Source: Owenia fusiformis (lineage: Eukaryota). Taken from it: 64,000 bases of DNA. The DNA is taken from the NCBI GenBank assembly GCA_903813345.2, contig CAIIXF020000001.1:20708001-20772000 (forward strand), given 5' to 3'. This document shows, one piece after another, positions 1 through 64,000 of this stretch. A program made the translations under genes and the position numbers. The number at the start of each line of letters is the position of its first letter. Positions within the stretch are counted from its first letter, which is position 1. The notes beneath the pieces are model-generated. The model made no database searches and was not told where the DNA came from. It saw only the letters and a list, made by a program, of their open reading frames with translations.

Positions 1-1080
1 CTGCTCGAAAGCCGATTTTCAAAATGGCCGCTCATTTAAAAATGGCGGCCATTTTAGTGCCGATTTTACAGTAATTTAAGTGCAATATGTAAAACTGTAA
101 TAGCAATATGTTTTAAATGTAAAAAAAGTATATAGGACATTAATAAAGCTAGAAATGTAGATATTAAAAAAGCACATGGCAGCCATCTTGAAAAATGGCG
201 GCCTTTTCTCGTTATTTTACGATTTTAGCTGTAACTCGAAAAGTAGTGGAGCGATTTTGTTCATATTTGGTATGTGAATACTATAAGCATGGCACACTGT
301 TTAATGACACTTTTGGTAGAAGGTGGCCATTTTGAAAAATGGCGGACATTTTGAAAAATGGCTGCCATTTTAACTTATTTTACTAAAACTCGAAAAATAG
401 TGGAGCGATTTTGTTCATATTTGGTATGTGAATACGTATAAGCATGGCACACTGTCTAATGACACTTTTGGTAGAGGGCGGTCATTTTTCAAAATGGCCA
501 CCATTTTAACGTATTTTACTATAACTTGAAAAGTAGTGGAGCGATTTTGTTCATATTCGGTATGTGAATACTGTAAGCATGGCACACTGTCTAATGACAC
601 TTTTGGTAGAAGGCGGCCATTTTGAAAAATGGCGGACATTTTGAAAAATGGCTGCCATTTTAACTTATTTTACTATAACTCGAAAAGTAGTGGAGCGATT
701 TTGTTCATATTTGATAGTGAATACGCATAAGCATGGCACACTGTCTAATGACACTTTTGGTAGAAGGCGGCCATTTTAACGTATTTTACTATAACTCGAA
801 AAGTAGTGGAGCGATTTTGTTCATATATGGTATGTGAATACTATAAGCATGGCACACTGTCTAATGAGACTTTTAGTAGAAGGCGGCCATTTTTCAAAAT
901 GGCCACCATTTAAACGTATTTTACTATAACTCGAAAAGTAGTAGAGCGATTTTGAATATATTTGGTATGTGAATATTATAAGCATGGCACACTGTCTAAT
1001 GACACTTTTGGTAGAAGGTGCCCCTTTTGAAAAATGTTCGATGGGATTCGCTACGCTTTGGCGTTGCCGTTGTTCTGGTT
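1..1080 (+). mobile_element. HINE-like (Helentron-associated non-autonomous) element, family A, copy 1; 5' end lies upstream of the window
   Basis: Bases 1-~95 closely match 63680-63773 of the complete short copy. The 3' end TGGGATTCGCTACGCTTTGGCGTT...CTGGTT mirrors the end of the 63.5-63.9 kb copy (subterminal TGGGAT, small ACGC/GCGT hairpin, CT(A/G)GTT). An internal tandem array is present. Confidence 0.75.
232..1020 (+). repeat. Internal tandem array of HINE family A, about 6 units of ~115-155 bp
   Basis: Repeated core AACTCGAAAAGTAGTGGAGCGATTTTGTTCATATTTGGTATGTGAATACTATAAGCATGGCACACTGTCTAATGACACTTTTGGTAGAAGG, with a variable number of AAAATGGC..CCATTTT submodules between units. Confidence 0.95.
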
Positions 1081-4000
1081 TAAGTTTTTAGGCATTTGAA
1101 TAAAGGAGTCCTTCATAAAATTCCCAGGTTAAAAAATGAGACATATAGTCAAGCTTAGACTCAATATAGACACGTTATTTCTGAAATTGTTTGATCATTT
1201 TTTGTCACTGATTAAACTGTGAAACGGATTTTATGGAGTGTTTGTATGGCAGACTATGTAGTTGTCACATATAGGTGATGTGCTTTTAAAAGGTTTTGAC
1301 ATTTTAGTAAGTCAAGTCTGAGTGCGTTGGTTGAGAGGTATTTCTTTATTTAGTACACTACTTAGAGTTTCTATCAAATGTACAGTAACATACCGTTGAA
1401 TACCCTGATTCAGTATTGCAATGATAATAATGATTCTGTATGATATTCTAATCATAAATAAGTTCATAATGAGATTTTGAAATAATTTTAGAGACTAGTA
1501 GTTGTGGACTAGAAAAAGAAGTCCATCGGCATCTTTATTTTAGATTTTGAGGAATGTATATGTACACTCTCAAGAATTTAAAATTTTGATAGGAATGGGC
1601 AAATATAGCAGGGTCAATACAAATTTCTGTACAATGTTCTTACTGATTTCTTACTGATTACTGATTTACCAATAAATAGTGTTATTTTAGACTCATATGT
1701 CTTGTTTCACAACTTTCTTGGTTAATTTCAAATTAGTCAGACTTTTTAGATCCAAATGTTAATGTATGAACTTAAAGTGACTTACATATGTTAATAAAGC
1801 TTTGTTAACTGTTGATACAAAATTATTAAGATTGGCATTCTATATGCAATCTATTTAATGTTGAGCAGGGATTTTCTTGAAATGGTAAGTTAACTGGTAG
1901 GAATTATGTTTTCATTTAACTCATAATATGCATGTAAGTTTGAAGAACAGAGAATTGTTTGAAATTGAATTTATCTTTGAGAAGTACAATAAACAATTTT
2001 TCATTCTCTATTGAAGTCCCAGATGATGATGTATTTAAAGGGCTTAATAGGGCATAGGTGCTTAGAGAACTAAAATCTATGTTTTCATGAGGAATTTTAA
2101 TTCTGGCTTGATTTGATTTAATATGAAAAGATAAGAATGCCTGCCAAAATTTGAGAAATCTTTTAAGGAGCCGTACGCCTCATCAGTTGACTGGGTGTGA
2201 ACAATGACAAGCCCCATAGGTCTCTACCTCTGTTTAGACAACCTATATAACCCCATAGCAGTCAAGCACTTTTTTCAATTATTACCATATAATGAGATCA
2301 GTATGAACAGAATTCAATAATGCTATGGGTCCTGGTCAAATGCTTGGTACCCCTGCAAAAATGTGAATTCTCATCACTTTCAAAAATCTGAAAACTAAGT
2401 AAGAATTACTTTGAATGAGCCTGGTAGTATATTTTGCAAAATACCAATTGTTTACTTGTAAAAAACATTCTTCCAATATTTACAGAGGATCAACAAGAAA
2501 AGATTTTTATTGTGACCTGGGAAATTGTTAAGGCAGGGTGGTAGTAATATCCTGGGACCATTTTCAGAGAACATAAAGACATCAAAGGTTGAGGTATAAA
2601 CCACAGGAACCATGTACTGAAAGACTCCTTAATTCTATTCAAATGAGAAGAATTGTTATAATAGTATGATTTGTTACTTTGAGTCTCGCATCAAGTCTCT
2701 TGACCCTCCCCCTTCTATCTTTTTTACCTCCACAGATGAGGTGCGATATAGGGTCATTAGGGGGAGGGGGTATTGTAATAGGTTGAGTCAAAACTTTTTG
2801 CAACTGTTCAATATTGTTTGAGTTAATCCATGTTATACCCTAAATCACCTAGCCATAATATCCTCTGACGATTACAGATAATTTTCAGTTTTTATAAGAT
2901 AAGATCTTGAGTGAGTTTATATGTGAAATAAATGTTATCTAATTATAGACAAAAACATAGCGTGCTAATTTTTTAACTACTAATTCATTATCTGTTTGAG
3001 CGTACATTGAAATTTTCATCTTATTTAAAGAGTATTAGGAATGCTTAGATTTTAAGAAGGGTACATGTAGTCCAGCACACCGCCCTGAGAAATGCTTCAA
3101 TATGATGCAACCCTGGAATGCAACCCTCACTTTCATTTAAGACCAATTACGTTTGATCTTGTTTTTTGTATTCCTGCATCATATATTACTATACTGGTAC
3201 TAGATTTATATGTTGGAGCTTAATGTGCACTTTTTGGATTATCTTTATTTTGAAATTGTTTCGAACAGATTTAAGTCAGCCATAAGTCATAATTTCAACA
3301 AGATTTTACTCTGTAAATCCTAAGTAGTTTAGCTACAGTACAACATTTCAATAAACATTTCTAAATTATTTTTCACCTTGGTATACTGATTTGACCACTT
3401 GGGAGGTTTTAATATGGTGCTAATGTTTGCTTGTATTCAATGTAGAAGTAAAAAGAGAATTAACAGCCATCAATGGTCAATACATCTGTCCTGTGTGTTG
3501 TGAGGTGAAAATAAAACAAAACTGAGAAATAAATAGTTTATGATTAAAATATGGGTTGTCATTTGACAACATTAAAGCGATTAAAGAGGTTAAAAAACTT
3601 ATTAGACTTGTTTTAAGGTTCTTGAATAAAAGAAAAATATGCTAGCTTTTATGTAAAAAATGATTGAAGTGTCATCTGAATATAAAAGTGGAAAAGTTCA
3701 GACGATCAATTGTACATGAAGTCAATCAGGTTTATTAAAAATTGCAATATTGTCCTGTTTTAGATAAAAGTGCACTTGGACCTTTATAGACAGTCATATC
3801 TTTGTGTATACCATAGGTTTTCCACATACAATTTTAAATTATGTTATTTGAATGGGAAACCACTCATTAAGAAATTATAATGTTGATATAAACTATGAAA
3901 AGCATTATTGCCAAGTTTGTTCAAATCATGAAATACCATTTTCATAAATGATTTGTAAAAGTGAAATTTGATATTTTTCAAAAGCTTTTCTCATTTTATT

Positions 4001-4334
4001 ATATTTGTATACAGTATCTGACGGGATAAGTGATTGAGCCAAGATTTTTAAGATTAGGTCTCTGCCATTTGTCATTGTATTTATTCTTACTTCAAATAAA
4101 AATGCATAGAACTCATAAAGAAATGTTCGTCATTAGACTTACAAATATTTGTGTTAGCTTAGAAAAGAAAAAACTCAGAGGTTGAATTCCTGAAATCCTG
4201 CTGTCAAACTAAAATCAAAAGTTGAAATCAATATCCCTAATGGCTGATCAATTATATTTAACTGGCAATGAGACAAGATTTATATGCTATGAAATACGAG
4301 TAAAGTATCAAGCGTCATGTTATCTATCCCAGGG

Positions 4335-4351
4335 CATAGGCGTAGCCGGGT

Positions 4352-4385
<34 letters not shown>

Positions 4386-4643
4386 CGGTGCCATGGGTGC
4401 GATCCCATAACCCCCCCCAATAAATAATAAAAACATAACCATGAGATAGAAGAAGAAAGGGGCTTTTTATTTGAGGCTTCTAGATCAATTTAGAAGGAAA
4501 TTGTGTCAATTTTTGTAAAATTCAAGATAAATCTCATTATTTGGCTTTTTTATGCCACAATCACACCCAACCTGATTGAAAATTTTTGGGCGATTGCACC
4601 CCCCCCCCCCCCCCGTCCTGCCTGAAAGCTGGCTTCACCACTG
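4335..4643. mobile_element. CA...TG-terminal MITE with 5-bp TSD (CAGGG)
   Basis: Termini CATAGGCGTAGCC ... GGCTTCACCACTG (imperfect TIR), subterminal poly-G and poly-C tracts, CAGGG at 4330-4334 and 4644-4648. The 5' half is homologous to the arms of the 29856-30732 element. Confidence 0.75.
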
Positions 4644-5044
4644 CAGGGCTTAGTTCTCTATGCAAAATTCATGCATCCAGTTGAAGATACTTAACAGCAC
4701 TCTTCACAGACCCACAACTTCCCAGATCGTATTTTATTGAAATTGTTATCGATTTGTTTGAATTACTGTAGAATGAAGTATGTTTTTATTCCATTTGCCA
4801 TGATAGATAGTCCTTTCAGTCTCATAGTTCAGACTTTTGGATTGCTAGTTTTTGTATGCATTTACATAGGCAGTATCCAGGCATTAAGGTATTGAGAGAA
4901 TAGTTATATGGATGGAATCTGTATCTTGGTAGAGGATATTTTGGCAGGGTCAGTTTCTGGACAAAAGATAACTTATATACAAAAATATTATATAGAATGG
5001 GTAATCAGACAGAATAGATATTTAGGTAAAATACATTAATTGGG

Positions 5045-5135
5045 AGAATGCATAAATGGGTGTAGTGCTTAAATGGATGGAATGCATAAATGGGAATAAT
5101 GCTTAAATGGATGGAATATATGGGTAGAATGGGTA
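5045..5135. repeat. Short degenerate tandem repeat (~33 bp, 2-3 copies)
   Basis: GAATGCATAAATGGG....TGCTTAAATGGATG is repeated. Confidence 0.7.
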
Positions 5136-6124
5136 TCGAATAGAAGTCAAGACAGAATGGTTGCCTTTGCAGAATAAGTAGTAACTTCAATATAATGCTC
5201 GCTTTCAGTTATCGATCAAGTACTGAGGTAGCATGATATCACTCACTAAAACTAGCAAAAAAGATTGATATAATGGATTTGCATGTTCGCTTCTTTTTAT
5301 GGGAAATTGATGAGTGTGTAGACACCATATGTACCATATGATAGGGTTTAATGCTCCACTAAGAAATCAACTGATACCTCTCAATTTAGTCCTTTCTCAG
5401 TTTTTAACAAGTATATTTGGGTTTCACAACAGACAGACAAGAATTCAACCTTGAGGACATTTCAACAGAAATGGATGTAAACTATATCTCAAAATATCTA
5501 CTTGACATGGTTATAATAAAGTGGGCTGTGACATTCTACCTTATATGACTCTAAAATGCCTAACTGCAATATTAAAATTCAACATTGACATTTGATTAAA
5601 GTTATGTTTTTGTTAAAACAGGGTTGATTTGTATCTTTGGGCTGTATGTTTATGCCATAAATTCAGATATGCGAACATACTAATAATACACTCGCTGCAT
5701 GTTGCATTTTTCTAGCCGATTTCCTTTATGGAGTTTTTAAAGGAGTAACAGTCCATGATAAACGTGCATTTACCTGCGGGAATGTACCTGTAACTGCTCG
5801 TTTGTGAACTACAAGTAAAAACCTATGATCTTTACCTTGGGCTTTCTTACATTTAATACCTTCTATATTTTTTATGTCTGAATCAACTTACATTTAGAGA
5901 ACAAAGAAAAACACGATCCCGCAATATTTGTCTTTGCTGCATATGACTTATTGGGGTACTACTTATTGGGGACTCATTTTGACTCGTTCACTAGGTTACT
6001 CCAGATGTTTGTTATTTTGTTTGACTAGATTATGTCAATGTACCCAAAACCAAAAATCAACAAAATAATGTTATTGGTGGTATGTCTACTTTTTGTGTTG
6101 GCTTATGTTTGTATATATAAGTCT

Positions 6125-6409
6125 CTGTATTTTGTATTGACCTCTGTGAAGTATTACCCATTATATTTGGTAATAGCCTATATGAATATTACCATCTGTT
6201 TTTGGTATTGAGCTGTTTGAAATACTACCAACTATAATTGGTATTGACCTATATGTGTGCCTATATGTTTGTATTATCATCTATAGTAGGTATTAATCAT
6301 TTATGAAATACTACCATTCATTATTCGTATTGACCTTTATGAGATATTACCATTTATATTTGGTATTGACTGTATGAGATATTACCTTATATTGGTATCG
6401 ACCTTTGTA
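6125..6409. repeat. Degenerate minisatellite (~35-40 bp units)
   Basis: Recurring GGTATTGACCT...GAAATATTACCA motif, about 7 diverged copies. Confidence 0.75.
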
Positions 6410-6774
6410 CAGCTGGCGTAGTGTCATATACGCATAAAACGCCATGAATACTTTCAAATTTTATAGGAAAGTTATTTTTGATAAATTATGATAAGAAATG
6501 ATAGAAATGACAAATGTAAATGAGTTTTATTTCCAATAAGCACCTATTTTGTCATCCTATCATTTAAAAACATGCTCATGTTATTAAATGTTGGATAAAA
6601 ATGGCCAATAATTTATTTTTATGAGTCCAAAATAAGTCGAAATAACGTATTTTAAAACGCCCCAGAACGCTTTAAATTCAATCTCATTTTCAAAATTTCT
6701 TTGGGTAGAAGACCCCCCCCAAAAATCTTCGCTCACTCATGGCGTACACTCATAAATGCCAAGCTAAGCCACTG
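6410..6774. mobile_element. Degenerate CAG...CTG MITE
   Basis: Left end CAGCTGGCGTAG, right end GCTAAGCCACTG (revcomp CAGTGGCTTAGC). No clean TSD. It directly follows the minisatellite. Confidence 0.45.
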
Positions 6775-7124
6775 TGTTTATTACCTTCTATTACCATGGT
6801 GACCTTACTACCATCTGGTTGATGACCCCTAGCACCAAGCTTAATTAAGCATCTAATTTGGGCAATAAACGACATGTGTATCCCAGTGTTAAACAATTCT
6901 AGAGAGGGCTGATGGTAAGTGATAGTTCTAGGATTGGTTTACAACTTACCTTACAAATCATCTCTTATTTTTTAGTTACATTGTTTAGTTCCCCTTAAGG
7001 AGAATGTTTCAAAAGATTTTTATGATGCAGAGGGATTAAAGTGTGAATTCATTACTTAAGTTAGGTTCCTAATTTCCTCTACTTTCCATGGTATTTTAGA
7101 TTGAGCAATGAACATACTACCTTG

Positions 7125-8608
7125 GGCATGAACTTGGTGTAAGACCACACGAAATTTAGTGTATTATATGTATAATATAAAAGTATATATTATATATATA
7201 GTAATAATATTATTAAATGGCTTATTATATATATAATATAATATAAGAGTATATGTTATATATAGTTATGTATTATATTCTTGTAAATGTGTATATGCAT
7301 GTATTTATTTATATATTTGTCTCCTCTGGTCCCCAGTCCCCAGTCCCCAGTAGCTATATATATATTTATATCGGTCTCCAGTCCCTCCTTTATATATGTT
7401 TGTGCATATGCATTTACATGTATTTATTTATATATTTGTCTCCTCTGGTCCCCAGTCCCCAGTCCCCAGTAGCTATATATATATTTATATTGGTCTCCAG
7501 TCCCTCCTTTATATATGTTTGTGTATATGCATAAACATGCATCTATTTATATATTAGTCTCCTCCAACTGCTTTATATATAGGATAGTTTTTTTTGAAAA
7601 ACGATTTTGACTTTAAAGCCCTATAAATTTGTTACACTTTAAGAAACATATCAATTTTTGTTAAATAAAGTTATCAAATTCAATTGCCTGCCTAACTCAT
7701 ATTTTTGCAAGGACTCAGATGGATGGATATTCTGTCATATGACTTGCGGCAAACCTACCATTTCCCATTGGTTAACATGGAAATGTCGATTTTAAAAATT
7801 CATCAAATTTATCATCGATTTTCGACTTATTCTAATTGAGGAAAAAAATTGAGAAAATTTGGTAATCATGGGGGGCTTTAAAGTCAAAATTGTTTTTCAA
7901 AAAAACCTCTCCTATATATGTATATAGTAAATGGGGACTGGGGATCAGAAGAGACTAATATATAAATAGATGCATGTATATGCATATACACAAACATATA
8001 TAAAGGAGGGATTGGAGACTGATATAAATATATATATAGCTACTGGGGACTGGGGACCAGAGGAGACTAATATATAAATAGATGCATATATATACATAAT
8101 AAAGGAGGGACTGGAGACCGATATAAATATATATGTAGCTACTGGGGACTGGGGACTGGGGACCAGAGGAGACTAATATATAAATAGATGCATGTATATG
8201 CATATACATAAACATATATAAAGGAGGGACTGGAGACCAATATAAATATATATATAGCTACTGGGGACTGGGGACCAGAGGAGACTAATATATAAATAAG
8301 TACATGTATATGCATATACATAAACATATATAAAGGAGGGACTGGAGACCAATATAAATATATATATAGCTACTGGGGACTGGGGACCAGAGGAGACAAA
8401 TATATAAATAAATATATGCATATACACATTTACAAGAATATAATATATAACTATATATATAACATATACTTTTATATTATATTATATTATATATATAATA
8501 CGCCATTTAATAATATTATAACTACATATATAATATATACTTTTATATTATATTATATTATACATATAATACACTAAATTTCGTGTGGTCTTACACCAAG
8601 TTCATGCC
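7125..8608. mobile_element. Foldback-type non-autonomous DNA transposon with long tandem-repeat-containing inverted arms
   Basis: Perfect terminal IR GGCATGAACTTGGTGTAAGACCACACGAAATTTAGTGTATTATATGTATAAT. Arms run ~7125-7622 and ~7870-8608 around a ~250-bp spacer and contain a ~120-bp unit (GTCCCCAGTCCCCAGTAGCTATATA...) in ~2 copies left and ~4 right. Flanking direct repeat CTACCTTG at 7117-7124 and 8609-8616. Confidence 0.92.
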
Positions 8609-9324
8609 CTACCTTGCCATTTGTGTAGAATTGTAGTGCCATAAATCATGTACCTCTGTAATACTCCCATAGCGCAGACTGCAGACAAGTAGCTGAAGAG
8701 TTGTAGAATATGGGCTGGGTAAATTCTTGCCATTTTCATTGGTAATTTCCTTAAGTTGTTATTTGACAGTGAAAATGTCACCATGATTAAGAGTTTAATC
8801 CGGTTGGTGAGAAGAACTGAGAAAGTCTTACTGGTGGAAGGCAGAAATGTCACTACAAACAGCAAAATCGGCATTACCACCCCTGTCTTTGTAATGAATC
8901 AACTCATTATATTGTGCCATATATGTGAATGCTCATTACAAAGGAATGACACTTACATGAAAACCATTCATAGTAATGTAATGCCCTGTTTATTTATTAT
9001 ATATACATGTACAAGTATTGTCACATTCTAGTCTAAAACATTTTTCTCAGTTGGGTACCATCATACTTGAGTTTCATACCCTTTGCGTTTGTTCGACTTG
9101 GATTTTCAAAAGAGAGATTTGTTTAGACTCTGTAGGCAGGTTTTGAGTTTTTGAAGCTGCAAAATCAACCTACTATAGGACACAACCACCTGTCACTTGG
9201 GGACCAATGATTTTGTCTTATCTGTCATTTTTGTAATTGGTTACCCTTTGCATTCGTTTGACTTCACTTCTTAAAAGAGAGCTTCGTCTTCTCTCTTTCA
9301 AACTATTATAAACATGTGAACTCA

Positions 9325-9555
9325 CCGCGCCAATCAGTGTTCGTGGGCCAAATTTGACCGACGTTCTATATATGGTCATTCCTTCTGACGTCATCGTTGA
9401 GCCCGGAATTGACCAATGACATGCGCATATTTAATTAGAACGTTTTTGGCGAATGTTACTTCAAGCTCGCTGATTGGTGGAAGAAAGGTCAGCGCGTAGG
9501 TCAGAAGTGATTTATTACCCAAACTGTCACCAGTACCCGTCGTGGGGGCGGGACT
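9325..9555. promoter_or_regulatory. CpG-rich patch with a cluster of promoter-type motifs (possibly repeat-borne)
   Basis: CCAAT at 9330 and 9413, ATTGG at 9473, full CRE TGACGTCA 9386-9393, TGCGCA 9422, GC box GGGGCGGG 9544-9551, all within a CpG-poor background. Confidence 0.35.
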
Positions 9556-12500
9556 ACTTAACTGTAATATGGTCTCTACTAGGCAGAGTGTAGTTTAACT
9601 AGACTCTGCATGCAGGGTAGTAATTGGTAGATATAGTGTAATTGATATAATTTTAAATTATACTAAATGGTACATTCATTAGCAGGTGGTAAATACTAAA
9701 TACATGTTGTACATTTAGGATTATGTCATATTGTACTCGATCATTGTATGGCTGATTTTTTAAAGAGAATTTATTCTTTTGGAGGAACAGACTAAACCTG
9801 AATCTGCTGAATGTATAATATCATTCATAAAAGTTAACATACAATGTAACATTTTGTACAATCAATTGTTTCATGAATGTAATAAAATAAGAGGTTCCTC
9901 TTTAATAAGAGGATTCAAGATCCAGTTATATATGACCTGGCATTAAAAAACAGTTTTCATTCTGGATAACTAAGTCAGAAAATTGAGAGAAAAAACTCTA
10001 TTTTAAAATATATTGGTAGAATGCTCCACATCATCCACAATCAAATTTTGGATGTAAAAATAGACACGATCCTGGTTCTGCCTAGAAGACCTTTTTTTCT
10101 TCTGTTTCATTTTTGAGTTATGTAATGCTGACTAATGTCTAACACGACTGCAGTATTTTCCTTAAGTGATTTATCAACTTGAACCCTCTGCTAAATTTCA
10201 CTTCTCACATAGTGAAAGTTCAAAACGTCATACGTCTAATGTGAAATAAAAAATTCCAATGATCTGATGATAGTGTAGTGAAATTTGTAAACAAAAAATG
10301 TTTTGTGTAAATTTCTTTATGTTCTGAGAGGATGTGGTGCCTCACGCTTGCAGATTGGAGACGCAATCAATCATTTAATTGAATGCTGGGATATTATATA
10401 ACGATCCCACACAAAATGTTAATGGCTCAGGTTTCTGTTTAAAATGCCTCATTTGTTGATCAGTAGAAAGAATGAAAAATGATGGTAATCAAATACACTC
10501 CCTAGCTATATGGGAGTGTAAGAAAAAGCTCATTTTCAGACAAATCATATAAGGTTGCAAAAATGCTATAAAATAGTCTAGAAGCTAACTGGTTTATATT
10601 GTACCTTTAGTACCTTACATTCCGGCAACTTTGGGTTATCATTGTTGCGAACAAATCGCATCAACAGAATCTAAAAATAAAGCAAAATTCGCAATTTAAT
10701 AGCTCACCATTAAGTTACTTGACTATTATTTTAAGAATATTTTCAGACAACACGTTTTTTGCTATACTCGAGAGTCCAGTTTGTTGCCCCATGTGGCACA
10801 AATCAAAGATATGATACAACTTATACAGATATAAATGAGTAAAGAGAGTTAGTTTTCCTCCCATATATCTCCTGTGGTTGAACAGTCTCCTGAGGGAGAT
10901 GCTATTATAAATGCCATGTGATATGGTTCTTAATAGAATCTAAAGAAAGTTGCAAGATATATGGCATGTATTACCAAATTATTACCAAACATGTATTACC
11001 TATCATTCTATTGAGTGATTGCCATGGCAACAGGGAAAGCAACAGGATTAGAAGGAGCTTAAAACAACGAATTCACAATTTTTCTTAACTAGATCTACAT
11101 AAAGGAGATAAAAAATCTTTTTGTCCTATTATATCTATTAGATATTATTGCATAAAAATCTCTGCCTGTCAAGAGAATCACCATGGTTATTGAAACAATG
11201 AAATTTGAACCAAATCAGTCTGCATCCATCATGATAAATCATATGACATTTTATTTTTTCTCATGACAGAAAGATATGAGTTACAGTAGTTTCATTGTTA
11301 AAGACAGGAATCCTAATTCAGGAATCATAATTCACAATATTTTACCCTGTGTTGTGATAAAAATCATCTTACTTGTTTCAATGTCTGACCATCTCAAAGG
11401 GGATTAGTCTGGAAGGAAGTCCCAAATTAACTCATGGATCAGTGAGGACTTTATCATTCTTTCAATTTCACTCCAAAGTGAATTGACTTGATCCATGTCT
11501 TAATCCCATCTTATATCCTAAATGGGACACTATTGTAAGTCTTTGACCAAGGGGATTAGATAGAATCTGGAAGTTAAAGTCAGATGAGAGTTCTTTGGAC
11601 CTCAGTTTATAAATTCAAAAATAAGTATTTTATCACTGAGTGATAATCTATTAACAAACCGCTTCTCATTTCCCAAATCCCAACTACATGTATAACTATG
11701 GAAGGTATAAAGGAAAAACCTTGTATAAAGGATTTTGTACCCAAGGCATATTTAACAAGTATCTTGGTAAAGTGACTGCCCATTGAAAGAATGTCATTGC
11801 AAGGTCATTTAAAATACAATATACTGTAGAAAGAAATGGAAGGAGATATATTACCCTGAGGACATTACCATGCATTATATAAAAGTTTAACAAAATATTA
11901 CTTTTAATCCAGATTTAGAGAGAAATGGCATATCATAATAAACATAAGTGATATCCTAACCACTGGGTTCTGTCTATGTTATATGTTTTCTAAGTTTGTT
12001 CTAACTGATTGACGAGTGATTTATTTGTATGTTTTGACAGTGGGTTGTGTATTTGAATGTCCCAACACACGCCACACTGCCAGAACATCTGTTTTCCACC
12101 AATATACTGTTTAGTTAACACTAGGAATTAATAACCCAAAGTGCTCTATGAAATTGAGATAAACTAAAACCTTATGTTTTGCTACAGGTTTTTACACTTT
12201 ATTTTGAAATTTGATAATCTCGTTCAGATAAATCTTCTCATTGCCAGGATAGTTTATTGCACTTGAAATTGGACTTGAAATAATGTGGCTTGCTCTACCT
12301 AATTAGCAATAAGAAATTTAGGAGTTCAGTTTATAATAATCTTACAAATTCATTGATTTGATATTGAACTTGAAGTATTGTGGCTTGCTTAAATAACCCT
12401 TTCGCAGAGTACTGAATGGAAAATGCAACAATTAGACTGATTAATGTTTAATCATATTTATGTTTCCATCATATCAAACCCCAAGCTTACAAATTGTTCT

Positions 12501-13114
12501 ACCTCTGGTTTAACAAAAGGAAATAACCAAGGACTGGTAACAATGGGCAATGGGGTTATATTTGTGGTCGACATTTGAGACGCAGGAAATTGCAAGCGTG
12601 GGCAGTATGTCAATACCCCTGAACTATGGAGGATTAACAAATTGTAATCCTTTTTAAATTTCCAACCCATGACTCAGTCTATTGCAGAGTCACAATAATT
12701 GAACATTTTTTCATGCTTTTCCCCAGATATTAAATGCAGTCTGACCAGCCACATTTTAATCTTGAGGGTATATTTACTGCAATGAAATATTTCAGAGGAG
12801 TCATTTACATCGGAAATTGTCAAAAATCTCACTTTTAATCAAATTATTATCAGACAGAGCAATCTTAAAGATGTTGCTGCAGTGCAGAGGCAACTGATGT
12901 CACTCAGTATATACCTTTGAGAGAGAAGCTGTTTCTGAACCAGATGCTCTCTTATATTCTCCCAAGGTATTTCCTCAACATTACCAGCTTTGAACAGAGA
13001 AAATGTAACAATTGATGCATTTGGATATCACTGAAATCGTAAGACTTAAAACAGGACATATGTTTTATCATGGGCTTTCAACTTACTTATTGAAAGTCCA
13101 TGGTTTTATATATT

Positions 13115-14943
13115 ATGTCACCACCAAAAGTGGTGACATATTGTTATGGTCTCCGTTTTTTTGCGACGGCGGTTGGAGGTTGGCGTCCGGCGTCCGGCGG
13201 TTGGTGGTTGGCGTCCGGCGTCTGTAACAATTTCTTACAACTTCCTATAACTTAACAAATACTGTTTAGACTGACTTCAATTTTTTTCTAAATCATCTAC
13301 ATGTTCTCAGAAGTTCAAATCTGACTTTAGATTTGACATTTGACCTTCAATGACCTTCTCAAGGTCAAAAAGGTCTTTTTTCAACTTGCTTCACATTGAC
13401 TAAATTTTTTTTCAAAATCATCTACATGTTCTCAGAAATTCAAATCTGACTTTAGATTTGACATTTGACCTTCAAATCTGACTTTAGATTTGACATTTGA
13501 CCTTCAATGACCTTCTCAAGGTCAAAAAAGGTCAAAAAGGTCTGTTTTCAACTTGCTTCAAATTGACTAAAAAAATTTTTCAAAATCATCTACGTGTTCT
13601 CAGAAATTCAAATCTGACTTTAGATTTGACATTTGACCTTCAATGACCTTCTCAAAGTCAAAAAAGGTCAAAAAGGTCTTTTTTCAACTTGCTTCAAATT
13701 GACTAATTTTTTTTTTCAAAATCATCTACATGTTCTCAGAAATTCAAATCTGACTTTAGATTTGACATTTGACCTTCAATGACCTTCTCAAGGTCAAAAA
13801 AGGTCAAAAAGGTCTGTTTTCAACTTGCTTCAAATTGACTAAAAATTTTTTTAAAAATCATCTACATGTTCTCAGAAATTCAAATCTGACTTTAGATTTG
13901 ACTTAAGATTTGACATTTGACCTTCAATGACCTTCTCAAAGTCAAAAAAGGTCAAAAAGGTCTTTTTTCAACTTGCTTCAAATTGACTAAAAAAATTTTT
14001 CAAAATCATCTACATGTTCTCAGAAATTCAAATCTGACTTTAGATTTGACATTTGACCTTCAATGACCTTCTCAATGTCAAAAAAGGTCAAAAAGGTCTT
14101 TTTTCATCTTGCTTCAAATTGACGAAATTTTTTTTTCAAAATCATCTACATGTTCTCAGAAATTCAAATATGTCTTTAGATTTGACATTTGACCTTTAAT
14201 GACCTTCTCAAGGTCAAAAAAGGTCAAAAAGGTCTGTTTTCAAATTGCTTCAAATTGACCAAATTTTTTTTTCAAAATCATCTACATCTTTTCAGAAGTT
14301 CAAAGGACGATTCTCGGTTTGGAGAACAGTCTCCTGGGCTAATATTTTTTTTCATGAAAAATATAGAAATGTTACCCAAATTAAACTATGAATATTCAAA
14401 AGAGCACATTTAAATCTACAAGATGTAAAAATATCAAATTGGTCTGGAGCAGGGATAACGCTCAATTAGACGGATTTTAATAAAATACAAGTCTCGATTT
14501 GGGGAAAGAAGTTCATCAGTGTACTGCGCTAATATTTTTTTGAGAAAAATCTAGAAATATTACCCAAATTAAATTATGACTATTCAAAAGAGGACATTCA
14601 AATCTATATTATGTAAAAAAATCAAGTTTGTCCGAAGCAGGGATAATGCTCATTTAGATTGATGAACTTCGTTCTCCAAACCGAGAATCGTCCTTTGACT
14701 TTTACAAGTTCTCAGAAGTTCAAATCTGACTTTAGATTTGATTTTTGACCTTCAATGACCTTCTCGAGGTCAAAAAGGTATTTTTTCAACTTGCTTCAAA
14801 TTGACGATTTTTTTTTCAAAATCATCTACATGTTCTAAGAAGTTCAAATCAAACCTTCTTAAGGTCAAAAGGTATTTTCCAACTTGCTTTAAATTGTCCA
14901 AATTGTTTTAGGTGGTGACATTTTGTCATGTTAATGCCTTGTT
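13115..14943 (+). mobile_element. HINE-like element, family B, copy 1, with ~120-bp internal tandem array
   Basis: 5' hairpin ATGTCACCAC-CAAAA-GTGGTGACAT, then a GGCGTCC/GGTTGG microsatellite-like tract and about 9-10 tandem ~115-135-bp units (TTCAACTTGCTTCAAATTGAC...TGACCTTCTCAAGGTCAAAA). 3' subterminal GGTGGTGACAT, end GCCTTGTT. Flanked by TT on both sides with no TSD. Near-identical copy at 30968-32141. Confidence 0.88.
14300..14698. mobile_element. MITE-like insert within the HINE-B array
   Basis: Perfect 28-bp TIR TCAAAGGACGATTCTCGGTTTGGAGAAC / GTTCTCCAAACCGAGAATCGTCCTTTGA. The interior is two diverged ~190-bp direct repeats. Absent from the sister copy at 31-32 kb. Confidence 0.85.
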
Positions 14944-17900
14944 TCTCATTGTATACCATCCCCTCTCCTGGCAAGGCTAAAGTGGATGGACTCCATATGA
15001 GATGAATATTACATTTAATTTGCAAATCCTGGCCTCCATCATGGTTTTGTCTGAAAAACTATAAGTTCAACATTTTGATTTATTAGAGTCTCTCTCTCCT
15101 TAGCTTTTGATAGAGATAGTACTGACTTTGGATCTTACAATATAAGTTTGTCATCAAACTTCAACTTTGGTGATGTATAAGCACACATTTGTGTGTGTTG
15201 CCGCTAAAAGCAGACTTTATTTATGTAACTTTATTTGATAGACGAAACCCATTACAACTTCTATTCATGAAGTTGTTTTAATGATTAGCAAAATAATATT
15301 TACACTGTCTGTTCTACTTCTTTTTCTTTATTGATATTTGCTTGTAGTGCTAATAATGTAGTAGTTACTTTCTACAGGGCGCCTCACTATATTAGGCTAC
15401 AAATGTAATCACTATTGGTTTGTTTAGGAGCAATGTTTACTACAAAGAAATATTGACTTTATTTGATGACATTATTCTAGAGCATGTCTATACATCGAAC
15501 AATCCTGAACACCTTCTAGTTACTCACATGTATGAGGTCTGCCAAAAAGTTTGTTTTTAAAAGTTTTGTCTTCAAATATAGAATGATTTGCATTAGAAAA
15601 AAAAGTTAGGGAACTCTGGATTTTTCGTTGTCAGTTATGATTTTAAAACGTTTAATAATATGCTAATTTTTCACCTCAAAACTACATCGTGTTTTAATGC
15701 TAGAAGACCATTTTCGATTTCAACTCAATATGTTTAACCATTATTTTACAAAGAGGTGGCTATAAGTGACTATTTATTGATACTAAAACTTCAAGAATGA
15801 ATCTTGACCCTCTTAGACTATTAAATTGATAGAATATTTTAGTATTTGGTATATTGCAGTCTAATTGTACATATTTTTTCATTTATTAAATCACATATGT
15901 CTTTCAGGATCACTTTTTGTGATATATAGGTCAGTGGACTGTACCCCTGAACATGTAAAAAATGAAATAATAGTATATTATTCTAACTTTGAATATTTAG
16001 TTATGTTGAACAAAATCTGCCCCCCCCCCCATCTCCCTTTGTTTGCCATCCAATCTGGTTTACAGAGAATTGGGAGAGAGTAATGATAAGGGGGGGGGGA
16101 GTTATAAGACTAGTTTTATATCAGATTTAATTGAGTCATTAATGTTGATAAAGAGAACAGATAAAAGCACAAACAAAACTGAAGAAATGTCAGACTTAAA
16201 GTCAGTATGTGCCCAAGGTGCCTCACTCAAAATTTGTTTATTCTTATCAACCACTGATTCTTTTTTATCTGCTCTTACTTCCTTTACGATGTAACACAGA
16301 ATGCTTCTAGCAGACATGCTAGAAAAGATTACATTTGAGATGTGACAGAAATAGTATAAGGATGTTTGAGGTGTACATGTTTGTATAAAGAATCGATGAG
16401 ATGGAAAACTCTGCAAGGAGATGGCTGGAACGGGAGTTTGGGGCAGACCTGAAAATTGATTCTTGTGAAAATCTTTATTTATTTTTTGAGAATTTTGGAC
16501 CATTTTTTGATATATGAAAATAAGGAAATTGAACATTTTGACAAGAAAGGGCTGAAATAGTATATGTATATAATATATATGTACTTTATACCAAATTGTC
16601 ATAATTAATAAAAACATGAGAGTTGATGGCTTAGTGTTTCGCACCTTTCTAAACTTTATCCCATCATTTATTCAGATGAGTGTTTCAATAATATTGAATA
16701 TTGTGTTGTAACAAAACACCATTAAAAGTTCATATCAGGAGTAATAAATTATATTAAAGAATTATGGTATACCTGAAGCTTGATTTGAGACGAAATCTTT
16801 ATAATTCAAGAAGGGTAGGTACGAGTTAGGTGATCGAGGGGTTAACTATATTGAATTCAGTGCAAAACACTTATATTTCAATCAAATATCACTTATATTT
16901 TACAAAGAAAGGGTCTATGAAATTTCAAGACTTAGAAAATACCCTGAATGCCTATAAGTGAACCAATTACTACGTTTTGATTGTTACAGCCGATTTTGGG
17001 TTTTGATGTTTATACGATCTTAATGATTTCAGATGTAATTTTGTGTTTTTTGAAATTAATGCTAGCTTCTTATAGACAAAAAATGTCAAGAGTTTATGAC
17101 TGCAGTAACATATTCAAGCTAATTCAGAGTATTTGATTTTATCTAAGAGAGCAGAGTAGTCAGGCTCTTATAAAGGGTTCTCAGAGAAGGTATGAACTCG
17201 TATTATACATGAATCTCTTTACTGATAACAAACAAGCTAAACCCTACACAGTCATTTCAAAATATTTGGAATCTTTACATGACATAAACTTTCAGCATTT
17301 CGTTTAAAGGTACACAAGGGCAAATTTACATGTTATATCTGTCTTATCTTTAAAGAGCTACAAAAAGTAAAAGCCTTAGCCACCAGACATACATGCTGGT
17401 ATCTTTTAACAGTGAGTCCGCCTCAAATATTTCAATATGTATATCTAGAGGGTTTAAAACTAGGCGACAGCTTATAATATACCGCAAACATCTCCCTTCT
17501 CTAAAGCCTTACATGTCACGTAAAGAACTTTTTTGTATAGAATATAGGTGATAATTATTAATATTTGATATTAAATATTCACAAAGGGAGATGTAGTGTA
17601 CAAAATGACCCCTATTGATGCATACGGTAAAAGTTCAAGTTGTAATAAGTGCCATTGATTTGAACTAATTATACGAAGACCCCAAACTATTATTACAACC
17701 TTCAAGATCCCCTTCTACTTTGTTAAAGTCATGAACATATTTTGAATCTACTATTTTTTATGCTTTTTAATGGAATGGTTTCATTTATATGGTTGGACAG
17801 TATATAGATTGCAAAATCTTAATTGCAATTTTGGATGTTTAAGATTTGAAAGTTTTAATCTCGAGAGATATTTATGATATAAAGCCAAAAGGAATTTTAA

Positions 17901-20900
17901 TGGCGAAAATGTTCATTTCTGAATGTATTACAATTTGTTTGATAGTATTGCATGATCAAATCTGCTGGAATCCCATCATCTACAATGAAGTTACTACAAA
18001 TTTTTCTGGTTGATTAGACCCAAGACAGAGGTTGGAACACGCCTCATCTTCTACGATGCTGATTGGCATGGCCATTCAAAGTGAACCAATAATCTAGTGC
18101 ATCGTTTTACATCATAGTGTTCTTTCCTGACTATAAATTACATTCACTGATTGTAATTAGAAACCAAAGTCCATGATATATTAATCAGTCATCTCCAGTT
18201 TGATTTATAATTGTTCCACTTAGAAAATCATTATTTCATATCCTTAGAAACTGCTTATGAGCAGATACTGGGAGTAATTTCTCTTTCTCTAAAGCAGTCC
18301 CCAGGGCCCAGGCTTAGTTGGTGTCAGAAAAGAAACTTGATGAACTATGGCATTCTATTGGCAATGATTGTCTGTCTGATTCTGAGCAATGAAATTGGAA
18401 ATAGATCAGACATTGGGTGATTTTCGTGAGATGAAAGTCTTATCTAAATCACTTTTGTTAAGTTGGGATGCTTTCATTTCAGTATAACTGGTGAAGTAGG
18501 TTTGTATGTTACTTGGAATGTTTTAACTCATTTTATAATAGCGTCCCATGGGTTTGTACCCAAGACAAGGTCAAAGTCAAAAGTTCAGTTGAACTTTGCT
18601 TGGAGTTTTAAGGTTTTGATGTTCACGTTTTCTAAATGTTGCATTTTACATGTATTTCAATCACATATAAATTTTCACTTGGTTTTGAATTTGATATACT
18701 TTGTTGTATTTTTCAACAAGTTACCCCAGTGCTTAATATAAGTCCAATATGTCACTATTATGAATGCAACTGCGATCATGCTGTTGTCATGTGCTTTCGC
18801 AGTAAGATCTGGAGAGTATTATTGATTTCAACTCTATGGGATTGTACCCATCCAGGTTCCTGTTGGCTTATCTCTCTGTAAAACTAGGCCTTAATCCCAT
18901 TGTTGCCCCATATCCTGCCCTATCTACCCATAATCCTGATATATGGTCCCATAATGATTCTATTATAACTAGGGGGAAATGGTTGCGATAGATATCTTAT
19001 TATTTAGGGAGCTTAAATGTTTTTGAAATAAAAAATAACATTGTATTGCTAATTAATAAAGAAGGATGTTGGTCAGGGTCCTAGAGTGCTTGTTTCCTGG
19101 AAGAAAGATCGTTTTAAGGATGGAAAACCTAAAATAGGAATATTCTTACACTTTGTTGAATCTTACAAACATGAAAAGGCAATATCTAAATTGAACCAAC
19201 TCTATAATGATCGTTTAACTAGATTTCAGTAGAATTAATGTCAGATATGTTTCTTCAGTACACATTTCCAGCCTCATATGCTATTTCTAATTTCGTTATT
19301 TAGTTCCCTTTATTGGGTTATGTCTACTGATTTGAATAAGTAGGCACATCGCAAATATGATTATAAGAAACAGTCTTTGCATCAGTCTTCCACATGAGAC
19401 TTAGAATCATTGAATTTGTTGCCCAATCCATTTAGAACTGTTTATCTTGACAATGGTTTAATTCCATTATGCCTTATTTCATGTACCATCCATGATTCTA
19501 TTTTGTTTACTGTGAACTAGAAAGGTTTTGTTGTCATGGTTGCCGTGGTTATTAGCTTTTCTTCAAAAGCTTTTTGATGTAGTAGTAACTTATTTCATAA
19601 TGAAAGTCCCTGTTTTGAAGCTAGGAAGGAAATTGGCTTTGAAATAGGAATCTCACAAAGCCAAGCCGCTTTACCAAATTCAAACATAAATTATATATTG
19701 ATCAGACAGTTACTATATCAGAAAACTTTTCTTATAGAAATTCCTTTCAACATTGAATTTGTTTTTTATGTGTAAAACATTGCACAAGGTGGGCTATAAG
19801 GTGGACTATATCGATGTACTGTCTAGTCTAGGAGCTAGTCAGATTTCAGTGTTTTCATTACTCTGCCCCGTGATAGGTTTTAAAAGCTTTAAAAGATAAT
19901 AATACTGTATATAATTAAAAAAAATTATCATGTTTGAAAGTGACACCATGGTAAATAGTTCCAATTTCAAAGGTTTATTAACAGAGTTGTCATTTCAATT
20001 TGTGAACACTGAAGATGATGGGTAATGGAAGTACACATATTTTCCTGATAAATGCCTGCTAATAATGTGATTATTTACATGATATTTCCATAGAAACTCA
20101 TTTGTATGTTCAAGATATGTCTTCTTAATTCCCCTGATTTTTCAAGTCACATGGATAAAGTACATTCTATTGAAAAGGATGTCCTATTTGCTGGGTATAC
20201 ATATTGAAAATCACAGTCAAACATTTCTTTCAGTTAAGATTAATGATTTTTTAGAGATGTTCTTTAGATAAAGACCTCCAAGTCAGAAAGTCAAAATGTT
20301 TATAACTACATGTAGTTTATAATAGTACACATGTATATGGTCATGATAAAATGAACGGATTTTGATTTCCTTTTACTTTTAATTATTTGAAATACAATAT
20401 GGTGAATATTGGGCAGAAAATTGTCTGTTTACCCAAAACCTGTTCAGGATGTTAAATATTTTGAAACATATACATATGCATTCTTTATTGGTCCAAACTG
20501 ATTTCATTCACATATTCACTGGTGTACTTTTTGCTGATAACTACATTGGTTTCACATGATGAACTTGTATTTTAATTTAGTCACACTCTATGGTCCTTCA
20601 AAATGTTCAATATTTCAAAGTGTGTACTTCAACGCCAGGTAATTTATAAAATTTACTTTTTCTCCCTAGTCATCAGGTTAACATTGGGATGAAAGGTGTA
20701 TCAGGTGAAAAGGTTTTGCTAAATGAGGTGACTAGAGAAATATTTATATATGATAGTTGATTTGTAGACTCCTTTACACTTTTTATGTGTATTTAATGGT
20801 GCAGGTAGGTATGTTTAGTAGCTTTCCCGAATCTTAGATACTGAGCCTTTGATCACCAAAGCAGTTTTTCATTTCGATGACCCAAACACCTCTATACAAA

Positions 20901-23790
20901 CTTAATCGAGATATTGATTTGATAAATGACAATATTTACTTCAACCAGACATTTTAATATCATCATCAAGGCATCAATATGTTTTTTTCGGTATACCCAT
21001 CAATGAATCTGTTGTGTGAAGTAATACTAATGTATGAATTTATTAAGCATATATAGTACATTTTTTCAGCCCTGAGTGATCCAATTTGACTCTCTCTTGA
21101 CTGGAGTGTGCATGAACTTTTAGGTTTATTCTCCAAATCTCTCTAAATCAGTAGCATCTGAATGAATACTGTCTTGTAGAATTAGAAAGTCAGTAAAGTG
21201 TCTGAGTAAAGTATCGCATAAACTGCCAACCATGATCATGAATTATAGCTTAATTCAAACTGAAGATGTAGAAATTGATTAGCATTGATTTTCAACATTT
21301 GATTTGTTGTGATTTAATGGCTGCACTGAAGATGTGCTTTGAGATACAATATCTAAATTAATGTCACATGAATTGCTTTACCATCCTAATAAGATAATGG
21401 GATTACAGATGTTTTGTGACAGATTCTAACTATTTTATTATCATTTTCAAAGTCTAAAAGTACTTTTTGGTTTATTTCAATGGATAATCTATTTATTCAT
21501 ACACCATAGAATTCTTTATACAGTCTACAATACAAGTAGGTTGTACAGTAGCATATAGCACATAACATATACTGAATTTTGGTAGATAAACATATACCCG
21601 ATTTGCAGAAGTTGAGATTGCCTCTTAAAAACAGGACTATCTATATTTGGATAGTATGGAACCGCTTGCCGATGTGTTTCAGTTTTAAAAAGATGCTTTC
21701 AATCAAATTGATCCATCGATGTATTTCATGACTGAAGGGATACACAGGTAGAACAGTATGGCTATATCCTGAAATAGCTGGAGAAGGCAGGGATAACTGA
21801 GATCTAAATTATACCCAAACTGACCATACTGAGCCATCAAGTTAAGACAAGACAAGATTCAAAACTAACATTAAAAAAACTGACAATCATGAGGTTCCTC
21901 AATGTCAAACACCAAGATATTTTGACATATGTCAGTTATTGACCATTGGTAAAGTATTATATAGTTTTATTGTCTTATATCAAAAGCAATAGAAAGAGAC
22001 CAATGAGCAAATGGAATGAAATAGATCATTACCTACTGATGGAACCTGTCATTCTGTGTAATGACTTGATAGGAAGGATGGTGGTATATCTACAATTCTG
22101 ACCTTGTTGATATGGCCTGGTGTTTTGACAGTGGATCTTATTCTCACACCTTAGTACCAGTGAAGGATGCTGGGTTTATCAGTGTGTCAGTTTGTTGGTC
22201 CAGTCACTTTGTTATGTTTTACTTAATCAATCAGGCCAATTGGTACTTTATGAGGTTGATCTATCCTGGATTGTACATGTTTAGTTGCCTTTAGTTTTTG
22301 AATGAATTACCCTTTTTTGTTCAGATCATTCTTTGAATATCTACTTCTCGCATTTTGTTTAATTTCCCAGAAATGTTAAAAATGAGGAAGTAGGGAATTA
22401 AATCTAATAATGGTCTTCCATGGAGATGTCTTTATGGTACTATGAACCTCAACTAACATGCAACACCATATGTTAGATCCCACATGGAAATGTTAGAAAC
22501 GCAATCTCATAATATTTTATTTCTGATTTATATGTCCTTTGAGTAGACTATTTGGCCACATAGTCTATTGATGACCATTGTTTATTAAGTTTGCTGTAAA
22601 TACATCCATTGCTTGTTACTTGAAGGAATAATTTGTCTCAACTGGACCATTGGGAGCAGTTAGATGTCTTGGAATCATTCCTCAATGTATTCTATGATCA
22701 TCATGAAACACTGTTCTTGGTATAAGTTTTGACTTGGAATGAATGGTTGGGTCCAGTTTAATGGATAAACTAATAGATATTGTTAGGGTTATCCCCATTT
22801 GAAGCTGAGGTGTTTGGAATGAGTTAGAATTTATGGCTGAATTAAAGCAGTTGATCACTGAACCAATAAACAAATGGCCCATATCAATTAAATCTTGAAA
22901 AAATTAAGAAAATAATTCAGAGTAACTTCACCATTCATACCAGTTTTGATTTATACAGTGACCTTAATATTATACCTTAAGTGGCTAAACTCTTTTCACT
23001 TTCTTAAGAGTGGTAGATTTGTCAAAATATAGAAACACTTATTTTGTAATGATGTCTTATCCTAACATAAGGACATGGAAGACAGTTTTTCCAAATATGA
23101 TAGGCTCAAATTGATTTGGAACTTTTTTGTAGTCTTGCTATATGAAGCACTTATGTGCACATTACACATGGATGTATAATGGGGAGGGGTTCACAAGGGC
23201 TTGTAGTGAGACTACTTTTTGCAAAATGACTGATACACAGAACATATTCATCGATGTCTCGTGAAGTATTGATCAAGACCCTGTATATTGAAATGTGAAT
23301 TGTGTAATCAAACAACTTGCTGGGGGCCCTAAGGTGGTACTTGTCCTTAACATTCAAACATCTCAGTACAAGTGCAGTGTCAAGTATTTTCATGTACTTG
23401 TACTTTTGATATACTAGGATAGTAATCGAGAGTAACGAACTCCAAATTATTCTCTGTGTTCATTGATTTCCAAGAATCCTTTCTCATTTGATGGTGCAAA
23501 ATTCTTTATGTGATCATTATATTAGATTTACTCTTTATTTGGTAGGGAAATTACTGAATCGGGAAGTATATCTTCTGGTTATTGAAATTGATGAATCAGC
23601 ATTAGAATTAATATCATCAATGATCCAGTAGAATTCCAGTTTGAGCCTTTTGGCAATTTCCTTTCCATTGAATGATTTGATTGAAATAAGTGCTGGAGGC
23701 ATACTGATTTTTTACGAATACAAGTCTAACATTGAGAGTGCTGACTGCTGACATTTAATATCTTTGAAGCAGTTGAGCATATCATGAGAG

Positions 23791-23994
23791 CAGGCCCGTA
23801 GTTCAGGGTGTGTTCAAACCCCCCCCCCCCCCCGGCCAAAAAATCTTTCAAAATAATGCAGTTTTTCACCATTTTGAGCGATTTTTAAGTGATTTTGGCC
23901 ATATTTGGACCAAAATTGTCACAAACTTAAGTGATACCCCCCTGGAATTTTTCAAAAAGTTAACCCCCCTTGGCAAATCCTGGCTATGGGCTTG
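23791..23994. mobile_element. CAGGCCCGTAGCC-family MITE
   Basis: Ends CAGGCCCGTAG ... CTATGGGCTTG, with TGAGAG duplicated on both sides. Body homologous to 47271-47486 and 52976-53082. Confidence 0.85.
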
Positions 23995-26900
23995 TGAGAG
24001 TAATGTCCACTATACTGATTCTGCATTATAACTATGGTATGACATCCCAAAAATCCAACCATCGTTAAGATTAAATATAATGTGCAATTAAAAACTTTTA
24101 AGGGATACTTTGAAGTGTGATTTTGGAATATCATATTTAAAACCTGTTCAAGTTATTTATGTTTCCCTTTGTGCTTTCTCATTGAACATCTTTTTTAACC
24201 ATTACAGTACACTGTTTCCCTCAGTGTGAGGTCACAAAGGTAAATATATGCATGTTTAAAAGAAGATCTATTGTCTGGTTGACATGTGGTTTGTGGTAAG
24301 TTTATATTGGGCTTTCTCTCCATGCAGAGAAGTACTTACTCCAGGCTAAATAATGTTCATATTTGGAGAGTAGAGACCGTACCCTGATATCCAGTACTTA
24401 GGTAATAATTACTACCCTCCCATTGAATATGACAAAGAAATATGCAGACTTTTGGTTTTTATCTGGTGCAAAACTCCATGTATTTATTTATTTATTTTAG
24501 TACTTAACAACGCATCCTCCATTTCCAGACATTGGCTATTAACCTCAATATCACACATCTTTACAAGTGTCTTGCAATCATTTTATGTTCTTTTTAGTAT
24601 GTCCAAGATAACTGGTAACCTCAAATATCCTAAATGCTACTGCATGGAGATGTTTGTGGTCTGTGGGTATAGGTAACTGTCAGATATTGGTCAGGGTGCC
24701 CAGCGTGAATGGTATTGAGCGGGATAATAAACACAAACCAGACAAAGATGTTTCTATAGCGGGGATGTGGGCACGTAAAAAACGGATCAATCAAGCTATT
24801 GAGATTCAAATGTGACATCAGCCCTTATAGATCTACCATGTATTGGCAATGGAATTTCATGCTGGTTCAAAGTCATGTAGGTTACTTATTGACTACATTC
24901 GTTATTTCTGGAAATATGTCTTGTCAGTTTTTGACATTATCATGCATGGTACATATTAGTATACACGATATATCATAAGCCTGGGAATTTCAAGTAAGGG
25001 TTGACTTAACTGCTCATTTTGACAAGTATTTTCAGATATTGGGTCGAATTGACTGGTAAATTGCCTGGTTAATTGCATATTTTCCAAAAGAATATTTAAG
25101 TTTCTTGGAACATTGCATCGTCAATCCAAAATAGAGAAATGCTGCAATGAAAATAGTTTGAGTTGATTTGGGAAATCGTATAACTCGTATTTGATTTGGC
25201 TGATATATGATATGATTTGAAAAAATAATTTTTATTTCTTTTCGAAATAGATATCTTAAGTGGTCGCCATTTATCATTGTCAAACCTGTGTAGCAGTTCA
25301 TAACTGTGAGTTATTTCATCACAATGATATAAGAGTATGCACAGAGACTTATGGTGAGGATTGTCTAGACTAATAATCCTTAAACAAAGGGATAAACAAT
25401 TTATTAGAATTGTTGCTGTGGCTACTTATTAAATCCCAAGAGTGAAAATATGTTTTTACAAAATGAAAATGGATGGATTTTACGTCCTGAGGGACATTCT
25501 GTTGTAATATTTTGTAATACCTCACTGACCTGTGGGTTTGCCGAACAAGTCATGTCTGTTTATGATTTGTGTTTTTAAATATGTTCATAACTTTTGATTT
25601 ATCTACTGTATAAACCTGATGTATCCAATTGTGTAAGAACATTAAAATCTACTAAATACTAAGAAATGTGTTTCGAATAACAATGTGACAGGAAAATCAA
25701 TTGAATTTACACCCTAATGGGCAATTAACAATAATACAATATTGTATAAACTGAGCAGCCAGTTATCAGTGCCAAGAGAATGCTTATGTTCCCAATGGAG
25801 TAAGATAAGCTGAACCGCTTTTGCCTGTTTCCAACAACTTTTACAAGAGAGCAAATCCATCTCTAGCGTAGCACCTTTATTTGGACCATATGAACTTGGG
25901 GACCCTTTTACATAGTTTAGTGCCTCGTTTTGGTGATAGGATAGTGAGCACAAGGGTAACATTAAAGAAACACAAACTAAAGAATAAGGCAGTTTTGTTT
26001 CATCGGTAACCAATTCCTAATGTTAACTTCACAGCTCTCTCAGTATAGTAATGTTATGAGAAAAATAAGCTTGGTCTAAGAATGATTGTTTTTTAACTCA
26101 TTGTCCCCAACCAGGTTGAATCTTGACCCATTCAGAGACAGAAGATGCTTGTGATGTTGAACAATAGCAATGCCATGATCGCCTTCAGGAGATTAGGAAA
26201 GAATGTGTTATTATAGAACAAGGTTCAGAAGTCCTTGATGAAAAATACCATCCCTGTATATCATCTCTGTATCTCTGTTAAAGTCGTCTCTCGTGATCAT
26301 CTTTAGTTTATTAATCCTTTGAAATTTTAACAAATTCTCCAAAGCTTTAAATGAAATCCATAATATAAAGTTGCTAGTATTGTAAAGACCTCGGACTTAA
26401 TGGGACTAGGGCCCTTGTGTGCAATACATTTACATGTTATCGTGGGTACAATTGAGTTAGCCCCAGCCCCTGGGTGCAGGAGTGCTATTAGGTTGCAAGA
26501 TTAATCGCTCATTGCAGGACTTGAGTTAGTCCAGGCACCGCATTATCGCCAGGTGCCTAGGCCATTTGTGTGTCTCTTTTAGGAGGATGTTCATCATATA
26601 TTGGTATAGGGAATGTTATTAACCAGGCATGGAAGGCACTGTGACATTGAGAGTGACATACAAAGGCTATACTGTGACTTCATTTAGCAGTATAGACAAT
26701 TTTGTATGACATTGAATCGCAATCTATAAGGCTGGATTTTGATTATGCTCTGAGGTATCCATTTATTTTTTGCCACAGACATCCTGATCACAATACATGT
26801 GCTGTGAACTCTTGCACGATCAGAATCCTGCCGTCATTGCCATTGTCTATAGCAGTTCAGTCATAACTATATTATTTATCGCATTTGGCATTCCCTTTTC

Positions 26901-29229
26901 ATGGTGGTCTGAAATGAACTTTGTAAGGCTCAGTGATCTCTATGATCTCAATTACATGATAACACTGTGATGTAAGTGTTATACACTTCAGTGTTGGTCT
27001 TTTCTGTTTTACTGCAGAGTTAGTTTACTTGTTCCGGAGGCTTTTACATGGTCACCTATACTGATGGGGCTAATTTAACACTGTGCTACAACCTTGTAGC
27101 CAACCAGCCATATTTATTGCTAAAACATTCATAAACTTGGCATCATTTAAATTATACCTTTTAAGGATGGAGTTATCAGTTTTGCATTATAGGAAATAAA
27201 ATTCAGTTTGCAAGACCATGTACATATTGCCATTATAAAGGAGAAGAATAGGCTGCAAATTTAGAAATAAACAAAGCAATTTAGATTCTTGTAGTATCAT
27301 AAAACGATCAGTCCCATCACTTATTATCTTCCAATGGAGAAGTCAGGTACACTCTCCTCCATAAGTTTGAAAATCAAAATTCATTTATTAAATTATTATA
27401 TTAACTTAGATCTTCAACTTTCCAGGGATACTTTGGAAACTGAATATTGATAGATAAAGATGTTACTGGTTTGTTATTCCGTATAGTTAATCCTGTTATG
27501 TCAGTTAATCTCCATACTGACAGGCCTAATCCCTTATCTTTTAGATCATATGTAAAAACTATGGTTCACTGGTCCTATTTGACACATGGTCCCATCTCCA
27601 ACACTACATGTGAGAACTTCAAATGGTAATCCAATAAAAATATTATTATCCCACTGGACAAAGTTTGCCGTTTTTCAGTTAAAAAGGAGATTATTCCAGG
27701 GTGCGATTTTGAAATATATAATGAGATAAAATGAAAAATGACAGTAGCACTGTAACTTCTAAGTAATGCAATTTATCAACTAGAAATCCTACTTGCATAA
27801 CATTAGTCAGTCCATCAAGGCCTCGATTGGGGAATAAATGAAGAATTGATAAATAAACTGTCTCCTAATTTTTTGTCTCTCATCTCACTATATCTCCATT
27901 TATATTTATATCCACCTCTTTTGTTAGAATCTATTGAAATTACAGAAAACTAAAACTAATAAAAGAGTATTAGAAAAAAATTCCAATGATTTTTATTCTA
28001 GCTCAACTATCCTTTTCACCATGGACTTACAAGAAATCAGTGGTTTTAGCTCAAACAAGAATTATTTTGGTCAAAAGAAGTCTTGTGGTAAGGTACTCAT
28101 TCATTTACCAATATGATTTTTATCAATTCAGTAAAAAGGAAACTGTGATGAAGTCATTTATCACTCGTTCGTCTGGGTATATGTGTCAATCATCAAAACA
28201 GCCAGGTTTCCTTGGGTTCATATACTATGGAGGATGATGGAGAGTAAATGACATTTTGGCATCAGGGGATAATACCTCTGGTGCTTGTTTCAAGGTGTCA
28301 TTTGACAGTAAAAGTATGACTGATGATTGCAAAGTACTTAGTACTACTTAGCAAGTGGCCAAATTCCAAATGAAATCGACAGCAAAGGAGAGATCCAATA
28401 CCAAATACAGCTGGTTTATATTGTTCTTAGTTTTTTTGTATTTTTAAAATGGTTACAAGTAGTACAAGTACATGTACTATTGTTCAGGTACATCGATACG
28501 AAAATTGTTTTTTGCTTTGTACAGTCATCTTTCAGTGTTGTTCATCAATTGACTGTACACTACTTACACTGTTTATATATAAAGTTATATATTTGTCTGG
28601 GTGAAAAGTCTATCCAGATAGGTGAAAGGTACTTAATAAAAAAGAAACACGTACTTGAAAATGTTTTTGTTAAGTTGCATAGAGTTACAAAAGTTAGAGA
28701 AAAATAGTTTTTAAAGCCGGTTGACTGTTCATTGCAGTATTACAAAGGATGGGTCAAGAAAGTCAAATTGAAGTGATTTGTCAGTCGTATAATTCTAAAA
28801 TCAACTCAATAAAAAAACAATCATTTTATACTTTTTATGATGCAAAAGTATTCAACAACTATAAACGAAGTGTAATGTGTTTTAAAAGTATGCTATATAT
28901 GGATGAAATGCGGTTGACATCGAATTGTAAAAAAAACGATCTTAAGTCTTGTTACGTTTTGCAATAAAGGAATCACGTAAACAGGTACATAACTTGCACC
29001 GAATGAACTAGGGTTTTGAATATGTGGCATAAATAACTGCAGTGTTTCTATGGACTTTTTAAATATAAGTTCACTTGTATATATTTCATGAAGGTTTTGA
29101 AAGCAAATTACAATCAAATATATTTTAAGGCTGCGATGTTGTTCACAGCGGTAGGTCTGGAAATTGACAAAAGTGACAAAACGTTATATTGAAATTCATT
29201 TCCTATATGTTTGAAAGAATTTTTTATCT

Positions 29230-29285
29230 CAGACCCGTAGCCAGGGAGGTTAGAGGGGTTTGAGCAAACCCCTCTTGAACCCATC
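29230..29285. mobile_element. Truncated terminus of the CAGGCCCGTAGCC MITE family
   Basis: CAGACCCGTAGCCAGGGAGGTT...AAACCCC resembles the left end of the 47271 copy. No matching right end was seen. Confidence 0.5.
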
Positions 29286-29855
29286 TTGGATTTCCAAGGT
29301 ATGATGTGTTCATATGTATGATGTGTGATTGAAAATCAAACTGGAAAACGAGTATGTCTTGAGCCTGTGTCTGCCCATCCATATTGGAGTGTCTTCTTCG
29401 AAAAAAATATGCAGTATATAACCATAATCCATGGGAAATTTTTGAGTACATCTGATACAGAGCTGTCAAGTGTCCCGCGAATGGCGGGATTATCCCGCGA
29501 ATTTGATCAAAATTAGGCTAATTCGCGCGTCCCGCGAAGTCCCGCAAATGTGGCTTTGACCTCCGCGAATTTCCGAAATTGTTGCAATCCCCTATATTGT
29601 GATTATCTTATCTTATATAAGAAGCTAAGTTTTGCACTTTTGAGGAGTGAAGTTTACCTAATTTTAGTACCTAGCATGGTGTTTGGTATCAAAATAAAGA
29701 GGAATGTTCAACTTTCATTTTAATTACGAAAATGGGGATGTAGGTCACAAATAGTTCCAACGTTGGCCTTTTTACTGCCCTTGTGGCCTTCATCTCAGAA
29801 CTGAGCAAATGTTAGCAAACGCGAGTTACAATAAATGGACGCTGATATCTAGAAA

Positions 29856-30732
29856 GAGTTTGTAGAAAAAAACGGGTACCGGGTATTAAATCCTCCACGC
29901 TGGGTTCAAACCTGGTACCCGGTACCCAGTGAAAAAAACAGGTACCCAAAAACGAAAAATACGAATATATTATATAACATAATTAGATTATGAGAAAACG
30001 TGTAAGATTTGTTTTGAATTTACAAAAATGTACGTAAACATCCTTCAAAATTGAGCTAGAAGCTTCAAATAAAAAGCATTTTAAGGCTCTTTCTTCCTCC
30101 ATCATCATGGTCATATTTTCATTGGTTATGGGGGGGGGGTGCGATCGCACCATCGCAGCCTCTCCTGGCTACGCCTATGACATTGTAAGACATAACAATT
30201 TACAATTCAGTGGACATTTTGTCGAAAATTGGGATAACTTAAATTATGATTAATCAAAATCTTACACGTTGCATCATGTAAATTAACACACGTCACCTTA
30301 TTGCTAAAGCAACGATAGCTATTTACAGATTTAAATCATAATCAAAACAATTCATGTACCAACATACGAAATATTGAAAATAGAGTAAGATTGATTTGTC
30401 TTGTTTTTCAAATCGTCTTACAATGTCATTGGCGTAGCCAGGAGGGGGTGCGATCGAACCCCCCCTTCATTACCAATGGAAATATGACCATAATGATAGA
30501 GGAAGAAAAGAGCTTTAAAATGCTTTTTATTTGAAGCTTCTAGCTCAATTTTGAAGGAAGTTACATACATTTTTGTAAACTCAAAACAAATCTTACACGT
30601 TTTCTAATGATCTAATTACGTTGTATATTCGTATATTTCGTTTTTTGGGTACCCGGTTTTTTCGACCGGGTACCAAGTTTGAACCCAGCATGGAGGATTT
30701 ACTATCCGGTACCCGGTTTTTTCTACAAACCC
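29856..30732. mobile_element. Foldback/MITE with ~330-bp inverted arms, nested
   Basis: Ends GAGTTTGTAGAAAAAAACGGGTACCGG / CCGGTACCCGGTTTTTTCTACAAACCC. Arms align to ~30191 and ~30415. TATCTAGAAA is directly repeated at 29846-29855 and 30733-30742. Confidence 0.9.
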
Positions 30733-30791
30733 TATCTAGAAAAGTAACCTCATTCCCTATAATTTGATGTAGATTAATCGAACCCCTATAT

Positions 30792-30817
30792 CATGGGCTT
30801 TCAATTGAAAGCCCATG
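30792..30817. other. Perfect 26-bp palindrome, possibly the terminal hairpin of a decayed minus-strand HINE-like fragment
   Basis: CATGGGCTTTCAA|TTGAAAGCCCATG. The palindrome is certain; the interpretation is inference. Confidence 0.6.
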
Positions 30818-30967
30818 CCTACATGATAGGTACATTTTAAAATATAACATTATGGGGGTAAGCGTTTCATAGCTGGTCACAACGCCAGAAGTGCAAGAAT
30901 ATTGTTCCGAATTTTTGAATTTCGTGTTAGATTACGGTACTCACACCTGAAGCATGGTTTTTTTTTT

Positions 30968-32141
30968 ATGTCACCACCAAAAGTGGTGACATATTGTTAT
31001 GGTCTCCGTTTTTTTTGTGACGGCGGTTGGTGGTTGGAGGTTGGCGTCCGGCGTCTGTAACAATTTCTTACAACTTCCTATAACTTTACAAATACTGTTT
31101 AGACTGACTTCAATTTTTTTCTAAATCATCTACATGTTCTCAGAAGTTCAAATCTGACTTTAGATTTGACATTTGACCTTCAATGACCTTCTCAAGGTCA
31201 AAAAGGTCTTTTTTCAACTTGCTTCACATTGACTAAATTTTTTTCAAAATCATCTACATGTTCTCAGAAATTCAAATCTGACTTTAGATTTGACTTTAGA
31301 TTTGACATTTGACCTTCAAATCTGACTTTAGATTTGACATTTGACCTTCAATGACCTTCTCAAGGTCAAAAAAGGTCAAAAAGGTCTGTTTCAACTTGCT
31401 TCAAATTGACTAAATTTTTTTTTCAAAATCATCTACGTGTTCTCAGAAATTCAAATCTGACTTAAGATTTGACTTAAGATTTGACATTTGACCTTCAATG
31501 ACCTTCTCAAGGTCAAAAAAGGTCAAAAAGGTCTGTTTTCAACTTGCTTCAAATTGACTAAATTTTTTTTTCAAAATCATCTACGTGTTCTCAGAAATTC
31601 AAATCTGACTTTAGATTTGACTTTAGATTTGACATTTGACCTTCAATGACCTTCTCAAAGTCAAAAAAGGTCAAAAAGGTCTTTTTTCAACTTGCTTCAA
31701 ATTGACTAAATTTTTTTTCAAAATCATCTACATGTTCTCAGAAATTCAAATCTGACTTTAGATTTGACATTTGACCTTCAATGACCTTCTCAATGTCAAA
31801 AAAGGTCAAAAAGGTATTTTTTCATCTTGCTTCAAATTGACTAAAAAATTTTTTCAAAATCATCTACATGTTCTCAGAAATTCAAATATGACTTTAGATT
31901 TGACATTTTACCTTCAATGACCTTCTCAAGGTCAAAAAGGTCTTTTTTCAACTTGCTTCAAATTGACTAATTTTTTTTTTCAAAATCATCTACATGTTCT
32001 CAGAAATTCAAATCTGACTCTAGATTTGACATTTCACCTTTAATGACCTTCTCAAGGTCAAAAAAGGTCAAAAAGGTCTGTTTTCAACTTGCTTCAAATT
32101 GACCTTTAGGTGGTGACATTTTGTCATGTTAATGCCTTGTT
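30968..32141 (+). mobile_element. HINE-like element, family B, copy 2, nested in the 29458-32640 element
   Basis: Same 5' hairpin, microsatellite, tandem units (about 8) and 3' end (AGGTGGTGACATTTTGTCATGTTAATGCCTTGTT) as 13115-14943. Inserted after a poly-T run. Confidence 0.9.
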
Positions 32142-33542
32142 GATAAATTACAATAAAGTTTAATAATATTCCTATACGTATTTTGTGAAATTGTGTTGAC
32201 GTTTTTTTAAGTTACAATGTAACGGTGCATTATATTTGATTAATCAGTATCTGAAAGTTTGATTTAAGTACTTTTACACGCTAGTCCCAATCACGCAAAT
32301 CCCTTGAATGTCCCGGGACATCCTGCAGATTTAGGTGGATGTCCCGCGAAATCCCGCAAATTTACGGCACTTTGTCTAAAAAATCTGTCCCTCTATGAAG
32401 TTTTTGGCGGTAAACCTGTTAACTGTTCCGCAATTAGGGTGTTTGTCCCTCGAATGGTCCCGCGAAATCCCGCGAATTTGATAAAAAAAAATTTGGCCTA
32501 TTAGCGCAATCACGCAAATCCCTTAAATGTCCCGCGAAATCCCGCGAATTTAGTAGATGTCCCGCAAAATCCCGCGTATTTTGGGCACTGGGTCTAAAAA
32601 GTCTGTCCCGCGAGAAAATCTTTAGGGGTTGACAGTACTGTGATATGACAATAACAGTTCACATGTGCGATGTATCTATTTTATGACATTACATGATATG
32701 GTGAATATTGCCCTAGGGTATCTTACGTATAGTTAAGTTCATCTGGATCACAGTTATAGCTATAAATGATGATAAAATAATTAGCCTAGCTTACATTTTT
32801 GTGTAGGTACATGGTATAGAAGAAGAGCTGGATACTTGTAATCTGCTTAATCTCATTGATGATGGAGTCTGATAGGGAAAATGAAAATGCCAAGAAAATG
32901 TCAAATTGTTTATTTTAGAAAATATCTAATTTGTCTACAGTGACAAAGATCTTAATGAAAGATTTATTATACTTCATACAGCTTTATAAAGATATGAAAT
33001 TGCTCATTGACTTACTGGGCTATTGAATGCTAAAGATAGTACATGTAGTATTAATTAAAGGGTGGAGCTTTCTCTCTCCTACCCTTAGGTCCTTAGATAA
33101 GAGAGCCAGTCAAAATACAAACAAACTGGTATTGATAGCTGCATTCTTTCATTGCTTATGTTGAAAGGATCACTGCAACCTATGTGAATGTCCCCCACAA
33201 TGGAATGCAAGGTTGGCATGACTGAAGCAAGGACAGACCGAGGAAAGACCAAGGAAATAGAAGAAATCCAGATATGGGACATGAACAGGCAAAAACCATG
33301 CACTATTAAAATGGATTTTCGATGAGTTTTGAATAAATGAAAATTCAAATTCATAGAGAGTTTGAACTTGTTTCACTTTGGGAAGGTGAACTACAGTGGT
33401 ATTATAAAGCAAGATAATGTCACTTGTAGGTGTAAGAGCAAGCAAATAAATAAAGCAGAGACATAGGAATGTTCTCTTACTCAATGTCAGAATGTCCCAT
33501 ACCAAGGCTGTGTTGAATGACAAGTTATTGTTGTTGTTCATT

Positions 33543-33934
33543 TGTTATTGAAACACTTGTAAAGAACATATCACAAATAGGTCTTTGATACTTTTGTTCA
33601 GGCCCTAGATAATGGTGAATGCAGATTGAAAATGAATTCATACTGAGTGTCCCACCCCTATTCCCTCCTTAAAACAGCTGACAAATAAACATTGGGGGAG
33701 AGGAGTATCTTTGAACAGAAGTGTGCTGTAAGACCAGTTCTGATTATGTTGCTTAAAATATACACAAAAGTGGGAAAATAGTAATTAACAGGTTGAATAT
33801 ATATGCAATGTTGATGTGGAAAAGCCAGTCGGTCATGTAGCTCAGTGGTAGAGCACATGCCCGGATAAGTGAGGGGGTCGTGGGTTCGATCCCCACCGGG
33901 GTGGACTGACTTTTTCACATCAACCCTTAGCACA
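33543..33934 (+). mobile_element. Possible solo LTR-like or SINE-like repeat carrying the tRNA-like sequence
   Basis: Candidate TGT...ACA boundaries (TGTTATTG ... CTTAGCACA), a TATA-like AATATATATG just upstream of the tRNA-like part, and a 21-bp IR around it. No convincing TSD; the left boundary is uncertain. Confidence 0.35.
33831..33903 (+). pseudogene. tRNA-derived sequence with intact Pol III A and B boxes, not a functional tRNA
   Basis: A box TAGCTCAGTGGTAGAGC and B box GGTTCGATCCC with T-arm GTGGG/CCCAC. The acceptor and anticodon stems do not pair properly. Confidence 0.8.
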
Positions 33935-34037
33935 GGATTTCATTCTGTGTTTTCATTCACTGAATCAATCTTACTCTCTGCCTATATACTTGCTGCATTG
34001 GTTCAATAATTTGTTTTTTATTGTTTCGTGTTTGCAG

Positions 34038-34109
34038 GCACCCTTTTGGAATCAGCTGGATTCTTGGCAATATTTGCGATATATGTGCTTTTTATTGTGA
34101 GATCATAAT
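34038..34109 (+). other. Candidate 72-nt internal exon (UTR or coding)
   Basis: T-rich tract plus TTTGCAG acceptor and AAT|GTAAGC donor. Open in phase 2 (HPFGISWILGNICDICAFYCEII); phase 1 gives a hydrophobic tail ending in a stop (TLLESAGFLAIFAIYVLFIVRS*). Confidence 0.35.
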
Positions 34110-37100
34110 GTAAGCACCTATTGAGAAAACCTACTTAGAAATTGATAGATTTTTTTCTATAGCCCAGAAATACTTCACAATTATTACAAGTGAAAAAATC
34201 TGGATTTTCACTCTGGACACAAAGGAAGTTTATATTATAGTGTTCATGCACGTAGTTTATAAATTACATACGTTACAGCACAATCTATTATAGCACTTGA
34301 GACTTTTCTTTTTGTTATAGCTCTTTACGAGTTGATGTTTGGCAAATTACAGACAGATTTTCCTTTTCACATTTATGAGTTGCTGACCCAATGATTGGAA
34401 TTATAGGTGGTTCATTCTTCATTTGTCCAGTGGTGTGTATTCATGTGGATAAGATAATGGCGTGATATATGGTCATGAGTGTTTATTATAGCATATCAAC
34501 ATTTATGTCTCTCTTGACAGTCTTCAAACAGGCAACATGAGCATTTTCAGACATTTTATATTTCATTATTTTTAGTTGGCTTGAATACAAATTGACTGTC
34601 ACAGATATCATTGATAATTTCGATATAGCATGACAGAGGTAGATGGCAAATTATTTTTTCTAATTTCTCATCATGTATCAATAATAGAAGGCCTTCTAGA
34701 TCAGCAATCTCAACATTGTTAATGTACAATAGAAGCACTTCTACCCCTCCCCTCATTTGGCCTAGAATGACCCCCCAGATTATCATAGCGTGTGCAGGGA
34801 TGTGGTCGTGTGTCAACTCTGACCCTATTGTCTCTGACAAGGGACAGGTGGCTCAGAAGTAGACCTACTGTCCAGTTTCTAATTTCTTCCGCCTGCTTAT
34901 CTTTGAAATATTAATTGATTCTGTTAAATAGTCGTAAATCACAGGTATGGTATCTGGACACCCTGACCCGTATGCCCTCCCAAGTACCTCTAATTCGTCT
35001 TGTCACACTATGTTCATTTGGCTTTTTAATATTTAAGGGGACATAACAAAATATTATTTCTTAAAATTAATATTATACAGTAATCATTAGAAATAAGAAA
35101 TGGTCAAATTGATGAATTAGATGAAATACTTCAAAATATAACAACTATTAAAATCAATATAAACAATTTAAAAGCTATTCATGAATTATAGAATATATGT
35201 GCTCATCACAATATAATGACTGATATGACTCAAAAAATATTTAACAGACTGATCTACCATTCTCCAAATACAAAGATTTTGAAAGAAGTTCTATAGCATA
35301 TGTATATGTTTTACCATATTTTATAAATGACATTTCAGTTTTAGGTCTAAAAACATAATATATTGACTCTAATCTGTCTAAAGGTTCTTGCTATCATTTG
35401 TTGTTACTGTCTACAATGAGAAAAACAAAGGGTAACATTGGAAGCACAAAACAATGCAAACCCCTATAAATCATCTCAAGATCAATATTAAACCAATATG
35501 AAACAATACTCTACTGAATAATCAATTGATTACAATGTTCTACGTTTATAATTGTCAGTTGGAGAGACCCTAGCTTCCAATGTTACATGTCGGAGCATTA
35601 AGTGATTGAAAACAGATCAAGTATGATTCAAGTATAGATTATAGGAGAAAGACTAATTGAATAAAGTGAGAGGGCCCAAGCGGAAAATCAATGGATAAAC
35701 ATGGTTATCGGCCAAAACCCACATTTCCTCTACTTAGCAACTTTGGACTCTGTTACATTATAACAGGATATGTCCAGGAACTCATAGATCTTCTTAGATC
35801 ACTCCCCCATAATGTTTGGTGTTGTGTCTTCCTGTATTTTTGACTTGCTTTCATGTAATGGAATACTACATTCTTTATATATATGTTATCATAATTATTG
35901 AAGCCATGAGTATGATGCGGTTGACATATTAATTAGGAATATTTTTTTATTATAACATTGTAATAATATGATAAAAAATTCCCTTTTATGGTCTGATTGA
36001 AAGTCTATAAAAACATAATAACAGCTAAATATGAAATCAAAATTGATAATATTACACCATGTTTTTTTCTTAAAAGATCTCAACATTTAAATTTAGCAGG
36101 GGAGGAGTCAATACATTTAATGTACATTTTTAATGAAGATGGTCATTCAAATTAGAGTAGGTGTACTTTAAATGTAAACATCAAAAGATTGGAATTGAAT
36201 TCTGTAATAAACAAAATTATGATGTTCTTGGATTGGAGAATTATTTATTTCAGGGATTTCAGATGATTTAGACCCCTGGCATGTTTATTACTTATATCTC
36301 TGACAAATTTTCATAATTTATAACCTGAAAGTTGGAAAGTTACCATGGCCATACTTGAGAACTTATATTGTTGTTGATTTGCCTAGTGCCTCCACTTATA
36401 AGATATATACTCATATCATATTGCTAGAGTGCTGAAACATTTCTACTTATTATGACCAGTTATCTTAATTGTGTGGCAATAAAGCAAAACAGCCCATTCT
36501 GGGGTGAGATATGGGCTGTGGGATCTAAATTCCTATGGGTCACCTTTTTCAAATGTCTGGCTGTTCACAAGTTTTAGATGTCTAGAAAATGAAAACTTTC
36601 ATGCAGAATTAGTCACTTATTCCTATGGGAGCAAATGTGGAGAAACTGAATGAGGGTCCATAATTTTATAACATTAAAGGTAGTTTTACAATTCATGTGG
36701 GGTCTTAGATTCTTTACCTTGCAAGCATATTCATTTGAAATGTTTTACTACAATGACCTTGAATGTTGAGTGTCCGACCTTCGAATTTAAAACAAAATAA
36801 AGACTATAAATGTCTACTTTTTACATAAGTCAAGTCACTTCAAACACACTGTGAACATTTAGAGGCATTCGGCCCTCTGGGCTTTCATCAGACAGTTACT
36901 TTTTTAAAAAGGATCCATTATATCTTTTACATGTATGTACATCTAGCTCTTCTTAATAATATCATGACATGATAAAAAATGGAGAGTATAACAGTCTTAA
37001 CAACTGCATGTAATTATATTGCATTTATACAATACCACTACATGTATATTATTTATCTGAATATATTACTGTATATATAATTAGATGAAATTTTGCCTAA

Positions 37101-37775
37101 ATTTTCATTTGCCTGATAAAGCAGAAATCATGAATGTCACTACAACAGATATAAGAAGATATTAACATTGTCTTTAGGCATACATTAGCCTACATGTACA
37201 TGTAGTTAGATACCTTTGTAATCTTACTTAACAAAGGGCACTTCAGGCATTTTTTCGAAATACATAATAGAGTAGACTGAAATATTGTAAAATCATGAGA
37301 ATTAGAGTTGGTCAGCATTAAGGTAAATCTTTAAATTGTGTAGTTTTGATTCAAATCAAGAGAAAAATGATAGGAAATTAGTCATGCTTCACAACTGTGT
37401 AGTGTGTACCCCCCCCACATACTATGTACTTCACCTTGACCAACACAACACACTGGTGAAGCAATAGCAATTTGTTCTTAAGCAATACTAATGGGAATTG
37501 AACATAACAAAAGCTACATGACATGACAGAAGACACATGTAATGGTATATTTTTAACTGACATCTGTTGATTGTTACATACATGATCAGGTTAATCCTGT
37601 CACAATTACATATGTTTATCTAATTGATCAACAACAGCTTTCATTTGCAACTTATATTGATTAAGATGATGAGGTCAACAAACTGGAAACTTTAAAAGCA
37701 TCTTCTACCATGATACCCCCCCCCCTGAGTTTATCACTACCCTCTGAGAAAACTGATCAGTCATTTCGCACTTTA

Positions 37776-38002
37776 GCTTTCCTGTGATAGATTGCTCATT
37801 TTGTATTTAAAGCCTTCCTGTTAAAGATCGATCATTTTGTATTAAAAGGCCTTCCTGTTAAAGATTGGTCATTTTGTATTTAAAACCTTCCTGTGAAAGA
37901 TCGATCATTTTGTATTTAAAGCCTTGCTGTTAAAGATCGGTCATTTTGCCGCGATTTAAAGCCTCCCTGTTAAAGATTGGTCATTTTGTATTAAAAGCCT
38001 TC
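37776..38002. repeat. Minisatellite, ~36-bp unit x6
   Basis: GCCTTCCTGTTAAAGAT(C/T)G(A/G)TCATTTTGTATTTAAA repeated head to tail. Confidence 0.95.
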
Positions 38003-41000
38003 AACCAATCAAAGAGCCAATACCAATAAACAAACATACATACAGAGTAGACAAACAATATGATAATAATAGAATCATTGCACCAGATCTTGTCAATCAA
38101 AACAACACTTGAAATGAAGGGCACCATAACTCTTACATAAGTATAAATGTATTTCACATCACTGTAACTTCAAAGGCATCAAAGGAAGAACACTACAAGA
38201 TTTCAGTTCTACTGACAGTTCCTCTTATACTCATCACTCTGAGGTTAAATTGCCTCCCCAAATTTTTCCAGTAACTTGATGGAATGATGGCCCAGTGAAG
38301 GTATAATCTTACAAAAAAACATATCGGAATGTTCCCATTGTGCATATGGCACTGTCCATAATTTGATTATACAGAGATAAACCTCTTTACTCTACAGACA
38401 TTGAATTAATAGAATTCCCAGATATTGTTATTTGATTAGAATGTATTTACACTGAGGGTATTGTGAAAGATGGAATATTAAATATAGCCTTTGGGTATGA
38501 AACACTTTGAGCAAATGGTCTTTAATCGGCATTTTAGCGGAGGTTCAAAGTGACATTGTCGAATTTTGAGGTCTTTGGGTCAAACTTGGGACATTTAATA
38601 ACAAAATTATTTTTGAATAAGTTGAAATAATATTTTATGATATTATGATGTAACTTTTAGTGAAAGACTTCAATATCTTTAAATATATAAACTGGCCTCA
38701 TTTTGAACCATTTAACCTAGGAATCACACCGAGTACTCATATATAGATAAACGTCTAATTATTAATTACACACTGACTGGAATAAGTAATAAAAATCACA
38801 TCTCATTCATGTATTAGAAACCCTTTACAAGACACTGACTTTATCTATACTCTTTCATTGAAAGTAATTCTGGAATTCAGAAAATCACAAAATTACACTC
38901 CATTCCATACCCTTCATTTCTTCATTTCAGTCAAAAAGTAGAAGATCTCAATAGAATGATTTGTAATGGTCAGAGGTAGTAAGGCTAGATGAAGATGATA
39001 CAGGGTAAATATGAAGATGAGGTTCATCATAATCAGATATTTGACAGTCTGAAGGGTCACATTTCACACGTATAAGGTCAGACTTTAGCTGTACTTTAAT
39101 ATGTATTTTACACCTATAGGGTTATAAGGTGAGCCACCTGTGACGTCAATTATACAAGTACTTGTACATGTTGAAATGTTGTGATGATTGTACTCTGGGG
39201 TCAGATGCTGTGGGCAAGCAATCTTTGCTTTCTTATTACCTACTCCTGAAATGGTTTTCTTTCTACTTTTGGGATTTATTGATCTCGAAATATTTGTTAG
39301 AATTAGTTATAAACCACTCGGACCTCACTCAGCCTGCTATTGCTCAGTCATGGCACTTTCCATATATGTTTTTAATAAGTAAATGATATTAGTATGGATC
39401 TACAGTTCTCGCTGATTACAAGGTTGGTCACCAAATTGTCAAAAGAACTACATAGTCTGACAGTCTGAGTTAAATGAGAACAAACTGTGTATTACCCTGA
39501 TCTCCATTTATTAGCCACAATATTCTCTTACTACCATGAATGATTTTGTAGTTTAAGGAGATCTTCATAGTCTCAAGTATCAAGTGCCTCAAAAGGAGGT
39601 TTACAGTTATCGAGAATGAATAACTGTAAACCTACTTTTTGACCACTCTATATTCAGTAATATTTTATTTATTATTTAAAGGCCAGATCACGAAATGATT
39701 TAAAATTCAAAGAGTAAAGACATGTTAAATTCTTGCGAAGGGTAACCATGCATGTTAGGACTAGAAGGAGGAGATTTATCAATGATGTCCAGTTAGTTTG
39801 ACCAGCTGCTACACTCCAGCCATGTAGTTGTTCATGTTGTATGATACACACTAACATACCTATCAAACCCCACGCATTCATACCTGTACACACAATTCAC
39901 ATTCCACCATTAGTGTGTGTTCTTTCACCAGCTTTTGTCAGTTTTGAGGACATTCACTTTGTAAATTGAAAATGAATAATTTTGGTTGATTTTTTGAATA
40001 CAGATGTGCAAATGAGCATTCCATAAATAAGGGTCGAGTGTTGAGTATTCTAGAATTCCCATATCAATACATACATATAATATTTCAATTGATGTTTTGG
40101 TTGGAAGTACATTTCTTTACTTTTGTATTGTCTGTCGCATACAGGTGACTTATGATATCAATAAAAATACAACATGCAAGGCTTAGGCAGTCAGGGTCAC
40201 AAACTAACCAGCAGATCTAATCCTGGATTGTTGTTTCAGTTGAAAAAGAACCCTAAGGGAGTTATCTTTTAAATTAAAACCAGAATGGAAACAATTAGCA
40301 CTATTATGAGGGTGATTGGTTCAGTGGCCTTAATCCTGCATTATCTCTCTCCCCCCTTCCACCCCATGCAACTACTATACTATTAACTCTTCCAACAACA
40401 GAATGAATGGGAGAGATGGGGGCTTGTTGTGAGACTAACATGACCTCATAGTAAAATGCAGTACAATCTTTATCATTGGCTTCATCAAAATATTATGACT
40501 GGATATGGAACCATAATTCAAGTGAAATCATTGATCTCTGATCCTTGTACATTGAAATAAAGAGATATTTATTGTTGATATAAGTTGGTTAGGTTAGGTT
40601 GTCTTTATGAAAAGGCAGTCATATAAATCTTCATAACATTGTAGATGGTTTGGCCACAAGTAAATCAGGAGCTTGGGTGCCTAGCAAAGACATTTATGTA
40701 ATGTTGTAATCTTGTTATCTACTTCAGTTGTATTTTATGTTCTCATTTAGCCTATACCTTTATTGTGACGATGTCAGTTAGCAATATATAGAGTTAGTAA
40801 TACTGCAACGATATTAGGTTTGATGGGTTTTCCCAATCTTGAGAGGTCGAAAAATATCAGAATTTCCTCAAAAATGGCTAAAAGAAACATATTTATGGGT
40901 TAGGATCTACCATTTCTTTTCTTACACATTTCAAGTAGATTTCAAGCATATCAGAATTTTTGTCAAATGTCATGATTTAAGCGAAAGGAATGCTTTAGCT

Positions 41001-44000
41001 GCCATCTATTCAAGTTATCTACAGTCATATAAATTAATCATGATGAAAAGGTTAAATCAGAAATACATAACTTTCTTTTTTAAGTGGCATAAAATCAGAT
41101 AACTGAAGATACATCATCACTAACTTTGAAAGTAATTGAAGAGAATCTATTAAAATCTATTAAGATTGTCACCGGTGATACTTAAAGTATGTTTCTGGTA
41201 ATTTATGATATCAAAAACACCTTAAAATATCTTTGCACATCTTGAAGTGATTTGAGATTTTCTTATCTATAGGTTTGTACTTAGTAGATTTCTGTATTTT
41301 TATGACACTTTTAAGTATATCTTATATTGTCTGACTTTTATTTGTGAATAGGCTCTTATCAGTTAATAAGATATATTGTAAAAGTATTTGAACTTGAGTT
41401 ACCTACTTGAGATTTTACTTGTCTTTGTGAAAGTGGAGAAATCCAACAAATATGATAAATATAAAAGGTATAAATATAAATAAATAGGACAAGCAAGATT
41501 TCATCATTTAACTGACGTATTATTCCTTGTGAATGATCAATCGTGGTTTGATAAATAGCTTGCTTCAAATAGATGTATTTAAAATTGCTTTGTAACCATA
41601 ACCATATTATGTGCCAGAATATATGCTACCCTCTTAATTTAATGGATTGAAAAAGTCCACCAATTTTCAGATGTATTTTGGATAATCCCCAGGGAAATTT
41701 CAGTTTGTGCAGTGCACTTCCCGAATTAAACTTCCTGGACTCACTATTTCCAAAAATTTGAAATTGAGCAAAGCTGCCAAATTAAGTAGCATCAAAGGAT
41801 ATGAGAAGGGCACAATATTGAATTATTCTGGTGGTCTGAATAAATGTCTCTCTTTCTTAAAGATGGCGTTGCATTACTATTGTCCTATTTGAGAGAAAAT
41901 GATTTCCATATAGTTACCCAACTGAAACAAAGATGGCTTAAGACTCAGATCTTGCTTTTTACCAACATGGTAATGGATCGATATATCTTCGTAATGATGT
42001 AATTTGTAGAGGATCTAAAACAAATTGGGGAAGATATTTATCTCTGCATAAATGTCAGTTAGGATACATTACTTGTCACAAACTTGGAAAAATATTTTCC
42101 GATTTTTTTATCTGGACAACTCAGGCGACTTTCATGGCAATTTTATGTCTTTTTTTAACTTTTTCTCTCTTTTTATTACATGTTATGATGATAATTTACA
42201 TACTTTTTCTCACTTTGGTTTCATCCAAATAAATGAGAACTTCCTAACTTTGAATTCCAAGATGGATAATTCATGTTATTGCAAATTAAGTGATGTGATA
42301 TCTTTGACAGTTAGAATAACAAACTTCAAGACAATATAAGCATAAAGTGATTTATAGGGAAAAAACAATTATAGTATTCATAAGTCATATTACTAGCTAA
42401 AGCAGCTTTTTAACATTTCATACTGCTTCGAATCTTAACTCAGTTATTTATTGAAATGACTTGAACGAAGGACCTGACATTTTCAGAAGCATGTCTCATT
42501 GTCTTACGTTTGTTCATTGCTTGTTGAGATGACTAATATCTTGTTTTATTCTAAATTGTCAGACATTCCTCAAGTAATGGGGGTAATAATAGGTGATTAA
42601 ACGCCTCATTAACTAACATATTGTAGATGTTATTACTTCTGTCTGTATAGGGAAGATATCAATATTTCAAAAATGATTTAAGTGTTATGTTTCAACAGTT
42701 TAATGAGCCTGATGTTAGATGGAATTAGTAATAATATCGTTTTTCACATTTGGATTCATTTAGCTGTGAAATTAGGTTTTACGCTGGAAAAAGGAAGATC
42801 TAGATCTGACTATATTCTTTATATGATGAAAAAGAATATAAATGGTGAAATAACATAATAGGTTCCTCGGGGAAGGAAGTTTTGATTGTGAAAATGCTGT
42901 GCTATGCTGCAATAAGGATAGAATTAGTGATTACTGTAGAATAGGGCAGCATGTAATTAAAGAGTCTGTGGTTCAGGTCCCACGAAAGGAGGTTTAACCC
43001 TTTGATTAGCTTAATCTTACATGATTTATTTCTGTTTCTATTCGCATTATATGATTTAATTAGATGGATGATCAGGGTTCACCGGAATTTCAGAAAACAG
43101 AAAAAATGAAAGTAAACAACAAACAAGCATAATTACTAGGACTTTTAAAAACAAGTGATTTGGGTAAAAACAAGAGGAACATTGTCTGGTGCTAAAGAAA
43201 CCCCCCCCCCTCACCCATGATGCTCTCTCTGATATTCTTTGATAGTAAAAGACATACACCACACACTGAGCTCTAATTGCCCTTCCCCATGAATACCAAA
43301 GGTACATTTGATACAAACAAAATCCAGATTTTTCCATATATGGTCCCTATACTGGCTTTAGGCAAGATATATACTTTACATGAAACTCTATAGTTCAACC
43401 ATCATCAGATAGCGTCCCTGTATGTCACTTTAATGATGTATGTGACAGAAGAGATATGAAACTGAAAGAAAAGTCATTAAACTGTGATTATAGTTTTATT
43501 ATATCTTGAAGGGGTGTTATAACTGTTGTTTTCTGGTATTCTGATATGGGCTAGACTTTCACTCTCAGATTCCCCAGGGTTGGATTTAGAATTGGAAATG
43601 TCATGTATCATGTTTTGTTATCTTGGACTGAACCAGTTCATTTTTTTGAGTGTAGTGGTGCATAAGGTTGATCTTATCTTTTCTATCAATTCTATGTGTA
43701 TAACCACCCAATATACACAAATAGATAATGATACCAGATTTGATGCAAGACTATCAAATGAATGAATAGACTAGATGTAAGTAGAAATAATCTTGATTAC
43801 ATCATTAAATATTCAAAATTCAGTCAAAGGGATATCATATTTGAAATATTCATGTAAAATGACTTTCTAGAAATGTGTGGTTTCAAAAATTGGGCATTAA
43901 CTTGAAAATTTAATTTTCTTTGAAAATGTGACTTTTAGGTAGGAGAGATTCCCCATAGAGCCCATGTTATAAAATCACAAAAAGTGAAATGTCTTTTTTC

Positions 44001-45014
44001 AGTATGGCAGATGATATTTTCATTTGTATAGCTATATCAGATAAACAAGGGTAATATGAAAATTGTTCTCATAGAACTGCTGAATATTCAATTCTAATAT
44101 ATCTGCCATGTTATCTGACCTGAATTAGCCACCTGGTGGTGAAACTGATAACTACATACTGGCATCTGGGTTATTGGTACAAACAAACAGAAATATAGAG
44201 GCAAACCAGTATGCTCATAAAGAGCGCAATGCTCATCTTGGATTATCAAATTATACAACTCAAGGTTTTTAATCAATCTGGAAAGTGGAAAGCAATGCTT
44301 TACCAGCTAAGACAACACAGCAATAAAAGTAAATGACAGAGCGTGAAGAAATATTCATCATGCAATGCGAAGTAGAAAGAGAAAAGCAAAAGCAATTGCT
44401 CCTCCAAGTTACCAATTTTTGGGCCGATGTTGATTGATAGGACCATGACATGCGAGAAAATTATATCAGAACTTTCAATAGAAGCTGATTGTGAAGGGAT
44501 GCAGTCTGTCTATAGCTGGCATTTTCTTTCTATATCAAAATCAGTCTTAGTTCAGAAATCTAATTCTGGTTTTATTGAGAGTGTCATGTCCTGAGAAAAT
44601 GTTAAATTGTATTCTATGGTGAGTTTATGCTCCAAGTGGAATTGCGATCTGAGATAACATTCTGAATCCGTCCTCTAAATACAGCAATGTTTCTAAATGG
44701 CCTGTGAGTTGAGTCTATCTGAATCTATACAATGGGTGACAAATGGAAAACACTAATGAACATTTTGGCCCTGTGAATCGTCATTAAAGTGGCATTAAAT
44801 GAGGCAGGGTATCACTCTAAGGAGAGATATATAAGGAAGATACATACATCAACTGAGGCAGGGATAATTACAGGAAAAGAACTACAGAGCAGATGAGCTG
44901 ATTTAGCCCTTATGATGCGATTGTGGATTTGATGCAAAATGAATTATTAGATTTCAATAACTTGATTACAATAAAAATGATAAAGATAACTTTATTGTGA
45001 TTATTGACAAAGAG

Positions 45015-45225
45015 GGCCTTACAATTTAAGAATTTCCAATGGGACCTTTTATTATCTTACAATAAGGACTCTACACCAAGGACCCTACAGGAGGACCTTA
45101 CAGTATGGACCTTACATCAAGAAAGTTGTAAAGACCTTATAACAGGATTTTGCATTAGGGGCCCAATAATAAAGATCCTACATCAAGGTCCCTACAATTG
45201 GAAGTCCTGTTTAAGGAAATCCTAG
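45015..45225. repeat. Old degenerate short-period repeat (GGACCTTACA-like)
   Basis: About 10 variants of GGACC(T/C)TACA with irregular ~12-25 bp spacing. Confidence 0.6.
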
Positions 45226-46694
45226 GGAATTGACACAATCAAACAGTGATTGCAAACCATGTAGGAGACCATTCAACTTTAAATAACCTGGGAACAACAA
45301 TTGAAATTCAGTGGAGAACAAAATGATAATTAGATGTGGGAGGTTAAAGTAGTATTAACACTTGGTGAAACAACAGAATACTTGTTCTTAATACATCCTG
45401 GAGGAGATACCCATAGATGTAGAAATGTGTGAACAGAATATTGATAGGTCTCCCAATGCGATTTGCAAATAAGTTTTATTCTCAATATATAGATGAAACT
45501 CGTCAACTTCCATTGCATGATATCCGTTCATATCACCTTAATAGGACTATAAAAGGATCTCATATATGCAACAAGTATGGCCAACAAATAGAATCAGCAA
45601 GCCACGCATTATAAGTACACACAGGATACATGAACGATCTTAAATCAGCACAAAACGTGTTGTTCTATGACAGGATAATTTCCCTTTTAGAGATACTTCT
45701 GAACTATCCTGTCCATACAAGTTATTTCATTAAACGTTAACAGAAACCTGAATGCTTCGTGTATTGAAGGCCGGCCACGGAACTGATTTTTATGGTCATT
45801 GAAACTTACACGCAATGTCGGTTTGTTTCAGTAACGTAGTAATTTATTGTTAACAAGAATTATAGGCTTCATAAGCTTGATGCGTCTTTGAAGATCCGCA
45901 TTTTGATGGATTATATATAGAAAATAGTCAACTAAATAGCCTTAAGATTGAATTGACAGATTGAAAACCACTTCAACTGAGGACTTAGAATTAGAGCATC
46001 GCTGCAACATGGTTTAATCTGCTGTCTTACAACTATTGGATAAACCAACATTTTGAAGGTTATGTTTGAACGATGAAATCCTCAATAATTAGATTTAGGA
46101 AATGATTTATCATGGGATTGCATGAAATATGATGCGATTGTATGTCACCGTACTCTGTGGAGCTAATTATCATTTATGATATAGATTGATGTACGGAAAA
46201 ATAAAAAATCAATTGGAAGAAGAATCCAGTGGTGTTTCTGAAAAGGGATATTAAGATGTTTATGGACCTAATTGGTTTGCAATAACTCAATAAGATGATC
46301 TAATTATGTATAAATGATATAACTGATGCGCAAATCTTAAGAAATCAAATGAAGGAGAATATAATGGCGTCTAGATATTTGTAAGTCAAATAATAGGTTT
46401 GAAAAAATCTACAAAACAATTCTGGGCAATATTCTTAATGTGATTTTTATGTATCATATCTCAAGATGAACAATGCCAGAATAAGCAAATATGTTTCTCA
46501 AACAAAATATAGCCTTTTAGCATCGATAATTGACCATACTGATTCACTGCACACTTACTGACAGAATCAACCCCCAAAGCAAATTTATCTAATACTATAA
46601 ATGCAAATGGCACCCTGGGTACTTCCAACAAATAGAAACTTGTGCATGGGATACCTATAAACGGGAATAACAGTGGTATTAATCAACGATTAAA

Positions 46695-46887
46695 ATGCAG
46701 GATTATATTCAGCGGCTCAAGAGGAAGATGAGAAAGTGGTGTAAGGTCAATCTACTAGCGATCGTGTGCTGTCTTTTTGCCTTGTTCTGGTGTGGCCTGG
46801 CATGTGTCATGGTCATATGCTACCTTCAGTTTTTACCTGTCCAGAAAGTACAGAATGTTCATGTTGACCTCATCTCTACTCACACAG
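46695..46887 (+). CDS. First coding exon of an unidentified type II (signal-anchor) membrane protein
   Basis: AAAATG start context. Encodes MQDYIQRLKRKMRKWCKVN (basic), then LLAIVCCLFALFWCGLACVMVICYLQFL (hydrophobic helix), then PVQKVQNVHVDLISTHT. Strong donor CAG|GTAAGG after 64 codons + 1 nt (phase 1). Higher GC than the surroundings and a CpG-retaining upstream region. Confidence 0.7.
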
Positions 46888-46894
46888 GTAAGGA

Positions 46895-47126
46895 ATATAC
46901 AGGGTGATTATGGTAGAAATGTACAGGGTGGTTTACAAGTTATGTTAGAAATACAGGGTGATCAACATGATGGTCGATATGTACAGGGTGATCAACAAAT
47001 TATTGAAAAAATATTGAGGGTGGCAAAAAAAATTTGGTAAAAATATAAAAGATGATCAGCAAGTTATGGTAGAAATATACAGGGTGATCAACAAGTTACA
47101 GTAATAAATATACAGGGTGATCAATC
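46895..47126. repeat. Degenerate ~30-bp minisatellite at the start of the intron
   Basis: About 8 copies of AATATACAGGGTGATCAACAAGTTATGGTAGA. Confidence 0.9.
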
Positions 47127-47270
47127 ATTTATTTAATACTTATTTTGGTATAATTGACACAAGAATCACTCTATATTATACATTTTATAACTTAGTTCTG
47201 GAGAGGAAAATGTCTTGCTTAATGTTTTGGTTATGACATATTCAGTAAAGAACTGCCTGTTTTAAGGTAC

Positions 47271-47486
47271 CAGGCTGTAGCCAGGGGGGTTCGCAGGGTA
47301 CGGGCGAACCCCCCCCCCCCCCCCATCCCCGGTCAAAAATTCTTTCAAATTCATGCAGTTTTTCACCTTTTTGAGCACTTCTCAAGTGATTTTAGCCATA
47401 TTTTGGCCAAAATTGTCAAATGTGAACCCTCCCTGGAAATTTTTGAAAACTGAAACCCCCTTTGGCAAATCCTGGCTATGGGCCTG
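47271..47486. mobile_element. CAGGCCCGTAGCC-family MITE
   Basis: CAGGCTGTAGCCAGG ... CCTGGCTATGGGCCTG with GGTAC on both flanks. Homologous to 23791-23994. Confidence 0.88.
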
Positions 47487-48470
47487 GGTACCCATGATGA
47501 AAATGATAAAAGTACTAAATAATATTTATATTTTTGTCTATCATAAGATTGGTGATTCAGTCAAATATACAACATTAATTTCATAATTCAGCAAAAATCC
47601 CTCATATTTATATTTTATTATGTTTCCCATGTGCTATTATTCAGGATGATCATTTATTGAAAACAGAAGGTTAGCATGGATTATCAATGATAATTATAGA
47701 TCAAGTAGATTATAATGAATCAATATGTGATTATCATTAGCTATGTTTATGTCATGGATGTCATGTTCCTATCATTTATGGTAGAGTCATAATTACCTCA
47801 TTTCATTCTATTCATAAGAGTTATACTTTGACTAAAGATTTTTTATTCTTCATGTCATCCTTGATCCAAGGGTATTTCAATTCTTTCCAAAGCTGAGATA
47901 GAAGCAAAGTTGATCTAAAAGAATGTCTTCATGTACCGTAATCGCTGTATTAAGGGCCCACCCATAATGAGCACCCACCTCGCTTCACAGAGTTCCAAGA
48001 AATATCTAGGAATGACCATGTATTAACGAATATATCAGAAAAATAGTTCATTATTGATGAAGGAAATGTTCATGTTTCAGAGAAAAATTCCCATTCGTGA
48101 AATTCCCATGGAATGGGTTACAATGGGAATTTCAATTTCAAAAAACAATTCATTTTATAGTTACATTTAGACAGAGACATTCATGTATGCCTTTAAAGCA
48201 ATCAGGCAATCTTCAATTTGAAAAAAGCACCGACCATTTCAAAAAGTCAAATAGAAAACTCTGATGTATAATTTTTCAGTAAATGATTGTTGATTTCATA
48301 AATGTGCTACTAAATTCCATCATGATACTGTAATACGACATACATTGTAATATAAAACTAGAGAAAATAGGAGAATCGTTGCCTTACAAAATAAAGTACA
48401 GTAAAGAATGCAAAAGTTGGGTACTTTCTTCAGTAGAACACTATTATAAACATCCTGTTATCCCTAAACT

Positions 48471-48609
48471 CACTGGCGGATTTTGGGCCAAGAAAGGCCT
48501 TAAGGCCCCAAAAAATTTGGGCCCACTTTTGGGTTTTAGGGGCCCAAAACCTTTTTTCTCTGACCTGAAATTTGGCCCCCCCCCTTGTTGGTTCCCAGAT
48601 CCGCCCCTG
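48471..48609. mobile_element. Small CAGGGGCGGAT-type MITE
   Basis: CACTGGCGGAT ... ATCCGCCCCTG (9/11 IR), GGGCCC-rich interior, flanks AAACT / TAACT. Confidence 0.65.
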
Positions 48610-51219
48610 TAACTTAATCAAAATCTTTAAGTGGAACATCTCCCAAATGGAACACTATTGTGATGTATGAAAGACACTTTGATAGGTTTTACCATCACAC
48701 TGAAATGATGTCAGGCCTTTAAATTCTTAACCAAAGTATTATTACTCTTTGGAAGATGTTTTAACCACCTTACTCAAAGTGAAGGATAATTATTCCCTTG
48801 TGATATTTGATAACGTTCCTTGTAATATTATCAGAGTAATTTTTCATAAGCGGACATTCTTACATTCTCTCCAAGACATATATCATATATTGACACATTA
48901 GTTTATGAGGTTGCATGTTCAGCTGACAAACTACTGGAAGTCTGAAATTGTTCCAATGATTATAGATAAAGGACAGGGTCAGGCCGTCCAACTATGCCAC
49001 AATTTGTGTATTTCTCACACATTTGCTGAGAGTTTGTGAACTAGCATGTAGAGCGAAGCGAACCTGAAAAATTTCAGGTGTCCAAAGTTTGGAAATATGC
49101 AATAAATTTTGTGTTGAAAAAATTGTGCATTTCAAGAATACAATGCATAAGTATTTTATTTATACATTTATTTTGTCTTAATTCGATAATTTGAATTCAA
49201 CTCAGTTCAAACTTCAGATCTTTTTTTTCAGTAAGTCTTTACTTTGCATTCATATATGTTCTTAATGTGGTATCTTTTTAGTTCCTTTAAAAACTAAATC
49301 AATGTTGGTTTTGAAATTATTTTGTGTTTTGATCAGAGAAAAATTAAATGCAGTTTTGTTGAAAAGATCATTTTAGCTCCCAAAACTTTATAGGGCCTTA
49401 TACTTAAATATTATACTTACTTATAGTATACATGTGACATTTGAGAATATAAGCAGTAAGATGCGCAACATAATTATTGTGTAAAATGTTTTATTGAATT
49501 TGTCAATAGTCATTAGTATTGAGAGGATGTGTTGAGTGTAGAGTAATCTAATCTGTGGCGGTAGAGCTCGCAGTACCCTCAAAGTGGAAATGTAACTCAA
49601 TCTAATCTCATTGTCTATTAGCAAAATATAATATAAATGCCAGTGACTATTTACTAACATTTTCTATTCAATTTATTGCGTAAGTTTCTTTTATAGAAAT
49701 CATTAGAATCTGTTGGCGCCAGATGGGTTCGTGGCATACTGAGTAAAATCTAATTGGTTGTGTCATATTTCATGTACACAATTGTGAAGCTCAAAAGCTA
49801 GAGTAATATTCTGTACAAAGTCCGCTGTTTGAGATGAGGAGTCTTACGTTTCCAAGAGGTAATTGTCAAGTAATTGTCTTGGGAGACACTTACGCTTACG
49901 CATATGTAACTTGATAGTTCCTGTATAATAATACAATATTAGCAAAACTGGCAATTGTAGACAACTCTCTAGAGATTTTTTTTTTTACAAAAACACAAAC
50001 TTGTGCTGTAAGTTGTATATTACTAATGTGGTTTTGTCTTTCATTGATGGGCTTTTTGGTTCAAACCTTTTTTCTATGTGGGATGTTTTACGAATTATGT
50101 TTTGTTTCATCTGTAAGTTTTTCAATATCTTAATTGTGTTAAGTACATTGGTATACATAATTTACAAATATACATATATATTTTTAAAGGCTATTTATTA
50201 TAATTATATTGCAATTGTAATCATCAGACTGTTTGTTTGGTGGTATTTTTCCTGTCATAGTATATTGCATTCATCGTTGTCATAGCATTATATTGATACA
50301 ACTACTTGTAAAACATCTGCAGGTTTTATCTTATTCAAACCACTTATCTTACATTTTTCAGTATATTCATTAGCAGTTTATCAAGGGAAGTATTGTTAAA
50401 CCCTATGGCAGTTGGAACAAAAGTCCCTAGATTTAATGCACCATTGGTGACAATAGGTCCTCTTGATAGATCAATACGTATGTGGCTCTACATCATGTGG
50501 TGAAATTGACATTCTCATCAAAGATTGAGAAACTATCATTAAAAACCATATTTTGCTATCTTTAGTCCAAGAGTATCTCTCTTCTTTCCAAAGCTATAAG
50601 AGAGGTTTTGCACAATGGGTTATAGCTAAAACGTATCCTCAACAACACCTCGGTTTAATTGAACTATTACGCGTAAATCTGCTGAATGCTTTACAGATTT
50701 TATGGATTGGGCTAAAAAGTAATGCGAAACCTCTCTACTGTGCCAGCTAAACCTGATGTTGTTAGACAATCTTTTGTTATTCAAATCCTCAGTCCAGTAG
50801 ATTGAAACAGATTGGTAAAGTCATCTGGAGTCAAATGAAACACCAATATCAGCTTTGGTCCCAGTTTAATTTAAGAAGAGGTCACTTAAGAGAAATCAAT
50901 TTAGGCCCAAACTATTGCGTTTCGACTTTGTGAAAGAATCTTCATCTTGGTATACAATAAGATGTCATGTCATGTTTAAAACATCAGTTTGGGCTTTCAT
51001 TGTTGCTGTACTGTAGTCCAGTTTCTTTAGAGACAAGTATTGGTCAATGGGATGGCAAATCCCAAGACAACGGTAGTATTTATCTGAAATGTTTCTGAGA
51101 CAATAGGGCCTTGAAGAATAAATTTGAGGTCACAATGGATCTTGCTGTTTGATCCTCAATTTAAACTGTCTCATTTATCTGATTTTTTAATTATTTTGTC
51201 TATGTCTATTTTTCTACAG

Positions 51220-51237
51220 GTCTACTTAGTCATACAT
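51220..51237 (+). CDS. Candidate 18-nt microexon (phase 1-1, GLLSHT)
   Basis: Long T-rich tract plus TTTCTACAG acceptor and CAT|GTATGT donor. Frame-preserving and stop-free between the 46887 donor and the 52809 acceptor. Confidence 0.3.
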
Positions 51238-52640
51238 GTATGTACCTTATTATTAGATGTGAACTTCAGCATTTAGGATTTTATTTACATGATTAGTTTT
51301 TAATCTCATATTGGTTTCTGCTATGTTAGTTTGGGGAAAAGAGCTGTTCTTTGCAGTTAAATAAAAGAACATTGATTTATTAAAACAAAAAGGTTCAAAA
51401 AATATTGATGTACCAAATTGAAGATGATTTCTTGACATCTCTTTAGCATTTCTCAATCTTAATTTGGATAAATCATACCTCAGTTATGAAATACCATATC
51501 TTAACTTAATTTGATAAATTCTTAATTTGATAATCAAATCAAATCAAAGATCATCTTAGGTATCTTACAGCTATACATAAACTGCATGTATATGCCAAGA
51601 GTTTTAGCATGAATTATTTATGACAAACTAATGCTTTACTATTTCACTAGTATATTGATTATGCTGTATGTTTTTCTCCTATATTATTTATTGATGTACA
51701 GTGCATAGACACAGATTTAAAATGAAATGAACCGTTTTGGGGTCATTTCGTTCAGATTGAAGTGGGAAATAATTCCCAAATTGACACAATGAGGTGTTCC
51801 ACAAAATAGATTTATTCTTAACTGTCAGTTGAACCAGTCACTCTTTCATTTTCTAGCACTAAACTGACATGATTTTGTGAAGCGGTAATTTGATTTTACT
51901 CTCAGCACTGCTTCAAAAATTGGTCTTACTCTCAAAGCTTGGATAAATATCCACTTAAAGGATTAAGGGTTGGCGTCCCAGACAAGCCAATAAAGATGAT
52001 ACAGTTGTCAGGTGTTGGAATAAGAATAAAGTAGTCATCAATTAGCTTAGCTCTTTTGTCGTTCCTTACTTCATTTACAAATTAGGAAAGAACCCATCTT
52101 CCATGAAATAATAATGAGGAATAGTCTGACTGTAAAATGATAAGGAAACTAGGGTATTATTGAAATGTTAAGAGGAATAAAATGAATGCCAAAAAAAACA
52201 AAAATAGGATGCAATGATTCATACCTATTCTGTAAAATTATCTCTAGTAATATTAATATGTATCATAGTCGAACACTTCTAAATAAACACATCAAATCGA
52301 TGCAATTTGCTACTCGCCAGGTGTCTAATTGGCTAAGAGTTCTTTGCTACTTTACGTTTTACCATCCACGCAATTATTGAAGCTCTCTTGATTTATATTA
52401 CAACGCTTTGTTCGATGATTTAACCATTTTTTATTACTTTTACAATGAAACTTACGTCAACCGCTTCAGAATTTGTTGTAAAGTATCCTAGCAATGGTAT
52501 TATAAAGAATTAGAGAAATACAGAAAGTATGGATTCCATACTGCAGGCAGTTGTAATATGTCATCCCTCCCCAGCAGGATTGAAACCTTCGATGTATCTA
52601 TCAATAACAATGTCATCATTCCGGATGAAATGCCAATAAA

Positions 52641-52662
52641 ATGCATAATAATTATACGACAG
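52641..52662 (+). CDS. Candidate alternative first coding exon (MHNNYTT, phase 1)
   Basis: AAAATG context and CAG|GTATCG donor, 146 nt upstream of the 52809 acceptor and in frame with it. Upstream 52.27-52.47 kb retains CpGs. Confidence 0.25.
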
Positions 52663-52808
52663 GTATCGACCACGTCTACAAACAATTTTATAAAGTACTT
52701 TAACTGCCTTAAGTAGACAATGGAAGTCAAATTTACATATTTTTATCATGTATGATAAAAACTTAATGATTCATTGTTGCTTATATTATCTTTCTTCTGT
52801 ATTTGCAG

Positions 52809-52844
52809 ATATGCCATTCAAGCCTAAAACTCGGCCCCCAGCTG
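52809..52844 (+). CDS. 36-nt exon; phase-1 reading (D)MPFKPKTRPPA
   Basis: Textbook acceptor TCTTTCTTCTGTATTTGCAG and donor CTG|GTAAGT. Length is a multiple of 3, it is GC-rich, and it is in frame with the 46695-46887 exon. Phase 0 is also open. Confidence 0.7.
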
Positions 52845-52975
52845 GTAAGTCTAATAATTTGTTGACATTCTGGAGTGATTGATTGGTTGATTAATTGAGT
52901 GATCGATGTATCAATTGATTGATGTATTGATCGATTGATAAAGACGTGACCATGACATAGAAATCATTATATCCA

Positions 52976-53082
52976 CAGGCCCGTAGCCAGGATTTACCAA
53001 GGGGGGTTCACTTTTTGCAAAATTCCAGGGGGGTTCACTTGTGACAATTTTGGTCCAAAAATGGCCCCTGGCTATGGGCCTG
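52976..53082. mobile_element. 107-bp minimal CAGGCCCGTAGCC-family MITE (opposite orientation)
   Basis: CAGGCCCGTAGCCAGG ... CCTGGCTATGGGCCTG with ATCCA on both flanks. The interior is the reverse complement of the right part of the 23791 and 47271 copies. Confidence 0.9.
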
Positions 53083-53333
53083 ATCCACATTTGAAATTCT
53101 ATAGACAGCATTTGATTAATCTTTTAGAGTGGAATGTATTTTCTATGCCTTTGGTCACATCCAAATAACATTATACAAATTGGAATAAATAGAGTGTTCT
53201 ATTAGAAATGGCTGATGGCCATTTATGTCTGTATAAACGTAATTGTTAGAAAGTGCCATTAGAAATATAGCATGGCTTTGTAAAATGATGTCTCTATCTG
53301 AAAGATTGTATACTTTTGCAAGAATTCAGTGAA

Positions 53334-53521
53334 GTGTCTGTAAACGAATCTCAACCATGAAAAAATATAAAATTATAAAATGACACCTAAAGGCCCACTT
53401 CATCAAAATGTAAATCCTTGAATCTGCAAGGTAATTATGTACATTTTATACCTAAGCCTAAGGAAGGACAATTGATTTGCAGATCAGTAATTTGACAATG
53501 TTTGGAATCGTTTACAGACAC
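53334..53521. mobile_element. Possible old MITE
   Basis: Perfect 14-bp IR GTGTCTGTAAACGA / TCGTTTACAGACAC, extending imperfectly to ~24 bp. TSD unclear. Confidence 0.5.
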
Positions 53522-56500
53522 AATACTTAGTTTTACAATAGAATACCTTTTTGGCTGGCTTCAGTGATACTCTTGCGTCTTGCTTGTTTGTCATCTTAGC
53601 TTCTTTGCATGTATTGACTCTCAAGCGTTACAACTCTATTGTGATCTATTTGCCTGTAACTCTGAGGTATCGAGATATTGGATATAATGGCTGGCTTACA
53701 ACAAAACAAAGCCTCTTTTAATCCTGGTATTAGAACTCTTTGATGCTGGATATGATTCTCATGACTTATGACAAATGATATATGATATGGAGCAAATATA
53801 TATCAAATTTGATATTATCTTAATCTCATAATAATTTATCACTTTCCAAGATAATTTGTGCCATTTAAGTGTCAGGTTATTTTCTCTGTTTGCATCTCAG
53901 GTTTTCACTTTGGCATGGATCTATTTCAAATAGACCAAAACAAGTGGAAATCACACCTGAGAAATTACAGTTGCAGATATATGTGTCAAATTAGGCTATT
54001 GCATCTAAATTGGAACAATCTAATAAGTATGGAAATATAATGTAAATGTGTCTGACATACATTAGCTGAAAGCACAATTTATATAAAAATAATGGTCAAA
54101 TTCTTTATTATTGATCGCATGATTATTAATGCGATTCATCTATGTTTCTACGGGGATTTTTTGGAGCCGATAGTAGATCTTTGCAATTATTCTGTATGTA
54201 CAATAGCAACTCGGCATTAGTGCCATACTATTCAACTTCAGCAAACTAATAAAATTGTGAAGATGTCTCAATCGAAAAAATGTTATACATTGTTATTGGA
54301 ACATTAGCTCCTTGAGAGGGGAATTGAATTATGCAAATATCCAAGGCAGGTTTCATTATGACTTTCTGTTGAAAATGGCAGGAAATTTGAAATTAGATTT
54401 TCTCGTGATCTGACTTTAGTACAATGTCTAAACATATTCAAGGCAATCTTGTGGTTTCTCATGAAAGACATCAAGACAATAATTACGACTCAACAAAATA
54501 GGACCATATGGTCATTATGAAAAATATACATTTTCAAAGTCAACTTGAAATATTGAAGTCTATGATCTCGGTTTGAATTGAAGAAGCTTATATGGACCAA
54601 GAATCAATATTTTAAATCCATGTTTTATTAACACTCGAAACATTGATTAAATAATTGTTTATGACTAGAAATGCTTCAAAATTGTTTTGTTGCCAAACCA
54701 TCATATTCCTTACCCTTTTCATGTCATTTGTGACAAGTCTTGTTTGAATCAATTTCAAAGGATGAATTTCCTTTTTCTTTTAAGCACCTCTAGCAGCAAT
54801 AGCAATGTAGCATTTTGCAATATGTTCCCCTATCTTTTTTATATGATTATATACATATCAGCAAGAGTTTTAGACAACTTGTCTTTGTAAGTGTTTGTAC
54901 ATGTACCGTAAATGCATTATGTGAACTTGTCTCAGATTTTAATGTTGCCGTGTTGTTTCTACAAGATATGCCGCAGTCTGATCAACCTGGTGTGTATGCT
55001 TCCTTTATGCATGCTTTCCCCACTGTTTATAATGTTGTCCAATATTTATTTTTTAATATCTGGTTTTAACTGTGATAGATGGCGCTCTAATGGCATTCTT
55101 ATTAGGCCTCATCTAAAAGTAATTTTTGTCTAGCTTTAAGTTTAAAAACTTGCTATTCTAAGTTTAGAGGTTTTCATTTTAAAGATCGTTAAATGGCAAC
55201 CCTCAAATGTTAGATATTACCACTAAATTATGTAAAATATTTCACTGAGATGCCTAACCCAGATAAGAAAACATGTTGAAAGAATCAATTTATTAGAAAG
55301 GTTACATCAACTTATTTGTTGTTTTAATAATCTTCACCTCCCTCTGCAGTAACAACTTTGTATTTTTATAGTCTCGTAGAGATCATAGACTATACTATGC
55401 CTCTAATGGAATTTTTGTAAATTTTATTTAATATCAGATTCTATAAAACTAAGATAGTTCTGGTTTTTGAGATTTTTTATTTTGTAATAATGTCACGATA
55501 ATTGTCTATTTAATTGCATGTTCAGGTTATGTGTTATTTCTACAATCAATTTCAGGCTCGTCTTTTATTTAATTAAGGTAGCCTGAGTAGAATAAGTAAT
55601 TTGCTGAATTACTGGAATCATTCAAGGCAGTAATTTTATATGTGGATAGTTTAACTTAAAGCAAAACAGTTGTTTTACCATTTGCTTACTGTCAATGTCC
55701 ACCTTAACTTTACTGTCCTGTATTTTGCACGTAGGCTTCCATCTGACAATATGTGCAAGCCTGTATCAAAATCATTCCACTTGGTCTACCTTTAATCATT
55801 CATATCGGCATGTCATGAGAAAAATAATGACTGAATATTATAAGATGTGACTTGTCAAAGTTAAGAGCCACTGTTGCTTATTGTTGTTTGTATTCATTGC
55901 CTCCGATGATGTCACAGGTAAATTCGGTAAATCGCAACGCCACAATGAAATCTTCAAACCTGATAAACCAAAATACACAATGCGTAAGTGTAAAATTCTA
56001 CATTACATGTATGTTGTATTTGCTTAAGTTTCATCTTTTCAACATTTATCTTAGTTTTAGTTTTATATAGGTCCCAATGAGAGAATTATCTCAGTAATTT
56101 GTCAAAAGTTAAGCATGCATGTATATTATGACAAATGTTTTATAAATTGTAGTATTTCATTCATTTTAGATAAGTTCATATTGTAGTCATTTGTTTTGTT
56201 ATTTGATCTGGATGTGCTTGATGGATCACCAGATTAATCAAGAGCATTACAATACCTGTGCTGGTAGATTGGTTCATACTCTGTGTGTCTATGATAGCAG
56301 CTTTTTGCATTAAGTTATTAATTGGATAGGATATTAGGGTTTGGTACAGTTTTTCTGTCCATCAATTACACTATGATCTGGAGCATCAAGAGATGATGCG
56401 GTCAATGTACTACCCCATTATTGTATTGGCTTAAATCAGATACGTTAATGCAGGCGGCGCAGCTCATACACTACGAAACAAATTGAACTATCACTCTATC

Positions 56501-56539
56501 CCATACCATACCATACCACACAATACCATACCATACCAT
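56501..56539. repeat. (CCATA)n microsatellite
   Basis: About 8 pentamer copies with 2 variants. Confidence 0.9.
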
Positions 56540-57730
56540 TTCAGGTATTGAATTTGCCCTTGGTGCACTTAGATAACTAATGTTCTTTATTCAGATTAAG
56601 ATCAATTTGACCTCACTTTTTTTATTTATATTCCACTTATTTATAACTTTTTTCCATAATATTCCAACTGTTGTTTAATCAGGTATGGTGAGTTTGTCAC
56701 AATGATTAAGCACTCGCTCATTATTCTACTGAACCAAAAAATAAAAAGTAACTTAGGTTAAAATGCCAATCTGCCATGAAATGTCTCCTGGAGTTTCATG
56801 ACAATTGCCCAGGAATTATCAGTGGGTAAAAAAGCATTTGTTGCTTCAAACACTGAAAATTAAAAAAATCATGAAAAATTGGATATTTTGACCATATTTG
56901 AGCATTCTCATTCAGAATTGTCAGAATACAAATTTTGTACTTTGTTAAAAAGAAAGCCTGGGAAGGCCACTTTATTCAAAGCATTTTAGATTATTTATCA
57001 TGTTTGAACTTTTAGACATGGTTGGAGATCTACTTATAGTTGATGGAAAACTCACAATTCATGGATCTTCTTTCAAGTTGGTCAAATTAACCTTATTTCA
57101 CCTTGAGATGACAGCATTGACATTCAATTAGTGACTCTAAAATACATCAATTGCTCATGAGCAATATACCATTCCAGCCATAGTGATATTATTTGCATTT
57201 TAAGCAATTAGGTAAAGCTCTATAAGAGCGACACTTCATCACTTTTGACAGCTTTACTATTTCTTCACTTGATGGATCTGTCACATCAGAGCGCATTGAC
57301 ATTATATAAGTGATGAGGTAAAACCTTGAAACTTAAAATGAATGCTATACAATGAGGCAAATATTATATGAGTATGGCCAATTGAGTAAGAGATCAGACA
57401 AATGGTTTCACAAATTAATGTATTTTTAGTTTTGCTTCAAGCCCCCGTGACCCCGTCCCTCCACATACCTCATCTTTGAATATGAAGTAGAAGTAGGGAG
57501 GGGGTCTGGAGATTTGATGTAAGAGTAGTATAATATAGATACAAGTTTACATGTGAATTTCATGAAAATATATATCAAACTTGTGAATATAAAAAATATT
57601 TTGAAATGTTTCACAATTTAAATTATTTATGTTTTATATTGCATGGGTTATGGTTGAGAATCGGGATATGATAAAAAAAATATTATATACATGTAATCAC
57701 TGAATTTGTATTTGTATGTCAAAATTATTT

Positions 57731-60700
57731 ATTAGGAGGCCCCAACGGGGGGCCTCCTATAGATTTTATAGATATTATTTATTAGGAGGCCCCAACGGGG
57801 GGCCTCCTATAGATTTTATAGATATTATTTATTATTCTTTATTAGGAGGCCCCATCGGGGGGCCTCCTATCAATTTTGTAGATATTATTCTTTATTCTTT
57901 ATTATTAGGAGGCCCCATCGGGGGGCCTCCTATCAATTTTGTAGATATTATTATTATTATTATTATTATTATTTATTCTTCCTCCCTCTTTTTCTCCTAC
58001 TTCCAACTACCTTTCAACTAGGTACTACATAGTCCTACTAGGGACCTGGGCTGAACTTGGCGGGAAAGGAATTTTTATCTAGGTCAAGATCAAAGGTCAA
58101 AATCTAGGTCAAATCAAAGCTTTTTTCAAGTTTCTCAAATCCTGACACTACACTTCAATATTTTTGGCTGAATTTTTGCATACTGATAGATATTAGTATT
58201 CTATTAGTCTTAGCCTTTTGCCGTCTAGAGAAATTTTGCCCAGATTTTGAGATATTGAAGGTCAAAAAAGGTCAAAAAAGGTCTTTTTTCAACTTGCTTC
58301 AAATTGACCAATTTTTTTTTTAAAACTCATCTACAAGTTCTCAGGATTCCAAATCTGACCTTACTTTTGACCTTTGACCTTTGGTTGACCTTCAATGACC
58401 TCCAGGGGTACAAAAAGTTGATTTTTCAAATCGATTTTCTGGATTCAAATTTAGGTATATTTAGTCACAAAGGACCCACTGAGGTCTAAAAAAGTAAAAT
58501 TTGCAAGGTCAAAGGTCAAGGTCATATAACTAAATCACAAACTGTGTTTTCTAAGTTTCTCAAAATTGGTAACTACAAATCAATATTTTTTCATGAAAGT
58601 CAGGATATATATTCCTCTATAGGTTCTACACATATTAGCAATTGACTATTTATTAAAATTGTGTACCAGTTTTGAGATATTGGAACTCAAAAACTGAAAA
58701 AAGGTCAAATTTCGAAACTTTTCAAGACTAAATTTCAACTTGCTTCAAATTGACCAATTTTTTTTTAAAACTCATCTACAAGTTCTCAGGATTCCAAATC
58801 TAACCTTACTTTTGACCTTTGACCTTTGGTTGACCTTCAGTGACCTCCGAAAGGTCAAAAAAGTTGATTTTTCAAATCGATTTTTTGGATTTAAATTTAG
58901 GTATATTTAGTCACAAAAGACATACCGAGGTCTAAAAAAGTAAGATTTGCAAGGTCAAGGTCAAAGGTCAAGGTCATCAAGCTTAATCACAAACTGTGTT
59001 TTCTAAGTTTCTCAGAATTGGTGACTACAAATCAATATTTTTTAATGAAAGTCAGGATATATATTTCTCTAAAGGTTCTACACATATTAGCTATTCATAT
59101 ATGATCTTAAATTTGATATTTAACCTTTAGTTGACCTTCTAATTGGCAATGCCTACAGGGCCTCCGTAAGATTGCTTGCAATCTTCTAGTTATTATTTAT
59201 TCTTCCTCCCTCTTTTTCTCCTACTTCCAACTACCTTTCAACTAGGTACTACATAGTCCTACTAGGGACCTGGGCTGAACTTGGCGGGAAAGGAATTTTT
59301 ATCTAGGTCAAGGTCAAAGGTCAAAATCTAGGTCAAATCTAAGTTTTTTTCAAGTTTCTCAAATCCTGACACTACACTTAAATATTTTTGGCTGAATTTT
59401 TTCACACAGATAGATATTAGTATTCTATTAGTCTTAGCCTTTTGCCGTCTAGAGAAATTTTGCCTAGATTTTGAGATATTGAAGGTCAAAAAAGGTCAAA
59501 AAAGGTCTTTTTTCAACTTGCTTCAAATTGACCAAATTTTTTTTAAAACTCATGTACAAGTTCTCAGGATTCCAAATCTGACCTTACTTTTGACCTTTGA
59601 CCTTTGGTTGACCTTCAGTGACCTCCGAAATGTCAAAAAGTTGATTTTTCAAATCGATTTTCTGGATTCAAATTTAGGTATATTTATTCACAAAAGATCT
59701 TCTGAGGTCTAAAAAAGTAAAATTTGCAAGGTCAAAGGTCAAGGTCATCAAACGAAATCACAAACTGTGTTTTCTAAGTTTCTCAAAATTGGAGACTACA
59801 AATCAATTTTTTTTACTGAAAGTCAGAATATATATTCCTCTATAGGTTCTACACATATTAGCAATTGACTATTAATTAAAATTTTGCTCCAGTTTTGAGA
59901 TATTAGAACTCAAAAACTGAAAAAAGGTCAAATTTCAAAATTTTTCAAGGTCAAATTTCAACTTGCTCTAAATTGACCAAACTTTTTTTTAAAAAGCATC
60001 TACAAGATCACAGGAACTCAAATCTGACCTTAGTTTTGAACTATGACCTTTAGTTGACCTTCAGTGACCTTCGAAAGGTCAAAAAAGTTAATTTTTCAAA
60101 TTGATTTTCTGGATTCAAATTTAGGTTTCTTCAATCAGAAAAGATATACTGAGGTCTAAAAAAGTAAAACCTGTAAGGTCAAAGGTCAAGGTCATCAAAC
60201 AAGATCACAAACTGTGTTTTCTATGTTTCTCAAAGTTTGTGACTACAAATCAATATTTTTGAATTAAAGTCAGGATATATATTCCTCTAAAGCTTTTACA
60301 CATAATAACAATTGATTATCTATTAAAATTCTGCACCAGTTTTGAGATATTGGACCTCAAAAACTGAAAAAGGTCTAATGTTGAAATTTTTCAAGGTCAA
60401 ATTTCACATTGCTTCAAAATGACCAAACTTTTTTTTAAAAATCATCTACAAGATGCCTGGAGTTCATATATGTCCTTGTATTTAAGATTTGACCTTTGGC
60501 TGACCTTTAAATGTTCAAAAAAGCCTACGGGGCCTCCGTAAGATTGCTTGCAATCTTCTAGTTCTTTATTATTATTTATTCTTCCTCCCCCTTTTTCTCC
60601 TACTTCCAACTAGCTTTCAACTAGCTACTACATAGTCTTACTAGGGACCTGGGCTGAACTTGGCGGGAAAGGAATTTTTATTTAGGTCAAGGTCAAAGGT

Positions 60701-63367
60701 CAAAATCAAGGTCAAATCTAAGTTTTTTTCAAGTTTCTCAAATCCTGACACTACACTTCAATATTTTTGGCTGAATTTTTGCATACCGATAGATATTAGT
60801 ATTCTATTAGTCTTAGCCTTTTGCCGTCTAGAGAAATTTTGCCTAGATTTTGAGATATTGAAGGTCAAAAAAAGGTCAAAAAAGGTCTTTTTTCAACTTG
60901 CTTCAAATTGACCAAATTTTTTTTTAAAACTCATCTACAAGTTCTCAGGATTCCAAATCTGACCTTATTTTTGACCTTTGACCTTTGATTGACCTTCAGT
61001 GACCTCTGAAAGGTAAAAAAAGTTGATTTTTCAAATCAATTTTCTGGATTCACATTTAGGTATATTTATTCACAAAAGACCTTCTGAGGTCTAAAAAAGT
61101 AAAATTTGCAAGGTCAAAGGTCAAGGTCATCAAACGAAATCACAAACTGTGTTTTCTAAGTTTCTCAAAATTGGAGACTACAAATCAATTTTTTTTACTG
61201 AAAGTCAGAATATGTATTCCTCTAAAGGTTCTACACATATTAGCAATTGACAATTTATTAAAATTTTGCTCCAGTTTTGAGATATTAGAACTCAAAAACT
61301 GAAAAAAGGTCAAATTTCGAAATTTTTCAAGGTCAAATTTCAACTTGCTCTAAATTGACCAAACTTTTTTTTAAAACTCATCTACAAGTTCTCAGGATTC
61401 CAAATCTAACCTTACTTTTGACCTTTGATCTTTGGTTGACCTTCAGTGACCTCCGAAAGGTCAAAAAAGTTGTTTTTTCAAATCGATTTTCTGGATTCAA
61501 ATTTAGGTATATTAATTCACAAAAGACCTTCTGAGGTCTAAAAAAGTAAAATTTGCAAGGTCAAAGGTCAAGGTCATCAAACGAAATCACAAATTGTGTT
61601 TTCTAAGTTTCTCAAAATTGGAGACTACAAATCAATATTTTTAAATGAAAGTCAGAATATATATTCCTCTACTAAAGGTTCTACACATATTAGCAATTGA
61701 TTATCTATTAAAATTTGGCTCCAGTTTTGAGATATTATAGCTCAAAAACTGAAAAAAGGTCAAATTTCGTAAATTTTTCAAGGTCAAATTTCAACTTGCA
61801 TTAATTCGACCAAACCTTTTTTAAAAATCATCTACAAGTTGTCTGGAGTTCATATATGACCTTGTATTAGAGATTTGACCTTTGGCTGGCCTTTGAATGT
61901 TCAGAAACGAATATAGGGCCTCCGTAAGATTGCTTGCAATCTTAGATCGTTAGATCTCTAGTTATTATTTATTCTTCTCTGCACTTTTTCTCCTACTTCT
62001 AACTAGATTTCAACTATCTACTATATGAACCTACTAGGGACCTAGGTTGAACTTACCGGGAAAGGAATTTTTATCTAGGTCAAGGTCAAAGGTCAAAATC
62101 TAGGTCAAATCAAAGTTTTTTCTAAGTTTCTCAGATTTCGTCCTCATACTTCATTATTTTTTGCGATGAATTAAAATGTAACTAGATATAAGCATTCCCT
62201 ACAAATTACTCACTATATGTTCGCGTTAATTTTTTACCGTTTTTGAGATAATTGACGTAAAAAAACGGTAAAAATTGGTCATTTTTCAACTTGCTTCAAA
62301 TTGACCAATTTTTTTTTTTAAAATCATCTACAAGTTCTCAGGAACTCAAATCTGACCTTAGTTTTGACCTTTGACCTTTGGTTGACCTTCAGTGACCTTC
62401 GAAAGGTCAAAAAAGTTGATTTTTCAAATTGATTTTCTGGATTCAAATTTAGGTACATTTGATCACAAAAGACCCACTGAGGTCTAAAAAAGTAAAATTT
62501 GCAAGGTCAAAGGTCAAGGTCATCAAACTAAATCATAAACTGTGTTTTCTAAGTTTCTAAGTTTTGGTGACTACAAATCAATATTTTTTCATGAAAGTCA
62601 GGATATATATTCCTCTATAGGTTATACACATATTAGCAATTGACTATTTATTAAAATTGTGTACCAGTTTTGAGATATTAGAACTCAAAAACTGAAAAAA
62701 GGTCAAATTTCGAAACTTTTCAAGACTAAATTTCAACTTGCTTCAAATTGACCAAATGTTTTTTTTAAAATCATCTACAAGTTCTCAGGAACTCAAATCT
62801 GACCTTAGTTTTGACCTTTGACCTTTGGTTGACCTTCAGTGACCTTCTAAAGGTCAAAAAAGTTGATTTTTTAAATTGATTTTCTGGATTCAAATTTAGG
62901 TATATTTGATCACAAAAGACCCACTGAGGTCTAAAAAAAGTAAGACTTGCAAGGTCAAAGGTCAAGGTCATCAAACTTAATCACAAACTGTGTTTTCTAA
63001 GTTTCTAAGTTTTGGTGACTACAAATCAATATCTTTTCATGAAAGTCAGGATATATATTCCTCTATAGGTTCTACACATATTAGCAATTGACTATTTATT
63101 AAAATTGGGTACCAGTTTTGAGATATTAGAACTCAAAAACCGAAAAAAGGTCTAATGTTGAAATTTTTCAAGGTCAAACTTCACATTGCTTCAAATTGAC
63201 CAAACTTTTTTTTTAAAATCATCTACAAGATGCCTGGAGTTCATATATGACCTTGTTTTTAAGATTTGACCTTTGGCTGACCTTTAAATGTTCAAAAAAG
63301 CCTACGGGGCCTCCGTAAGATTGCTTGCAATCTTTATACGATTGCTTGCAATCTTATACATCTAGTT
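57731..63367 (+). mobile_element. Stack of four HINE-like family C elements (4 heads then 4 bodies/tails)
   Basis: Hairpin heads TAGGAGGCCCC-A(A/T)CGG-GGGGCCTCCTA at 57731, 57781, 57841 and 57904, then an (ATT)n tract. Four bodies start TATTCTTC.. and contain ~445-bp internal repeats. Each ends GGGCCTCCGTAAGATTGCTTGCAATCTT...CTAGTT, at 59191, 60563, 61963 and 63367. Confidence 0.9.
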
Positions 63368-63539
63368 ATAGATTATAGTTTAGATGGAAAAGATTAATAT
63401 GTATCACATTGTATGAACATTTCTTTTTGTAGTTTCATTGTTACAGCTATAGTTTGTTGTATTTATAGTGACTATAGCATCATTGTAATCGATTAGAATC
63501 TCATACTTAGTTAGGATGGGATAACAACAGGTAATTGTT

Positions 63540-63883
63540 ATCCCATTGAACGAAGTTAGGTGGGATATATGAAACACCTCCGTCCCTCTGTCCATCTGTC
63601 CGTCCGGGCAATAACTCAAATACCATTGGCCCAATTTTGTTCCTATTTTGTACACATATACCCTATGGAGGTAGAAGTTCTGCTCGAAAGCCGATCTTCA
63701 AAATGGCCACTCATTTGAAAATGGCGGCTATTTTAGTGCTGATTTTACAGTAATTTAGATACAATATGTAAAAATGACACTTTTGGTAGAAGGCGACCAT
63801 TTTGAAAATGGCACACTGTCTAGTGACACTTTTTGTAGAAGGTGGAATTTGCTACGCTTTGACGTTTTGGTTGTTGTCTAGTT
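63540..63883 (+). mobile_element. HINE-like element, family A, short complete copy
   Basis: 5' IR TATCCCA...TGGGATA, (TCCG/TCTG)n-like microsatellite at 63579-63607, a body matching window bases 1-95 plus one collapsed repeat unit, and 3' GCTACGCTTTGACGTT...CTAGTT. Confidence 0.8.
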
Positions 63884-64000
63884 GTATTTATCATGGTGAC
63901 AGGATATGGTTTATTTTTAATTTTCAACCAGTGGCAGAATCCCCTTTACTAATGATTTTTCTCTTGTTTTTGATAATAGACTTTGTCATTTTCAAAACTT

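Follow-up and report, generated by a model that had tools for sequence, protein, structure and literature searches.

How do four copies of one repeated element come to lie in a single place with all four of their 5' ends standing in a row and all four of their bodies following afterwards? That is the question raised by positions 57733–63367 (+ strand) of the window, i.e. of the whole 64,000-nucleotide stretch of Owenia fusiformis DNA analysed here, where hairpins, tails and CTAGTT ends mark out a stack of four heads and four bodies. The heads are defined by the palindrome AGGAGGCCCC-N5-GGGGCCTCCT, which is present on the + strand at 57734, 57784, 57844 and 57907, its only sites in the 64 kb (8 matches if both strands of the palindrome are counted, as against 0 in 100 shuffles). 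Together with its flanking T and A, each palindrome makes an 11-bp stem with a 5-nt loop (n = 4), giving hairpins H1 to H4 of identical geometry at 57733–57759, 57783–57809, 57843–57869 and 57906–57932; folding of two heads as single-stranded DNA gave −13.5 kcal/mol (z −4.7 and −5.6). In all four the 5' subterminal inverted repeat (subTIR) AGGAGGCCCC begins 1 nt past the proposed terminal T.

At the other end, the 28-nt tail string GGGCCTCCGTAAGATTGCTTGCAATCTT has four matches without mismatch, at 59158, 60530, 61916 and 63307, all on the + strand where none would be expected by chance, and after each comes a CTAGTT, whose last letter is at 59191, 60563, 61963 and 63367 respectively. The 3' subTIR GGGCCTCC, which is the reverse complement of GGAGGCCC, is the same in every tail, as is the hairpin AAGATTGC-TT-GCAATCTT that comes after it; otherwise T1 and T2 are canonical, while T3 has 13 nt inserted and in T4 the hairpin is duplicated. 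Between these landmarks lie four headless bodies (B1 to B4) of one repeat family, each of 1.25–1.4 kb, starting at 57966, 59190, 60569 and 61962. There is no head among the bodies and no tail among the heads, so that the claim of an earlier note on this DNA, that exactly four heads are followed by exactly four bodies, is confirmed by four head palindromes, four tails and the lack of interleaving. Three simple models can be rejected on these grounds: a rolling-circle concatemer would run head-body-head-body, insertion of each copy beside the previous tail would cause heads and bodies to interleave, and a rolling-circle Helitron array with many 5' ends, a single 3' end and 3'-truncated units would not have the four complete 3' ends found here.

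As to what kind of element this is, all of its parts, so far as sequence can tell, agree with the published plan of the Helentron-associated HINE/DINE-1 elements. An inverted repeat complementary to the 5' subTIR lies close behind it in 4/4 heads; the left module ending in a microsatellite and the satellite-like central repeats are both present, the former seen in the ATT-type tract at 57946–57973 (TRF period 3, 9.3 copies) and the latter in a 447-bp internal tandem repeat (8.2 copies); and close to the 3' end the 3' subTIR, complementary to the 5' subTIR, has a short palindrome behind it. TT lies at both sides of every junction, and contigs of other individuals depart from the sequence at 57733/57734, as an empty site ATTTAT/TATAG would. 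The earlier classification as Helentron/HINE-type fits every structural feature checked (subTIRs, hairpins, microsatellite, central repeats), and on these features the element is a small, non-coding, non-autonomous rolling-circle transposon of HINE-like type, a type that is already known. The window holds just one stop-to-stop frame of at least 150 aa (189 aa). What separates Helentron from Helitron2 is an autonomous partner that encodes a Rep-helicase and an endonuclease domain and has termini in common. A second HINE-like family is also present within the window, with the same hairpin geometry as the heads described above.

The explanation that we favour, and regard as somewhat probable on balance, is that four co-oriented copies of one HINE-like family are nested as E1[E2[E3[E4]]]. 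Each copy would have comprised a terminal T, a 5' subterminal repeat paired with its adjacent inverted repeat (the head hairpin) and an ATT-type microsatellite, followed by a variable segment, two to three units of the 447-bp repeat, the 3' subterminal repeat, the 3' hairpin and CTAGT. E1 would have arrived first, entering host DNA between T and T (ATTTAT/TATAG), and each later copy would then have entered between T and T in the ATT-type tract of the resident, 9–22 nt behind its head motif. The outcome would be four heads in a row and then four headless bodies, i.e. a 1.4-kb tandem array that had come about with no duplication on the way. Co-orientation of the newcomers would be forced, because TT is available on only one strand of the ATT-type tract (8, 15, 13 and 11 occurrences on the + strand of the four restored tracts, and 0 on the − strand).

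Read in this way, and taken from the outside inwards (all on the + strand), the 5' part of E1 at 57733–57782 would consist of the terminal T, H1, the post-hairpin sequence TAGATTTTATAGAT and the first 9 nt of the microsatellite, up to the proposed T/T insertion point. That of E2 (57783–57842) has H2, identical to H1, and the microsatellite part ATTATTTATTATTCTTTAT, while that of E3 (57843–57905) has H3 with the loop variant ATCGG, the post-hairpin sequence TCAATTTTGTAGAT and the microsatellite part ATTATTCTTTATTCTTTATTAT. The innermost layer, E4 (57906–59190), would be a complete element of 1285 bp, with H4, a 31-nt ATT-type tract, a left-flank unique region, some 2.3 units of the 447-bp repeat, the 3' subTIR at 59158–59165, the 3' hairpin at 59168–59185 and the terminus CTAGT. 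Proceeding outwards again, the remainder of E3 (B2, 59191–60562) would contain the rest of the microsatellite, TATTATTTATT, with about three internal repeat units and a canonical tail; that of E2 (B3, 60563–61962) a microsatellite rest starting TCTTTATT, a body, and a tail in which the 13-nt insertion falls between hairpin and CTAGT; and that of E1 (B4, 61963–63366) a microsatellite rest, a divergent left-flank variable segment and the tail with the duplicated hairpin (a 21-bp tandem at 63319–63359).

If the inner copies are cut out at T/T, the elements recovered are of 1454 bp (E1), 1460 bp (E2), 1435 bp (E3) and 1285 bp (E4), each with one head, one microsatellite (of 20–37 nt) and one tail, and in the E2 tract, once restored, the motif ATTCTTTATTCTTTATTATT that is intact in E3 becomes whole again. 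It should be borne in mind that three distinct assignments exist for this reconstitution, so that its weight is at most about threefold. The four junctions share the pattern ...T(T/A)TAT/T(A/C)T, which fits the preference for TT without target duplication described for such elements (PMC4067079; PMC7492417). The window contains 15,415 TT sites, both strands taken together; three hits within 20–37 nt would therefore need a strong extra preference, which counts against nesting and leaves strong self-targeting by the element a conjecture. For rolling-circle elements aimed at simple repeats a study by Coates in 2010 is, from its title, reportedly a precedent, and Helitrons of Paramecium have been described in telomeric repeats.

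Nested self-insertion is thus the best explanation at hand, though short of proof, in that no other model agrees as well with heads and tails being equal in number and mirrored in order, or with the way in which excision cleanly yields four canonical elements. To that extent the earlier note's proposal of insertion behind the head stands; however, its supporting argument, which paired head types with body haplotypes (bodies 1+2 versus 3+4), does not. Out of 40 sites informative for two-by-two grouping, 24 group the bodies as 1+4/2+3, 12 as 1+3/2+4 and only 4 as 1+2/3+4, the grouping that the head types predict. The microsatellite type shared by E2 and E3 does match the commonest grouping (24/40), but a sequential pairing would match it equally. 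Nesting would also assign the identical H1 and H2 to the least similar pair of bodies, B4 and B3 (identity 0.851, in a pairwise range of 0.85–0.93, i.e. 7–15% divergence), and there is no gradient of age among the layers, private changes numbering 27 in B1, 29 in B2 and 21 in B3, while at several sites it is B1, supposedly the youngest, that deviates from most of the family, and B2 and B3 that conform. The further suggestion that bodies 3 and 4 are more divergent than 1 and 2 holds for B4, which stands apart in the first 330 alignment columns and has a left-flank variable segment structurally unlike the others, but fails for B3, as B1, B2 and B3 are 93–100% alike over those columns. Heads 1 and 2 had been said to share variants, which is correct but understated: with their surroundings they form a perfect 50-bp tandem repeat at 57724–57834 (111 bp, 100% matches).

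This tandem is the starting point for the main rival to nesting, namely independent amplification, which we think unlikely. Here one element, or at most two, would have had its 50–63 bp head unit multiplied as a minisatellite, through slippage, or through unequal exchange involving the direct repeats of ATT type on either side of the hairpin, while the 1.4-kb headless unit running from microsatellite remnant to CTAGTT was separately multiplied in tandem; the 4:4 count would be coincidence, and block-wise gene conversion would have shaped the mosaic. Besides the H1-H2 tandem, the presence of the 10-mer ATTATTTATT on both sides of the head unit and the identical cores of H3 and H4 speak for it, as do blocks of 97–100% identity, 100–300 columns long, that are common to the bodies in changing pairs, a pattern expected if neighbouring copies convert one another. 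Of the three inner junctions between a tail and the next body, two, T1-B2 and T3-B4, are moreover identical (CTAGTT followed by ATTATTTATTCTTC), which comes free with tandem duplication, whereas under nesting two insertions must have struck the same site. Reports also exist of Helitron arrays in which numerous 5' ends go with a single 3' end (Xiong 2016, via PMC12628747), although the tandem Helitron copies in the accounts drawn on here are described as 3'-truncated, not headless. Set against this, this model does not account for heads and tails being equal in number, unequal exchange of a headless 1.4-kb unit would find no ATT-type homology in the right flank, and the bodies differ by the 7–15% already mentioned, by the unlike left-flank segment of B4, by some 150 nt that B1 lacks and by three types of tail; judged on these sequence differences, the four bodies are different members of the family. 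That H1 and H2 are identical would be explained more simply if one head had recently been duplicated by slippage, but three heads would then be left for four bodies.

Comparison with other individuals bears on the same point. It covered 57300–58300 apart from 57883–57988, a repeat that takes in the H4-to-body junction; in one raw-read run (X18) the flank had no coverage at all, which makes that run uninformative for the locus. The single-copy left flank (57300–57732) is matched by contigs from three other individuals, and 4/4 of these flank contigs among the matches listed stop fitting at 57733/57734, which is just where the predicted empty site ATTTAT/TATAG would cease to fit. They run on for 62, 40, 42 and 175 letters past this point, in each case further than the 30 letters by which a 31-mer contig could enter a high-copy head. 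The stack therefore looks like an insertion allele, apparently absent from these individuals, and that is hard to reconcile with a divergence of 7–15% having arisen in place. In the runs compared, head and body depths are 100–10,000 times that of the flank, and the region of the body starts reaches 2–8 times the summed depth of the heads, so that headless bodies may be common, although sums of depth are not copy numbers. The depth ratios of the two head types differ between runs; they are therefore, it would seem, separate variants of the family rather than parts of a fixed four-hairpin module.

A single aberrant rolling-circle event, involving template switching, re-initiation at a head and read-through of tails, or else the arrival of a ready-made unit from H1 to T4, is a good deal less probable still. 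It would account for the whole stack being seemingly present or absent as a block in the comparison with the three individuals, and both termination bypass and concatemer formation are described as accepted behaviours of Helitrons. However, replication around a circle would not sort four heads from four bodies, the copies should be near-identical rather than as divergent as they are, most products would have unequal numbers of heads and tails, and a unit moved in whole would have to ignore three good terminators (T1 and T2 being canonical). Mis-joining of reads from several family copies in a repeat-rich stretch, for which the great abundance of the family gives some scope, is very improbable, since mis-joins do not normally sort heads from bodies, the junctions all fall at T/T and restore canonical elements, and the four bodies are distinct sequences rather than collapsed copies.

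If the four-layer, co-oriented self-nest is real, it adds a further route, yielding near-full-length units and a separate stack of 5' hairpins, to a debate on how HINE/Helentron elements become tandem arrays in which rolling-circle concatemers, unequal exchange and multiple insertion have been set against one another, and it predicts a measurable target preference going well beyond the TT dinucleotide. More tentatively, the ATT-type microsatellite behind the 5' hairpin could possibly serve the transposition machinery of the family itself as a landing pad on one strand only. Were this so, newcomers would stack within residents in one orientation, producing head stacks together with ready-made 1.4-kb tandem arrays; there would be a duplication-free path from rolling-circle transposon to satellite, and a functional reason for HINEs to keep the microsatellite module. 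Should independent amplification be correct instead, the locus would be an ordinary instance of a 'shuffled' HINE locus, as known from oysters.

Searches beyond the window gave little. Neither the head nor the tail pattern had any match in public metagenome contigs. The one head-pattern match in viral contigs (L001) is an unrelated palindrome with a different loop in AT-rich, phage-like sequence, and the two in prokaryote genomes (L002 and L003, from Acidimicrobiia MAGs) are regarded as palindromes that arose by chance, since both strands match and the records are bacterial. A literature search on four motif strings of both families returned unrelated papers only among the matches listed.

As regards known systems, satellite-like repeats in bivalve genomes are reported to be carried mainly by HINE/Helentron elements (PMC7492417, PMC8268682, PMC12628747), and the closest likeness, resting on module plan and not on sequence identity, is to Cg_HINE of the Pacific oyster (Vojvoda Zeljko et al. 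2020, PMC7492417). There too the left flank is made up of a 5' subTIR, an inverted repeat complementary to it (1–12 bp away) and a short, variable microsatellite, and is followed by a variable segment, central satellite-like tandem repeats and a right flank with 3' subTIR and palindrome; targets are TT or T-rich without duplication, and modules recombine as mosaics. The present element differs in its 447-bp internal repeat and in its ATT-type microsatellite, as against mostly 4-nt motifs such as GTCY, while multi-layer self-nesting is absent from the oyster description in the parts of it drawn on here. DINE-1/HINE elements (Thomas, Vadnagara & Pritham 2014, PMC4067079) likewise combine a microsatellite and a 3' stem-loop with an inverted repeat next to the 5' subTIR, and may contain tandem repeats; their subTIR lies 2–4 nt from the 5' end, their termini have T's and they insert into T-rich, unmodified targets. 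Here, however, the 3' subTIR is 33 nt from the end rather than the 38–60 bp reported. Related insertions cluster in that account, sometimes directly adjoining, but as adjacency, not ordered nesting in their own microsatellite. Tandem arrays arising by double insertion (McGurk & Barbash 2018, PMC5932611) are similar in that repeated hits at a preferred site give tandem copies, from which satellite arrays can grow with no duplication needed at the outset, but the elements described there have target-site duplications and form head-to-tail dimers, whereas the present elements would make none, and by landing a short way in from the 5' end would part heads from bodies. Finally, the arrays of Xiong, Dooner & Du 2016 (via PMC12628747, PMC8268682) resemble the present locus in stacking the 5' ends of a rolling-circle element but are described there as missing their 3' ends, whereas here there are as many complete 3' ends as heads, four of each; what would be new is thus the four-deep, directional self-stacking of an element of already known type.

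The AT-rich unique DNA to the left of the stack ends at 57732, on a reading of 57000-64000, and is followed on the + strand by four 5' hairpin heads (H1-H4), each a 27-nt palindrome whose 11-bp stem closes a 5-nt loop, at 57733-57759, 57783-57809, 57843-57869 and 57906-57932. The head pattern, TAGGAGGCCCC-N5-GGGGCCTCCTA, has eight matches in the window counting both strands, all of them in the stack, and none in 100 shuffles; two of the heads, folded as ssDNA, gave -13.5 kcal/mol (z -4.7 and -5.6). Successive heads are separated by 23, 33 and 36 nt, every spacer consisting of a constant 14-nt post-hairpin stretch (with a TAGAT motif at its end) and then 9, 19 or 22 nt of ATT/CTTT-type simple sequence, while after H4 an ATT-type tract of 31 nt leads into four long units, the headless bodies B1-B4. 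Each body contains a 447-bp tandem repeat and finishes in a tail (T1-T4) with a 28-nt string (GGGCCTCC..., comprising the 3' subterminal repeat and hairpin) at 59158, 60530, 61916 and 63307 on the + strand, with no mismatches and none expected by chance; behind each string is CTAGTT on the same strand, ending at 59191, 60563, 61963 and 63367. The observation in the earlier note, four hairpin heads and then four bodies, is borne out by the sequence reading, by the head and tail pattern counts against chance and by folding. Two of the tails are variants: T3 has a 13-nt insertion (61944-61957) that folds into a second small hairpin, and in T4 the 3' hairpin is duplicated as a 21-bp tandem (63319-63359), this outermost tail folding at -16.1 kcal/mol.

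The earlier note had explained this order by Russian-doll self-nesting, an origin that we place slightly on the probable side. The elements would have the form T-AGGAGG...CTAG-T, each inserted between T and T, as suggested by the left boundary at 57733/57734 in contigs from other individuals together with the TT that flanks every junction. If the layers are numbered from the outermost (E1, H1 with B4) to the innermost (E4, H4 with B1), excising 57906-59190 restores E3, excising 57843-60562 restores E2 and excising 57783-61962 restores E1; E4 is 1285 bp long and the restored E3, E2 and E1 are 1435, 1460 and 1454 bp, each of the four having a single head and a single tail, with one microsatellite 20-37 nt long. 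The host target site reads AAAATTATTTAT/TATAGATT (the slash marking the point of insertion) and the three inner ones GATATTATTTAT/TATTATTT, ATTATTCTTTAT/TCTTTATT and ATTCTTTATTAT/TATTATTT. Restoring E2 brings back ATTCTTTATTCTTTATTATT in its tract, a motif present uninterrupted in E3; as just three distinct assignments are possible, this carries a weight of at most about threefold. An argument new relative to the earlier note concerns orientation: TT occurs 8, 15, 13 and 11 times on the + strand of the four restored tracts but never on their - strand, so that a newcomer inserting at T/T would enter solely in the orientation of the resident, as is observed.

The nesting claim is partly borne out, by the 4:4 count, the restoration of four elements by excision and the T/T at all junctions; its head-body haplotype argument is not supported. 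Heads 3/4 had been paired with bodies 1/2, and heads 1/2 with bodies 3/4; this required B1 to group with B2 and B3 with B4, as happens at only 4 of the 40 informative two-by-two sites (24 group B1 with B4 and B2 with B3, and 12 group B1 with B3 and B2 with B4). The bodies are mosaics that change partners from block to block along the alignment: columns 0-330 are alike in B1, B2 and B3, the pairs in columns 500-820 are B1/B4 and B2/B3, those in columns 820-950 are B1/B3 and B2/B4, and at the 3' end B2 pairs with B4. The microsatellite types (CTTT in E2 and E3) match the commonest body grouping, but sequential pairing of heads and bodies would match it equally. Pairwise identity is 0.916 for B1-B2, 0.928 for B1-B3, 0.927 for B2-B3 and 0.85-0.87 for B4 against the others; some 150 nt are missing from B1, and the variable segment of B4 is just 48-61% identical to those of B1-B3 (columns 200-300). 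On this comparison the bodies are not recent duplicates of one another.

Material from other individuals bears both on the left boundary and on this divergence. The window stretch is present in 17 runs, 15 of them under one organism label, with small shares in two metagenome runs. Positions 57300-58300 were compared with contigs of three individuals and with raw reads of a fourth, 57883-57988 being excluded as repeat; the raw-read run had zero depth on the left flank. That flank is single-copy (depth about 20-94). Among the matches listed (the longest pieces; 6722 more exist), all four flank contigs that cross the flank-head junction cease to fit at 57733 or 57734, yet past it the four run on by 62, 40, 42 and 175 letters that have no match on 57300-58300. 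Since a 31-mer contig enters a head present in hundreds of copies by at most 30 letters, these haplotypes carry something else at 57733/57734. A break at this point is what the predicted empty site, ATTTAT/TATAG, would produce, and these individuals may carry such a site. Between their contigs and the window the left flank diverges by about 0-7%, implying that the species is highly polymorphic; even so, a body divergence of 7-15% would not easily build up in situ if the stack is an insertion allele, which favours four different source copies. The family itself is very abundant: summed contig depth reaches 43,406 for the heads and 78,000-154,000 for the body start, against 20-94 for the flank, these sums not being copy numbers. 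The relative depths of the two head types differ between runs, so that they behave as separate variants.

Several observations nevertheless count against nesting. A perfect 50-bp tandem (57724-57834) takes in H1, H2 and their spacers, and the 10-mer ATTATTTATT stands in front of each of these two heads and again behind H2, an arrangement ideal for slippage; no two bodies are less alike than B4 and B3, the supposed partners of H1 and H2; of the three inner tail-to-body junctions, two are identical; and private changes in the bodies (27 in B1, 29 in B2, 21 in B3) form no age gradient. If a head minisatellite and a headless 1.4-kb unit had multiplied separately, the perfect H1-H2 tandem and the identical junctions would be accounted for; we consider this unlikely, and it leaves unexplained the equality of four heads and four tails, the diversity of the bodies and a right flank that has no homology for unequal exchange. 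Less likely again is a one-step rolling-circle accident or a pre-formed composite: such an accident should yield interleaved or near-identical copies, and the Helitron arrays described with multiple 5' ends have just one 3' end (Xiong 2016, as summarised in PMC12628747 and PMC8268682), whereas the stack has four 3' ends. Mis-assembly, which would not separate heads from bodies while keeping all junctions at T/T, is very improbable.

A further point against nested self-insertion is that, with 15,415 TT sites in the window alone, three hits in a tract of 20-37 nt would need a strong preference beyond TT. Such a preference is plausible by analogy: a lepidopteran Helitron-like family, to go by a paper's title, reportedly 'disrupts (GAAA)n microsatellites'. 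HINEs (non-autonomous Helentron-type elements) favour T-rich DNA, according to PMC4067079, and Paramecium Helitrons target telomeric repeats. If nesting did occur, its by-product is a four-unit 1.4-kb tandem array that arose without duplication, which bears on the seeding of satellite DNA by HINEs. Nested and clustered transposon insertions, Helitrons included, are well known (PMC12628747, PMC4067079, PMC5932611). In open-access literature surveyed in part (PMC7492417, PMC4067079, PMC12628747, PMC8268682, PMC5932611, PMC13085455) no report was found of four ordered, co-oriented layers of an element nested in its own microsatellite, or of a strand-based argument for the shared orientation; absence from print is not claimed.

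The window also holds two copies of a second HINE-like family (approximately 13114-14935 and 30967-32135), each with one head and one tail. Its head, TATGTCACCACC-AAAAG-TGGTGACATA, has the same 11+5+11 geometry as those of the stack; its microsatellite is GC-rich (GGCGTCC/GGTTGG type), without a TT-rich tract; its tandem repeats, of 136-148 bp, show a relationship to a section of the 447-bp unit; and its tail, GGTGGTGACATTTTGTCATGTTAATGCCTTGTT, combines the complementary subterminal repeat with a hairpin and finishes in TT. In the first copy the repeat array is broken at 14300-14697 by about 390 bp of inserted DNA whose ends are perfect 26-nt inverted repeats (AAAGGACGATTCTCGGTTTGGAGAAC and its reverse complement), resembling a MITE or a foldback element lodged in a HINE. 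Within about 50-175 bp in front of both copies is a related palindromic motif, CATGGGCTTTCAATTGAAAGCCCATG, perfect at 30792-30817 and interrupted at 13066-13100; perhaps more than the HINE alone is mobilised as a unit, or a second element may accompany it. Elsewhere, a tandem array of period 116-154 bp at 341-893 shares 88-96% similarity with short segments of the stack's right flank (63680-63845), this being another dispersed repeat family, and at 7298-8428 two neighbouring arrays of 112-119-bp tandem repeats with GGGGACTGGGGAC motifs are mutually inverted.

As to the type of element, all the structural features of the HINE type are found in the stack elements, and a single stop-to-stop frame of at least 150 aa is present in the window; the element is HINE-like in architecture, and its autonomous partner may be either a Helentron proper or of the Helitron2 type. 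It is a new member of an already known HINE-like kind. In DINE-1/HINE and the oyster Cg_HINE, as described in PMC4067079 and PMC7492417, the left end has a 5' subterminal inverted repeat a few nt from the terminus with a complementary inverted repeat alongside, the interior runs from a microsatellite through a variable segment to central satellite-like repeats, the right end has a 3' subterminal inverted repeat and a 3' palindrome, and the target is TT, without target duplication; the stack elements share this order of modules and have TT on both sides of every junction.
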